The notes: a model not told the origin generated them from the letters alone. 64,000 bases of DNA from Candidatus Thorarchaeota archaeon (GCA_963726195.1 CAVSBO010000004.1:224001-288000), one strand, 5' to 3'. Shown: positions 1 through 64,000, numbered from the stretch's first letter. Made by a program: numbers and translations.

Positions 1-2560
1 TCATACAATGCTTACCTTTGGTCAAGCTCTCACATGGCCCTCTACACGTACTTGGGGTCGGTCGGCAGCTATCAGCAGTTCACCCTCCTCGTCATGATTC
101 CTAAGGATTGGGGAAACGCGACAGTCTATGATCCGTTCTTTGCAGATGTGACTGCGCAGTGCTTGATACAGACCGGGAGAATCACGATTCCTCAGAGTGT
201 TCTGAACCGACTCGGGTGGTGGCAAATCGCCCTACAAGCACCGAACTACGCGAGTTCTCTGGTCATCCAGAAGTACGACTTTGCTACCTACGAATGGCTC
301 AATAGCACAAGCTTCAGGGTCGGCAATACCACAAGAGCGTCAATATCGATTGAGCGGGGCTCCTCTTTCCCGGCTGTTGTCAACTACGTGAATGCCACAT
401 GGGCTCTGCCAAATGGGACTCCTTGGTCTTTGGAGAAGCTGGGCCCCAGCACCAATGGAACGGTTCGTACTAGTTCACACGTGATAGACGCCTCCGCCTC
501 TGGCAACTGGGAATTGACGGTCGCTTGGACCAATGGCACAGAGGTTGCCTACGCAGATTCCCATTTTGTTGTCTACCATCGTGCAACTATTGCACCGATT
601 TACCCCCTAATTGAGACTGAGGACGGTCAGGTCGTTGCAGAGGTATTGAGATACGCAGACGCTGAGACCGGCGAATACTTGACTGACGACTCTGCCACCG
701 TTGCCGCCAACTGGTCTGTCGCCAAAGTGACGTTTGTCCCCAATCTCGCAAAGAAATGGTGGGAGGCGGACTTGAATACGTCCCTGATTGCGCCCGGCGC
801 TCATATCGTGAGGGTCAACGCTTCGATGGCATATTTCGACAATTCTTGGTGTGCTTTCGTCGTCAGGTCGTACATCAGGACGCGACTGACTTCTCCGAAT
901 GTCCCTTGGACCAATTCTGGATGGAACCAGACGTCAGCATTGACCTTCTTGTTTGAAGCTTACAATCATGCGAGCGGACTCTGGATTCCTGTCACGAACA
1001 CTAGCGGTGACATTCTATTATATACGAACTGGAGCCTAGGTGCGTGGAGAGCCGAAGAGAGCAGCACTTCGGGAGTCTACGCAGTCTTCATAGACACTGG
1101 AGCACTGCCTGCGGGCAATTGGGTGCTCAACATCACTATTGCCAAATCAAACTACCAGACTGGCCATGCATTGCTTACGTTGATTGTGTCACGCCCCTTG
1201 ATCAAGGCAGCGGTCGATGGAACTGGTCCTCATAGTGTATTGCGCGTAGGCAAGGCCACATCGTTCACCCTTCGTTACCACGTACTGAACGGAACTACTG
1301 GCATTTCGGGTGCGACCGTTCTAACTTCAGGTGAACCTTCGGCTTGGTTCTCATTCAGTGACTTGGGCGACGGAGTCTACAACGTGACGCTTACACCAAA
1401 CGGGATCGGCGACTATGCGGCCGTTCTCACATTCGACCGGCCTGGGTTTGAGGAAGAGCGATTCCCGGTGTCGTTCAGCGTGACCGAAATACCGATGAGC
1501 GTTCAACTCCTGTCCGAATCGTTTGCCACTGAGGGGATACCTTTCGACGTTATCGTTCGTGTATACGAGGTGGGAAGTGGTGCTCCTGTTTCAGGAGCAG
1601 AAGTCACGTTCAGGATTTCCTCAATGGGTGCAGGGGAGTTCCATTTGATGGAGGAGACATCTCAGGCTGGCACGTATCGCTCTGCATACACGATACCTAT
1701 TTGGCAAGATTACACCAACTACTCTCTTGAGGTCAAGGTGAGCAAGGACAACTACTCGCTCGTCGGTGGGTTCTCAGTCCCGTTCCACAAGACGACCGAT
1801 CTTGTCATGAGGATGGAACCTCTAATAGCCGGCTCTGGCTCTGCAGTTCTTCTGCTCTTGGGGGCAATTGCCCGTCATGAGAGTGTCCACAAGACGAAAG
1901 CGGGAACACAACCTTCAGGCCCTCTCTGTCAAGGAACGATTCGATGATGTTTCAAACGTGCTCAGCGTCATGGTCCTGCAGAAGAAGAGCGGCATACTGC
2001 TGTACTCGAAGACTCTGAAAGGGGGATTCGAAGAGAGCATGGTGTCCGCATTCATTTCCGCTGTCACTAATTTCCGAACAGAGTTCGGGATTGACCAGGA
2101 TCGTATGGACTTCCAGGTTATTCCCATCTCGGACATTATCAGTGCAGTTCCCACAATGAACCTCATTTGTGCCTTTGTCACAGTGTTGATGCCATCTCTC
2201 GGTCAGGAAACAAGAATGGAGAGTTATGCGCGGGCAGCAGGAGCGATATTCGATGACCTTTTTGCGAATCCTCAAAACGAAGTGCTGGACCCGGAAACAC
2301 TACGCAAGTTCGACTCATTATTCAACGACTTGATGGATGGGTCCCTTCTGCAAACCTACAGAACCAGAGCACAAGCATCAGTTCCTCGACAGATGAAGTG
2401 TTCCAAGGCCACGCTTCTCGCATAGAGAACGGTGAAGGATTCAAACTCAACGAGCTTGCAAAGGGCACGGCATCATGGGATTGAGGAAGCCGCGGGACAG
2501 GATCATTGTAGACGCTATTCAGAAGGACGTTCTCGTGAATGCTGATGTAAGCAGAAAGAG
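1..2560 (+). CDS. 5'-truncated large surface glycoprotein: beta-rich Ig-like ectodomain, single TM, cytoplasmic longin-like domain and probable winged-helix tail (frameshifted; 3' end approximate)
   Basis: ORF 34..1947 is beta-rich with many N-x-S/T sequons and ends in TM PLIAGSGSAVLLLLGA. It continues after an indel at ~1868 in ORF 1868..2425 (RRKR stop-transfer; VLSVMVLQKKSGILLYSK..MVSAFISAVTNF longin pattern), with further indels at ~2410 and ~2480. Confidence 0.7.
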
Positions 2561-2895
2561 CCGAGTGCGCCTCGGTGAATCCCATGCAATGCGGTGCCCG
2601 TACCCCTTCAAGATAGAATCACAAAGATGTCATATTCATGTGGGCGAGAGCTTCTGTGGGCACAAATGGCAGTCAACCCTCTCCCCTTGTCTTCGGATGG
2701 AGCGGCGTCCTGGGCTTTGATAGGAGCCATCTGATGCCATCGGGCTGTTGTACCGAGGCGTATTCAGAGGTCTCCTCTGGGTAATACTAGCATATCATCT
2801 CAGTATCTTCTATATAGTATCAAGCCTTATTAAGCAATCCAGCGGAAGGAGAGGTAAGTTGTATCTCAAAAAGAGTACAACCGGAGACGCGAACC

Positions 2896-3042
2896 ATGGC
2901 CCAGATTATCCGGAAGAAGAACCCGTCGACTTTGCAGAGAAATGCGCAAGTTCTGCATGTGCTGTACGGGCTTCTCGACAGCGACAAGGAGCCAACCGAC
3001 GCTGATGCCGAGAAGCTCCGGTATCTCTATGCGAGTTCCTAG
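2896..3042 (+). CDS. 48-aa small protein MAQIIRKKNPSTLQRNAQVLHVLYGLLDSDKEPTDADAEKLRYLYASS (below ORF-track cutoff)
   Basis: Translated by hand. GGAG lies upstream of ATG 2896, with AT-rich TATA-like sequences at ~2810-2833; composition is protein-like and helical. Confidence 0.55.
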   Translation: MAQIIRKKNPSTLQRNAQVLHVLYGLLDSDKEPTDADAEKLRYLYASS

Positions 3043-3113
3043 TTGCACTCACGCTCCTCAAACAATCTGAGGTCTTTTGCTGTCTCACTGCTTGCACCTC
3101 CCGGCAAGCAGAC

Positions 3114-3149
3114 AAAAAAAGGAGGGCAGGTCCCTCGGGATCTGCTCTC
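3114..3149 (-). terminator. Hairpin plus U7 tract, probable terminator for the minus-strand gene ending at 3264
   Basis: GAGGGCAGGTCCC-TC-GGGATCTGCTCTC imperfect inverted repeat preceded by A7 on the + strand. Confidence 0.55.
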
Positions 3150-3263
3150 ACACTATTCTAATTCTTGACTCGTCGCATTCCTCAATGGAAAGCGATTACT
3201 CAGTTGTTCGAGATAGTTGCTATCCAAGTAGGCAGTTCATTGCGTGACGCCTTGTCAGATTCC

Positions 3264-3878
3264 CTAATGGTGAAGCAATGCCAGAATCACGCTTCCAAAC
3301 ATTAGTAACAAGACAAGCAGGATCACGAGAGCGCAGCAGCAACAAATCAGTATCCCGCCGCCGCCCTTGCCCTTGAAGAAGACTGAATCGATGACCGTAG
3401 CTGATGCTACGGCGTGTGTCCAGTCCATGGAGTTTCCGACAGAAATCCTATACGAATCTCTGACGTGTAACACCTTCTTGTCGAACCTAAAAGCGAACTC
3501 GCCCTTTTCGTTTCTCGCTTCGAAGCCCCAAGCTAGGTATCCGCCATGAGCCTTGAGCACATGGTCTTGGTAGTAAATCTGGAAGCTCTTGCGCAGGGCA
3601 AATAGGGGTCGCGTCAGCTTTGCTATCTTCGTGCCGTCTTCTCCAATGAGCCAAAAGGTTCTGCTGAGGAATCCGCCCTTGGCGGTGAGAATCTTCTCAC
3701 CACGTTCATTCTCGAAAACAAGAGTTGCTCGGAAGATGCTCAACCAGGTCTGTCGTCCGACTGCTACCTTCTCTCCTGTCTGTTCATCGTAAATCTCAAA
3801 GACAGGTCTTGCTGCGACGAGTTTCTGAACAACCTTGAGGTTGCGAGCGTCTGCAGGTATAGTGGATTCCTGTTTCAA
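3264..3878 (-). CDS. LURP-one/scramblase (Tubby C-terminal-like) protein with C-terminal Cys4 and TM anchor
   Basis: Repeated F-x-I-x-D/GxxI beta motifs, KKVLHVRDSYRISV and AVASATVIDSVFF, then GGGG-ILICCCCALVILL. Confidence 0.75.
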   Translation of the reverse strand: MKQESTIPADARNLKVVQKLVAARPVFEIYDEQTGEKVAVGRQTWLSIFRATLVFENERGEKILTAKGGFLSRTFWLIGEDGTKIAKLTRPLFALRKSFQIYYQDHVLKAHGGYLAWGFEARNEKGEFAFRFDKKVLHVRDSYRISVGNSMDWTHAVASATVIDSVFFKGKGGGGILICCCCALVILLVLLLMFGSVILALLHH

Positions 3879-4110
3879 AATAGTACCTCATCAATTCCAG
3901 CGTTAACCAATCTAATAAGCTAATGTCGGTTCTATGACAAGAAAGCGTGGGCTCTTTAGCTAGAAACTGAATGGGCCGTACTTTCTTGGGCAATGTCATT
4001 CTGAATCTCAGCTCTGCCTAGCCGCTTAGGAATGCTATCGTGGCGCGCTTATGGTAATGCTAAAGTGAGCTAGTCACTCACGGGTGCCATAGTGAACAGG
4101 TGATATTGGC

Positions 4111-5427
4111 ATGTTGGAGAAGTACAGAAGGACCACTCCCGGCTCGAGGCAGTTATTTGACCGCGCACAGCACTTGTTTGCAGGCGGCGTCAATCATAAC
4201 CTTCGGACATTTGGTTTGGTCCATTCTGGAGCGTACCCTCCGTTCATGAGGAAGGCCAATGGCAGTCACATCTGGGACGTTGATGGCAATGAGTACATTG
4301 ATTGGTGGATGGTTCACTACTCAGCGATTTTGGGTCACAATCATCCGAAGGTAATCAAAGCTATACGGACACAGTTGGAAAACGGCTGCCACTTCGGCAC
4401 CTTGAACGAACCTCAAATCCAGTTTGCTGAGAGACTTCAGAAAGCTGTGCCGGGTCTTGCCAAGATGAGGTTCTGTTCAACTGGCAGCGAATCGACTATG
4501 TATGCGGTCCGGCTTGCTCGTCTCTACGCCCAGAGACCTCTTGTGGCCAAGGCTCTGGGCGGATGGCACGGCGGCAACGACGCGCTGGCTTACCACCTCA
4601 AGTATCCTTTCGATGACGCGCCCTTCTTCAATGGCGTGTCCTTCGATTTTAATGACCGCGATAGTGTCGACATGATGATGAGGAAATGTGGGAAGGACCT
4701 CGCAGCCGTGATAGTGGAACCTGTGCTGGGAGCCGGCGGGGGTCTGCCGCCTGAGCAAGACTTTCTGCGATACTTGCGAGAAGAGACTCAGAAGCGCGGC
4801 ATTCTACTCATCTTCGACGAGATTGTCACGGGCTTCAGGCTTCGGTATGGATCTGCTGGAAAGAGCATCTTTGGTGCGGAACCGGACCTGATGACTTTAG
4901 GCAAGATTGTTGCGGGAGGTATGCCTCTTGGAGTGTACGGTGGCCGCGAAGACATCATGTCGCTGGCCGCGCCCGGGGCGGCTGGAGGGCGCTGGGTTGG
5001 CGGTGGCACGTTTTCTGACCATCCGCTATCCATGGCGGCTGGCATTGCCACGTTGGATGTGCTATTGTCAATCAAAGACAAGTATGCCACCCTGAACAAC
5101 ACGGGCGACAAGTTTCGCGCGCGTGTCAACGAAATCTTCGAGCAGGAGAAGGTGAATGCGTTGGCGACCGGCTACGGTTCAATAGCATTCATTCATTGGC
5201 TCAAACATGAGGCGCCCAGTCCTCCTCTGACAGGAAGAAAGATTGGAGAGGCAATAGACAACGATGGTCTGGAGATGTTCCAGGCTCTGCTTCTCGAAAA
5301 AGGAGTACTAGGCTACCACGGTCTCGGAGCGTTGTCATTTGTTCACTCAGACAAGGACCTAGATGACACTCTCAATGCGATCTCGGCTGTAGCTAAGGAG
5401 ATGAAGAATCCAAGGGTCGTCCACTGA
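4111..5427 (+). CDS. Class III PLP aminotransferase, glutamate-1-semialdehyde 2,1-aminomutase (HemL)-like
   Basis: GSHIWDVDGNEYIDW, STGSES, LIFDEIVTGFR, PDLMTLGKIVAGGMP, GGTF. Confidence 0.85.
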   Translation: MLEKYRRTTPGSRQLFDRAQHLFAGGVNHNLRTFGLVHSGAYPPFMRKANGSHIWDVDGNEYIDWWMVHYSAILGHNHPKVIKAIRTQLENGCHFGTLNEPQIQFAERLQKAVPGLAKMRFCSTGSESTMYAVRLARLYAQRPLVAKALGGWHGGNDALAYHLKYPFDDAPFFNGVSFDFNDRDSVDMMMRKCGKDLAAVIVEPVLGAGGGLPPEQDFLRYLREETQKRGILLIFDEIVTGFRLRYGSAGKSIFGAEPDLMTLGKIVAGGMPLGVYGGREDIMSLAAPGAAGGRWVGGGTFSDHPLSMAAGIATLDVLLSIKDKYATLNNTGDKFRARVNEIFEQEKVNALATGYGSIAFIHWLKHEAPSPPLTGRKIGEAIDNDGLEMFQALLLEKGVLGYHGLGALSFVHSDKDLDDTLNAISAVAKEMKNPRVVH

Positions 5428-5433
5428 GGCGAC

Positions 5434-6406
5434 CTATTCCCACAGGTCTGTGCTCAGGTACTTGAGACCGCTGTCGCAGAGCAAGACGACGATTGTCTTT
5501 CCCCTGAGGTTTCCGTTCAACAGCTTCAGAGCCGCTGCTACGTTAGCTCCAGAGGAGAAGCCCGCGAAGAGCCCTTCCTCTGCAGCCAGTCGTCTTGTGG
5601 TGCGAATCGCTTCTTCATTCGATACTTGCAGGTACCCATCGGGTTTGATATCTTTCAGGAACTCCAGTTCAGTCATTGAGTAGCCACCGCCCTGTATCTT
5701 GTGGTCAGGGTTTGTGACCCTCTTGCCTGCCAAAACTGCGGCGCTCTCGGGCTCGACGACGTAGCATTTCGTCTTGGGGTTTCGTTCACGAAGGGCCTTG
5801 GAAACGCCAGCGAAGCTTCCTCCTGAACCAACAAAATCGCAGAAGGCGTCGAACTTGCCACCGGTCTGTTCGATGATTTCTTTCCCAGTGTGGAGGTAAT
5901 GAGCCCTCCAGTTGCCTCCAAGATGAAACTGGTCCGCGCGAAAAGCCGAGCTCCTTTGTTAGCCGCTCGGTCTCTTTCCCGACAAGTGCGAGCGACTCTC
6001 CCGACACCTGTCCCGGTCGTGAACCTGGGGCTTGATCCACAAGCACCACATGAGCCCCGAGAGCCTTCATCATGCGTGCTCTTTCAGGGGAATTGCCTTT
6101 GCTCATCACTACGTAGAGCGGGTATCCCTTTGCTGCACACACAATCGCTAATCCAGTCCCTGTATTGCCGCTCGTTAGTTCAATGACAGTTTGACCGGGT
6201 TTCAGAATCCCGGAGGACTCAGCCTCTTCAATCATCTGAAGGGCGATTCGGTCTTTCTTCGAGTATCCCGGATTCAAGAACTCGACTTTGGCTAGAATCC
6301 TACCTTGCACTCCCTTTGTGTTCTGCACAAGTCTGTGCAAGTCGACAATCGGGGTGTTGCCAATCGTGCTCAGTACGGAACTGCAGATGCTCTCATTTCT
6401 ATTCAT
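5434..6406 (-). CDS. Cysteine synthase family PLP enzyme (CysK/CysM-like), one indel at ~5945
   Basis: IGNTPIV, KVEFLNPGYSKKDRIA, TSGNTG; after the shift FVGSGGS...KIQGGG...GFSSGAN...CDSGLKYLST. Confidence 0.85.
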
Positions 6407-6645
6407 GTGTACCGACCAAGCTATCAACGTGATAAGGATGCGGCGTGATGAATAGAAGCGCCTCAAATGAATTCTCCTTTGTAGTGCGACAGGGACAATG
6501 ACTGTCAGGACCTAAGGTCGGAAAGCTCTTAACTTCAGACAATCTCAACCTGAAGTTGTCATGCGTTATTCGCGTCAGTCGTGCATGGCTACCAAAAAGA
6601 CCGTATGGGGTGATATGTGTGGGATCTGCTTCGAGCTCAAGTGAT

Positions 6646-7083
6646 ATGGTGAGGACGATTTCAGCCGTCCAGATTATCCTGACCTTGGTAGGTTTGTTGC
6701 TGCTATTCACGACCCCGTTTGCAACCTACGATGCTTACCACGGGTCTTGGTACAACTATGGCATCTGGTATAGCGACAGCCTAGTTACTTGGTCGCTGAC
6801 CGGCATATCTGTGGTTCTCCTTCTTCTCATTGCCTATAGTGGTTTCAAGAGGGGTTGGAGCCCTTCGGCCGGAGTCCGAGCTAGGTATGCCAAGTTGACA
6901 ATTACATTGGGTTTGGTCCTCATAGTGTTCTCCATAGTCGTGGCTGGTGTGAGCTACGTGTTGGCTCTCGCGGACAGTGCTGGGGCATATTACTTTGGCA
7001 CGGTGCCAATAGCTTTCCTGATTGGTGGCGTTCTTTTCATGCTGATTGGTTTCGTTCGACCCGCAACGATGGCACCCAGTTAG
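6646..7083 (+). CDS. Four-TM membrane protein, claudin/PMP22-like topology possible
   Basis: Four hydrophobic segments; YGIW in loop 1; YYFG before TM4. Confidence 0.6.
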   Translation: MVRTISAVQIILTLVGLLLLFTTPFATYDAYHGSWYNYGIWYSDSLVTWSLTGISVVLLLLIAYSGFKRGWSPSAGVRARYAKLTITLGLVLIVFSIVVAGVSYVLALADSAGAYYFGTVPIAFLIGGVLFMLIGFVRPATMAPS

Positions 7084-7160
7084 AGGCTAGGATGTCACAG
7101 AGTAATCCATGACTCACAGGTCAAAACGGAGCAACTCTGACACCCGAGAGAGTGCGAAGA

Positions 7161-8297
7161 ATGAATCGTGGGCACTTTCAGCACGGAGTCTTCGTACTCT
7201 CAGTCTTTCTGTTCGTCGGAGGAGTGCTGCTGTTTGCCTATCACCTTTTGCATACCCCCTCTCAACCGTCAATGCAGAAGCAACCAGAACCGTTAATCTG
7301 AGTTTTCTGCTTTCTTTGGATAGTCCTTCACACAACATGAGTCCTCGAGAGCACGACAATAGAGGTGGAGATTGTCAGACTGCAGTCGAATGATACCCCA
7401 ATCCGCATAGTTGCATATGGCATCACGGGTGTCTTTCAGGAGTTGAGCAACGTAACGACTCATCCGGAACCTAGTGCTAGATTTCTATCACGACAGCCCC
7501 CTAGACATCGGTTTCATTCGAGAAACCGGGGATGCGAATGTAACCGCTGCTTGCTCGACTTCATGATACGGTTCCAAATCCGGCAATCATCATCGGGCCG
7601 CAGGACGATTATCTTTGGATCAGGCGCATCAATCACAGGGGTTTGAGCGCTTTGGTTTCTGTACCTAGAGCTGTACAGACGCGAAGACCAGCACACGGGC
7701 GGGAATAGCCCTAGTCGGGGTCGGTTGGCTCTCATTGTTGTCCTGATGCTTCTGTCGTCCTTATGCCTCACTCCTATCACCGTTCTGTACGGCATCTAAG
7801 CGGGGCTGTTCCCGCGGCACGCGGATTCGTAGGCTATTTCGACTCGAGCGGATTACCGACCTGAATTCTTCTCATCCTCAGGATCGAGGTAGACGTCTCC
7901 CCTTTCCAGGGATGGCCGGTCCATGTCACTGATCTATAATCTCGAAGGGCCACTCCGTTCTGCGTGGAATCCTCGAACGATTCTGTGATCGACAACTGAA
8001 GAGTTTGTTTCGCATCACATGTGGGTGGGCTTTTCCGAAATCGAACTCCAGAATGATACGGTCCTTGCGCTTACGAGGCTTAATGCTAACGTCAATCCAA
8101 ATCTGCTCTGGATATCAGGATACATGGATTACGGACATCGTGGTCCAAACTGGTCTCTCCTGCTCTCACCATTTGTAGTTGTGCCTGTCTTTGCAGGATT
8201 CCTTGGGGCGGTGTTTGTTCATACGACTGAGAAAGCCAAGAGAATAGATTCCATGAAAAGAGGGGAACAAGCAAGCGCAACGGAACCCGATTCTTGA
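7161..8297 (+). pseudogene. Multiply frameshifted membrane/secreted protein remnant (or a low-quality assembly patch)
   Basis: Consecutive protein-like fragments in different frames: MNRGHFQHGVFVLSVFLFVGGVLLF / LSTVNAEATRTVNLSF / TIEVEIVRLQSNDTPIRIV / LDIGFIRETGDANVT / C-terminal TM in ORF 8019..8297. Confidence 0.45.
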
Positions 8298-8300
8298 TAC

Positions 8301-8609
8301 CTAATACCAGTCGACTTCTATGTCGTGTTCGATGCAGCCGTGACCTTTGATGTACAGCCCACCATCAATCAATCTCATGTTGAATGGAAACAGACCCACT
8401 CGATCTTCGTCTTTCATCATGACAGAGAGCTTCGCAAGATTGCCATTTACGAAACAGTCGCCTAAGTCCCTTGTCTTTATGCCTAGCCTGTTGACAAGAC
8501 CTTCGAATGTTTCGCTTGGCACGAACTCACACTTCAGCACAGTGTCCTCGTCTGCGTGACTTCCCGGAACGAGCTCTCTGAAGCGGCCGTAGAGGTGGAC
8601 TTCTATCAT
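8301..8609 (-). CDS. MoaD/ThiS/SAMP-like beta-grasp (ubiquitin-like) protein with internal GG and C-terminal extension
   Basis: MIEVHLYGRFRE...FVNG...KDEDRVGLFP..LIDGG followed by 18 further residues. Confidence 0.75.
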   Translation of the reverse strand: MIEVHLYGRFRELVPGSHADEDTVLKCEFVPSETFEGLVNRLGIKTRDLGDCFVNGNLAKLSVMMKDEDRVGLFPFNMRLIDGGLYIKGHGCIEHDIEVDWY

Positions 8610-8909
8610 CGGATGGTTGTCGAAGCAGTCCAAAGATAAGCAATCGGATATGACTCCGTTGAGGCGACCAATTGCGTCAAGAGCCGCACAATGCAACGTT
8701 AGAGTTATATCTCAGACCAGCCGATGCTGCTTCTACAACTCCAAGGCGGGATTAGAAGCTCACAGATACGAATCTTGGAACACGTGTTCCAATGAGCGCC
8801 GTTGAGAGACCATCTCTCGGGCGTTTCTCACTCCTTGTCTATGCATCACTGGGCTGCAGTGATGATTAGGCACAATCCCCCTGAAGCAACAAAGGAGCGT
8901 GACAGAAGA

Positions 8910-10943
8910 ATGAGGAAGTATCCCTGCAAAGAACCTGTCCTTGTTACATGCGGACTGCCATACGCCAGTGGCCCATTGCATCTAGGGCACCTCAGGACCT
9001 ACGTGCCTGCAGATGTCTTCGTTAGATTTCTGAGAAAGCTGGGCGTGAATACGACTTTCATTTGTGGTTCGGATACGCATGGGACTCCCATCATGGCTGC
9101 CGCCGAGAAGGCAGGTGTCACCCCTAAGGAGTTGTTCACGAAGTACCACCAGCTGTACCAGACCATCTTTCCGAGGCTCGGCATTTACTTCGACAACTAT
9201 GGTAGCACAGATGATCCAGAGAATCACAGTAGGACAACGCAGATTGTGACCGCTCTTCAAAAGGGCGGCTACATCTACGCCAAGGATCTCCAGACACCAT
9301 ACTGTGACAATGAGAAGAGATCCTTGCCTGACCGGTATGTCAGGGGCGAGTGTCCATATTGCCACAAGGATGCGAGAGGTGACGAATGTGACCAGGGGTG
9401 TGGCAGATACTTGGAGCCTGGAGAGATATTGAACCCCCGTTGCGCAATATGCGGCTCACCCACGCACCCAATAACTCGAAAGCACTACTACTTCCGGCTC
9501 ACGAGCTTCGCCGACTTCCTGCAGAAGTACCTTGAGGGACTAGACGGTACGAAGAACGCGAGGAACTACGCTCTCGGATGGCTTCACGAGGGGCTCAAAG
9601 ACTGGTGCATAACGCGTGATATTGATTGGGGCGTGAGATACCCAGGAGACGAGAAACTGGTTCTGTATGTCTGGGTTGATGCTCCTATTGGCTACATATC
9701 CAGCACTGAAGAGTGGGCCAAGAAGATTGGGAAACCGAATGCTTGGGAGCGCTTCTGGAAGCCGGGCGATGGGCGCATAGTCCATTACATAGGGCAAGAC
9801 ATTACTTACCATCACTGTATCTTCTGGCCTGCGATGCTGAAGGGAAGCGGCTACAATCTGCCGGATGCAGTAGTTGCATCAGGCATGGTGACCGTAGGAG
9901 GTAACAAGCTCAGCAAGAGCAGAGGATACGTCATCTGGATTGGAGAGGATTACTTGGACAACAACCTTGATCCTGACTATATGCGATACTACATGGTTTC
10001 GTACTCCAGCCAGACTAAGGACCTTGACTTCACGTGGGAGTCATTCAATGAGAAGGTCAACAGCGAGCTCGTGAATACACTTGGCAACTTCCTATACAGA
10101 GCATTGTACTTCGCCAAACAGAACTTCAATGGCGTCCCTCAGGGAAAACCAGCAGAAGCAATTCAGCAGAGAATCCAGAAGACAGTCGAGGCTGTCATTG
10201 ACGGCATCAACGAGTATGAGCTGAAAAAAGTGGCTGACGAGGTCATGGCTCTGGCCGCCTATGGCAACGAATACTTCCAGAGCAACAGACCGTGGGAGTT
10301 AGTCAAGAAGGACAAGGTGAAATGCCAAGAAGTGGTTTACAACTCGCTGAACTTGGCCAAAGCCATAGCAGTCCTCATTGAGCCAATCATGCCGTCTGTG
10401 GCAGAGAAGGTCTGGTGTCAGTTCGCGTTGAGTTCCGACGTGCATAAGGTCGGGCTCGACGAGACATCAAAGCCCTTGAAAGAAGGGTCGAAGCTTGGTG
10501 ATGTCAGCCCTGTAATAGTCAAAATCGATGAAGAACTCCTCTCAAGGTTGTCCGATGTGACATCCAAACGTATACAAGCGGCGCTAGCTGCGGACCATGC
10601 GGAGCCTGAAGTCAAGATGATATCTTTCGAGGAATTCAAGAAGATGGACCTGCGTGCAGGGAAAATCATCGAGTGTACTCGTGTTCCGAGAACAGACAAG
10701 CTTCTGAAGCTGCAGGTAGACATCGGCACCGAAGTTAGGACAATAGTCACTGGTCTGGGTCACCTCTATCCGCCTGAGAAGCTGAAAGGCCTTACTGCAT
10801 TGTTCATTGTCAATCTGGAATCGAAGAAGATTGGCGGAATCGAGAGCAAGGGCATGATTATCGCGATTGAGAAGGCCGATGAGCCTGACCACTGGGTCCC
10901 TGTAACAGTCGAAGGAGTACCGCCGGGAAGCAAGGCCGCTTGA
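8910..10943 (+). CDS. metG: Methionyl-tRNA synthetase with C-terminal tRNA-binding (Trbp111-like) domain
   Basis: LPYASGPLHLGH, GSDTHG, Zn knuckles, YVWVDAPIGY, KLSKS, C-terminal ISFEEFKKMDLRAG. Confidence 0.97.
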   Translation: MRKYPCKEPVLVTCGLPYASGPLHLGHLRTYVPADVFVRFLRKLGVNTTFICGSDTHGTPIMAAAEKAGVTPKELFTKYHQLYQTIFPRLGIYFDNYGSTDDPENHSRTTQIVTALQKGGYIYAKDLQTPYCDNEKRSLPDRYVRGECPYCHKDARGDECDQGCGRYLEPGEILNPRCAICGSPTHPITRKHYYFRLTSFADFLQKYLEGLDGTKNARNYALGWLHEGLKDWCITRDIDWGVRYPGDEKLVLYVWVDAPIGYISSTEEWAKKIGKPNAWERFWKPGDGRIVHYIGQDITYHHCIFWPAMLKGSGYNLPDAVVASGMVTVGGNKLSKSRGYVIWIGEDYLDNNLDPDYMRYYMVSYSSQTKDLDFTWESFNEKVNSELVNTLGNFLYRALYFAKQNFNGVPQGKPAEAIQQRIQKTVEAVIDGINEYELKKVADEVMALAAYGNEYFQSNRPWELVKKDKVKCQEVVYNSLNLAKAIAVLIEPIMPSVAEKVWCQFALSSDVHKVGLDETSKPLKEGSKLGDVSPVIVKIDEELLSRLSDVTSKRIQAALAADHAEPEVKMISFEEFKKMDLRAGKIIECTRVPRTDKLLKLQVDIGTEVRTIVTGLGHLYPPEKLKGLTALFIVNLESKKIGGIESKGMIIAIEKADEPDHWVPVTVEGVPPGSKAA

Positions 10944-10972
10944 GCCAATACTGCATAGCGCTTGGCACTACC

Positions 10973-11587
10973 TCATCGAGAGCCCTCTGACAGGACTGGT
11001 TCGACGAAGTTCTTCAGATCGTCAATGCCAGCATAGACGTGAGCGTCTATTCCTAGGCTCGCTGCTGCGGCAATGTTGCTCTCTTTGTCATCAAAGAACA
11101 GGCACTCCTGAGGACGGACTCCCACCACCTTGAGCATCTCCAGAAATGACTGTGCATCAGGCTTTGTGTATCCAACATCGCTGGATGCAACTACATGAGT
11201 GAACGGGCTATCCTTCCCGAAGTCCCTGAGAATCTTCTTCTTTGATTCGGTGTCAGAATTGCTGAATATGGAAACGGGAATCGTCTTGGAGACTGTCTTG
11301 AGGTACGCCAACAAGTCCGTGTCGATTGACGAAGTGTTATCGTAAACCGACTGCATGACACGCTTGTGTGACACGCGTTTCAATCGAGGCTCTTTCGCTT
11401 GGACCTTCTTCCACCATTCGTTTCGGGTCGTCTTTCCCCTGAGAAGTGCCCTGCCAAACTCATCGTGCCAAAGCGTGTCGTTGAAATCATCTAACTCGAA
11501 GCCCATATTCCTACAGGCCTCTTGGGCTGCCCGTTTGTCAAGCAACCTCAATACTCCATCAAGATCGACAACTAGTGCTCGAATCAT
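10973..11587 (-). CDS. HAD-superfamily hydrolase
   Basis: VVDLDGVL, FSN, KPD, FFDDKESNIAAA. Confidence 0.9.
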   Translation of the reverse strand: MIRALVVDLDGVLRLLDKRAAQEACRNMGFELDDFNDTLWHDEFGRALLRGKTTRNEWWKKVQAKEPRLKRVSHKRVMQSVYDNTSSIDTDLLAYLKTVSKTIPVSIFSNSDTESKKKILRDFGKDSPFTHVVASSDVGYTKPDAQSFLEMLKVVGVRPQECLFFDDKESNIAAAASLGIDAHVYAGIDDLKNFVEPVLSEGSR

Positions 11588-11785
11588 TGTCTTTGCCAAT
11601 CGTCTTCTGCAGATGGCTTTTGCGGAGATTCGAGTGCAGACAGGGGTCCATATCCAAGGTGCCATCGAGCCGAATACTCGATTGTGCACAAGATAGGAAG
11701 TGTTGAGACTATCACACCGACGCTTGCAGAGAGGCATCCGCATCGTTCATCTAGCTGTCGAGCTCAGGATGGGGTCAGTGATTGA

Positions 11786-14700
11786 GTGAACTTAAGAATC
11801 CGCGGCGCTCGCGAACACAACCTCAAGGGCGTAGACGTCGACATTGGTGACGGTCTCACAGTTGTTACGGGCGTCTCCGGCTCTGGCAAGACATCCTTGG
11901 TGTTCGATACACTATATCATGAATCGCGCCGGCGGTTCCTCGATGTGTTCTCAACGCGTGCTCAGTTGATTCGTCTTGCTCCCGCGAATGTTGAGTCACT
12001 GACCGGCGTGGGCCCCGCGGTTGCCGTCGGTCAGAATCTTCTGAACCGCAATCCTCTTTCTACGGTCGCAACCGCGTGTGGGCTTCACCCGTTCCTCCGC
12101 CTTCTTTATGCAAGGTTTGGTGTCAGGTACTGCTCTCAGTGCGGAGAAGGCCTGTCCATTCTTTCAGAGGATGAAATACTGGAGAGAATCCTTGCTATCT
12201 CGAGGCAGGATAAGGTCACGCTCTATGCCCCGATTGTGCGCGACGCAAGAGGAAGCCATCGCACTTTGCTGGAAATTCTTTCAACGGAGTTCGGCAAGGA
12301 GTCTCTAGTTGTGGACGGAAGATCTTTGTCCGACAAGCGCCTGCGACCTATTGACGAGCATACGATTGAGGTGAGGCTTGCTAGTCTCTCACCCGGCTCT
12401 CCTCTGGCGGCCGTTCGTTCCGCCATCGAGAGGTCTGCCGCACTGGGTGCCAGCGCGATTGTTGCGGACACTGATGGCTCAAGACTGGCTCTATCAAGGG
12501 CCCCGATTTGTCCCACTTGTGGAACTCATTTTGACGAGATCCAGCCTGTTCATTTTCACACTGCATGCCCGTACTGTGAAGGCAAAGGGTGTCAGGAGTG
12601 TAGCATGTCCGGACTCCTCCCGCAGGCTGCGGCGGTCCGATGGGAGAATCTCAGAATCGATGAACTGCTTGCTCTCACCGTAGACGAGGCACAGGCTCTC
12701 TTCACGAAGACCAATATGCCTTCGACTGGTAATCGTTTGAAATCAGAGATTGCGAAGAGGCTTGATGCACTTCAAACAGTGGGCCTTGGATACATTCAGC
12801 TATGCAGGTCGTCGCCGACGCTTTCGCGAGGAGAATCGCAGCGCGTTCGCTTGGCGGTCTGTTTGTCAAGTCGACTGGAAGATGTGTTGCACGTGTTGGA
12901 TGAGCCTACAATAGGCCAACATCCTGCTGATGTTGCGAGGATTCTGCCAGCCTTCCGGAATCTTGCAGGACCCGTGGTTTATGTTGAGCATGACAGAGCC
13001 GCAGCCGCTTATGCTGACCGGGCGATAGACCTCGGGCCCGGCGCGGGCGATGAAGGAGGAAAAATGGTATTCGCGGGTGCACCTGCAGACTTGTGGCAAT
13101 CGGAAACAATCACGGGACGCTACTTCAGCCTGCGTGAAAGGGTGGTCGCTGCCGCGCCGCGATCAAAGTCCAAACAATTCCTAGAGATTCTCGGAGCCAA
13201 TGTTCATAATCTTCAGGCCATAGACATCTCGATTCCGGTAGGCAGGTTCGTAGTGATAACAGGAGTATCGGGCTCGGGTAAGAGCACGCTTGTCGAGGAT
13301 GTTCTGGTCCCATCACTTGCTAAGGGAAAGCCTGTGAACTGCAGAGCGGTGATTGGACCCAAGCTTAAGCCTGTGGTCGTAGATCAGAGTCCGATTGGTC
13401 GCAATCCCAGATCAAACCCCGCCACTTACACAAAGCTCTCCGACATTGTTCGGGACTTGTATGCGAAGCAGACCGGATTGTCGCCGTCGCACTATTCGTT
13501 TAACAGGCCTGAGGGTGCCTGTCCCACCTGTGCTGGCATCGGAGCCGTTGAAGTGAAGATGCGGTATCTGCCTTCAACTTGGATTCCATGCTCAGACTGT
13601 GATTCTCAACGGTTCTCAGATGAAGTACTTTCGAGAAAGGTCGAACTCGGTGGGCAGAGACTGTCGATTGCGGATTTCTACAGGCTATCTATCTTTCAGG
13701 TCCGTGCTCTCTTGGCAGAGGATAGTCGGCTTTCTGCAGCAAACCGAGCTTCTGTCAGAAGCATGCTGGATGCGTTGGTAACAATCGGACTTGGCTACGT
13801 CCCCATGGGCCAACCATCACCCAGCCTTTCAGGCGGTGAATCGCAGAGAGTGAAGCTTGCCAAGTTTCTGGGTAGAAAGAAGCTCGCCGACCGTCTGATA
13901 ATCCTAGATGAACCGACTACCGGATTACACCCACGAGATCTCAGAGGCTTGCTAGAGGTTCTCAACACGCTAGTCGAAGCCGGAGCCAGCGTGGTTGTTG
14001 TCGAGCATAATCTGGACATCATTCGAGCGGCGGATTGGGTGGTTGATCTTGGTCCTGGAGCAGGACCCATGGGAGGTCAGGTTGTCTACGAGGGCCCACC
14101 CAGCGAACTGATGACCACGAGAGCCTCTGTAACTGGGAAGGCATTAAGGGAAGAAGAATCAATCCATCCTCAGGCGGGAGCTGGGAAGGTTGGTGGACAA
14201 TCAGACTGCATCTCGATTAGGAATGCTCGCGCGAATAACCTCAAGGGTGTTGACATAGACATTCCCAAGGGGCTGTTCACGGTCGTCACCGGAGTGTCTG
14301 GTTCTGGCAAGTCCAGCCTTGTTCATGATGTGCTTGAGGCTGAAGCCAAGAGGAGATTCTTGGAGAGTCTCTCATTATATGAAAGACAAGGAATCCAAGA
14401 AGGTCCGGAAGCTCCTGTTGGATCAGTCAGTGGGCTCGGCGTTTCAGTGTCTATCACTCCGGGTGAAAGGCTTTACAGTAGACGTTCTACGGTCGGGACT
14501 GTCACTGAGATTTCACATCATCTTGCAGTCCTGCTTGCTACGCTTGGCGAACGCACGTGTCTCAAATGCGGAGCGAAGATGGAGAGAGGCGTGGAATGGA
14601 CATGCGCGACATGCGAGGAGACCGCTCCTGTTCTTGAGGCAAGGCACTTCTCATCGTCCACATACTACTCGGCTTGTCCAATGTGCAACGGGATCGGCAC

Positions 14701-16647
14701 TCTTCAGGTGCCCGATTCTAGTAAGCTAATCATCAATCCTGACCGGGCAATATGCGGCGGAGCAATGTACTCCCCCGGTTTCTTCCCTAAAGGTTACCTG
14801 TGCAAACCGTACAACCATGGTTACTATTTCGTGCGGGCTTTGGGCCATCGATATGGTTTCGACCCGGAAATCACACCGTGGAATGAAATGAATCCTGAAG
14901 CGCAGAATGCTTTCTTGTTTGGCGACTCGGAGCCACTCAGTGTAACGGTCGAGAGTCGGACCAGACCTCCCACAATCAGGAATCTCCCATATCGCGGATT
15001 CTACGGTCTCATAGGAGACTGGGACGTTGGCGGAACCTACACGAGCACCAAGATTTGCACACAGTGCAATGGCACTGGGTTTCGTCCTGAGGTCTTGGCG
15101 GTTAGACTCGCTGGATACGATGTTCATGCACTTGGTGAGATGCCACTTACCAGACTGTTCTCAAGTCCTCGGTACTCTGGAGACCGTGGTTCCAAAATCA
15201 ACTCAGTCCAAAGCCAACTTGAAAACAATCCTAGAACGCCTGAAGTTCCTAGTCAGTGTCGGGGTCGGATATCTGCATTTGAACAGAGTCTCAGCCACCC
15301 TCTCTGCTGGCGAGGCTCAAAGAGTTCGCATTGCAGGGATTCTCGGAAGTGGTCTCACGTCACTGACGGTCTTGCTTGATGAGCCGTCCAGAGGAATGCA
15401 TCCGTCAGAAGTGGATGCACTCGCCAATGTCCTGAAAGAGCTGCGACACGAAGGCAACACCGTTGTCGTGGTGGAGCACGACCCGGCCCTAATCAAAGCC
15501 GCAGACCACATCGTGGAGATGGGCCCCGGTCCTGGAGACGATGGCGGGAACGTAATTGCAGAAGGCAATATCGATGATGTTGGGAGGACCGACACTCCGA
15601 CTGGTAGGTGGTTGCGAGGCGAGTTCAGGATAGAAATCCCGAAGGAGAGAAGAGAACCAAAGGATTGGCTCGTTGTAAAGGGCGCACGAGAAAACAACCT
15701 TCGCGAAGCGGATGTCAGAGTGCCTCTCGGCCTGCTAGTAGGCGTGTGTGGTGTCTCGGGCTCGGGAAAGAGCACTCTCATAGTGGACACGATAGGCCGT
15801 GCCCTTGCGCCAAGACAGATAACGACGAGTGTTGCGCAGGAACCGATGCAACCTGGCGCCCATGACTCGATCGAAGGCGCACCAAGAAGAACAATCGTTC
15901 TTGATCAGACCCGCGAACACATAATCAATCCCGGTCAATTTCTCGATGTCTTTGGACCACTGACATCCCTGTATGCTGAGAGCAATGATGCCAAGGCCCT
16001 TGGGCTTTCTGAGGACGATTTGACCAGACCATGTTCCACATGCGATGGTCGGGGGATGATCCGAACCGACATGGGTTTTCTCCCGGATGCGATTACACCT
16101 TGCGAGACATGTCAGGGGACCGGGAGGTCAAAGGAGTCTTGGGACGTACGTGTGAGCGGCGTTGCGTATCCAGAGCTTGCCCGGTTGACCATTGACCGGG
16201 CTTGGGCGTTGTTCGGTGAAATCGGAGCCATTGGAAGGAGGCTGCAGGCTGCAAGGGATGTCGGCCTAGGCTATCTTGTCCTACACCAACCGGGCCAGAC
16301 ACTATCAGGCGGGGAGTGTCAGCGTTCTCAAGATTGCAAAGGAGCTTTCACGGGATGTCCCATCACCGACGATGTATATTCTGGATGAACCTACAGTGGG
16401 CCTGCACGTTCAAGACGTGGACAGACTGATTCGAGTATTGCGTACGATAGTGGATGGCGGAGATTCTGTTGTTGTGATTGAGCATCACCCTCATTTTCTT
16501 TCAGCATGTGACTGGCTTATTGAACTAGGTCCAGGGGCAGGACCGGACGGAGGCCGGGTTATTGCTTCAGGTACGCCTGAGCGCATAGCACACTCTGATA
16601 CACCAACTGCTCCATATCTAAGAGACGTTCTGGAGGCCGAAAGATGA
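11786..16647 (+). CDS. Double-length UvrA-like ABC ATPase (four ATPase modules), indels at ~15165 and ~16325
   Basis: Four GVSGSGK Walker A motifs with GA(R/N)xxNL leaders, LSxGE signatures, LDEP and CxxCxGxG Zn fingers across ORFs 11786..15379, 15027..16388 and 16276..16647. Confidence 0.88.
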
Positions 16648-17681
16648 CTTGGGCCGCCCTTCTCTTGGCAGATCCTTCTCCCTGTTCTCAGGCTGCTCGT
16701 TCTTCGGGAACTCCTGCATCGTCCTGAGGGAGACCCCGAACTCAGCGAGCTAACCAGCTCAAGGATGAAGATCCCGTCTCTAGGATGCTTCTTCGCTTGC
16801 AGCTTGATGATGGTTCGTGGAAAGACACATCGGCTTCCGGAAGTGCTCGAAGAGAGCGTCACATTGCGACGTCACATGCATTAGCAACCTTGGGTTTTCT
16901 TGGATATAATGCAGAGCACCCGGCTGTCAAGCGCGGCACAGAGTATCTCTTCTCAAAGCAGAAGCATGACGGGTCGTGGCCACTTCCCGGCAATTGGGAA
17001 CGCGAGGAACCGACGGCAAAGGGCTACACAATGATTCCTCTGCAGACGGCAGTTCCTCTTCGTGGCATTGCAGCATGCGGTCTTGGAACGGACCCGCGAG
17101 CTGAACAGGCGTATGAGTGGCTGCTGTCCCAGACCCTAGAGGATGGGTCTTGGCCAACGGGGAAGGCTGGCGAGGTCTACGGACGTGTTGCAGGTTATCG
17201 GCGTTTGCCACACTCACGCTGGGGCTGCCGGTCGAACACAACAGCATCACTGATTTGCTTGGCCCTGCACGCGGCAAGGAGGACAAGCACTGCGGCCAAG
17301 CGGGCACTTGACGTACTTCTTGCGCGAGAAACACGTGAACGGCTCGATTTGGGCTTTGAGGTTGCGAGGACCATCGGGGTCGAGAAGTCAAGCGGCTTCC
17401 TTACGTATCACGCCAAGTTCGATATGGCGCTCCTTCTCGGTCTATGTTGGAGAATAGGCGCGGACAAGAGCGATGAACGCATTTCCGAACTGACTAACTA
17501 CATCATAAAACAACAAGGCATGTACGGCCTTTGGGAATACCTGCCTCACCCAGAGGCATCGAGGTGGGTGACCTTCGATATTCTTAGGTCACTGGAGCAA
17601 CTGGACAAGTCGACGGATTGGCTGACGATGGAGCCCCGTACCGCCTTCAGTGCCTATCCGAAGAGAACAAAACGATATTGA
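16644..17681 (+). CDS. Prenyltransferase/squalene-hopene-cyclase-repeat (alpha/alpha toroid) protein, N-terminus frameshifted
   Basis: QW-type repeats LQLDDGSW, KQKHDGSW, QTLEDGSW, QQGMYGLW; ATGA overlap with the uvrA-like stop. Confidence 0.75.
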
Positions 17682-17711
17682 GGGCTGGACTTCGTCCTAC
17701 CGAGTTGGGTT

Positions 17712-18074
17712 CTAGGACTGAGTCTCAACCTTGTCCATCTTCAGATTTGGGAGCTTTATTGCGAGAACTCTCACATCTTGGCCTTCGGCGGTTTCGAACC
17801 AGTGAGCTTCTCCCGGCTCGACGACAATCACGTCTCCTTCACTCACTTCCAGTAGTTGATTGCCGACTCCCATCTTTGTTGAATCAACAAAGAAGAACGC
17901 TTCTTCAAGTTCCCTGTGTAGATGGGGATCGGTTTTCATACCGCCGGGAATCTTAACCCAAATGAATCCCGCTGTGTCGAGCCTTTTCTTGAACTTCAAA
18001 TCTGCCACATACTTCCGGCCATAGCCCCCCATGCCCACTAGCTCTGAGTCAGAGGAGCGATATACCTTTACCAT
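17712..18074 (-). CDS. Cupin domain protein
   Basis: PHLHRELEE...GDVIVVEPGEAH. Confidence 0.85.
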   Translation of the reverse strand: MVKVYRSSDSELVGMGGYGRKYVADLKFKKRLDTAGFIWVKIPGGMKTDPHLHRELEEAFFFVDSTKMGVGNQLLEVSEGDVIVVEPGEAHWFETAEGQDVRVLAIKLPNLKMDKVETQS

Positions 18075-18243
18075 TGCTATCACTGCCCTGTATTGGGAGT
18101 CCACGCCGTGATTAGTCTTACTGAGCAGCGTAGCCCCAATCTATCCCAGTCGTCCTGGGCAAGTCATGAGCGCGGTTTATCGTTGACGAAGATTGGAGTT
18201 GCATATTGCACTAGGTTCCGCCGACAGTTGGGGAAAGTAAGTC

Positions 18244-18630
18244 TCATTCTGCCAAGATGAGAATGCGTTTCGTCTTAACGCCCGTGCTGGTGTTTATGAG
18301 TTCTAGGAGTTTCGTGACTAGGCGTGTAATGTCTGGGTTCTCGATGTCGAGTATCACACCGCTCGAGTCGACGAAGTTCACATGTGGCTCAGGGTTGAGC
18401 TCGTAGCGCGTTTCACCATTGTATGAGAACCTTTGGATGAGGCCGATGTCCACCATTACTGTCAGGTTATTGAGTATGGTAGACTCGCTCACGTTTGCGT
18501 ACTTCTTCTTGACATTTTCACAAACCTCAGAGAATGACGGATGGTGGCGTCCCATCTTCTCAAGAACCTTGAGGAGTTCGACCCGTTGCGGCGTGAGCCG
18601 CAGTCCGTGCTCCTTTAGACTCTCGTTCAC
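18244..18630 (-). CDS. Fur/PerR-family transcriptional regulator
   Basis: LKEHGLRLTPQR, HPS, STILNNL, RYELN..PHVN; no C-terminal CxxC. Confidence 0.85.
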   Translation of the reverse strand: MNESLKEHGLRLTPQRVELLKVLEKMGRHHPSFSEVCENVKKKYANVSESTILNNLTVMVDIGLIQRFSYNGETRYELNPEPHVNFVDSSGVILDIENPDITRLVTKLLELINTSTGVKTKRILILAE

Positions 18631-18665
18631 AAGATTGAGGACGTAAGTGTGAGTTATAAACGTAT

Positions 18666-18710
18666 CCGAAGTAAGATTTATATAGAAGTTACTACGACTT
18701 AGAAGTAAGG
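18666..18710. promoter_or_regulatory. Divergent fur/dpsL promoter with putative operator
   Basis: TATA TTTATATA at 18677-18684; GAAGT at 18668, 18685 and 18702; imperfect palindrome TTACT-N10-AGTAA at 18689-18708. Confidence 0.55.
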
Positions 18711-18719
18711 TGACATAAT

Positions 18720-19271
18720 ATGGCGCGTGTCGCTAGAGAAATGGTTGAAAAAGCAGGAATCGACGTCGACAAGCTGCTGACCCTCTTGGTAAAGAATGCG
18801 GCGGCCGAGTTGACTACGTTCTACTACTACACAATCCTCCGAGTCAATTTGATTGGACTAGAGGGTGAAGGGATAAAGGAAATTGCAGAAACAGCACGGA
18901 TCGAGGACAGGAATCACTTCGAGGCATTGGTTCCCCGTATCTACGAACTTGGTGGCGAGTTGCCAGCAAGCATGGTTGATTTTCACAACCTAACAGCTTG
19001 CCCACCTGCGAAACTGCCCAAGGATCCCAAGGACATCAAGGCGATGCTGACAGTGCTCGTTGAGGCAGAGCGATGTGCAGTCAGGGGATACACCCAGATC
19101 TGCAACCTGACAGCTAGCAAGGACCACAGAACCTACGATCTTGCCTTGGCCATTCTGAATGAGGAAATCGAACATGAGTCTTGGTTTTCAGAGTTCCTAG
19201 GCGAAGGCCCATCTGGTCACTTTCTCCGTCGTGGCGAAACATCGCCCTTCGTGGGGAAGTTCATGCGCTAG
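18720..19271 (+). CDS. dpsL: Archaeal DPS-like ferritin (DpsL)
   Basis: AAAELTTFYYYTILR, IEDRNHFEAL.PRIYELGG, AERCAV, EEIEHE.WF.E. Confidence 0.9.
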   Translation: MARVAREMVEKAGIDVDKLLTLLVKNAAAELTTFYYYTILRVNLIGLEGEGIKEIAETARIEDRNHFEALVPRIYELGGELPASMVDFHNLTACPPAKLPKDPKDIKAMLTVLVEAERCAVRGYTQICNLTASKDHRTYDLALAILNEEIEHESWFSEFLGEGPSGHFLRRGETSPFVGKFMR

Positions 19272-19622
19272 AGTGCAGCATGTCTTTCGTTCTCTGATGT
19301 ACTGTTCTTGCCCACAATTCTGCTTCGGCATCCCAGACTGAAGGGAGGTTGGGCGAGAATAAGCCTCGTGGCCCTTGGACGGGCTATTTCATGCTCGTCC
19401 TTGCGGCCTAGTTTTCCCAAAATGGAGTATGCCAGTCAGCTCACTTCTCGATAGTTTGCAGAGGTATTGATTATAAGAGCCCCAGTAGCTCTTGCGGAAG
19501 ACTCCAACCGGCGTAATGCCTGAAGCTATCCCCAAGGAAAACAAAGCTAGAGGCAAAGAATGTATGTTTTGTCAATGTTGTCCGAGACGCAAATCGACTG
19601 AAAGGAAGTGGGGTGTTCGGAA

Positions 19623-20882
19623 ATGTCCGGTTCGCCGCCAGACACAATGAAGTCACGCACCCGACTGAGGAATAGTCAGTTTCTCAAATTCTTTGGCCCG
19701 GCACTTGTAGTCAGTGTTGCATATGTTGATCCTGGCAATTTCGGGACGGCCATAGCAGCGGGAGCAGGTTATGAGTATGACCTTCTTTGGGTGGTCTGGC
19801 TTGCCAGTATCATGGCCATGCTGTTGCAGTATCTCTCGGGGAAAATCGGAATAGCTACTGGTCGCAGTATGCCCGAGTTGGTGCGAGAGAAGCTGAAGTC
19901 GAGACGAAAGATCCTGACTTACTGGCTCTCATGCGAGGCATTCGCTGTGGCCACAGACTTGGCCGAATTCCTCGGCGTTGCGCTGGCACTTAACCTTCTG
20001 TTCGGAATACCCCTATTGTGGGCTGCTGCCATTGCATCCTTTGACGTTGTGTTTATCTTCCTACTTGCTGGGAGTAAGTTCAGGCGTATAGAGGCACTAG
20101 TCGGCGTCCTCGTATCAATCATAGGGTTCGGATATGTCTATGAGATTTTCATCACGCGACCTGACCTCATGTCTGTAGTATTCCACAGTGTTACTCCCAC
20201 ACTGACCCCAGCGACCGGTCCTCTTGTGATAGGAATGATAGGCGCAACTGTAATGCCGCACGCCTTGGCCGTCCATTCATGGTTAACCAAGAACAAGCTG
20301 ACTGTCGGCGATGAGGAGGAAAAGCGTCGACTTCTGAAATATCACCTCGCTGATAACGTGATTAACCTCTCTATTGCGGGCCTAGTGAACGCCGCAATCC
20401 TGATTATGGCCGCTGCGGCCTTCAGCGCAACTGGGAGCCCTGTCACAACGGTGGAACAGGCATATCGTACCCTGACTCCCCTCTTCGGGGTCTTGGCGAG
20501 TTCAGTTTTCGGTATCACACTGCTCGCATCAGGCCTGTCATCTTCAACAACTGGTGTGCTCGCTGGACAGGCTTTGATGGAAGGACTCTTGGGCAGGACT
20601 ATCCACCCGTGGTTAAGAAGGATAGTGGTGCGGGTAATCAATGTCGTTCCTACATTCGTGGCCATATACCTGGGGTTCAATGCACTTGAACTACTGGTTT
20701 ACAGCCAAGTCATTCTGAGTCTATTGATACCACTCCCACTGATACCTATCATCTACTTGACAAGCAAGAAGGCCATAATGGGACAATTCGTGAACCGCAG
20801 AGTGACAACCATTGTAGCCTTAGCCTTCGCATCATTAATACTAGCATTCAACGCGTATTTCTTGCTACAAGTCTTCCTGTAA
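19623..20882 (+). CDS. mntH: Nramp-family Mn2+/Fe2+ transporter
   Basis: GPALVVSVAYVDPGN, IGATVMPH, SSTTGVLAGQ. Confidence 0.93.
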   Translation: MSGSPPDTMKSRTRLRNSQFLKFFGPALVVSVAYVDPGNFGTAIAAGAGYEYDLLWVVWLASIMAMLLQYLSGKIGIATGRSMPELVREKLKSRRKILTYWLSCEAFAVATDLAEFLGVALALNLLFGIPLLWAAAIASFDVVFIFLLAGSKFRRIEALVGVLVSIIGFGYVYEIFITRPDLMSVVFHSVTPTLTPATGPLVIGMIGATVMPHALAVHSWLTKNKLTVGDEEEKRRLLKYHLADNVINLSIAGLVNAAILIMAAAAFSATGSPVTTVEQAYRTLTPLFGVLASSVFGITLLASGLSSSTTGVLAGQALMEGLLGRTIHPWLRRIVVRVINVVPTFVAIYLGFNALELLVYSQVILSLLIPLPLIPIIYLTSKKAIMGQFVNRRVTTIVALAFASLILAFNAYFLLQVFL

Positions 20883-21015
20883 ACCTAACATGGGAAGGGC
20901 AACTCAGTCATGATGCCGATGTCAATGCTGCACGGATTATGATGCACAATCAAGGTCTCATTACCGTTACTTAGAAGGCAAGGAACACATCTCCGACTTT
21001 GTCCAGTCTATGTGA

Positions 21016-21714
21016 ATGGCACAACATCTAAGACCGGAAGAAGAGTATGGGACGCTGGTGATTAGAGTGCTGCCCAGTTATCGAGATAGACGACAAGCCG
21101 GACAGGTCTTAGCAGATAAGCTCCTAGCCCTTCGCCTTGCCACTCCTATACTGGTATTGGCAATCCCCAATGGGGGTCTGGCGGTAGCGGCGCCAGTTGC
21201 TGTAGCGTTGCACGCTCAGCTTGACGCCATCATTGTGAGGAAACTTCAGATTCCCTATAGTACAGAAGCGGGCTTTGGCGCGCTCACTTCCTTTGGCAAG
21301 ATGATACTCAATGAACCTCTCGTAAAGCAACTAGGTCTCAGCAAACAAGACATTGAGACGGTCAGAGCGAAGACAGAGAAGCAAATTGCTGACAGGAAGA
21401 AGGCGTATTCAGGTTTCATTGGGTACTCCAAGCCGGAGGGGAACCACATTATTCTAGTCGATGATGGGCTGGCTTCAGGATACACGATGCTAGCGGCCGT
21501 TGAGTCACTCAGAGACCTTAATCCTTTGAGCATCACCGTGGCTGTCCCGACATCGTCAGGAGATGCTGCTGATAGGATCGGCGCGGTTGTCGACAGATTT
21601 GTCTGCCCAAGAATCGAGAGGGCTGCAATGTTTGCAGTCGCCGATGCTTACGAGAATTGGTATGACGTGCCAGACTCAGAGGTGGTATCAACTCTGAGAC
21701 ACTTCGTGCGATAA
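21016..21714 (+). CDS. Phosphoribosyltransferase family protein
   Basis: DRRQAGQVLA, LAIPNGG, ILVDDGLASGYT. Confidence 0.88.
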   Translation: MAQHLRPEEEYGTLVIRVLPSYRDRRQAGQVLADKLLALRLATPILVLAIPNGGLAVAAPVAVALHAQLDAIIVRKLQIPYSTEAGFGALTSFGKMILNEPLVKQLGLSKQDIETVRAKTEKQIADRKKAYSGFIGYSKPEGNHIILVDDGLASGYTMLAAVESLRDLNPLSITVAVPTSSGDAADRIGAVVDRFVCPRIERAAMFAVADAYENWYDVPDSEVVSTLRHFVR

Positions 21715-21804
21715 ATGATTGCAGTCTCTCTTTTTTTCGGAGCGGCATTGGGTGTTTTACACATCCACTAAAGTCAAATAGCACAGACCCAGCGCGAACT
21801 CAAC

Positions 21805-23045
21805 ATGGCCGTCAATGTAATCCCCTTCTTCTCTCCTATCTCGTCAAGTCAGTTGAAAACAGAGATTGAAGGAAGCCTACGAGAGGTTGGTTCTCGAGTT
21901 TTGTCTCCTCAGGAGTTCCTTTCAGTGAAGAATGATCAGGCAGGTGTCATTCAGCATCAGCACAATTCAATACTCGTTGGCACAGGTGGAACTGAGAACA
22001 TGATTACAGAGTTTCTAGGGAAGAGCGGCCTTAGCCCACCTATTGTTCTTCTGTCGCACACTCAATCCAACTCGTTGCCTGCCCGCAATGGAAGTGCGCA
22101 CGTACTTACAGAAGCGCGGAATCCCTTCGCGTATCGTTCATGCACAGCTCCCCGAGCTGGCCAAGACAATACGAGAGTGGTGCCATTTCTCCGATGTTGA
22201 AGAGAGGATTCGCAACTCCCGCTTGGCAGTGATTGGCAAGCCTTCACCTTGGCTCGTAGCATCCACAGTAAGCACATCTGCGGTTCGAAAGCGATGGGGA
22301 ACCTCTATCGTCGAAGTACCTCTCAATGAGCTGATTGGTCTGTTGGACACGCCTGCCTCGGATAAGACGCAATCTGCAGTCGAGGATTTCGTGCGAGGAG
22401 CAGTCTGTAGCGATGTGCCCATAGAGGATGTAGAAAAAGCTGGTCTGGTTTCGCAAGCAATGGAAACGCTCGCCCAAAAACACAACCTAGACGCGCTATC
22501 TGTTGAGTGTTTCACTTTAGAGCGCGAGGCTGGCATGACCGGTTGCTGTGCTCTGTCTTGGCTGAACAATCTGCAGGGAATGGTGGCCGGATGCGAGGGC
22601 GACGTGCCTGCGGCGTTCACAATGATGCTTGCGAAGTACCTCACAGGCCAGCCTGCTTTCTTGGCTAACATAGCTGACGTCGATGAGGCACAGAATTCCG
22701 TCGTTGCCGCCCATTGCACGATTCCAACATCGATTGTCAGTGCGTATGAAATCACCACGCATTTCGAGAACAGGTGCAGGCGTTGCAATAAGGGGAAAGT
22801 TCCCTCTGCAAGCCGTGACAATACTGAAGATGTTTGGCGAAGACCTTTCCCAGTACTGGGTCTCAAAGGCTGAAGTGGTGGAGAACTTGGAGAACGAGTT
22901 AGGCTGTCGAACGCAAGTCCGAGTCCACTTGGGAAAGCCAGTTCGACACCTCTTGGACGGCTCTCTAGCGAATCACCACGTGATAATACCAGGAGACTAT
23001 GCCGATTCAATCGAGAGATTCATCGCATTCAGCTTTCGGAAGTAG
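21805..23045 (+). CDS. L-fucose/L-arabinose isomerase-like protein (indels at ~22083 and ~22773)
   Basis: GTGGTE, NSLPA, LSVECF, GCEGDVP, AHCTIP, THFE, CRTQV, ANHHVI..GD. Confidence 0.8.
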
Positions 23046-23132
23046 TCTATCACAGGGACAGAATCGCCCATCACGGCCGTCGAGGGACATGCAGATATCG
23101 TATTTAAACACGTGATACGAAGTCACTAGCTT

Positions 23133-23417
23133 GTGAAGAGCTACACGCGGCTGAATGTCGCAGAGAGGAACTATCTTACTGGTGTCATGAAGGCGTTCCT
23201 TGAGAGGAAGGCTAAGAGAACTAACCAGAACTACGTGATCGGATGCTTTCGCAACGTTCCTCTAGCGATATTTGACGACATAGCGAAGGAACTTGAGGGG
23301 GTGGGTGACAGCGAGCGTCGCGCGGAGCTGGTCACAATCAGGGAGAGACTCGCCGAATATCTGTCCACTCGTGTTGACAGGACACAGTGGAGCGCATGGG
23401 CGATTGGTCGTTCGTAG
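23133..23417 (+). CDS. Hypothetical helical protein
   Basis: 94-aa ORF with TATA-like TATTTAAA ~30 nt upstream. Confidence 0.55.
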   Translation: MKSYTRLNVAERNYLTGVMKAFLERKAKRTNQNYVIGCFRNVPLAIFDDIAKELEGVGDSERRAELVTIRERLAEYLSTRVDRTQWSAWAIGRS

Positions 23418-23682
23418 TCAGACGCTCCAATCAATCTCTCTCCACAAACGATTCTGAGTCTTCCTGCATCGTTTCCTTTTCACCTGCTAGCTGGGACAAT
23501 GATTTCCCTGCAGTCGCATAATCGCGTACTCTGTCAAGCACCTTCCTTTTGCTCCATGCCGAGTCGCACCAGGCAAAGTTCCGTGCATGGAAGTGTTCTC
23601 GGTATGACCCTAGAACTGTCGCTAGCTTTAAAAACGGCCTCTCTGCTGCTCGCTTAATCGCCCGACCAAAGGGGACTCGCAG

Positions 23683-25275
23683 ATGGAAGGCTCCGTTCTT
23701 AGAAGCAGTGCACTCATGTGCTTGGTAGTCATGACTGTGCTAGTCGCGGGTGCTGCTCAGATGCAGCCCATAGCTTCCGCACCCTCCACAGGACCTGTTT
23801 CTGGGGATCATGCTCAAGGACCTTCTGTCCCGAGTGGCTACGACTCGCCCAACATCACTATTGTCCTGATAACACCAGCAAACCAGAGCAGGGTCGTCGG
23901 AATCTTCAACATGACTCTGTCGATAACCTCGGTAAACGGGCCCCTGAATCTCACTCTCTTCGTGGATTCTAAGATATATCCGGCCTATAACCGGACTTTG
24001 ATTGCAACGGGATCTCAAAACGTCACTGTTGATAGCAGGACTCTCCGCGAAGGGAATCTGAACTTCACTCTATACTTCGAGACCGACGCTGTTCAGCCAA
24101 TAGAGCGGGAGACCTATCACTTAATCTTCCTTGTTGACAACCATGGTCCTCCGAGCATTGCTTTTGTCGCACCGGCAAACAATGGAACATTCACGGGCAT
24201 GGACCATCTGGTTCTGAATATCACGTCCGATTACACCCATGTGAATCTGACTGTCAAGATCGACGGTGTCATAACTAAGGAGTTCAACTCAACACCCGTT
24301 TCTGTTGGGATGGGCAACTACACGATTAACGGTACACGCTATGATAATGGTGTACATACGGTGAATGCGACCGTTGTCACCGAGGAAGGCCTGAAGGCAA
24401 GCGTGTCAAGATCCCTATACTTTCTTGACTATGTCAGGTTCGCGATTATCGATCTTACAGCCTACAGCACTGTAAAGGGTAATCAGTCCATAACTATCAA
24501 GGTGTTTACGCCATTCCACAATGTGACCTTCTCAGCCTACGTGGACAACGTGCTGGTTCCTAGTGTCGCGAATATCACGTTGCCCAGGGGCACATCAGTA
24601 TTCAAGATTAACACGACAGTGTACACCGAAGGCAATCACAATTTCACCTTCAAGGCGTTTGCAAACAACACCTACGTGTGGACTGACACCGTACTGCTTG
24701 ATGTTGACAACCACGGACCAGCCTCCGTGGTCTTCATCCCGGTGCATGCCGACGTGTTTGTAGGTCTGACAACTTTCACAGTGAACATAACGAGCGACTG
24801 GCATACCGTGAACGTGAGCGTGTTTGTCGACGATGTTGTCGTTCCCGGGCTGGCCAACGTGACGGTTCCGTCGGGTTCCTACAGCTTCCAGTTCGATGTG
24901 AGTTCTTACTCAAAATGGCAACACACAGTCAAGGTGGTTGTGATCACTCTGGAAGGACTGAAAGCGGAAGTCGAGAGAAAGTTCGGATTTGCGAGCGTGA
25001 GGCCAGAAGAAATCATTAGCCTCGTTGTGCTGCTTGGACTTGCGGCAGCCATACCCATCGTTCGACGGGGACAGGGAAAGCCTTCCAAGGATGTTCTCAT
25101 CGTTGATGCCGTCTTCGCGTTGGCGATTGTGCTCATCTTCGCTGCAGTTGGGGTTACCAGCTACGCACTCCTTGTTTGGCACATCAATATCGCTAGTATC
25201 TGGGCGATAGGGAGTGCCCTTGTTTTTGCAAACTGGGCAGTGCCGATTGTGACTCAAGAAACAAGCGAAGAGTAA
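23683..25275 (+). CDS. Secreted Ig-like repeat glycoprotein with C-terminal multi-TM anchor
   Basis: Signal peptide; ~95-aa beta repeats (VDNHGP twice; V.T.EGLKA.V.R twice); >20 N-x-S/T sequons; three C-terminal hydrophobic segments. Confidence 0.8.
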   Translation: MEGSVLRSSALMCLVVMTVLVAGAAQMQPIASAPSTGPVSGDHAQGPSVPSGYDSPNITIVLITPANQSRVVGIFNMTLSITSVNGPLNLTLFVDSKIYPAYNRTLIATGSQNVTVDSRTLREGNLNFTLYFETDAVQPIERETYHLIFLVDNHGPPSIAFVAPANNGTFTGMDHLVLNITSDYTHVNLTVKIDGVITKEFNSTPVSVGMGNYTINGTRYDNGVHTVNATVVTEEGLKASVSRSLYFLDYVRFAIIDLTAYSTVKGNQSITIKVFTPFHNVTFSAYVDNVLVPSVANITLPRGTSVFKINTTVYTEGNHNFTFKAFANNTYVWTDTVLLDVDNHGPASVVFIPVHADVFVGLTTFTVNITSDWHTVNVSVFVDDVVVPGLANVTVPSGSYSFQFDVSSYSKWQHTVKVVVITLEGLKAEVERKFGFASVRPEEIISLVVLLGLAAAIPIVRRGQGKPSKDVLIVDAVFALAIVLIFAAVGVTSYALLVWHINIASIWAIGSALVFANWAVPIVTQETSEE

Positions 25276-26160
25276 TCAGAGGAACCTATTGACAGGTATT
25301 TCCTGACAAGGCACGGTTGACCAGTTCGCAAAACCTTCGTATCTCTTTAGATAATCGCTCGTGACCCTTGTGTAGGCGGAAGTGGCCCTCAAAGAGGATG
25401 ACAACCTTGCAGTCTTGGATATGACCTCCTCCAGATGCTCAATTCCCTGAGGCATGGTATCCGCGACAAACCGGGCGCGTTTGCCTTCAGATCGTAAAAC
25501 TGCACCTACTCCCACCAGAATCTTCCCAGTATAGAACTCAAGAATTCTCCCATCTTCATTTCTGCCGGCAATCTCTCTAACAACGGATAGTAGCTCGCCT
25601 GGAGGAGCTACCAAGGAGAAAACCCAATTCTTGGGCAGGACAGAAGGATCGACGGTAGCGGCAGTCACTCTCGCATTATTTCTTGTCGGTATTTCCTTGA
25701 TGGGCGCTTCGATGTCGAACAGCGAGCCCCTAGCAAAATACTTGATTTTCATCCAGAAGTTGTATGCTTCGGGGGGCGAATCTGCTACGACTCTTCCGAT
25801 TCTCTTGGCCTTCAGCAGTTCTTCGGCTGCACGAACTAGTTGGGCGCCTATGTTTCTTTTCTGGTATCTGATGTCCACATCGACGCTTCCAATCAGGCCA
25901 ATCGGACCAGTAGTCGGATTCCTCTCTATTCCAAATACTATCTCCCCTACTACCTTCTCCTCATGCTCTGCTACGAGCCAGCCCCAACTGGCGAAGTCCA
26001 GTGCTCTATGCTCTGTCTTCACTTCTTCGACGGTACTGTACTTACGCCTAAGCCAACGGGTTGTCTGGTATATGGTTAGGATGTCCTTGCAGTCTCTCAT
26101 TCCTCCTCTCCGTATCGTCACGGGCAGGGTGTGAGGGCTGCTTTGGACGGCTGCGATCAT
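25276..26160 (-). CDS. GNAT acetyltransferase
   Basis: LVAEHEEKVVG, VDIRYQKRNIGAQLV, AYNFW. Confidence 0.8.
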   Translation of the reverse strand: MIAAVQSSPHTLPVTIRRGGMRDCKDILTIYQTTRWLRRKYSTVEEVKTEHRALDFASWGWLVAEHEEKVVGEIVFGIERNPTTGPIGLIGSVDVDIRYQKRNIGAQLVRAAEELLKAKRIGRVVADSPPEAYNFWMKIKYFARGSLFDIEAPIKEIPTRNNARVTAATVDPSVLPKNWVFSLVAPPGELLSVVREIAGRNEDGRILEFYTGKILVGVGAVLRSEGKRARFVADTMPQGIEHLEEVISKTARLSSSLRATSAYTRVTSDYLKRYEGFANWSTVPCQEIPVNRFL

Positions 26161-26231
26161 GATTCACCACCTGAGAGCCTTGCGGTAAAGGGCGGCCAGC
26201 TCTAACATAAGGCTGTGTAACATTGTGCTTG

Positions 26232-27183
26232 TCAGATTGGGCGAGATGTCCGATAGATTTCCTCGCAGATCTTGATGCACCCTCTGCTGAGGTCCACGGC
26301 GCTTGGACCAAACAGGTAGAGAATCGGTTCAACTCCTACACCGCCTGGCACATGGATTGCGGTTAGCGAAGGTCTCTTTCTTTTCACCCTGTCGACGACC
26401 TGACTGGCAGATTCTGCAATTTCGTTGGCGTCACTTGTTGGCTTGTTCATTTTGTATACTACAAAACCTTGATTCGCAGCAGCTTGGACTATCTCGTCAC
26501 GCCCGCTTATGCACAGGCATGCCTTCGTCTCAGGCCATTCGTTCTTGGCCCAGAGCAGAAGCGCCGCAGTGTGCCGAGAGGCGCCGAACTGGGGGCCTTC
26601 GTGAGCTACAGCTCGACCGTTCACGAGGGTGATCCTCCCCGGGACACCAGCAACATCTGCGTCGGACGTGCCATCGGAGTCGCATGCAACAAGATTGGCC
26701 CTGACTTGTGGCATTACCAGTGAGAAGTTGTCGCATGCCTCGATATCTTTCAGCGCGAGTTCTAGATCCCTCAGAATCTTCGCCCGTCCCGAGAGACTTG
26801 CTTCGTGTCCAGAAAGCAATTCGGAACAGATTTGGCAGTCAGCTGAGCTTGAGTCTAGGCACTGCATCTCTGTGGCTCTTGCATATGCTCGAACCAAGCC
26901 TGAGGTACATGCATGAGGAACAAACGGCTTTGGTTGTCTTGTCGCTGCCACCGGATCCTGATATGATCAAATCTGTCAATGTCTTCACGAGGGTTGCCAC
27001 GGATTTGTGCTCTTGGCCTGTTGGTGAGGGTTGCGATAGGTACTTGCTGACGGCAGCTTGGGTTATGTCAAGTCCGTTCGCTATTTCGCTTTGCGAGAGT
27101 CCCCTTTCTCTAAGTGCCTTCGCAGTTCCAGCTCTGACTGCAGGAAGGAAGTCTCTGATTACGAGTTCGCAGGGTGGCCGCAT
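26232..27183 (-). CDS. thiR: ThiR-type regulator (XRE HTH plus ThiN thiamine-phosphate-synthase-like domain), frameshifted at ~26870
   Basis: MRPPCE..LPAVRA..GLSQSEIANGLDITQAAVSKY; MPQVRANL..DVAGVPGRI..FGASRH..GVGVEPILY. Confidence 0.82.
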
Positions 27184-27223
27184 AACAATCACTCCATGGG
27201 AAACTATATATCCGGAGGCTTTC

Positions 27224-27238
27224 TATAACCGAGTTGTA
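27224..27238. promoter_or_regulatory. Putative ThiR operator
   Basis: Near-palindrome TATAAC-CGA-GTTGTA between divergent thiR and thiB, flanked by two TATA-like boxes. Confidence 0.55.
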
Positions 27239-27266
27239 CAACAGGCATATAAAAGTGAGCATCGAG

Positions 27267-28391
27267 ATGTCGGAGACGCACTACGCAGGAAGACGTGATC
27301 CTAGGAAAGTCCTCATTGCCGTGGCCCTAATCATGAGCGTGTCAGTGGCGGCCTACGCACTGTGGGTTTGGCCAACGCCCAAGCTGCTGGTCTATACATA
27401 TGACAGCTTCCTTAAGTCCGGTGACCTTCCCGACTCCATCGATGACGAAGTCTTTGGGCCATTCATGCGGCAGTATGGTGTGGACGTTCAGATAGTGCGT
27501 CTTCAGACAGACGCCAACGGGATTGTGTCAAGGCTTGTTGCAGAGTCTCAGAAGCCTGTTGCAGACGTGGTAATCGGGATTGACAACACACTGATTCTGC
27601 AGCCCCTTGCCCAAGAAGTCACCGAGCCCTACGTACCTTCCACTATCAATATGGTAAATGACTCTCTGATCAACGCCCTAGACCCGGAGCACCATGTCGT
27701 TCCGTTTGATTTTGGACTTGTGTCAATCATATACAGCCAGTCGAAGATCAATGAAACCGTCCACCCGGAACTTGCCAACCTTACATTTGCAGATCTCGCC
27801 AACCATCAATTGGCCTCTGCGCTCGTGACAGAAAACCCGCTTCTGAGCAGTCCCGGTCTCTCATTCTTGCTCACCCAGATTGCAGTGTATGAGAAGCTGC
27901 TCAATCAGGATTGGAAGACTTGGTGGACACAAGTTAAGGGATACATCGATGTACAACCCGGATGGACAGAGGCTTGGACAAAATGGTATTCCAACCCCGC
28001 GACACAGATGATGGCTAGCTATGGCACGGACCCCGCGTACTCTTACCACGCAACAAACTCGACTCCGGATACGAGATTAGCCCCGATATATCACAATGGC
28101 ACCCACTACGCATGGATGCAAGTCGAAGGAATCGGGCTAGTGAAGAATGGACCCAACCCGACACTGGCCCGCGCCTTCATCGACTACTGTCTGACGCCTT
28201 CAGTTCAGTCATATGTGGGATTGAATCAGTGGATGTTCCCAGCTGTCAATCACATCTCTCTTGACAAGGCGTTCGACTATGCGCTTCATCCCAACGACGT
28301 GGCAATCCTGAATGATCTCTTCACTAGAACCGAGATTGCTGCGAATCTGACCGATTGGCTGACCGCATGGGATACAATCATGAGCACTTAG
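27267..28391 (+). CDS. thiB: Thiamine ABC transporter substrate-binding protein
   Basis: LVYTYDSF, ADVVIGIDN, SSPGLSFL, GWTEAW, SYGTDPAY, QVEG, QWMFP. Confidence 0.9.
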   Translation: MSETHYAGRRDPRKVLIAVALIMSVSVAAYALWVWPTPKLLVYTYDSFLKSGDLPDSIDDEVFGPFMRQYGVDVQIVRLQTDANGIVSRLVAESQKPVADVVIGIDNTLILQPLAQEVTEPYVPSTINMVNDSLINALDPEHHVVPFDFGLVSIIYSQSKINETVHPELANLTFADLANHQLASALVTENPLLSSPGLSFLLTQIAVYEKLLNQDWKTWWTQVKGYIDVQPGWTEAWTKWYSNPATQMMASYGTDPAYSYHATNSTPDTRLAPIYHNGTHYAWMQVEGIGLVKNGPNPTLARAFIDYCLTPSVQSYVGLNQWMFPAVNHISLDKAFDYALHPNDVAILNDLFTRTEIAANLTDWLTAWDTIMST

Positions 28392-28404
28392 TCGGGGTAC
28401 TCGC

Positions 28405-30052
28405 ATGAAATCGCGGACACTACTGGGCCATCTGATACTCTACTTCCCCGTGGTCCTGCTGGCCGGCTTTCTCATCTACCCTGTCTCTGCCGTGATACTC
28501 GACGGCATTGGATCCGGACTTGGGACGCCCTTCATCAATGTGATGACCTCGCCTGTGACCCTCAACGCCTTGTCCTTTAGTGCCTATCAGGCGGCAATCA
28601 GTACTCTAGTCGCTGTCAGCTCTCGGACTCCCGGGCGCCTATATATTCACCCGTCTCAGGTTCAGGGGCAAGTCAGTAGTTCGCGCAGCCATGGTCATAC
28701 CTTTCGTACTACCGCCCATTGTTGTTGTCGTCGGCTTTCTCCAGATGTTCGGCGCTTACGGTTTCGTCGATTCCTTTGCAATGGCACTCACCGGATCGAG
28801 GACCTCGGTCCTGAACCTAGCAAGCGGGATTACCGGAATAGTCCTGGCTCATGCCTTCTACAACGTGCCACTAGTCATACTGATGGTCTCCGCATCATTG
28901 GAGCGGCTGAGCCCCGACATCGAAGAGAGTGCTGACATTCTCGGCGCCTCGTCTATGCAGAAGTTGCGAAGAATAGTACTCCCTCATATACTGCCTGCAC
29001 TTCTGGCATCTGCTATCCTTACTTTCCTGTTCTGCTTCACATCATTTCCTATTGTCCTATCACTCGGCGGTGGTTCCTACTCCACTCTCGAAGTTAGGAT
29101 ATGGTATGCGTTCAGAATCTATGACTATAGTGCGGCAAGTTCTCTGGCGCTTGTGCAGATCCTCATCACGGTAGCTCTCGCATTCTCGTACTTTCGTCTC
29201 GGGGGCTCCAGAGCTTACGTGGCAGCTCCCACATCCAGAATCAAGCAAGTCAGTCTTGATGAACTAGGCAGTCGCCAAGCTGTGCTCGCCCTCTTGTACG
29301 TCGTAATACTGTTGGTGCTGGTTGCTGGCCCTATCGTGGCCATAGTAAGAGCGTCTGTCTATGACCCTGTGGCTCAAGTCTACACGTGGGCGGGCTTTGG
29401 GAGTCTGCTCTCTGCGGGCTTAGGAGGGGGTCTTATTCCGCTCATCAACTCAGTCTTCTACGCAGGAACGGCAACTGTGCTTGCCGTTATCCTAGGCCTG
29501 CCTCTCGCGTACTTGCATCAGCGTCCGGGGCTCAGTGCCTCAACTGTTTCTTCGCTTACTACGTTTCTGCCGCTGGGCGTGTCTGCAATAACGATGGCTT
29601 ACGGACTGATGCTGTTCGTCGTGGTACCGCTTGGCCTGAGTGTCAACCCCTGGCCTGCAATAGTCCTTGCCCAGACGATGATTGGACTCCCGTTCAGTGC
29701 GCGTTCAATTGAGATTGCTCTTCGAAACATTGACCCTGCGCTGTTGGACCAAGCGGACCTCCTCGGAGCCTCGCGTCTGCAGAGGCTTTTCTTCGTTGAG
29801 CTTCCTCTGCTGGCACCGGGTATTCTTGTCGGAGCGGTCTTTGCATTCGCCATGGCAATCGGTGAGATGTCAGCAACCCTCTTCATTGCGTTGCCTCAGA
29901 ATGTGACACTCGCTGTGGCGATATATCAGGATCTGGGCGTTAGGAAGTTCGTTCAGGCAGGGGCTTCTGCCTTTGTGCTCGTCATTGTTTGTCTGATTGC
30001 CTTCCTTCTAATAGAGAGATTGACTGGCAAGCAGTCAGGTGGTGTACTATGA
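28405..30052 (+). CDS. thiP: Thiamine ABC transporter permease (indel at ~28622)
   Basis: PFVLPPIVV, LAHAFYNVP, two EAA-type loops. Confidence 0.88.
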
Positions 30053-31110
30053 CAGTCAGGATTGAGCTTTGGGGTCTTCGAAAGGAGTTCAAAGATGGCA
30101 CACGTGTCGGTCCAATCGATCTGACTGTTGAGAAGGGCGAACTCCTGACTCTCCTCGGACCAAGTGGGTCGGGAAAAACCACCACCCTAAGGATGGTTGC
30201 AGGGTTCATACGCCCGCAGTCAGGCACCTTAACATTCAACGGACAAGATATGATTGACGTTCCGCCTCGGGAACGAGGAATCGGGATGGTCTTCCAGTCC
30301 ATAGCATTGTTTCCTCACATGGATGTCTTCCAAAACATTGCATTTGGTCTGGAAATGGAGCACTGGAATCGTTCCCAGGTTGTCGAACGGGTTGAGGAGT
30401 TGTCTAGGATGCTGGGTATTCACGGGCTTCTAGGTCGACCAATTAGTGAAGTAAGCGGGGGCGAGGCTCAACGCGTAGCACTTGCGAGAGCTCTGGCCAG
30501 AAAGCCTCAGGTGCTACTTCTCGATGAACCTCTTTCCTCACTGGATCCCCAGTTAAGAGATTACTTAGAGATGGAAATCCGAAGGGTGCAGAGAAGCCTA
30601 GGCATTACAGCTCTCTATGTCACACATAATCAGGCCGAAGCTTTTGCCATATCCGACAAAGTAGCTGTCATGAATGACGGGCTAGTAGTCCAAGCGGGGA
30701 CGCCTGAGGATCTGTATGAGAGTCCGAATAGCGAATTCGTTGCTAGATTCGTCGGAAGTGGCAACGTCTTTTCTGGAGTCGTGGAGGAGGCACGCAGTCA
30801 CTCAGTTCTGGTTCGGACCAACGACTATCTGTTCGAAGTGAACGGCCACAGAGAAAAGGGTTCTCGGATTTGTTTCTCAGTCAGACCTGAGGACATTACA
30901 ATAGAGCTTGCTGACTCTGACAGGGATGCCCCAGCGACATTGATGTCGATCACTCCCCAAGTGGGATCGAATAGGGTTGTTCTCGACTTCGAAGGGAATC
31001 AGGTCATTGGCATTCTAACCGACGGCGCAGTCGTGGCTCAGCTGCGGAGGAATCCTGCCTCAAGGGTCTGGTTCGGATTTCGTCCTGAATCTGCAGTGCT
31101 CATAGGATGA
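30049..31110 (+). CDS. thiQ: ABC transporter ATP-binding protein
   Basis: GPSGSGKT, VSGGEAQR, LLLDEP, C-terminal TOBE-like domain. Confidence 0.85.
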   Translation: MTVRIELWGLRKEFKDGTRVGPIDLTVEKGELLTLLGPSGSGKTTTLRMVAGFIRPQSGTLTFNGQDMIDVPPRERGIGMVFQSIALFPHMDVFQNIAFGLEMEHWNRSQVVERVEELSRMLGIHGLLGRPISEVSGGEAQRVALARALARKPQVLLLDEPLSSLDPQLRDYLEMEIRRVQRSLGITALYVTHNQAEAFAISDKVAVMNDGLVVQAGTPEDLYESPNSEFVARFVGSGNVFSGVVEEARSHSVLVRTNDYLFEVNGHREKGSRICFSVRPEDITIELADSDRDAPATLMSITPQVGSNRVVLDFEGNQVIGILTDGAVVAQLRRNPASRVWFGFRPESAVLIG

Positions 31111-31424
31111 GACCTCTTTATCCTTGCAGAATCAGGTAGCTCGGGCTTCTCACAGTCAATCTCGATTGCCACTTCAGTGTAGGGTCATTCTGGACGAGGG
31201 TCCAATGGCATAGCTTTTGGCACTCAATCTGGGTCCGAGTTGACGTGGAAGTCCGGGTATCTAACACAATAACAGTGATATAGCACCAAGCCACTTATCG
31301 ATGACATTGAGCAGGCTGAGGTACGCTTGGGTTGCTTGCCTGCCAAGCCATGAACCGCTAGGAAATGTGGACGATGGCACAGGAACCTAGAGCCAGTGTT
31401 ACAATGAATCCGTAGTGATTGGCA

Positions 31425-32312
31425 ATGGTAAAGGGGTACGAAGTTTCAGAGGATGGCACCCTTCGAGAAGTCGAACTCAGCAAGGCTGGACTTGATTCGG
31501 CCAAGGTAGTCTGCGTGGTCGACGACGAGACCAAGAGCATCTACCTTTGGAAAGGAAGCCGAGCTGATATCAGGCGTAAGTTTGTGGGGGCTAGGATAGC
31601 CACTAATCTTAGAACTGAGTACGGATTCAACTTCAAAGTCCGTCCTGTAGAGGAAGGTGAGGAGCCGCCGAGCTTCTTCACAGCACTCGATGGATCAACC
31701 ACGGCAGTACCTGTCATGAAACCTGGTGAAGCTGCACCTCCTCAGAAACCCCCGACTCCAAAGGCTAAGGCTGAAACACGCAAGGCTGAGCCAGAGCCTG
31801 CGAGAGCGCCTTCAGCACCTGCAGCGTCGCCTCCGAGACCGCCCGTGTCTGCAGGAACATCAAAGTCGAGCGCATCATCTGCGGCTGTGAGTGAAGACGA
31901 GATTCAAGGTATGCTTGAGGAGCTCGAAAAACAACCGCCACCTGAAGGATACAACAGAGAGCTCTTGATTGTCAATAACCAGCTCTACACCATTGCGCAG
32001 CACAGGTTGGTTGTTTTTGGTCAGGAGAAAGTCGAGAAGCGTTTCGAGAAGGTCAAAGATCCTCCGGAGGGCACTTTCATGGCCGAAGGGTTTGTCCCAA
32101 GAGTGATTGTTAAGGACCGCAGGGTTCTAGGTATTGAACTGCTGAAAGGGACGCCGGACGCCATCCTGTCGCCTATCAAGGCCGAGATGAAGGAACGGCT
32201 TAGTGACCTGATTAGTTTCTTCAAGTCTGAGCTCGACGGTGCGCCAGAGGAAGCGGGGGAAGCCGGAGACGAAGGTAAGTCTCCCGCAAAGAAGAAGCTC
32301 GTCGCAAAATGA
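31425..32312 (+). CDS. Asgard gelsolin-domain protein: gelsolin domain, Pro/Ala linker and C-terminal domain (1DGelX-like)
   Basis: LDSAKVVCVVD..IYLWKG..RRKFVGARIA..VEEGEEPPSF gelsolin signature. Confidence 0.8.
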   Translation: MVKGYEVSEDGTLREVELSKAGLDSAKVVCVVDDETKSIYLWKGSRADIRRKFVGARIATNLRTEYGFNFKVRPVEEGEEPPSFFTALDGSTTAVPVMKPGEAAPPQKPPTPKAKAETRKAEPEPARAPSAPAASPPRPPVSAGTSKSSASSAAVSEDEIQGMLEELEKQPPPEGYNRELLIVNNQLYTIAQHRLVVFGQEKVEKRFEKVKDPPEGTFMAEGFVPRVIVKDRRVLGIELLKGTPDAILSPIKAEMKERLSDLISFFKSELDGAPEEAGEAGDEGKSPAKKKLVAK

Positions 32313-32393
32313 GCCTTAAGTGCTTGACAATCTGCGACAAAGGTATTTTAACTCACTCACCCTTGAGTAGTTCGAAAGCTGAGGGATGAAGAC

Positions 32394-32783
32394 ATGTCTG
32401 GCCATTTGGATTCACGCAAAGAGAAGGAATTGATTGAGCTTCTGATGGGCCTCACTGATGTCGCAGACTTGGATGCAATAGCTGTTGTTAGCAAGCAGGG
32501 AGTGAAGCTGGCCTACTTCGCTACCGAAGAGTCAGATGTCGATCCTGACCTGATGGCCGCTGTTAGTGCAGCATTGCTGGCAACTGGAGACATGGCAGCA
32601 GACAAACTGGCGCTTGATGTTCTCTATGAGGTTATTGTGCACGGAAAGCAGGGCTTCGTTGTGCTTTCAAATGCGGGAGACTTTCTCCTGATGGGGTCTG
32701 CGAAGGACCTGACCTCAATGGGACTTGCAGTCCAACAAATGAGGAAGTACGCAAAGGAAGTGGGCGAGCTACTCAAGAAGTAG
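32394..32783 (+). CDS. Roadblock/LC7 domain protein
   Basis: IAVVSKQG, DLMAAVSAALL, EVIVHGKQGFVV, MGLA. Confidence 0.88.
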   Translation: MSGHLDSRKEKELIELLMGLTDVADLDAIAVVSKQGVKLAYFATEESDVDPDLMAAVSAALLATGDMAADKLALDVLYEVIVHGKQGFVVLSNAGDFLLMGSAKDLTSMGLAVQQMRKYAKEVGELLKK

Positions 32784-32882
32784 TATTTCGTGCGTTCCAC
32801 GTGGAAAGCGAATTGGCAGTGCTTGTTCTTTCCGATAGTCAAATAAGCTCCTCAAGTTCCCGCCCGCAGCGGCGCATCGTCC

Positions 32883-34082
32883 ATGAAGATAGCAGTCACG
32901 CCCCGTGCGGCCAATCTAACATACGCAATCCGTGATATTGTTGTGGCAGCCAAGAAGTACGAGAAGGAAAAAGGGCAGATTCCTCTGTACTTGAACATTG
33001 GAGATCCTATCGCCTACGATTGGCGGACACCCGATTTCATGGTCGAAGCTCTAAGCAAGGCAGCCAAAGATGGTGTTAATGGGTATACTCCATCCGAGGG
33101 TCTTGAGGACTTTAGGAAAGCTGTCGCTGAAAAAGAGAAGAAGATTGGCGGCATTACAATCGACCCTGCTAGGGTTTTGACAACCAACGGTATATCAGAG
33201 GCAATCCAGTTTCTGACAGGAGCACTGGTAAGCCAAGGTTCCGAGTTCTTGCTTCCGGGACCGTCGTACCCGCCGTACATATCATACACCGAGTTCTTTG
33301 GAGGCAAACCTGTCACATATCGCACCATCGAGGAAGAGAACTGGGTTCCCGATCTAGACGATTTACGCAAGAAGGTCAACCAGAAGACTACTGGGATTGT
33401 GGTCATCAACCCAAACAACCCGACGGGAGCTGTTTATGATCAGAAGACGTTGAGTCAGATTGCATCGATTGCAGGTGAATATGGTCTCCCACTCATATCG
33501 GACGAGACCTATGACCGACTGACCTTTGAGAAGAAGCAGACGCCAATGGCCAAGGCGGCGGGCGACGTGCCTGTCATCGGTTTCAATGGAATCAGCAAAG
33601 TGTACTTGGCTCCCGGCTGGAGGATTGGCTATGTCTACTTCTGCGACCAGAAGGGAGAACTTGAGCCGATACGCGATGGAATGTTGCGACAGGCTCGAGT
33701 GAGAATCTGTGCCAACTCAGCGGCTCAAGTCGCTGCCGCTGTTGCTTTGAGAAGCGATGGGAGTCATCTGAAGGATGTGGTCCGAAGGATGAGGGAAAGA
33801 AGAGACCTGATCTGGAAGCGTCTCAATTCAATAGAATCGATCTCCACCACAAAGCCAGACGCCGCGTTCTACATTCTTCCTAAGGTTGACCTGAAAGGCC
33901 GATGGAAGAATGACACGGAGTTTGTTCTGGATGTGCTCAACGAGGCTGGTGTGGTTTTCGTGCCCGGTTCAGGATTCTGTCCAATCTATGGCGCATCGCA
34001 CTTCAGAAGTGTCTTCTTGCCTCCACCTAACGTAATCACGGAAGCCATGGACAGGCTCGAGCGATTCATGACAAAGCGATGA
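32883..34082 (+). CDS. Class I/II PLP aminotransferase (AlaA-like)
   Basis: LNIGDP, INPNNPTG, SDETYD, ISKVYLAPGWRIG. Confidence 0.9.
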   Translation: MKIAVTPRAANLTYAIRDIVVAAKKYEKEKGQIPLYLNIGDPIAYDWRTPDFMVEALSKAAKDGVNGYTPSEGLEDFRKAVAEKEKKIGGITIDPARVLTTNGISEAIQFLTGALVSQGSEFLLPGPSYPPYISYTEFFGGKPVTYRTIEEENWVPDLDDLRKKVNQKTTGIVVINPNNPTGAVYDQKTLSQIASIAGEYGLPLISDETYDRLTFEKKQTPMAKAAGDVPVIGFNGISKVYLAPGWRIGYVYFCDQKGELEPIRDGMLRQARVRICANSAAQVAAAVALRSDGSHLKDVVRRMRERRDLIWKRLNSIESISTTKPDAAFYILPKVDLKGRWKNDTEFVLDVLNEAGVVFVPGSGFCPIYGASHFRSVFLPPPNVITEAMDRLERFMTKR

Positions 34083-34097
34083 AGCAGGATTCGCAGC

Positions 34098-35876
34098 CTA
34101 GCCTAGCTCTGACAGTCTCGCTTCGAGATATGATGCTAGTTCATTTATGATTGAACGTACCATGACTTGGGCCAATTCCACCCTAGCAAGACCAGCAGGT
34201 CGTTCAGGGACCTTCAGCGCATCGCTCGTCAGGATGCTCTCTAGCTGGATACGTGCTTTCAACGCCCTAGCCTTTGCCGTATCCAAGGAGGCTCGCAGTT
34301 TCGTTCTTAGAGCAGCTTCAGTCGGATTGGTAGTGGCTCCAGCAGTTGGCGTCTGATTGTAAACCGTCTCAATGTCGCGCATCAGGTCAGACAGCTGGTC
34401 TCTTGCTGAAGAGATTGCGGTCGCAAGGTCCCGCTTGGCTTTGCTGTCCCTGTTCGACTCGGCAGTAGCTGTTGCTTCTTCGGTCTTGAGCTTCTTCTCC
34501 TGGCCGGTGAGTATTGACTGCAGTGTTTGGCGCATAGGCTCCAGTTTGGATTTGGCAAATTCATGCATCTCAGCTTGTCTGGATGCTCGTACAGCCTTGA
34601 GAAAGTTTTCATCTCCGAGCAGTCCGTCTATTGTGTCAATGACATCATTCGCCAAGCTGATTCTCGCTTTGGCAATCTCCAGCCTCTTTTCCTGAGTGTC
34701 AGTTCTGGCCTTCTCCAGCGAGGTGCTCAGGCCGTCCACGACTCTTTTCAAGGGCTCTTTCTCGAGTTCGGATTCATCTATAGTGGATTCGAGAAGGCTG
34801 GCCCGCCCATCGGTAACATCAAGGTCGTGAAGAAGCTTCTCGGTTTCCTTGTAGTCTTTCAGGGTCAAAATTGCAGGTCCTGCTTGCAGTGAATATTCAG
34901 TGCCTAACCTGTCAGTGTAGGAGCCCCTAACCATCACCGAGAACTCCTTCACTCCCATGAGTTCCTCAGATGATCGTACGAACGCCTCCATGGAACCTGA
35001 TTGGCCGGCGCCGAGTGAAGCGATATTCTTCTTCTTATCGCCGTACACGAAGGTCAGTCCATCGTCAAGGAGCCATTCCGCACTGAGCTTTGAAGCGGCT
35101 CCTTCTCCTTGGTTGTTGAAGACCGCCTTGACTGAAAATTGCTCGGTGAAGGTCATGTCCACAGGTAGTTGGAGCTGTGTCATAACCTTCGGCATCTTCA
35201 GTTTGCCACGCAGAATCTCCCTTGCCATGTCCAGGCCCCTGTCGATGTACTTGCTAAACTCCTGTGCCGCGGCATCCACGAGGGCCGGCTTCAACTCGGC
35301 TACTGCCGTGGTCTCTGCGCTTGAAAAGGCCTCAATGTCGACACCCTTGATGGCAGCCTCAAGCTGTTGAGGGATTTGACTCAACCGAACGACATCAGTC
35401 GTGGTCATTTTGGAAGCGTTTTGTGCTGCGAAGGTCATTGCCCTTTGATATGCATCGGCCTCGCGCCCTATCATCAGGTAAATCATGCACGCAGCCATGG
35501 CAAGTCCGGTGCCTTTCTTTACACCTGCAGGTTCACCCCACATCAGGTTCTCATCAGCGGCTTTCAAGAGATCAAGAGCCGCTCCTTCGTATGCTCTAAT
35601 CGCTTTGTCAGAATCGGCGAGCTCAGAGTAGAGGTCGCCTGCTGCACACATGTTCAGTGCAGCGCTCTTGAAGCTCTTCGAAGTCCTGTACCGGTCGGCA
35701 GCTTTGACATAGGTCTCAGCCGCCTGCACATAGAGTCTTTCAGCGCCAGCATGGTCACCATTCTGCTCGGACAATTCCGCAGCTTGGGCGAACTTCCTGC
35801 CAGCCTCCGTGAAAGACTGTCTGAGAGACTCCTTCGTAGCCTCCTCGATGATATGTTTGACATCGTCTCTTGACAT
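34098..35876 (-). CDS. Alpha-SNAP/TPR-like solenoid, CARDB/Ig-like domain and C-terminal coiled coil
   Basis: EAGRKFAQAAE..AAETYVKAA..AALNMCAAGDLY..AIRAYEGAA helical repeats; FNNQGEGAA..SLGAGQS beta-sandwich; heptads. Confidence 0.65.
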   Translation of the reverse strand: MSRDDVKHIIEEATKESLRQSFTEAGRKFAQAAELSEQNGDHAGAERLYVQAAETYVKAADRYRTSKSFKSAALNMCAAGDLYSELADSDKAIRAYEGAALDLLKAADENLMWGEPAGVKKGTGLAMAACMIYLMIGREADAYQRAMTFAAQNASKMTTTDVVRLSQIPQQLEAAIKGVDIEAFSSAETTAVAELKPALVDAAAQEFSKYIDRGLDMAREILRGKLKMPKVMTQLQLPVDMTFTEQFSVKAVFNNQGEGAASKLSAEWLLDDGLTFVYGDKKKNIASLGAGQSGSMEAFVRSSEELMGVKEFSVMVRGSYTDRLGTEYSLQAGPAILTLKDYKETEKLLHDLDVTDGRASLLESTIDESELEKEPLKRVVDGLSTSLEKARTDTQEKRLEIAKARISLANDVIDTIDGLLGDENFLKAVRASRQAEMHEFAKSKLEPMRQTLQSILTGQEKKLKTEEATATAESNRDSKAKRDLATAISSARDQLSDLMRDIETVYNQTPTAGATTNPTEAALRTKLRASLDTAKARALKARIQLESILTSDALKVPERPAGLARVELAQVMVRSIINELASYLEARLSELG

Positions 35877-35976
35877 GGCTTCTTTCTCCTGCAGTGCCTG
35901 TACGCTCCATGGACGAGCTTATTTATCCCTCTTTCGAGAAGCTCGCCAAAGGGGTTCACAATGAGTAGTGTGCCTA

Positions 35977-36267
35977 CTAGTAGACTTCGCGCGGCGACTG
36001 TGTGAGCCTGTCGGGCAGCGTACCGCCGTGGCCCTCGATGACGAGTTCGTATCCTCGCCCTACGCGACCTTTCTTTGCGGTCTGGAAGCCGGCCTTCTCA
36101 ATAGCTCGGGCTCCTCGTTCCGCGGCTCGCCTCTCGATCATGCTCACGCCACCGGGTACGACTAGGATTAACTTCTTCTGAGTGTCATCCAAGGTCAATG
36201 TTACGTCGGTGGTAGGTTGTCCCGTACACTCAAAGAACTGACTGTTTTTGTACTCTAGAATCGTCAT
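35977..36267 (-). CDS. Small protein, probable single gelsolin/cofilin-fold (ProGel-like)
   Basis: LTLDD..LILVV..SMIERRAAERGARAI parallels the gelsolin beta-beta-long-helix pattern. Confidence 0.5.
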   Translation of the reverse strand: MTILEYKNSQFFECTGQPTTDVTLTLDDTQKKLILVVPGGVSMIERRAAERGARAIEKAGFQTAKKGRVGRGYELVIEGHGGTLPDRLTQSPREVY

Positions 36268-36473
36268 GCAGACATTTCCCGTCCGATGTTAATTACGGAG
36301 CAGTTCGAACGTAGGCGCATATTAGCATATGGCGGATGGAGGCCTGTTCGATTCCTCAATCGAGAGGATGGAATGAGGAAAAGAAGAGAGAAGTTGGAGA
36401 AGGCTCAGGAGAGCACGACGAGTGCGCCCAGATTCGAGAGCCTTCCGTGATGAACTCGCAAACGCGCCGATTC

Positions 36474-36746
36474 TCAATCTCTGGGAGGAGGTGGAGGAAC
36501 ATCACCCTTACGCGTATCAATCTTTGTGAGTACCGAGTCGCGTTTCTTCTTGGGTGCGGCGAAGCCGATTATTATGAATACCAGCCCAATGACAGCCGCG
36601 ATTGCTCCAATCATGAAGGTGCTGGAACCTAGCAGCAGATTGCCATTCTGAGCGAGAAGAGCCAAGATTGCACCAACGATCAACAGCAGTACTCCTAGAC
36701 ATATCGGCACTGTGCGCGCATAGCTGCGTTTAGTGAGATAAGCCAT
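36474..36746 (-). CDS. Small two-TM membrane protein with poly-Pro tail
   Basis: AGGAG RBS; two TMs; KKKR...PPPPPRD. Confidence 0.7.
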   Translation of the reverse strand: MAYLTKRSYARTVPICLGVLLLIVGAILALLAQNGNLLLGSSTFMIGAIAAVIGLVFIIIGFAAPKKKRDSVLTKIDTRKGDVPPPPPRD

Positions 36747-36856
36747 GATTATTGACTCCTAACCGAGACCTGACCGGAGGTCTCGTCTAATCATACTCGG
36801 TTCTGGTGTACTGATTTAACTCTATCTGCTTTTGATTCCAGCCACATGACGCTGAT

Positions 36857-37746
36857 TCATGATGTCTGCTTCAATGACACGATAACTGTGCAACCATTGG
36901 ACGAAGTGTTAACCAGAACGTTTGCCCCTGTCGTGTCAGCGACCTTGCTCGCTAGCATTTCATGAAATGCGCAGGGAAAACCGGGGGCAGGCTGACTCCT
37001 CTGCTCCTAAGAGCGTTAGCGATTCTCAGTATCTCGCAGGCACCGGTTTCGACTGTAATCTTGCTCGAACCGGTTAGAGCCAGCTGGCTTTCACGAGAAC
37101 AAGCTTGAATGAAGGATACGAACTGCGTTATCAAATCAGCAGACTTGCCTGATGCAGCCCACCTCTCAATTAAGGCCCTTGCTGCCTGACCGAAAACCTC
37201 CTTCGGATGGTCCGGTCCCAGACTTGAACAATACGCAGCAACTTCGGCAATCAGTACAGAGTGCGCTTCCAAGTCAGTTTGCCAAGCCTCCGCAGGGCTC
37301 AGTGTCTTGACTGTAGGTATCTGTTCAAGTCGCGGAAGACTGAGTGCATAGTCGATTTGCACAGCTTCACGCCGAGCTTGAAGCCTCTCAGGATGCGGAC
37401 TGGCGTCAGTTGTCAGTGAAGAGCTTGAAGCATCCTCCCCTTCTCTGACAAGGTCCTTTTCCTCGTAGTTGGGACAGATGCCGGATTGCTCATATCTTCT
37501 TGCGTACTGCATGAGTCTTCCTGCACACATTGCTACAGAAGATCGGCTGAGACCCTCCAGTCTGATGAAACCGTAGATTACGCCAACAAAATCATCAAGG
37601 CTCAGTTGTGACATGGTCTTCTCGACGATAATCTTCTTTCCCCTGACTACGCGAGCAGCCCACTTTTCGTCCATAACACCAGCTTGCGCCGCATAACTCG
37701 TGTTCGTTATCACGACCAATGGCGAGATGGGATAGAACCCGGCCAT
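36857..37746 (-). CDS. Hypothetical protein with C-terminal V4R-like domain (indel at ~36973)
   Basis: KITVETGACEI...FPCAFHEMLA...NGCTVIV after restoring the frame (three-Cys V4R-like pattern). Confidence 0.5.
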
Positions 37747-37842
37747 TTGATACCTCGTCCGCTATCTGTTCTATCACATAGCGAGTCTCTGGATGTTCAA
37801 AAGAGTATGTTGAACGTATGTCAAGGCCGGGACATGGCAACA

Positions 37843-40336
37843 TCATGGTCTCTTGGTTTTCACCCGGAGTGTGAGGATGGAATGAGGACCCACCGGCAGC
37901 CGGAATGTATTGGTGTGGAAACCTATTTCGCCCATGTCTCTTTCACACAAGTCCGTGAGATTCACGGATTCGAGCTCATAGAAGAACTTGAGCGTGGCAA
38001 TGCCTTCGGTGCCACCCATTTCATAGAGTCTTAGCACGAATTCTCCGGGATTCCCGGTCGGCTTGAGGCAGGAAAGAGCCAAGTCCATGCCCTGTATCTC
38101 GAGAAATGATGCCTCGTGAGGCAGGCTGCCGCCAGTGCTCTCTTGACAACATGCCATCAGGGGCAGGCGATGTTCAGCGGAGCTCCTCCATACCTTGGCT
38201 TTGTCCCACTTTCCTCGATGAGGAATAATAGAGTAGTGGAAGATGTGTGTCCCAATCTCGCGTGCAGTCTCGGTTTCTATTATCTCATCATCCTTTCCGC
38301 GGGAGAGGTAGTTTACGCTTCTGAGAAGAGTTGCTGAGAGCACGCCATCCGTGAATTCATAATCGTGGAGCCCGATTGCTGAGAAGCAAATTCCAAGGTC
38401 TGGTCCGGCACAGTCCACCCAATCAAGTGCGTGAAAGAGACCACCTTTGTTGCCTGCTTGGGAGGACCCGCTCCGAGGTATGACAAGCCTCTCCTCAGCA
38501 GCAAACTGCGACCCAACGACGACGCTGTTCGTGTAGACATTCAATGGGAAACTCAAGCGCACTCGCCTTTCTTGTCCCTTGAACTCCAATTCGGTCTCAA
38601 AGTCGACTCGGCGTACACCCTCATAGACGGAAATGCGTTGTCTACGAGTGCATCCATCGAAGTCGCCTGAGATTTCTGCGGTGGCCCGAACAGGTCCGGT
38701 TTCAACAATCTGTATCTTGGAAACAGTACGCAGGGACGTCACTTGGGAGTCCTGAAGCGATCGATTCGAAGGAGAGAATTCGTACAGGTCTCCTACGTCC
38801 GTTTCAATCGTGATGTAGTTCCCGCGTTCTCTAAGGAGCTCGTTTTGGCTCGCCTTGTCAAAGAACCTGAAGATGGCGCCGCTGAATTCATCGAACTCAA
38901 GAATGAAATTGCTGGACTCAATCCAGTTCCTCCCAGTTCTTATTGAGGACGCAAATTCAGGAGCCTTCTCGACTGGGACCAGCGAGTAGACTCTATGGCT
39001 TAGTGGCGGCATTCCCGAGGCGACAAAAGCCAGATTCACAAGGGTCGAATCCTCACTTTTCTTTAGAACCTGAAATGGAATACTGCGACCGTCAGGACCT
39101 CGTAGGCTCGAATGCGCCCGAAATATGGTTGGTCAAGTCGACTTCGATTTGTACAAAGTCGTCCCGCGACCATGGCAATGGATTGGTGACTACGAAACTC
39201 AGATTCTCGGACGGTCTCGCGACCTGCGAAACCATTCGGGCAACTGTCTCTTCTAGTAGTTGCTCCGCTTGGGCAACTGCCTGTTGATACCTCTTGATAG
39301 CCTGCTTGAATGGTTCGTCTGCAAGGGCACCCCTGATGATGTTGTGATCTTGGTTGAAAAGCAGAATCCTCCACAGGTTCTCCAGTTGCGGTATTTTCTC
39401 ACGTTCATCGCCAAAGCTCATGTATAGTTCAATGAGGTGAACAAGACTCTCCAGCCTGCGATTCAGAATCTTGAGCTTGGTTCTGGCACTGAGTCCCCCT
39501 TGGTGCATCGAGGCAAACCGGTCGCTGTAAAGACCTCCCTCAATCACTGGCATTCTGGCCTGTACTGTCTTGGTCTTGTCAGTGAACTCGCGTGGAGTCA
39601 CTATTGCCATCCGCATGTCAGGAAAGGTTGAGTTCCACTTGCTGGCGATATCGGCGAGATGAGGTAGGGGCGGGACAAGTTCTCCGCCAGTTGGTATGAG
39701 CAAGTTGTTCGAAACCGCGTGGCTGCTTATTGCTTCAATAATCTTCAGAATCTTGGTGAATGCATCTCTCTGATTCTCAGACAACCACGCAGCACAGTCA
39801 TATCCCTGAGAGAGCCACGTTGCGATTACTTGGCTGCCGTCAGGTGCTTTCCAGATGAACTCGCTCGGCGAGTCATAACCCATGCCCCGCCAGAAGTAGT
39901 ACGAATCCATTCCGCACAATCTAAGGATTTGCGGCATCTGAGAGGGATGTCCAGCCGAATCGATTGCCCACCCTGTACGAACGTCTATCCCAAATTCCTT
40001 TCTGAAGAACTGTGTGCCGTACAGATACTGGCGTACTATCGACTCCCCGTCGGGCAAGACAAAGTCGGGCATTACATAGGTTCCGCCGACAATCTCGACA
40101 CGTCCCTCTAATACACGCTGATGCAGTGTGTCCCAGTAATTCGGAAACAGCTTCTTGAAGCCCTCTAGCAACGTGACTTGGTCCAAACAGAACCTGTGGG
40201 TAGGATTGACTTCGAGGAAATCTAGTACGCTCTTTACATTCCAAGAGCCAATGCTCACATAGTGTTCGTATGTTCGAGACCTGGAATTATCGAAGTGCAA
40301 AAACGGGCACATGTTGAGGATCCAACGGTCGGTCAT
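37843..40336 (-). CDS. GH38 alpha-mannosidase-like protein (split at ~39040-39100)
   Basis: HFD, GRVEIVGG..PD..LPDGES.VRQ, GWAIDSAGH..QMPQI, EFIWKAPDGS, QDHN; C-terminal ETGPVRA, TLLRS, LRLYE. Confidence 0.85.
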
Positions 40337-40649
40337 GCAAGTCACATCTGTCGGCAGGCCATCGTCTGAGTCTCTAGTTAGGAGTCCTGTCACCTTTATG
40401 AGCATTGCCAGTGGTCAAGGGGCGGGCTATTGATGTGACACAGGACCCTTCAATTGACCCACCGATTGGTCTGTTGGGCAAAGAGAGCGGAAAGATCAAC
40501 GAGCAACAGGACCTGGAAGAGACTTGTGCCAACGCTTCACGTGATGATATCCTGGTCGGAGAACGCAGAGGGGTCGTGTCTTCTCTCTTGAGAACTTGCG
40601 TCCTGAAATGCCGAGTGTGCACTACCCCAACTGCAGGTTGTCCGAACAC

Positions 40650-42836
40650 TTACACGTACCCTGTCAGCGCTTCGGCTTTCTGTGGTTGACGTCTGAGAAT
40701 CACCTCAGCTATCTCCTGGAAGCGTTTCAGGTCGTCAGGACTAATGCTTGGTCGTACCTCGTGTAGGGCCTCGTCGAAATGCTTCATTTCGACGGGCTTG
40801 ACTTTCCAGTTGTTCCTGACTGCGGCCATTGCTGCCTCTCTGCACAGACCTTCTATGTCAGCTCCGGAGAATCCGTCTGTGAGGTCTGCCAATCGCTCAA
40901 GGTTCACGTCCTTAGCTAGGGGCATTTTCCTAGTGTGGACCTTGAGGATTTCTAGCCGAGCGGCTCTGTCGGGTGGCGGCACGAAGAGAACGGCGTCAAA
41001 CCTTCCCGGCCTCAGGACAGCGGGGTCAAGCATATCAGCACGGTTAGTGGCGCCGATAACCAACACGTTCTGCAGGGTCTGCATTCCGTCCACCTCTGCT
41101 AGGAACTGGTTAACGATTCTCTGGCTCACGCCCGAGTCATCTCGAGACCCTCTTGCGCTGAGAATCGCGTCAATCTCATCGAAGAACAGTATGCATGGTG
41201 CTACCTGCCGGGCTTTCTTGAAAATCTCGCGAACCGCCTTCTCTGATTCACCTACATACTTGTTGAAGAACTCAGGCCCCTTGACAGCGATGAAGTTCGC
41301 CTCACTCTCTGTTGCCACAGCCTTGGCAAGCAGTGTCTTCCCTGTGCCCGGGGGTCCAAAGAGCATTATGCCCTTGGGAGTTCTGATTCCCATGCCACTG
41401 AAGACCTCAGGGTGTTTGAGTGGCGCCTCGACGGCCTCCCTGAGCTGAGCCTTCACCTTTTCCAAGCCGCCGATGTCGTCCCATCGTACATTCGGCTTTT
41501 CGACCATTACTTCTCTAAGCGCGGATGGTGATACCTCGGTAAGAGCCGTCTCAAAGTCCGCTTGCGTCACAAAGAGACTGTTCAGAACATCAGGAGGAAT
41601 GTCTCCAGTCTCGGGATCAACATGCGGGAGTGCTCTACGCAGAGCCTGCATGGCTGCTTCTCGTGCTAGTGCTGCGAGATCGGCCCCCACGAATCCGTGA
41701 GTAATTGCTGCGAGCTTCTCAAGGTCGAGACCCTGTTCAAGAGGCATAGCCCTTGTATGTATTTGAAGAATCTCAAGGCGACCTTTCTTGTCAGGGACTC
41801 CTAGCACTATTTCTCTGTCAAACCTGCCGGGCCTTCTGAGAGCAGGATCTAAGTCGTCTGGCCGATTGGTCGCACCGATTACTATGACCTGACCACGGGT
41901 CTGTAGACCATCCATTAGTGCCAAGAGCTGAGCCACGACCCTTCTTTCTACTTCCCCTGTCACTTCTGCTCGCTTGGGCGCAATGCTGTCAATCTCATCG
42001 ATGAAGATGATGCTCGGAGCATTCTTTTCTGCGTCGTCAAAGACCTCTCTTAGCTTCTGCTCGGACTCACCATAGAACTTGGACATTATCTCAGGTCCGT
42101 TTATGGTCTTGAACGTCGCTCCTGATTCGTTGGCAACTGCTTTTGCTATCAATGTCTTTCCGGTACCTGGAGGTCCTGTAAGCAATACACCCTTTGGAGG
42201 TGCAATTCCCAAGCGCTTGAACAGCTCGGGTGACTTCATGGGCAGTTCAATCATTTCGCGTATCTTCTGCAGCTCTTTTCCTAAGCCGCCAATATCCTCG
42301 TACGTGACCTGAGGAATGGACACCTCTTCGGGAGCAGCTGGTCCTGTCCGGACTTCGACCTTTGTCTCAGGTGTTACGCGAGCATGCTTGGCCGGAGCGA
42401 CGGTCGTGACTGTGAATTGAAGGCCTTGGCCGATGGATGCAACTAGCAAAGCATCTCCTCTTGTAACGGGCTTGTTGATGATTTGCTGCTTAATGTACTC
42501 CTCAAATCCAGGCTGAAATCTCACAGGCTGGCTTGGAGCCAAGACGATTCGCGATGCTTCGGAGAGGGTTATGGCCGAGACCTCAACCACATCGCCTAGC
42601 TTCACCCCGGCATTGCTTCTGATGAGGCCGTCCATTCTTATCATATCAAGAATCTCATCTTCTTTGAGTGCGGGCCAGCAAACGGCAACGGTTTCCTTGC
42701 TGGCTTTGAGAAGAACGTAGTCACCAGATCTGACTCCGAGTTGATTCCTCACATCACTGTTCAGTCTGACAATGCCTCGGCCTTGATCCCTCGGCATGGC
42801 CGCGGCAACCTTTAAGCTCACTGACTCTCCCGGCAT
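40650..42836 (-). CDS. cdc48: Cdc48/VAT AAA+ ATPase
   Basis: Double-psi N-domain, two GPPGTGKT, IDEID/FDEID, RRPGRFD, C-terminal GYV. Confidence 0.97.
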   Translation of the reverse strand: MPGESVSLKVAAAMPRDQGRGIVRLNSDVRNQLGVRSGDYVLLKASKETVAVCWPALKEDEILDMIRMDGLIRSNAGVKLGDVVEVSAITLSEASRIVLAPSQPVRFQPGFEEYIKQQIINKPVTRGDALLVASIGQGLQFTVTTVAPAKHARVTPETKVEVRTGPAAPEEVSIPQVTYEDIGGLGKELQKIREMIELPMKSPELFKRLGIAPPKGVLLTGPPGTGKTLIAKAVANESGATFKTINGPEIMSKFYGESEQKLREVFDDAEKNAPSIIFIDEIDSIAPKRAEVTGEVERRVVAQLLALMDGLQTRGQVIVIGATNRPDDLDPALRRPGRFDREIVLGVPDKKGRLEILQIHTRAMPLEQGLDLEKLAAITHGFVGADLAALAREAAMQALRRALPHVDPETGDIPPDVLNSLFVTQADFETALTEVSPSALREVMVEKPNVRWDDIGGLEKVKAQLREAVEAPLKHPEVFSGMGIRTPKGIMLFGPPGTGKTLLAKAVATESEANFIAVKGPEFFNKYVGESEKAVREIFKKARQVAPCILFFDEIDAILSARGSRDDSGVSQRIVNQFLAEVDGMQTLQNVLVIGATNRADMLDPAVLRPGRFDAVLFVPPPDRAARLEILKVHTRKMPLAKDVNLERLADLTDGFSGADIEGLCREAAMAAVRNNWKVKPVEMKHFDEALHEVRPSISPDDLKRFQEIAEVILRRQPQKAEALTGYV

Positions 42837-42862
42837 TCTTTCCTCTCCTCGCTTCGGTTTTG

Positions 42863-43285
42863 CTACTCTTTTGAGCCAATCTCCTCTTCACTATTAAGAG
42901 TCTTTGGAAGGTGCATCTCCATCACGCCGTTCCTAACGGATGTGTTTGATTTCTTCAAACTCACGTTGTAGGGCAAATCAAACTTGAGTTCTCTGTCGTT
43001 ATCACCGTCAATCTTGACTGTTAGCTGTCGGTTCTTGATGACTGCTCGCGGTCTCGCAGCGTCTGACACTCCGTCGACTGCGATAAGAATGCTGTCTCCT
43101 AAATCGATCATTTCTCCATGATCTTCGTTACTCTCTATCTCGGACTCAAAGCGCTGCTCGTCTGAGCCTTCGTCGTGGTCGTCTGATTCTGCATCTAGAG
43201 AGCTGAAAGGACTCATCCTAAGCATGTCCGACATCATTCTGCCAAACAGCTGGTCCACTATTCTCTTGAAGTCATCATCAATCAT
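42863..43285 (-). CDS. Small heat-shock (Hsp20/alpha-crystallin-like) protein
   Basis: IDLGDSILIAVDGV...FDLP...RNGVMEMHLPK; directly upstream of cdc48. Confidence 0.75.
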   Translation of the reverse strand: MIDDDFKRIVDQLFGRMMSDMLRMSPFSSLDAESDDHDEGSDEQRFESEIESNEDHGEMIDLGDSILIAVDGVSDAARPRAVIKNRQLTVKIDGDNDRELKFDLPYNVSLKKSNTSVRNGVMEMHLPKTLNSEEEIGSKE

Positions 43286-43374
43286 AGTTCCCTCATCTCT
43301 TGGTGAGGTCCCGGGCGGCTGTTCACCGCCCTGAGAGTCACGTTCGGGACCTCTGTACAGCTTGGTACAGTGGG

Positions 43375-43423
43375 CTAGGGACCACTTTGTACCATAGCCA
43401 CTAGGGACCACTTTGTATATAAG
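43375..43423 (-). promoter_or_regulatory. hsp20-cdc48 promoter with 17-bp perfect direct repeat
   Basis: CTAGGGACCACTTTGTA at 43375-43391 and 43401-43417, abutting TATA (CTTATATA on the minus strand, 43416-43423). Confidence 0.65.
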
Positions 43424-43645
43424 GTTTATGAACTGCATGCGTGTCTCAAGGGCGGGAGGTACACAGCTCTGAGCTGAATTCTCAGGATGGGCCTTCACGG
43501 TCGGCTTCACACCTCAACTGTCTTGTTCTTGCCAAAACCACGTTACTATTCCATTCCTAGAAACGAGCCGGAAGGAATATGGATATAACAAAACTCAATC
43601 ACTCTGACAGCATACGAAGCAAACACGATTCGGAGGATGTGCGAC

Positions 43646-44554
43646 ATGGTCCGATGCTCTCTATGCGGGCAGGAAGAACTCTGTTTCACCTGTCAATACT
43701 GCAAGGGAGTGTTTTGTGCCGAGCACCGTCTTCCGGAGAGCCACGGATGTCCGAGCCTGCAAAGAGCTCGTGATGATGCTAGGAAGAGGATAGCCGATTC
43801 GTTCAGTGGCGAGTACTTAGAGGAAGAAGAAGACACCGAGGAGAACACGACTTCTGTTCGGGCGCCAGTCATAAGACGGCCTCTAGAAGCTCGTCCAGCG
43901 ACACGGTCGAGGTTTTCATCCCAAGAGAAGAGAGACATTGTCATTGCTTCAGTTCTCGTCAGCTTGGTCGCGTTGTCCATGATAGGGAGTCCTAGCGGAA
44001 TAGTCTCAACGCTGCTCATTCTCCCTAGCATAATCTCCGCTGGGTTGTGGTGGTACCCGACGACGCTTGTCATCATCTTTCTCTCATCATTCATGATACA
44101 CGAGATGGCCCACAAGTTCGTGGCACAGCACTATGGGATGTGGAGCGAGTTCAGGATGCTGCCCTATGGCTACTTCCTGTCAGCCATGGCAATACTGTTC
44201 TCAATTCCTGTGTTTGGTACTGGCGCAGTGTTCACATCGGGATCTACGAGTCCTGACAGGGATGCCAAGTCGACCTTGGCTGGCCCCTTGTCAAACGCTG
44301 TCTTGGCCTCGATATTCACGGTCGTTGGTGTAATTGCATTCCTCTTCACAGGACTGCACTTCCCGTTTAGCTATGTGATACAATATGCAGCAGCTCTGAA
44401 TAGCATGCTCGGTTTGTTCAACCTGATACCATTTCCTCCGTTTGATGGGGCCCGAATCGTGCTATGGAGGAAAGGAGTTTGGGCCGCCATGCTTGTAGCG
44501 CTGTTTGCTTTGCTGATTGCAGACTATTGGTTCATCCCGATGCTCTGGAGTTAA
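43646..44554 (+). CDS. AN1 zinc finger fused to M50 (site-2) intramembrane metalloprotease
   Basis: CSLC..FTCQYCKGVFCAEHRLPESHGC; HEMAH; AGPLSN; FNLIPFPPFDG. Confidence 0.9.
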   Translation: MVRCSLCGQEELCFTCQYCKGVFCAEHRLPESHGCPSLQRARDDARKRIADSFSGEYLEEEEDTEENTTSVRAPVIRRPLEARPATRSRFSSQEKRDIVIASVLVSLVALSMIGSPSGIVSTLLILPSIISAGLWWYPTTLVIIFLSSFMIHEMAHKFVAQHYGMWSEFRMLPYGYFLSAMAILFSIPVFGTGAVFTSGSTSPDRDAKSTLAGPLSNAVLASIFTVVGVIAFLFTGLHFPFSYVIQYAAALNSMLGLFNLIPFPPFDGARIVLWRKGVWAAMLVALFALLIADYWFIPMLWS

Positions 44555-44719
44555 CGCAATCGAGGCACTAGCTGCCTAGACTGAACGGATTCGCGAACTG
44601 AAAACAGGCCTGGGTAAGTTCTCTCCATGAGTGACGTGGCCTGTGCATGTGAAACTCATATAAGCGACTCCCATTGCATAAGACTGAGGCGAGCGAAATG
44701 GAATCCGAAAGAAGAGAAC

Positions 44720-45178
44720 GTGCTTCGGCAATTCGACAGTATGAGAACAAGGATTGAAGGACTTCTCGACAACCTTGAGAAAGCGAGTCAATCCTCAAGT
44801 GATTTGGACGAGATCACGAAGGAGCGCGACGAGCTGAAAGCTCAGATGATGCAGATAACCGGAAAGCTTGAGCGGGTCTCGGAACTCTATAGAGAAGCCT
44901 CCACTGAAAAGGATAAGCTCAAAGAAAAAGTGGACGTAAGCGGCCTGCTTGCGATTTACATAACGCTCATTGAGACAGTCTTTGGAGGAAAGCCCCACGC
45001 CCGTGTCCTCTACACTTTACATAACACGAAGAAGGCAATCACTAGGAAGAACCTGGAGTCAAGCACGGGTATTATGTCAACCGCAATCATGAAAGCTATT
45101 CATGATCTCCGGAACTCCAATCTGGTGTCATACGACGAAGACACGCAAGAAGTGAAGCTAATCAAGGACATCTTCTAG
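44720..45178 (+). CDS. Coiled coil plus C-terminal winged-helix protein (start uncertain)
   Basis: Heptads, then HARVLYTLH..ITRKNL..AIMKAIHDL..LVSYD..VKL. Confidence 0.7.
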   Translation: MLRQFDSMRTRIEGLLDNLEKASQSSSDLDEITKERDELKAQMMQITGKLERVSELYREASTEKDKLKEKVDVSGLLAIYITLIETVFGGKPHARVLYTLHNTKKAITRKNLESSTGIMSTAIMKAIHDLRNSNLVSYDEDTQEVKLIKDIF

Positions 45179-45226
45179 TGGCAACGCGCTCTCCAGCGCG
45201 CAGCCTGAACAAAGAGTGGGCAACAC

Positions 45227-46231
45227 ATGCATTCGAGAATCACTTACAGCCCCGTTCTGAGAAAGTACGTGAAAGCGCACAACTTGGAAGAGAAGCTATA
45301 TTCGATAGTAGATCTACTGGGCACTGATGCTCAAGATGTCATAAGATGGGCGGAGTCGGAAGCCAGCCGCAGGAATCGGGAAGGGTCCGCCCCGGAGAAT
45401 TCGGATCTTGGAAAAGTCATGTTCGAGCTCATAGGGAATGAAGCCGCGGTCAGACTGATTCAGTACAACGAATCGAGAGGTAGATTGACAACTCGGAGTG
45501 AAGTGAGTCTTAGGACAGGACACAGGGCTGACATGCCCTACCTGTATCAGGAGGCGGGATTGAGGCATCCTCAGGAGGCTAGGAATCTCCGCCATAATTT
45601 GTTTCATCGGTCCTTCACCGCCTTGGTCTCACGTATATTTCCAGATGTGACCACAAGTGTGCCTGTCACAGGTGAAGGTTTGACGCCTGACCTCATGGTG
45701 AACCACAGGAATCCTGACTGGACGCTCTGTGTCGAATACAAGGGTTATCGCTCCATGACGCTTCTGAGTGAAGCAGAAATCATCAAGGCCATGCGATATC
45801 AGCAGGCCTACGGTTCTGCATGGCTTGTCACAACAACCATGAAGACAGTTCAGTCTCTCTACGGCAGCAAACTCTCGTCCGAGAAGCTAATTGAGGGCGG
45901 CATTGTCAGACTTGAGCGAATCACGAAGCGGAAGACCTTCACCGACGAACAACGGGAAATCAGGGGCATTGCAAAGAAGGGTCTTTTGCAGCTCGAGAAA
46001 GTGCGCGGCATGAGCCTGCGGTGCGATCTAGTATCTGCAGATGACATGATTGCGTCCTGTCGTCAAGGAACTCCAATCAAGGCCTTGGCGATAACTACTG
46101 GCCTTGAACTGGCTGAGATGCTTGACAAAGAAGGCCTAGGAGAGCAGGCCACACAGATCAGAAGAGTGATGAAGGTGCCAACGGACCTTCTACATAGCGA
46201 CTCGGTGACGTCACTTCGGCTCTTGAGCTGA
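45227..46231 (+). CDS. PD-(D/E)xK nuclease-fold protein
   Basis: LTPDLMV...LCVEYKG...AMRY..AWLVTT. Confidence 0.65.
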   Translation: MHSRITYSPVLRKYVKAHNLEEKLYSIVDLLGTDAQDVIRWAESEASRRNREGSAPENSDLGKVMFELIGNEAAVRLIQYNESRGRLTTRSEVSLRTGHRADMPYLYQEAGLRHPQEARNLRHNLFHRSFTALVSRIFPDVTTSVPVTGEGLTPDLMVNHRNPDWTLCVEYKGYRSMTLLSEAEIIKAMRYQQAYGSAWLVTTTMKTVQSLYGSKLSSEKLIEGGIVRLERITKRKTFTDEQREIRGIAKKGLLQLEKVRGMSLRCDLVSADDMIASCRQGTPIKALAITTGLELAEMLDKEGLGEQATQIRRVMKVPTDLLHSDSVTSLRLLS

Positions 46232-46293
46232 GTTCACATATCGTTGCCATCGACCATGCCTGACGAACCATTTGCGCCAAGCTTTATCAGTCT

Positions 46294-46749
46294 GTGGCAG
46301 TCTCAGCTCGCACGTTAACTCTGAAGAAGCTGTTCGTCTTGCCGGAAGCCAGGCATTCAAGACAATTGAGCGCGAAGAGCGTGCCCTCTCATCTTAGGGA
46401 GCTGCTGAAGGACCTATGCACCACATCACCCGTGCTTGGAGCAGCCATCTTCACTGTTGAGGGACTACCTTTTGTTAGCTACTTCAACACGGGCACTGAA
46501 GACGTCACTGTTGCTGCCATGGTTGCCAGTCTTCATTCCACAAGTGTTCAGATGCTCAACGAACTACGACAAGGTTCCCTAAAGTCAATAATCATAGAAG
46601 GCACAGGCGGAAAGACAGTCGTAGTGTCTGTTCCACCTGGGTATGTCTTGGCAGTTATCGCTCCTGATATCGCGCGGACGGGACTTGTGTTCGGCGATGC
46701 TAAACGTGTCGCAAGAGAATGCACCAGACTAATCGAGCAAGTTGGTTGA
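46294..46749 (+). CDS. Roadblock/LC7 domain protein
   Basis: GAAIFTVEGLP, VAAMVASL, ELRQG.LKSIIIEG..G, GLVF. Confidence 0.88.
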   Translation: MAVSARTLTLKKLFVLPEARHSRQLSAKSVPSHLRELLKDLCTTSPVLGAAIFTVEGLPFVSYFNTGTEDVTVAAMVASLHSTSVQMLNELRQGSLKSIIIEGTGGKTVVVSVPPGYVLAVIAPDIARTGLVFGDAKRVARECTRLIEQVG

Positions 46750-46760
46750 GCGAGTCTCGA

Positions 46761-47595
46761 ATGACAGAATCCTATCCGTTTCAGCACCACCCTTGTTGGT
46801 CGGAGAGTAGAACAGAGCTTTGGGAAAGAATCCACCTTCCGGTAGCGAGAGGCTGTAATGTCAAGTGTGCGTTTTGCGACGGCCTCTCTGCAGTCTCTTG
46901 TCACGTGCAGCGTCCCGGCACTGCAAGTCGAACGATGCCAGCTGAGCGTGCAGTCGAAGTTGCGAAGAGAGAATTGAGTCGGCGAGCAAATCTTCATATA
47001 GTCGCAGTCGCGGGTCCCGGTGAACCTTTGGCTAATGCTGCCACTTTCGAGGTTATGAACAAGCTGAGTCGACAGCTGTCCCAAAGTTCACTTCTGTCTG
47101 AGCACGAACGGAGTCCTTCTGGCAGATAGGGTGAACAAGCTTGTCCGTCTGGGCATTGAGAGCCTGAGCGTCTCCATGAGTACAAGTGAGCCTGCAACTG
47201 CCGCAACAATCTATGAATGGGCCGAACTCTGTGGGACGCGGGTTACTGGAATCGGCATGGGCAAGAGAATCGTGGAGATGCAGCTAGCCGGAATCAGACA
47301 AGCAACAGATGCGGGAATTCACGTGAAGATCAATTCGGTGCTTATCCCCGAAGTGAACGATGAAGACATTGCCACGTTGGCCGAGGACGCGGCCTTCGCG
47401 GGGGCTGAACTTCAGAACATTATTCCACTAGTGCCTTGTGGGACGATGTCGACGTATAGACCGCCAAGTTGCGAGGAACTAGAACAAGCAAGAGCAGGGG
47501 CTCGCAAGCATATCAAGCAGTTCTGCAGTTGCCGTCAGTGCAGGGCAGACGTGGTTGGCATTCCCGGTGCTGACACTTTGATCTGGAGTGGTTAG
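46761..47595 (+). CDS. NifB-like radical SAM protein (indel at ~47085)
   Basis: HPC, RIHLPVARGCNVKCAFC, VAGPGEPLAN, KINSVLIP.VND, QNIIPL.P, CRQCRAD.VG. Confidence 0.82.
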
Positions 47596-48410
47596 AGAAC
47601 CACCAAGCATCCAACCTCGACGAGTTTGTTGACCAGAAACCAAATTGCGTTTCTGTCGTACTGCAGAGAATCCATAATGTCCTTGACGCGTCTCGTTCCA
47701 TCACAGACTTTCAGTATATCGTCCACTGGCTCTCCATATTCTCCTCTCAGTTTCTGCAGTGCTGATGGACTGCAGTCTCGCTTGCCGAGCCTATCCGAAT
47801 CTACAAGCTTCTTCTTGAATTCAATCCATCCATACTTCTGCAGAATCGAGACGAGGGCCACAACTTGGGTTTCAGGCAGGTCAATGAGATTCATAATCTC
47901 GCCAATCGTGCGCTTCCCATTGATGTATCCTTCAAGCCTCTCGAGCTGACTGTCAATCACGCCGACCCGGAACGGTATGTGCTGACCTTCCTTTCGACGT
48001 AGTGGAACCAGGTTGACATCGGGTTCGCTATAGGGAAACTCAGTAAGTATGGTCCAAGCAAACTCCCTGAATCGCCTTATGTCTCCTTCGAAGGCCCTGA
48101 TCTTCTCGCCATGTTCCTCTTCGAGGAGCCTGAGAATCTTGACAAGGCGTTCACGATAGGGGGCTTCGTCAGGTACAGGGTCCACGACCAATAGGACGAG
48201 AACAGTCTCTCCCACTTCAATGAGAATATCATAGGCGGCTTTGCGGATTGTTCTAATGGGTGTCTTCGCGAAGATGATGACCGCCGACACAAACCCTGCT
48301 ATCAAGTCGGGATCAACTGTCATCTCTGCATACGGCACGCTCAAGATTGACTCGCCACCTTCAAGGCGAATCAAGGAAACGTACCGGACTTTGGACACAT
48401 CCAGCGGCAT
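47592..48410 (-). CDS. Longin plus tandem winged-helix protein (NPRL2-like), paralogue A
   Basis: VRYVSLIRLEGGESI..VDPDLIAGFVSAV longin; YINGKRTIGEI..LQKYGWI and CDGTRRVKDI..LVEVGCL wHTH repeats. Confidence 0.72.
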   Translation of the reverse strand: MPLDVSKVRYVSLIRLEGGESILSVPYAEMTVDPDLIAGFVSAVIIFAKTPIRTIRKAAYDILIEVGETVLVLLVVDPVPDEAPYRERLVKILRLLEEEHGEKIRAFEGDIRRFREFAWTILTEFPYSEPDVNLVPLRRKEGQHIPFRVGVIDSQLERLEGYINGKRTIGEIMNLIDLPETQVVALVSILQKYGWIEFKKKLVDSDRLGKRDCSPSALQKLRGEYGEPVDDILKVCDGTRRVKDIMDSLQYDRNAIWFLVNKLVEVGCLVVL

Positions 48411-48561
48411 TCTTATCAACACCCGTTACTAACGCGGACACTGCCGGGAGGTGGCGGGAGAGCCGACGCTCTGTTGCAGTTGATATAAGGCTTCTCCTGT
48501 GTAGCAGAGCGGCGCTCTACGCCCAGAGAGAGACACGAAGTCTGAGTAATGCTGTCCATAA

Positions 48562-49406
48562 TCAGGCCTCAGTGAATCCAAGGACGCCTGCGTCCACAAG
48601 ACTCTTGGCCACGGTCAGCAACACTTCCATGCTGTAGGCAAGGAAAGCTGCCACATCCTTCAAGCTCTTGGTCCCATCGCAGAGCTCCACAAACCGGTTT
48701 ATTTGTTCGCCATATACTCCTACGAGAAACTTGTGAGGGTCGCTGAGCTTAACGAGGCAAGTTTCCTCTGTTATCTTTCTGCCAAAGGTTGTCCAGCCGA
48801 AATGATCGAGAATCGATATGATGGCCACCATGTCTTCTTGAGATAGGCCGGTCGATTGCATTATCCCATTTATCGTTCTCTTTCCGTTGATGAAGCTCAC
48901 AACGGTCTGGATCTCTTGTCAGCCTCGCCGACGCTCCAAGGTATGGGGGCGTACCCCTCGAATGCTGGGTCCGATTTCTTGGACAGTCTGGGGACTAGCT
49001 CCCATTCAAACCTGCTGTATGGATAGGCTCCAAGTATGTGCAAAGCAAACTCTCTGAAAGGTCTGACATCCCCTTTCCAACTCTCGAGCTGAACTCCATA
49101 CTCAGTCTCAAAGCTGTTGATGATGCTCTTCAAGACATCTCTGTAGGGGTCCTCGTCATCAACCCTGTCCAAGATGAGCAGCCCGACCATCTGTTTCCCC
49201 TCTTCGATTAGTACCACGTATCCCTCCTTCACAAACCTCCTCAATTGCCTATTCTCGAAAATGACCACTGCGAGCACGAAACTGGCGACCAAATCAGGGT
49301 CTACGCTCATCTCACGATAGGTGATGCCTATGACGGGTTCGCCACCCTCTTTTCGCACGAGCGAGATGTAGCGTACGTGTTCTTCGTAGCTGTTGGTCGC
49401 ACTCAT
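48562..49406 (-). CDS. Longin plus tandem winged-helix protein (NPRL2-like), paralogue B (indel at ~48912)
   Basis: VRYISLVRKEGGEP..VDPDLVASFVLAV; FINGKRTINGI..LDHFGW; CDGTKSLKDV..LVDAGVL; aligns end to end with paralogue A. Confidence 0.72.
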
Positions 49407-49448
49407 CTTACGTTTTCATTCACAATCTCAGATAATAAGATTGCATGT

Positions 49449-50342
49449 CTAGAGGAAGTCAAGCAAACCGGTCTGGGCAATCATGGTTGCTTCTGGATCC
49501 AAGGAAAGCGTGTAACCGATGAGCTGCTTGATGTCTGTGACTATGAAGGCGGACCCAGTCCTAGTGACCAACAGCGAGCCCTTGACACCCACCACATCTC
49601 CCACAAGATGCTGGGCATTTCTTGAAGCCGCAGAGAACTGCCATGGTCTAGGCGGCGTATCGATTTCGGATAGGCCATAATAAGGAGAGAGATCCTCCAA
49701 GACGAAGCTGGATTCAGAAGAGAGTATGTTGTTGGACTCAAGGAACGAACGTGCAAGGTTGCGGGCTGTTGACAAATCCAGAGAGTGAGTAAACGTCGAA
49801 GCCTTTCTTCCTCTGCGCACCTGCTTGGTTATTCCAGTCAAGTGTCCTATGGATTCCTCAGTCTTTCTTGCGCTCATTCCTCCGTCAGCTGTGGAAATGA
49901 CCCCCGCAAAGTCAGCGCCTTGTTCAAGCCAACGAGTCTTGACTCGACCTAGCGTTGACACGCCAACCTTCAAAGTCTGGTCCTTGAAGACTGCAAGATA
50001 CACTGCATATTGGGAATTCTGACATCTGCTCTTGCGGGTGTCAGAAGCACTACAGATTGCGCCGGTGCAACGAATGCAAGGATCAAGTTGATCCATTGCG
50101 GAACATGGGCCACACCGAAGCCCGTTCATTGGCACTGTTCTGCGTTCTGGACAACGGATGTTGTTGCCTGTTGAATCACGACTGCCAATGCACATCCTAG
50201 GCCCTTCAATCGTCCATGACAGGTGGCTGCCGGAGCGAAGAGAAGTGAACGTGGTGATCTCCCCACTATCGTCCCATGAGGCAATTCCGGGGACGAATTC
50301 GTTCTTGACTGGCGAACGCCATACAATGTCGATGACGAGCAT
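49449..50342 (-). CDS. DUF2797-family Zn-binding protein
   Basis: RMCIG..CP..CGPC..CIRC, VYLAVF..LKVG..RWLEQGA, GVKGSLL. Confidence 0.75.
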   Translation of the reverse strand: MLVIDIVWRSPVKNEFVPGIASWDDSGEITTFTSLRSGSHLSWTIEGPRMCIGSRDSTGNNIRCPERRTVPMNGLRCGPCSAMDQLDPCIRCTGAICSASDTRKSRCQNSQYAVYLAVFKDQTLKVGVSTLGRVKTRWLEQGADFAGVISTADGGMSARKTEESIGHLTGITKQVRRGRKASTFTHSLDLSTARNLARSFLESNNILSSESSFVLEDLSPYYGLSEIDTPPRPWQFSAASRNAQHLVGDVVGVKGSLLVTRTGSAFIVTDIKQLIGYTLSLDPEATMIAQTGLLDFL

Positions 50343-50353
50343 CCTGACAGGCC

Positions 50354-51397
50354 TCAAAACCTTAGAAGGCCAGTACCCTGTCCCATCCATTTCGCGCCAG
50401 AGATATTCAGGTCGTGGCTGCATTTTGGACAGTGTCCGTCGTCTCTTAGGTTGTTCTTCTTCATGTACACAGACCAGCGTTCGACTGCCTTGTAGCCACA
50501 GCTCGGACAGAACGTGTTCTCATAATCATGTCCGGGAATATTGCCTGAGTAGACGAACACGAGGCCTGCATCCTTTGCGACCTTGATATGACGTTCCAGA
50601 GTTGATGCTGGTGTGCTCGGGAGACGAGTCATCTTGTACATCGGGCTGAAGGCTGTGAAGTGTATTGGCGTCAGGGGTCCGAGATTCTCGACCACCCAGC
50701 TTGCCATTGTTCTGGTGTCCTCTTCATGATCCCCGATTTCAGGAATGATGAGGTTCGTGATTTCTATGCACACTCCCTTTTCTTTCAAGTGCGCCAGAGC
50801 ATCGTATATTGGCTCGACCTTCGGGACCGACATGTACGTCTTGTAGAACTCCTTGTTGCCGCTGCCCTTGAAGTCCACGGTGGCCGCGTCCAAGTACGGT
50901 GACATGTAGTCGATTGCCTCGGGGGTCATGTACCCGTTTGTCACGAAAGTGTTGTACATTCCTTCTTCATGAGCTATCTTTGCTGTATCATGGGCAAGCT
51001 CCATGAAGATAGTGGGCTCAGTATATGTGTAGCTTAGGCCTGAACAGTCATAGTGTTTGGCCAAACTCACTATGTCTGCGGGTTCAAGGCTTTCTCCAAC
51101 TGGTGTTTCTCTCTGGGATGAATGATAGTTCAGGCAGAACTGGCAACGGAAATTGCAGGAAGATGTGCTGATAGAGAAGGTCCTAGAGCCGGGGGCAAAG
51201 TGAAACAGCGGTTTCTTCTCAATGGGGTCAGCTGCCATTCCGTCGACGAGACCATACACAATGCTATACAAAACGCCGTTTCTTAATGACCGAACGCGGC
51301 AGAAACCGCTTTCACCCTCTTGAATAACGCAACGCCGAGCACATAGATTGCATCGGACTCCATTCTTCAGCTTCGAATACAGAACTGCCTCTTTCAT
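50354..51397 (-). CDS. AmmeMemoRadiSam-system radical SAM enzyme (PFL-activating-enzyme-like)
   Basis: CNLCARRC...DPIEKKPLFHF.PG..CNFRCQFC.N, TYTEP, VTNGY, YSGNIPG..TFCPSC. Confidence 0.88.
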   Translation of the reverse strand: MKEAVLYSKLKNGVRCNLCARRCVIQEGESGFCRVRSLRNGVLYSIVYGLVDGMAADPIEKKPLFHFAPGSRTFSISTSSCNFRCQFCLNYHSSQRETPVGESLEPADIVSLAKHYDCSGLSYTYTEPTIFMELAHDTAKIAHEEGMYNTFVTNGYMTPEAIDYMSPYLDAATVDFKGSGNKEFYKTYMSVPKVEPIYDALAHLKEKGVCIEITNLIIPEIGDHEEDTRTMASWVVENLGPLTPIHFTAFSPMYKMTRLPSTPASTLERHIKVAKDAGLVFVYSGNIPGHDYENTFCPSCGYKAVERWSVYMKKNNLRDDGHCPKCSHDLNISGAKWMGQGTGLLRF

Positions 51398-51541
51398 ATC
51401 GACAGCCCGGTTGGGGGCTCGTCTTATGCTTCTTGTGGTGTGAAAGTGTCAAGATTTCGTCCCACCGAGCACTGATGAACGATGGACTGCTGAGGCCGCA
51501 CATCCGGCAGCCGAAGATGACGTCTCGAAAGCTCGCTGGCA

Positions 51542-52999
51542 CTACACTTCTCCTTTTACTGGCTTCTTCAATGACAAGACCAAGGTCTTGCCGTCAACCA
51601 GCTTGGCAATACCGAGTCTCTGGAAGTCTTCAGCCCACTGCATGACGACAGCAGGCGAAACCCCCAAAGACCTTGCAATCTCTCTGACCACAAGCTGCTG
51701 GTTATCTTCCAGCATTAGAAACGCCCGGGTCTTTTCTGTGGATTGCATGAGTCCCAGATAGCCATCGAGTCTCTTCTGGACGTAGGAAAGCGTCTCCAAT
51801 GCCTCCGAATGGTCTGAGTTCAATCTCTGAAGAGATGCGGATGTGCGCTCGAGTTCAGTCTTCACTCTGTCGAGTTCTCGCATCTTGTCGCCTGACTCAT
51901 AGGCTCTTATTCTCGTCTCGAGATCATCTATCTCTGCTAGGCGTTCACGGGACTGGCTCATTCCGTTCGAAAGCTCCTCAATCCGGGTAAGGGCATCCTG
52001 CAGGTTAAGTTCAGTCCTTGCAAGGTCAGAGGCATACTGCTTTGCCTTTCCCTCCAATTCGTCATTTCTCTTGTTAGATTCGTCGAGCTTGCCTTCAAGA
52101 ACCTCCTGAGAAGCCTCGAGGGCCCGGATGTTCTGCCTGAGCTCTACCATGGTTGCCGAGTCAGTCATTGGGCCAGAACGTAGGCGTACTACGCTATCCT
52201 CTAGATCGTCACTTCGAGCCTTTGTCTCTGACAGTTCCTGCTGCAGTGCATAGACTTCGCTTTCCCGGTTCTTTACTTTCTGCTCGGAGAGATCAAGATC
52301 CCTCTGTAGTTCCTCGATTTGCCGCTGCATGGTCTTAATGTCTTCAGCGACCTCTTTGGGAACCTCTGGGCGCGGCTTCATGGTCAGTTCCTTCGCTAGA
52401 AACTCAACCTCGGTCGTGGTTCTCTGTGTCAGGTCGTCCAGACTCGCTTTCAGGTTGGTCAATTCCTCTGTAGCCAGTTTCGCTGACCCCTTCAAGCCCT
52501 CAGTCAGCTCACGTAGTTTCTCAAGTATGGGCGAGGCCATGTCGGCCGTGAGCGTTGATTCTATCTTACCAAACGACTCGTCGACTATCTGCCTCACTTC
52601 ATGGTCGACGTACGAAGACTGCAAGTTCGTTTTTGCTCCCTGCTTGCTTCTGGTCACGATGTTCTCTTTCAGGGAGACCAGATTGCCTTTGAGACCCACT
52701 AGGAATGATAGCACAACGGGGACCAGGTCTCTCTCTACATGGTCAATGACTCCATCGATTGTTGTCATGTCACGCTCGATTAGGTGAAGGCTATCCTGAA
52801 CTCGTTCTGCGCTCTTCTCAATCTCTATCTGTCTTCGTACCTGTTCTGCCGACTCAATCTTGAAGATATCTTTTGACAGCCTTCCTGAATCAATCAGCTT
52901 GCGTTTCATGCTTTCGTCGACGCCCATCTCAACCAAGAGCTTGTCAATCATCTCGCCTTCGTCGCTGGGAGGAGCCTCTTTTTTCGGAGTCTTTGACAT
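51542..52999 (-). CDS. Long coiled-coil protein with C-terminal winged helix
   Basis: Extended heptads; VREIARSLGVSPAVVMQWAEDFQRLGIAKL. Confidence 0.75.
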   Translation of the reverse strand: MSKTPKKEAPPSDEGEMIDKLLVEMGVDESMKRKLIDSGRLSKDIFKIESAEQVRRQIEIEKSAERVQDSLHLIERDMTTIDGVIDHVERDLVPVVLSFLVGLKGNLVSLKENIVTRSKQGAKTNLQSSYVDHEVRQIVDESFGKIESTLTADMASPILEKLRELTEGLKGSAKLATEELTNLKASLDDLTQRTTTEVEFLAKELTMKPRPEVPKEVAEDIKTMQRQIEELQRDLDLSEQKVKNRESEVYALQQELSETKARSDDLEDSVVRLRSGPMTDSATMVELRQNIRALEASQEVLEGKLDESNKRNDELEGKAKQYASDLARTELNLQDALTRIEELSNGMSQSRERLAEIDDLETRIRAYESGDKMRELDRVKTELERTSASLQRLNSDHSEALETLSYVQKRLDGYLGLMQSTEKTRAFLMLEDNQQLVVREIARSLGVSPAVVMQWAEDFQRLGIAKLVDGKTLVLSLKKPVKGEV

Positions 53000-53111
53000 T
53001 GTTAGGCCTCGCGGTCTTCAATCAGTCTCAAGTGACTGCTCTTGTGATGCTTGACAATACATAAATCTATTCGCGCGGTGGACAGGTCACTCATAATCGG
53101 TCGAGCCATCC

Positions 53112-53934
53112 ATGAGACTCCTAATAGAGATGCAGGCGAACGTCCATAACAGGGCTTCTTCGCGAATGCACGAGGGCAGAATGATATGGCATCTCTTCAC
53201 GGACATGGCCAATCAGTTTGTACATGCGATTGATGTCTTTCCTCCAGCACGTGTTATTGAGAAAGCTGAGAGAAACATGGTCGCCCTGATGAAGGTCCCG
53301 GGAGCTCAGTTCCGGAGAAAGCTTCTCTCCTAGCGTGGTTCTGCGTATTGACACAACTTCGCGGGACTGGCTGATGGAGGCGCAGCCGACCCCTGAGAAT
53401 GTCATTGCACGGGTTCGAGGCACCTATTCTGGAATGCAGAGGTACTGGGAGACAAACGACGTCACAGTGCAGCACATGTGCGGTGAGATTGCTGAAAGGA
53501 GTAACGGTGACGAATCCTATGCAAGACTTGCAGTGCGGGCCGTCAGGGAAAGGGTGAAGCTGAAAACGAACTTGGATGAAAGGCGTGGTGCAGCCAGGGC
53601 TGCAAAAGAGAAGGAAGGAGACTGTGACGAGCATGCGGACTTGTTCATTGCCTTGACGAGGGCGGCGAAGATACCTTCTCGAAGAGTCGTTGGTCACTAC
53701 CTCAGAAATGGTCCAAATCCTGAACCACATGCATGGTGTGAAGTCTTCCTGAAAGATCACGGTTGGGTGCCAGTCGACCCTGCGCTGAACCGTTTCGGAA
53801 TGCTCACGGAGAGCTATTTCTCCCGCGTACGAGAGGGCCTGACTTCAGAGCGGCCCACGATTCAGCTCAAATGGAACACTGTCGCGTCAAACGCACCAAG
53901 CATAGACGAGACCGTTAAGATGTCGGTGATTTGA
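53112..53934 (+). CDS. Transglutaminase-like cysteine protease (indel at ~53330)
   Basis: GDCDEHA..RAAKIPSR.V.G..HAWCEV....GWVPVDP Cys-His-Asp triad. Confidence 0.85.
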
Positions 53935-53945
53935 ACGGGTCCGAC

Positions 53946-54677
53946 CTAGGCATCCTCAATCAGTCCTAACGCTCTGAGGTTTACGAAAAGCTCTGCACCA
54001 AATTGCCAACAAGAATGCGCATCGAAGATGCAGCACATGACTCTCGGCAAGAGCGGCGCCTCAAATGCGCTCCTTAGCGTTGACGCAAGATGGTGCGCCA
54101 TCATTTCGCCGTAGGCTGACACCTGGGGTAGCGACTCAAGAAACCTGTTTTGTGCAGAATCCAGAGGCCCGGGCTTGTAGTCACACACTTGGATATGGCC
54201 ATCGACGAAACGAAGCAGGTCTATGTGCCCTGACAGACGGTACTGGTCCGACCATACGGGAACCTCCACCGCGATTGTGAGAGGGTCGTCATGAATGAAT
54301 CGCTGGACGATGCTGTGGTCTGCACTATAGTTCACGCTTTTGACAGCTCGATGATAGTCCCGGATTATGGATACCAAGTCGCTCTCTGACTTGCTCTTTA
54401 CCAGACCGCGTTTCATGAGTCTGGTCCGAAGCCCAACTCTTGAAGCAGGCGGCATCTTTGACAGCCGCAATGATGAAGCACGTGTATAGAATGGATTCGA
54501 AAACGGAGTTGCTGGCATCTTCCCGGAGCATACTGTTGACAAGTGCGCCCAGAGAGATGCCAAGTCGCCTTCCAAGTGACCGAGCTTCTGATGATTGGAG
54601 CGATTCCACTGGAAATTGTACGCTATTGGTCCCTGACGAAACTCCTTTCGGACAATCTCATTCGGTGGCTCGGTCAT
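53946..54677 (-). CDS. PD-(D/E)xK RecB-like nuclease
   Basis: VEVPVW..LSGHIDLL..VCDYKP..PQVSAY. Confidence 0.78.
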   Translation of the reverse strand: MTEPPNEIVRKEFRQGPIAYNFQWNRSNHQKLGHLEGDLASLWAHLSTVCSGKMPATPFSNPFYTRASSLRLSKMPPASRVGLRTRLMKRGLVKSKSESDLVSIIRDYHRAVKSVNYSADHSIVQRFIHDDPLTIAVEVPVWSDQYRLSGHIDLLRFVDGHIQVCDYKPGPLDSAQNRFLESLPQVSAYGEMMAHHLASTLRSAFEAPLLPRVMCCIFDAHSCWQFGAELFVNLRALGLIEDA

Positions 54678-54848
54678 GTTCTAGGCAGAGGATACCACTG
54701 CGGTTCTTTTTAATTCATTGACCGGCGAGAGAGGAGGCATCGTCCATGGGCATGAATAGGCTATCATAGTCAACTATGAACGGCTCAGCCTGCCAATTTG
54801 GATATGAAAAGGAAGACCGGGCGGGCCGAAGTGACCCTCTCCCGGACT

Positions 54849-55643
54849 CTAGTTCTGTTGACCTTGCTCGAGGGCCGCGTCTTCCATTAGTTGGACAATC
54901 CAGTCAAGATCCTTTTCCAGAATACCTTCGCCGCCCTTGTAGACCATCAGTGAGCCGACCTCAGCGTTCACAGACGTTGTAAGCAGGGCTCCACTTGGGT
55001 ATGGGAATGTTCCTCTGAATCTGGTTATTTGACCTTTGTACCTTCGAGTGTACATGCCTATGTCTTCTTCTCGCTGTATGCCTTGCCCTCTGAACTCAGC
55101 TTGAGTGATGTTTCCTTTTTCCACTCCGGTCAGGAGGACTGAGGCTATGTCGGTCGCGCCATTGTACAGCTTCATCGTACCGCCGTTCAGATTCAATGGA
55201 GTGATTTTCGCTCCAGTCATCTCTTCAAACATGCTCCTGAACTTGCGAGCAATGCGTTCCGAGCCTCTGACTTCGATTGTGCCGCGGTCTAGCTTGATCA
55301 AAGCCGCGCCCCTGTCGACACTCACATAGTGAACGGGTGTCAGTGCTCCATCCTTGCCTAAGGTCAGGACTGGAACTCTGAATCCTGCGGCGAAGTCTGC
55401 AAAGACGCTCTTCGCCGTGGATGTCACGTTCGCGAAGCCCGCTTCAATCGAATTGGGGTTCTTTGGGCTGTACGGAGAAGCTTTCAGCATGGTCGCAATC
55501 TGACTTGCAGTCAAGTCAACGCCCTTGTGCTTGAAGAGCTTGATTGACATTCCCATGCCTCTGGTCCGAATGAGATTACCGCCTTTGGCGGATGCACTCT
55601 TGGTGGGAGCCGCCTTGGTCGCTGTCACCTTCTTCTTACTCAA
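54849..55643 (-). CDS. Hypothetical basic protein with Lys/Ala-rich N-tail, possible RdgC-like fold
   Basis: Clean 264-aa ORF with codon usage typical of expressed genes; hairpin plus U-tract downstream (~54807-54848). Confidence 0.6.
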   Translation of the reverse strand: MSKKKVTATKAAPTKSASAKGGNLIRTRGMGMSIKLFKHKGVDLTASQIATMLKASPYSPKNPNSIEAGFANVTSTAKSVFADFAAGFRVPVLTLGKDGALTPVHYVSVDRGAALIKLDRGTIEVRGSERIARKFRSMFEEMTGAKITPLNLNGGTMKLYNGATDIASVLLTGVEKGNITQAEFRGQGIQREEDIGMYTRRYKGQITRFRGTFPYPSGALLTTSVNAEVGSLMVYKGGEGILEKDLDWIVQLMEDAALEQGQQN

Positions 55644-55892
55644 TTTCCAGTCTTCCTCATCTCTCGTTATGAACTGAAGTCAGTCACAACTGACCTCAAT
55701 TTCCAGTGGAGTAACTGCATCCCTCAATATAAGATGAATGTCAAACCTAGGTAATACCTCCGTATTTCAGAAAACAATACACTCATACCCACTGGCATAT
55801 GAGATTCACTACGAGCATTTCCGGAAGGTCACAAGTGGGCCCTGAGTTTGGCGCCAATTGCAGCTCTGCCCAAGGCGCTTGTTTGATCCGAA

Positions 55893-57266
55893 TCATTCGT
55901 CTGACTGATGCGAGTCGGTTGCTTCATCTCTGTCCGTCTCAGAATGCAGTGGACGGGTCTTGAGATTCCTTCTGAATTTGTATGTCTGTGTGGAGAAGAC
56001 CACGATTATTGCTAAGGACCCGATAGTTATGATAGCCGATATCATGTTCATGGGCAAGGCCGCTTGCTGGCCGCTCTGTCCAGTGCTCCACTTCTCTTCA
56101 GTGCCCCACGAGCCCTCCGGCCATGGCCAGTTTGGAGTCCACTTCGTCAAGAATACATGGTTGTAGTAGCTATCGACCTTCACTAAACCTGACCAAGATT
56201 GCACAATCGCCCACAATCGAATCTTGTAGGAGCTGACAGTAAAGTTGGGCATCCACACGTAAGCATCACCTGAGTAGCCTGGCCGGCTTGCAACAATGGA
56301 CATATCGATGGCCCGAAGAGAGCAATCGAAACGGTAGTCGAACCATGTCGTGGCATCTGTGTAGACAACCGGACCGTACCAGTCAAAGACGGGCGTCTCA
56401 TTGTCTTGGTAACACGACACTGTCATATTATGGATTCCGCAGAGTCTCAGAGCCGTTCCCGTATGATTGCCATCATAGAGCGCAACGTATTGGATGAAAC
56501 CGCCCGCCGAATTCTCCTCTGTCAGGTTCTTCCAGCCACCTGTAGCTTGAATACGAAACCCTGCGGCACCAGAGCTGTTGAACGTTCTCTTCGTCTCGAA
56601 CATGTAGCCCGAAGTTGAGTACGAAGCATTTGATTCCGCGTGAACATGCAGCTCGCCGCTGGCTAAGTCATAAGAATGAACTTGAGAGCTCTTACCATAC
56701 TCGTTGAAGTTCCACTTGTTTAGGCCGCCTGTAAAATCGTCGAAGAAGGTGAATGTTGCATTTCCGTTGCTGGTGCTCGTAGCTGCCACGTTGCAATAGT
56801 AGACGTAGATAGTTGCTAGAGAGTCGAGATTGTCGGCCACCTGCACCCAGAAGAGAGCGTTGTCGTACGGAACTGATTCCTGTCTCCAATAGTGCAGAAG
56901 AGTGACACCATCATCATCCGTGAAGCGAATGTCGTCGAAATTCGGCTTGCAGAGGCTGTTGCAGTACATGTCTCGATTCGAATCGTTACCGGCGCCGTAG
57001 TGGACAGTGACCGCAACCTGGTAGTTGGCGCTCGCGCCTGCAGCCCCAGTTATGTTATGAGCCTTCCTGAAGTACCATCCGTAGAGCCACGAAGATGATT
57101 GAGCCTGGCGGACATCGTATTCGGCCCAACCGCTCTTGCCGCAGTATAACAGGTGTGCTCCGGTCTGGACCGGCAGAAGGGCTGCATATTGCATTAGCAT
57201 AATCAAGGTCACGATAACCATGAGAAAATGCCGACTACTCAATTCTCCAGACCACATATAACACAC
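55893..57266 (-). CDS. DUF2341-domain surface glycoprotein with C-terminal TM
   Basis: W.GWYFRK..NYQV..FDDIRFTD..LHYW..FWVQV..IYVYY..SNGNATF.FFDDF. Confidence 0.8.
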   Translation of the reverse strand: MCYMWSGELSSRHFLMVIVTLIMLMQYAALLPVQTGAHLLYCGKSGWAEYDVRQAQSSSWLYGWYFRKAHNITGAAGASANYQVAVTVHYGAGNDSNRDMYCNSLCKPNFDDIRFTDDDGVTLLHYWRQESVPYDNALFWVQVADNLDSLATIYVYYCNVAATSTSNGNATFTFFDDFTGGLNKWNFNEYGKSSQVHSYDLASGELHVHAESNASYSTSGYMFETKRTFNSSGAAGFRIQATGGWKNLTEENSAGGFIQYVALYDGNHTGTALRLCGIHNMTVSCYQDNETPVFDWYGPVVYTDATTWFDYRFDCSLRAIDMSIVASRPGYSGDAYVWMPNFTVSSYKIRLWAIVQSWSGLVKVDSYYNHVFLTKWTPNWPWPEGSWGTEEKWSTGQSGQQAALPMNMISAIITIGSLAIIVVFSTQTYKFRRNLKTRPLHSETDRDEATDSHQSDE

Positions 57267-57464
57267 TCACCGCTCCAAGAACGGGCCATGCGAACGCAGT
57301 ATCTCGTTCAAAGGCATCATATTAAACCCTTGTCCAGTCTTCTGGAATCCCGATCAAAGCGGCGCCGCTGATTCAAACCATGAATGTCCTTGGAGTCACG
57401 TATGCAGACTCGCTTCGCTGAGTACTTATAGCGGAATTCTCAAAATGTGAGAGAAGGGTTCAAC

Positions 57465-58890
57465 ATGACCGTGGTCCAAGCATCAAGGATTCATCCTCTT
57501 TTTGACGCACTCGAGGCCATTGTGGGTGATGGAAGAGTGAGTGACAACCCGGTGATTGTGTCCGCATATAGTAAGGACGCGTGTCACCTAACTGCTGAGC
57601 GGCCTGGGGTTGTCGTGATGCCGAATAGTGTCGAAGAGGTACAGGCGATCGTCAATCTGTGTCGTGAGACCAAAAGCCCCTTAGTTCCAGCTGGAGGACG
57701 CAATGGCATATGCGGTGCGTGCTTGCCGCGAGTCGAGAATGCAGTCATGCTGGACATGGTCAAGATGGACAGGATTGTGAACATCGACGAGGACGTCATG
57801 ACGGTGACGGTCGAGGCGGGTCTCCGCTGGGCAGAACTTATCCATCGACTTGATGAGAAAGGGTACAAACTTGGATTCCGCGGCCCTTACGGAGGAAATG
57901 TGGGTACTGTTGGCGGCTCGACGAGCATCAACAGCATAGGTTATGCAGCCTCAAAGTATGGACCTTCCGCAGAAGGTGTTGTGTCGCTCGAGGTAGTTCT
58001 TGCAAATGGCGAGGTTATCCGGACAGGCACGGGCTGGAACAAGTCTGCCAAGCTGTTTGCACGGTACTCCACTTACAATGACTTGACGGGATTGTTTCTC
58101 GGTGATAGCGGGACGCTCGGTGTTAAGACAAAGGTGACTCTGAAGGTATATCCCAAGGCTGAGCATATAGTCTACGGCGATTTCGGCTTCAAGACCCTCG
58201 AAGATTCGGCGGCAGTATTCCTAGATGTACAGAAAAGAGGGCTCACTGAAGAACTGAACCTTCTTGCAGATCGTCAGTCAACTGACACTTTCTTCCCGGG
58301 CTTCCTCGACAGTCACAAGGAAGTCAACTCCATGTTCGCTTCAATCGTCCAAGAGACGGACGAGCAGCTTGCCGCTAGAAAGATGGAAATTGTCCGTGAG
58401 ATTGCATTGAAGCACAACGGAGTGGACCTAGGTAACTTCGCATCACGGATGCACTGGACTGAAATGTTCAACCTTGTGCAGCCGCTCTACAACAACGGGT
58501 TCTGGCTGAACACGTGCCACTTGAGGCCCATCACTTCGATTCCTGAGCTCATGAAACGTTGCTGGAAGATATTCGAGAAGAACAAGCTTCTCAATAATGG
58601 AATCAAGTGGATAGCGAGTTGTCTCGGTGCAGATCGGGCTTATGCAACTGGCTGGGTTACTCTGTTCGTACCCGACCGCACCAAGATGGACCTTGGTTCT
58701 CAAGGCGTGGAACGAGATACTCGATGCAATCATCGACACGGGTGGTTGCCCCTATTGGAACGGGCTGCTATGGGAGAACCGGGCTCTGAAGCAGACTAAC
58801 CCCGCATTCTTGGAGGCATATAGGGCCATCAAGAACGCGCTTGATCCCGACAACATTCTTGCTCCGGAGGTATTCACGGGGGTGCAATAG
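57465..58890 (+). CDS. FAD-linked oxidase (GlcD/D-lactate dehydrogenase/ADPS family), indel at ~58700
   Basis: VVMPNSVEEV, VTVEAG, TVGG, LEVVLANGEVI, GTLGV.T, IKNALDPDNILAP. Confidence 0.88.
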
Positions 58891-58891
58891 G

Positions 58892-60463
58892 ATGCAGTAC
58901 TCAAACCTTTCCAAGTTCAAAGATGATCTGTGGCTATGCGCCCGGTGTGGTGATTGCTCTCTCGCTGACAAGAAAGTGGCCTCGCATCGTGATGTATTTC
59001 TTCCGTGTGCGGTGAAGAACGTACTTGGATTCGAGGCGTATTCTTCTCGCGGAAGAATCATGGTGATGAATGATCTCCTCAACGGCAACCTTGAGGCTGG
59101 CAAGAGCATAGTTGACTGGGCCTATACATGCACCACCTGCAAGAACTGTCAGGAGACCTGCACTGCGACTGCTGAGGGTATCAGATTGCCTGAGATGATG
59201 GAGGCGCTGAGGACCGACTTAGTAACGAATGGTTTCGAAATGCCGAAGCATGTCGCCATAGAAGAGTCGATTATGAATCTCGGCAACCCGTATCAGGAAA
59301 GCGAAGATAGAAGGAAGGCCGTTTTTGGCCAGCGTGCTTGGCCTGAGAAAGCAGAAGTGGTCTACTTCGTGGGATGCACTGCCGCTTTTCGTGAGGAAGA
59401 GATTGCAAAAGCCACTGCTGAAGTCCTCGAGAAAGCCGGTGTCAACTATACCGTGCTGCCGGATGAGCAGTGTTGCGGTTCAGTCCTTTTGAGGCTTGGA
59501 AGAGTCAAAGCCTTCGATGCTCTGGCCAAAAAGAACATCGAGTCTGTCGAGAAAACCGGGGCAAGGACCGTCGTGACATCCTGTGCGGGATGTTTCAGGA
59601 CTTGGAAGATTGACTTGCCGAACAAGGGTCTTACGTATGATTTCGAGGTTCTTCACATTACCGAGTTCTTGGATCGACTAACCCAAAACAACAAGATTGC
59701 ATTCAAGTCTCCAAAGCCTGTCAAGGTTACATACCACGACCCGTGCCACCTCGGCCGTCACGCCGAAGTCTACGAAGCACCTAGACGAGTAATCAATTCT
59801 GTCGAAAACGTTCAGCTTGTAGAAATGGAGACAAACAAGAGGTACGCACACTGCTGTGGGTCCGGTGGAGGAGTCAAGAGCAGCTACGGCGAAGTCGCAG
59901 ACAGGATTGCAGCTGACAGAATTCGTGAAGCAGAGCGAACAGGAGCGAGTGTCCTGATTACGGCATGCCCATTCTGTCACAAGGGTCTTGTGGATGGAGC
60001 CAACTACATCCACAGTCAGATGCAGGTTGTGGACCTACCCAATTTCCTGTTGCCGCTCTCGACCAAGGCCAAGGCTGTTACGAAGACGGTGGAGAACCCA
60101 TTGAAGCCTCAGTTCATGGACTATCTCAGGAATCATCCCAAGATCTTCGACGGACTGAAGAAGGATGCAGTCATAGATTATGAGATTGAGGGAGACAGGT
60201 TCCACGTCTTGGTTCTCGACAATGGTGCCATACAGGTCAATCCCGTGAGATCGGAAAACCCGGATGTTGAACTAACATTCTCCCAAGGCGCCGTCAGGCA
60301 GCTGACTGTCCTCAAATCCGATGACGAGTACGCACAGAAGTTTGGGTCCTTCTTCAAGCAGCCCACTGACGAGGTATGGATTAAGTTCAATCTCAGACGG
60401 AACATCGTGAAGCTTCTGATGAAGGGGTACCGGAAGTTTGCTCAGAAAGCCGGGTTAATCTAG
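58892..60463 (+). CDS. GlcF/HdrD-type Fe-S oxidoreductase (two [4Fe-4S] motifs, two CCG domains) with C-terminal SCP2-like domain
   Basis: CARCGDC, CTTCKNCQETC, FVGC, QCCGS, YHDPCHLGR, CCGSGGG, TACPFC; tail NPDVELTFS. Confidence 0.85.
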   Translation: MQYSNLSKFKDDLWLCARCGDCSLADKKVASHRDVFLPCAVKNVLGFEAYSSRGRIMVMNDLLNGNLEAGKSIVDWAYTCTTCKNCQETCTATAEGIRLPEMMEALRTDLVTNGFEMPKHVAIEESIMNLGNPYQESEDRRKAVFGQRAWPEKAEVVYFVGCTAAFREEEIAKATAEVLEKAGVNYTVLPDEQCCGSVLLRLGRVKAFDALAKKNIESVEKTGARTVVTSCAGCFRTWKIDLPNKGLTYDFEVLHITEFLDRLTQNNKIAFKSPKPVKVTYHDPCHLGRHAEVYEAPRRVINSVENVQLVEMETNKRYAHCCGSGGGVKSSYGEVADRIAADRIREAERTGASVLITACPFCHKGLVDGANYIHSQMQVVDLPNFLLPLSTKAKAVTKTVENPLKPQFMDYLRNHPKIFDGLKKDAVIDYEIEGDRFHVLVLDNGAIQVNPVRSENPDVELTFSQGAVRQLTVLKSDDEYAQKFGSFFKQPTDEVWIKFNLRRNIVKLLMKGYRKFAQKAGLI

Positions 60464-60496
60464 TACATGTGCTCCGGTGCGTGGGTGGATTGTGAC

Positions 60497-60964
60497 ATGA
60501 GAATCCTGTTTGTTCTCGGCTCAGGCGGACATACCAGAAGAGGAATTGTTCTCGCGGACCAGATAAAGGCCGAGAAGTACTTCATAGTGCCTTGGGAGTC
60601 GAAGCTCACAAAGAGGAAGGTCGGTCACAAGTATTTCAGCGTCATCTCTCCCAGATATCAAGCAAGGTCGAACACATTACTGTCAGTTATCCGTACTCTG
60701 TTTCTGTTTCTTCATGGTCTTGTACTTCTTTTTGTGATTCGTCCCGCAGTGGCAATTAGCACGGGCTCGGGGCTGACATATCCGATATTCCTGATGGCCA
60801 AGATGATTGGGATTAAGACTATCTTCATTGAGACCCCCAGCAGAGTCTACAGACCTTCGATAGCCGGGCGCCTTTTGCTTGGAAAGGTGGATCTCTGGCT
60901 TGCTAGTTGGCCGGAGCTGGCAGAGAGATACAAGGGCATCGAGTACATGGGGATGATAGCGTGA
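60497..60964 (+). CDS. Alg14/PssD-like UDP-GlcNAc transferase subunit
   Basis: VLGSGGHT, RPAVAISTGSG, IFIET.SRV..PS.AG, SWPEL. Confidence 0.85.
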   Translation: MRILFVLGSGGHTRRGIVLADQIKAEKYFIVPWESKLTKRKVGHKYFSVISPRYQARSNTLLSVIRTLFLFLHGLVLLFVIRPAVAISTGSGLTYPIFLMAKMIGIKTIFIETPSRVYRPSIAGRLLLGKVDLWLASWPELAERYKGIEYMGMIA

Positions 60965-61455
60965 TACTTGTGACAGTTGGAACTTCGCTTCCGCATGACG
61001 AACTCATAAGAGCAATGGACCAACTTGTTGATTCAGGTGCAATACGTGATGAGGTCTGGGCGCAGATAGGGGCTGGCTCCTACGTCCCACAGCGTCTCAA
61101 GTGGTTCAGGTGGGCGAAGAGCCTTGAGACACTCTACAACAGAGCTGATGTGATCGTGGGTAACTGTGGAGCCGGGACCATCATGGAGAATGCGATGAAG
61201 GGCAGGAAACTCATCGTAATCGAGAACCCTCACATGAAAGGCGGGCATGAGTGGGAGCTTGTTGGGAAGATGGAGGAGGGGAGGCATCTCATTTGGTGTA
61301 GGAGTCTTGGGAATCTCGGTGACTGTATCGCGAAGGTGCAGTCCATGGAATTTGCAGTATTCACGCCCGAGAAGCTCGACGTGGCCAGAATGTTCGCAGC
61401 CCTCAAGCAGAAGAAGGGCCTCACCAGATTGGGCGACGCTGAACGTAGAAAGTAG
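60961..61455 (+). CDS. Alg13/PssE-like GT28 C-terminal subunit
   Basis: ILVTVGT, AQIG, ADVIVGNCGAGTI, NP..GHEWEL; GTGA overlap with alg14-like gene. Confidence 0.85.
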   Translation: MILVTVGTSLPHDELIRAMDQLVDSGAIRDEVWAQIGAGSYVPQRLKWFRWAKSLETLYNRADVIVGNCGAGTIMENAMKGRKLIVIENPHMKGGHEWELVGKMEEGRHLIWCRSLGNLGDCIAKVQSMEFAVFTPEKLDVARMFAALKQKKGLTRLGDAERRK

Positions 61456-61505
61456 CACGACTTTGGCCCATTTTGGAGTTCTGAGAGCGCACTGTGCAAT
61501 TGCCT

Positions 61506-62819
61506 CTATCCCGGTCTCTCGCCAACTCCTCTGAAAATGAATCCCTTCTGCACGCTCTGTTCTCTGTTGAATACGTGGCGGCCATCGACGATGATTGGCG
61601 TTCGCATCAATCCCTTTACCCAGTCGAGATCGAGCTTCTTGTATTCATCATGCGCCGTAACGAGAGCGATGCAGTCAGATCCTTTCAGCGCCTTTTCAAG
61701 ATCTTTGAGTGGCTCTATGCCATCGAGTTCCCTGACATAAGGGTCGTGTACAACAATAGTGACACCTAGAATGTCAAGTTCCCGAATCAGGCGCAGGGCG
61801 GGGGAATTCCTAGTGTCGTCCGAATTCTCAAGGTATGCTGCACCGAGAACAGTCACTACGCTACCGTAGACCCGTCTTCCCGCTTGTCTTAGTGCTTCCT
61901 CACACAGGTCAGTCATGTGCAAAGGCATTCCGTCATTAATTGCCCTTGCCACAGTTATCAGCCTCGGCTCATACTTGCCTTTGGCTCCAAAGGCTAGAAG
62001 CCATGAGTCCTTTGGCAGACAGTGGCCTCCTACACCCGCACCTGGAAGATGCATGTCGCGGTATGGTGACCTGTTGACTAGTTCGCGAATCTTGTAGACA
62101 TCAATGCCCATGTTCTCACAAAGGAGTGCCAACTCATTCGCAAAAGCAATCTGAACATCCCTGTACGCATTCTCAGTAGTCTTGACGACCTCTGCGGTTA
62201 AGGCGTCAGTGCCGAACAGCTGTCCTTTGACGACTTGCCGATACAGCTCCATAGCCGCTTTGGTGCTGGCCTCATCTAACCCTCCTATCACTCTGTCCAG
62301 ATTCACAAGATTGTACAAGAGTTTCCCAGGCATGACTCTCTCTGGGGCGGTGGCAAGCATGAAGTCCCGTGGAGCCTTGAGGCCCGAATTGCTCTCGAGC
62401 AGAGGTTGCACAATGTTTGTTAGAGTACCTGGCGCAACAGTTGACTCCACAATGACAAGCGTGCCGCGACGCAGTTGCTTGCCTACGCTCGTGGTGGCAG
62501 AACGAAGGGCTTCGTAGTATGGTTTGTTGCTCTTCTCGTCGAACGGAGTCTGAACCACAATCAGGACGTAGTTCGCTTGCTTTATGACACCATAGTCGGT
62601 GGTAGCACGGAAAGCACCAGATTTCACAGTCTCAGTGATAAGCTCTTGAAGCCCAGGTTCATTTCCTTCTATTGGTGAAACGCCCTTGTTTATCATTGAG
62701 ACTCTACTTTCAGAGATGTCGACACCGAAAACTTTGAAGCCAACTTGCGCGAACTTGGCTGCGACTGGCAGTCCGACATAGCCGATGCCGATAACTACGA
62801 GGGTGCCTTTGTTCACCAT
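61506..62819 (-). CDS. UDP-N-acetylhexosamine/nucleotide-sugar 6-dehydrogenase (WecC/WbpA family)
   Basis: GIGYVGLP, ESTVAPG, PERVMPG, AEVVKTTENAYRDV, GVGGHCLPKD, DDTRNSP. Confidence 0.92.
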   Translation of the reverse strand: MVNKGTLVVIGIGYVGLPVAAKFAQVGFKVFGVDISESRVSMINKGVSPIEGNEPGLQELITETVKSGAFRATTDYGVIKQANYVLIVVQTPFDEKSNKPYYEALRSATTSVGKQLRRGTLVIVESTVAPGTLTNIVQPLLESNSGLKAPRDFMLATAPERVMPGKLLYNLVNLDRVIGGLDEASTKAAMELYRQVVKGQLFGTDALTAEVVKTTENAYRDVQIAFANELALLCENMGIDVYKIRELVNRSPYRDMHLPGAGVGGHCLPKDSWLLAFGAKGKYEPRLITVARAINDGMPLHMTDLCEEALRQAGRRVYGSVVTVLGAAYLENSDDTRNSPALRLIRELDILGVTIVVHDPYVRELDGIEPLKDLEKALKGSDCIALVTAHDEYKKLDLDWVKGLMRTPIIVDGRHVFNREQSVQKGFIFRGVGERPG

Positions 62820-63425
62820 AGCATCGGACCTCGGAGCTCGGCTTTTCGCGTTTTAACCCTTCCGAGTCAAGTCATTCGTTTCGTCTTCATCACAGGTACT
62901 TTGGCCTGACATGATGGTAGATTGTGGCCTTCGACTCCGCGCCTTACCCTCTCGTGCTCTTTTCTGAGGCTCTAGCAAGGATACACGACTCACTCATCCT
63001 TCAGGTTCAGCCGCCAGTAGGATTCTCCATGCTCATCAGTCTCGACCGTGATGTTTTCAGACTTGAAGACCTGAAAGAAGCAATCCGTATGAAACGCACC
63101 GAAGTCGCTAGTGAGATGGACTGTTTTGTCACCTTTGTAGATCGGTTTGTGACACTTGGCACAAGTTGCGACAATTTCACGCCTAGGTATTGCTCGATTC
63201 TAACCTATTTAAGCGACAGGGTTGATAGAGATAGCAGCAGGGCCGGAGCCCAGCAAAGATTGTGAGCATTTGGCGGTCTCACCGCACGATGAAACAGAGT
63301 GGCTGCCTCATGTCTTGAAAGACGACTTTCACTGCGAACAAAGAAACCCAAGCAGTGACAGGTTCGCCCGGGCGAACTTTCGTTTTCTCGCTGGTTTTAT
63401 AACAAAGTATGGCAATCGATTTCTC

Positions 63426-64000
63426 ATGGTCTCCTTTTTCCGCGCCTGCGGTCTGTTATATCTCAAAATCAGGAACAGGAAACAGCGCCCGCCGAGCAGG
63501 TACACGAACCGGAACCCTGAGTACCAGCATTTCAAGATAGGTGACTACACCTATGGCCGACCAAATGTAGTATACGACAAACGCCATGCCACGCTTGAGA
63601 TCGGGAAGTTCTGCTCCATTGCGGATGATGTAGTGATTATGCTCGGCGGGGAACATCGACCGGACTGGACAACGACCTATCCCTTCTACGAGCTGTTCGA
63701 CCGCTTCAAACCCTATTTCCCGAGCATGACGAAGGGCCATGTGATAATCGGCAACGATGTCTGGATAGGGCAAGCTGCAGTCATCCTTTCGGGCGTACAT
63801 ATCGGGGACGGGGCGATCATCGGGGCGCACAGCGTCGTAACGAAGGATGTGGAAGCCTATGCCATAGTGGCCGGCAATCCCGCGAGAACCATCAGGATGC
63901 GGTTCAATCCTCAGACCGTGCAGGCTTTTCTTAAGATGAAATGGTGGGACTGGCCGACTGAACGCATCTTTCAGAATGTGGCGAAACTGCTCGGTCCGCC
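63426..64000 (+). CDS. CatB/Vat-like hexapeptide O-acetyltransferase, 3'-truncated by the window edge (absent from the ORF track)
   Basis: Translated by hand: KIGDYTYG.P..IGKFCSIA..GGEHRPDW.TTYPF..IGNDVWIG..GVHIGDGAIIGA.SVVTKDV..YAIVAGNPAR..WWDW. Confidence 0.88.
   Translation, partial: MVSFFRACGLLYLKIRNRKQRPPSRYTNRNPEYQHFKIGDYTYGRPNVVYDKRHATLEIGKFCSIADDVVIMLGGEHRPDWTTTYPFYELFDRFKPYFPSMTKGHVIIGNDVWIGQAAVILSGVHIGDGAIIGAHSVVTKDVEAYAIVAGNPARTIRMRFNPQTVQAFLKMKWWDWPTERIFQNVAKLLGP

Follow-up and report, generated by a model that had tools for sequence, protein, structure and literature searches.

The DNA analyzed here, a 64,000-nucleotide stretch from a Candidatus Thorarchaeota archaeon that we call the window, contains two adjacent genes on the minus strand, A and B, whose products are paralogs of about 275 residues (Table 1). 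Gene A is intact and probably starts at the conserved ATG at 48410, while gene B is read in two parts. The product of A shares 68 of 156 aligned residues (44%, E = 7e-40) with the N-terminal part of B, and BLAST aligns it with the C-terminal part at 36% identity over 108 residues (E = 1e-18), so that, judged by these alignments, the similarity of the two is far above chance. Two co-oriented paralogs of this size had been described in a sequence-only reading of the window, and the motifs it listed (VRY.SL.R.EGGE, VDPDL, GD.R.FREFA, LVP, INGKRTI, and CDGT..KD) are all found in the translations of both A and B. Both proteins are acidic (pI of 5.3 for A and 4.9 for B), as are their C-terminal tails, with net charges of -2.7 and -6.2, which speaks against DNA binding.

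Table 1. Coordinates of the gene pair and of adjoining features, counted from the first nucleotide of the window
Feature	Coordinates	Strand	Description
Gene A, longin + two winged-helix protein (NPRL2-like)	47592..48422	-	Intact 276-aa ORF
Gene B, paralog of A	48562..49406	-	Two ORFs in the window, one-base frame offset
B, N-terminal part	48897-49406	-	169-aa ORF
B, C-terminal part	48562-48900	-	112-aa ORF
B-A spacer	48423..48561	-	151 nt from B stop to the conserved ATG of A at 48410
Frameshift site in B	48911..48913		One base short relative to near-identical public contigs, plus a difference at 48913
Roadblock/LC7 gene	46294..46749	+	Converges on the pair; Pfam Robl_LC7, E = 5.4e-12
DUF2797 gene	49449..50423	-	Directly upstream of B; Pfam DUF2797, E = 7.4e-15

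The interruption of B was traced with public contigs from two sequencing runs labelled as peat metagenome (X1 and X2) that are at least 99% alike to the window. Each contains one additional T, behind 48911 in the X1 contig and behind 48913 in the X2 contig, and both have T instead of C at 48913, so the indel that the sequence-only reading had suspected at about 48912 was placed exactly. The X1 contig covers 46600-49498 as a single piece, and runs X3 and X5 yielded short pieces over the stretch, with 48911-48913 outside their coverage. Read with the X1 letters, B becomes a single frame of 281 aa that is identical at 245 of 281 residues to the intact B of a genome of the same genus (G022); this ortholog is 293 aa long (L006:477-1358) and has 86 to 88% identity to the two parts of B. 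Because the X1 and X2 contigs are free of the frameshift, the break in B is a property of this assembly or strain and not of the gene, with the reservation that both runs may come from the very sample behind the window and are therefore not independent proof. The same two contigs have one base fewer at 47066, inside the neighboring radical SAM gene, which is split in the window and forms a single frame of 291 aa with the X1/X2 letters.

NPRL2 and NPRL3 (Npr2 and Npr3 in yeast) are the paralogous longin subunits of GATOR1/SEACIT, the GAP for RagA/Gtr1, and form the catalytic core of the eukaryotic switch that shuts off Rag GTPases under amino acid scarcity. An AlphaFold2 model of A, built on an alignment of 41 A and B orthologs, was obtained with a pLDDT of 88.5 and a pTM of 0.79. 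It contains a longin domain at residues 12-128, with the strand/helix order bb-a-bbb-a-a, followed by two winged helices at residues 138-276. When the whole model was submitted to Foldseek, the 10 best matches were GATOR1/SEACIT chains (E = 1.6e-7 to 5e-5 over 325 to 356 alignment columns). The TM-scores of these matches were 0.30 to 0.40, with an rmsd of 10 to 13 Å, and such low scores indicate that the relative orientation of the domains differs from that in the GATOR1/SEACIT chains. The tail was also folded alone (residues 136-276, pLDDT of 96.1), and all of its 12 best matches were GATOR1/SEACIT chains (E = 6.8e-5 to 0.028, TM-score of ≤0.70), namely, NPRL2 and yeast Npr2, followed by FAM91A1 and then by generic winged helices. 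The closest match to the tail in this unbiased search of 48,161 solved chains is therefore the tail of NPRL2/Npr2, and only NPRL2, Npr2, and FAM91A1 (the last over 115 residues) matched both winged helices together. For the longin domain, no GATOR1 chain is among the 50 entries listed; the domain resembles other longins as closely as it does NPRL2, and we therefore consider the longin part to be generic. According to the accessible text of Levine et al. (2013, PMC3747258), NPRL2/3 consist of a longin domain and at least two winged helix-turn-helix (HTH) repeats, and the pair has both the N-terminal longin domain and the C-terminal two-winged-helix arrangement, as the sequence-only reading had proposed for the two proteins. 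In its modeled structure, A is a good NPRL2/3 look-alike and is well conserved, within a family that has already been published.

Sequence searches were carried out against several collections. A Pfam search of A and B (E ≤ 1) gave no match to the longin, NPR2, or NPR3 families; the matches obtained were to winged-helix families and all fell below the curated cut-offs. DUF742 (PF05331, conservon CvnC) scored 12.8 bits with A and 11.7 bits with the C-terminal part of B against a cut-off of 27 bits, and 26.6 bits with a homolog from genome G091; this similarity reflects the shared winged helix only. When NPR2 (PF06218) and NPR3 (PF03666) were searched against the whole genome at E ≤ 10, neither gave a match at this locus, and NPR3 gave none anywhere in the genome. 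IML1 (PF12257, DEPDC5/Iml1) had no match anywhere in the genome, which is 88.9% complete, at E ≤ 1. By sequence, then, A and B fall outside the NPRL2/NPRL3 families at the curated cut-offs. NCBIfam has no name for either protein, and a search of the ESM Atlas returned only Asgard clusters without a name. A profile search of the PDB from alignment A1 found nothing significant. The A4 profile, with 57 rows and widened by other Asgard relatives, matched human NPRL2 (a chain of 380 residues) at E = 0.007 and Npr2 at E = 0.21. The NPRL2 match lies in the first winged helix, where it runs collinear with the match obtained by structure, and it is no better than that to MarR regulators (E = 0.002). 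Homology of the A/B tail to NPRL2 is plausible.

The most conserved residues of A and B sit in loops. The loop before strand 2, placed by the strand limits of the model rather than by superposition, contains E-G-G-E in all 41 A and B sequences, and the residue that follows is S in A (22/22) and P in B (18/19). The surface arginines 13, 19, 90, 116, and 119 are invariant in A and B, and R57 and R60 are invariant in A only. Other conserved loop residues are G71 and the motif G-D-x-R-x-x-R, which includes R116 and R119, and A has a specific arginine-rich loop, TPIRTIRK. The catalytic arginine finger of NPRL2 is Arg78, which reviews place in a loop, and the invariant arginines of A and B are candidates for its counterpart. 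The loop differences between A and B are fixed, as would be expected for the two halves of an asymmetric dimer. A "GP" motif in the loop before longin strand 2 is a feature of GAP-active longins, a class made up of NPRL2, FLCN, SMCR8, and C9orf72 (PMC12290439). The GP motif as such is absent from the 41 sequences, A having GGES and B having GGEP at this position.

Relatives of A number 289 in 90% clusters. Among the best 120 of these 289, most are without a name, those with a source name are all called "hypothetical protein," and the named rows are from Thorarchaeota or Sifarchaeia. An A-family match is present in 86 of the 87 genomes of the class, with A orthologs 56 to 90% identical. A B-type match, 37 to 44% identical to A among the matches listed, is the immediate upstream neighbor of the A-type match, on one contig and strand, in at least about 66 of the 86 other class genomes, a figure counted by hand among the matches listed and hence a lower bound. 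The tandem arrangement, on which the sequence-only reading depended, is thus conserved across the class. The spacing between the two genes was measured at 30 of 34 loci, the other 4 being dropped since the motif pattern missed them. The B stop and the A start are 10 nt apart or less at 13 of the 30 loci, with overlap at 4 of these, and 59 to 151 nt apart at the remaining 17; in the window, the distance is 151 nt. Weaker relatives of A are widespread in the phylum (354 of 400 genomes at E ≤ 1e-3), and full-length relatives outside the class match more weakly, at E = 1e-21 to 1e-35.

A quick maximum-likelihood tree of 53 rows, none of them eukaryotic, contains a single A clade and a single B clade, each with an SH-aLRT of 99. 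The tree resolves these two clades but not the placement of the other Asgard relatives or of the copy from G001, a genome of the sister order that has one copy only. The single copies of genus g15 nest inside the A clade, and no B ortholog was found in any of the three g15 genomes, which are 96 to 99% complete, indicating that B was lost in this genus. The absence of B from g15 and the single copy of G001 mean that an obligate heterodimer, as the sequence-only reading had it, is not supported. The duplication is most simply the lineage's own, since A and B share about 40% of their residues with one another but only a marginal likeness with NPRL2, the sister order is single copy, and both clades occur in this family only. 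We read the two genes as a tandem duplication in the Asgard "NPRL2-like" protein family. The related proposal that the pair represents a proto-GATOR1 core is not supported either, because Pfam NPR3 and IML1/DEPDC5 are not found in the genome, NPR2 is not found at the locus, and the duplication looks to be the lineage's own. An "obligate proto-GATOR1 heterodimer" is a reading that exceeds the evidence.

Gene neighborhoods were compared at 18 loci picked for long contigs or as special cases. The conserved block in the family is composed of two converging gene strings. One consists of a coiled-coil winged-helix gene, a 334-aa gene of unknown function, the Roadblock gene, and a NifB-like radical SAM gene; the other, in the opposite direction, consists of a coiled-coil HTH gene, an AmmeMemoRadiSam enzyme gene, the DUF2797 gene, B, and A. 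The Roadblock gene is present at all 18 loci, G001 included, and the NifB-like radical SAM gene is present at 17, being absent in G001, which retains seven genes of the block. Gene B and the DUF2797 gene are each present at 15 loci, with DUF2797 missing at two g15 loci that also have no B (L050 and L051) and at one locus that does have B (L044). Synteny within the family extends over about 20 kb around the pair, so the conservation of the Roadblock gene may be plain synteny, and the block alone is no proof of a functional link. Roadblock genes are not rare here: the genome has 14 matches, and the window accounts for two. The Roadblock gene beside the pair may be functionally linked to it.

As the sequence-only reading had stated, the window contains no GTPase gene: the genome has 20 matches to Pfam Arf (E ≤ 1e-5) and 7 to Pfam Gtr1_RagA (E ≤ 1e-3), and contig C4, to which the window belongs, has none of these matches. 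Contig C17 encodes a 650-aa protein in which a G domain of the Arf/Roc/Ras type (Arf, E = 1.7e-18; Gtr1_RagA, E = 2.5e-4) precedes a module that matches residues 17-276 of A (E = 7e-23). Its upstream neighbor encodes a 572-aa paralog in which the G-domain region has no P-loop. The same fusion of GTPase and module occurs in G001, G014, and the g15 genomes and, among the representatives, in P0134 and P0140. The fusion of an Arf/Rag-like G domain to an A/B-homologous module suggests that this module works with small GTPases in cis. In the 53-row tree, the A and B clades are separate from the GTPase-fused modules. The family's N domain is found attached to other proteins as well, namely, KaiC-type ATPases, Ig-repeat proteins, and HTH proteins. 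Of four loci sampled outside the class, a GTPase lies beside the homolog at one and at none of the others (G203, G092, and G211). The one is that of the G091 homolog (303 aa), the best outside the class, which belongs to an overlapping, codirectional cluster and follows an Arf-like GTPase by two genes; comparison of A1 by hhalign with three unnamed neighbors of this homolog found no relation.

The fold and the paralogy are established, as are the class-wide conservation of the pair and the intactness of B in near-identical strains. We favor, with moderate confidence, the explanation that the A/B pair is a longin-dimer platform or regulator for small GTPases. The longin domains would pair side by side, as in other longin/roadblock proteins, A with B in genomes that have both and A with A in those without B, and the winged-helix tails would supply a second contact by analogy with NPRL2-NPRL3. 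We infer that such a dimer could dock or regulate one of the at least 20 Arf/Rag/Rab-like small GTPases of the genome, whether as a GAP, a GEF, or a scaffold. The likeliest clients would be the C17 Arf/Rag-like GTPase and its dead-GTPase neighbor, both of which have the paralogous module at the C terminus. A narrower form, which we think quite unlikely, would make the A:B longin dimer a dedicated regulator (a predicted GAP or GEF) of the Thorarchaeal pair of module-bearing Arf/Rag-like GTPase and pseudo-GTPase, with a catalytic residue contributed by TPIRTIRK or by R116/R119. If true, this arrangement would amount to a GATOR1-Rag circuit in minimal prokaryotic form, without DEPDC5.

Other explanations have to be weighed against a platform or regulator for GTPases. 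The two proteins could be subfunctionalized paralogs, each homodimeric or paired with the longin module of C17, that do not bind one another, the tandem being a trace of the duplication. The g15 genomes with A only and the single copy of G001 indicate that a single protein suffices, and the wider spacings, that of the window among them, would leave room for A and B to have promoters of their own. However, both copies have been retained side by side across most genera of the family, the B stop and A start often overlap or abut, and the fixed loop differences are those of asymmetric dimer halves, and we therefore regard independent paralogs as possible but unlikely. The derivation of the NPRL2-NPRL3 heterodimer directly from this pair, with A and B each orthologous to one subunit and the pair acting as a Rag GAP, would account for the shared layout, the paralogous pair, the closest fold matches being to NPRL2/Npr2, and the presence of Arf/Rag-like GTPases in the genome. 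It is extremely improbable given that the identity between A and B is about 40% whereas NPRL2 is barely detectable, that the sister order is single copy and the A and B clades appear confined to the family in a tree without eukaryotic rows, and that IML1/DEPDC5 was not found in the genome and A has no GP motif.

The winged helices also invite readings in which GTPases play no part. A and B could be transcription regulators with a longin domain that senses a ligand or partner. None of the matches to Pfam winged-helix families reaches its curated cut-off, however, both proteins are acidic over their whole length and in their tails, and both winged helices together are matched only by NPRL2, Npr2, and FAM91A1. 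The NPRL2 tail is described as a protein contact in the accessible part of one report (PMC8534245). We consider transcriptional regulation to be improbable. Alternatively, A and B could be adaptors of the neighboring radical SAM and DUF2797 genes, for example, as peptide- or protein-presenting winged helices like the RiPP recognition element. Matches to that element extend over a single winged helix and have lower scores than NPRL2, 3 of the 18 loci have no DUF2797 and G001 has no NifB-like radical SAM gene, synteny holds for the entire region in any case, and no precursor peptide gene was seen, all of which make an adaptor role very improbable. A platform or regulator for small GTPases remains the explanation that we prefer.

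Human NPRL2 and NPRL3 have 380 and 569 aa. Compared with them, A and B are shorter (276 to 293 aa) and have neither a Pfam NPR2/NPR3 match nor the GP motif as such. The domain orientation in the A model differs from theirs (TM-score of 0.3 to 0.4), and the A/B duplication is probably independent of theirs. The third subunit of GATOR1/SEACIT, DEPDC5/Iml1, was not found in the 88.9% complete genome that encodes A and B. MglB, the roadblock dimers of Ragulator (LAMTOR), Mon1-Ccz1, Fuzzy-Inturned, and TRAPP are all without the NPRL2-type double winged-helix tail. The origin of longin-based GAPs is an open question (PMC12290439), and a compact archaeal protein that has the NPRL2 layout and occurs in almost all genomes of an Asgard class lends itself readily to biochemical work: two soluble chains of about 280 residues are involved, and candidate GTPases are available as a defined list from the same genome.

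Fusions of Asgard Rag/Arf-like GTPases with longin or roadblock domains are described in the accessible text of Tran et al. (2024, PMC10933270) and Liu et al. (2020). The C17 proteins are alike in joining an Arf/Rag-like G domain to an A/B-homologous module, and A and B differ in having no G domain. An Asgard NPRL2-like family with a longin domain and an NPRL2-type C-terminal domain, found in most Thor genomes and few others, is reported in the available portion of Liu et al. (bioRxiv 10.1101/2020.10.19.343400). A and B have the same layout and a comparable distribution, their family being found in 86 of the 87 class genomes, and the correspondence was made by this description rather than by asCOG identifier. 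As far as its accessible text goes, the literature on GATOR1 or NPRL2-like proteins in Asgard archaea contained nothing fitting beyond Liu et al. The sequence-only reading had singled out the tandem pair as the notable part; the family itself is already in print, and the available portion of Liu et al. makes no mention of the tandem A/B pair, the loss of B in g15, the Roadblock neighbor, or the GTPase-fused paralogs. Since the NPRL2 resemblance had been published, the value of the present comparison lies in its details: the pair is conserved and yet not obligatory, the break in B belongs to the assembly or strain and not to the gene, and the same module is fused to or clustered with Arf/Rag-like GTPases.

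Seven to nine genes of window positions 44627 to 52999 are kept across two orders, as judged by comparison with locus L049 of the sister-order genome G001. Outside this block, the 20-kb G001 locus showed no match to the other window genes that served as references. The shared block consists of two converging strings of genes, one with a coiled-coil winged-helix gene, a 334-aa unknown, and Roadblock, and the other with a coiled-coil HTH gene, an AmmeMemoRadiSam enzyme gene, DUF2797, and the longin protein. Both loci of genus g15, which carry the NPRL2-like longin and double winged-helix gene (A) without its paralogue (B), lack DUF2797, as does locus L044, where B is present. The window contains a second Roadblock/LC7 gene, which is listed with the other features below.

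Positions of features discussed in the text
Feature	Location	Strand	Remark
Second Roadblock/LC7 gene of the window	window 32394-32783	+	Pfam Robl_LC7, E 8.3e-9 at C4:256436-256693
GH38 alpha-mannosidase, two ORFs	window 37843-40405	-	
NifB-like radical SAM gene	window 46719-47595	+	adjoins A; broken near 47066
Tandem of two related proteins	G000 contig C17, L065:8332-12097	-	
Five overlapping codirectional genes	L066:7591-11358	-	genome G091, another Asgard family

The NifB-like radical SAM gene is present in the window as two ORFs of 136 aa and 154 aa. Contigs from three public sequencing runs (X1, X2, and X3) have one base fewer at 47066 than the window does, and removal of this base restores a single frame of 291 aa. 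The G010 orthologue matches the NifB model with an E value of 1e-64. Because the breaks in the radical SAM gene and in B represent two indels inside 2 kb, the window assembly appears to be error-prone. The N and middle domains of the GH38 alpha-mannosidase are encoded by an ORF of 437 aa and its C domains by another of 398 aa. In G062, the N-domain part stands at the start of a single ORF that is at least 690 aa long. A third assembly indel may account for the split in the window.

Relatives of A and B also occur together with GTPases. The window's own genome encodes, on contig C17, a 650-aa protein in which an active Arf/Rag-like G domain is followed by a longin domain and two winged helices, a module homologous with A and B; the protein's 572-aa neighbor is a paralogue that lacks the P-loop. 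The G091 cluster encodes proteins reported as 351, 276, 180, 303, and 157 aa. The 303-aa protein is the homologue of A, composed of longin, HTH_47, and a DUF742-like winged helix, and the 276-aa protein is an Arf-like GTPase with an N-terminal extension; the 351-aa, 180-aa, and 157-aa proteins are unknowns.
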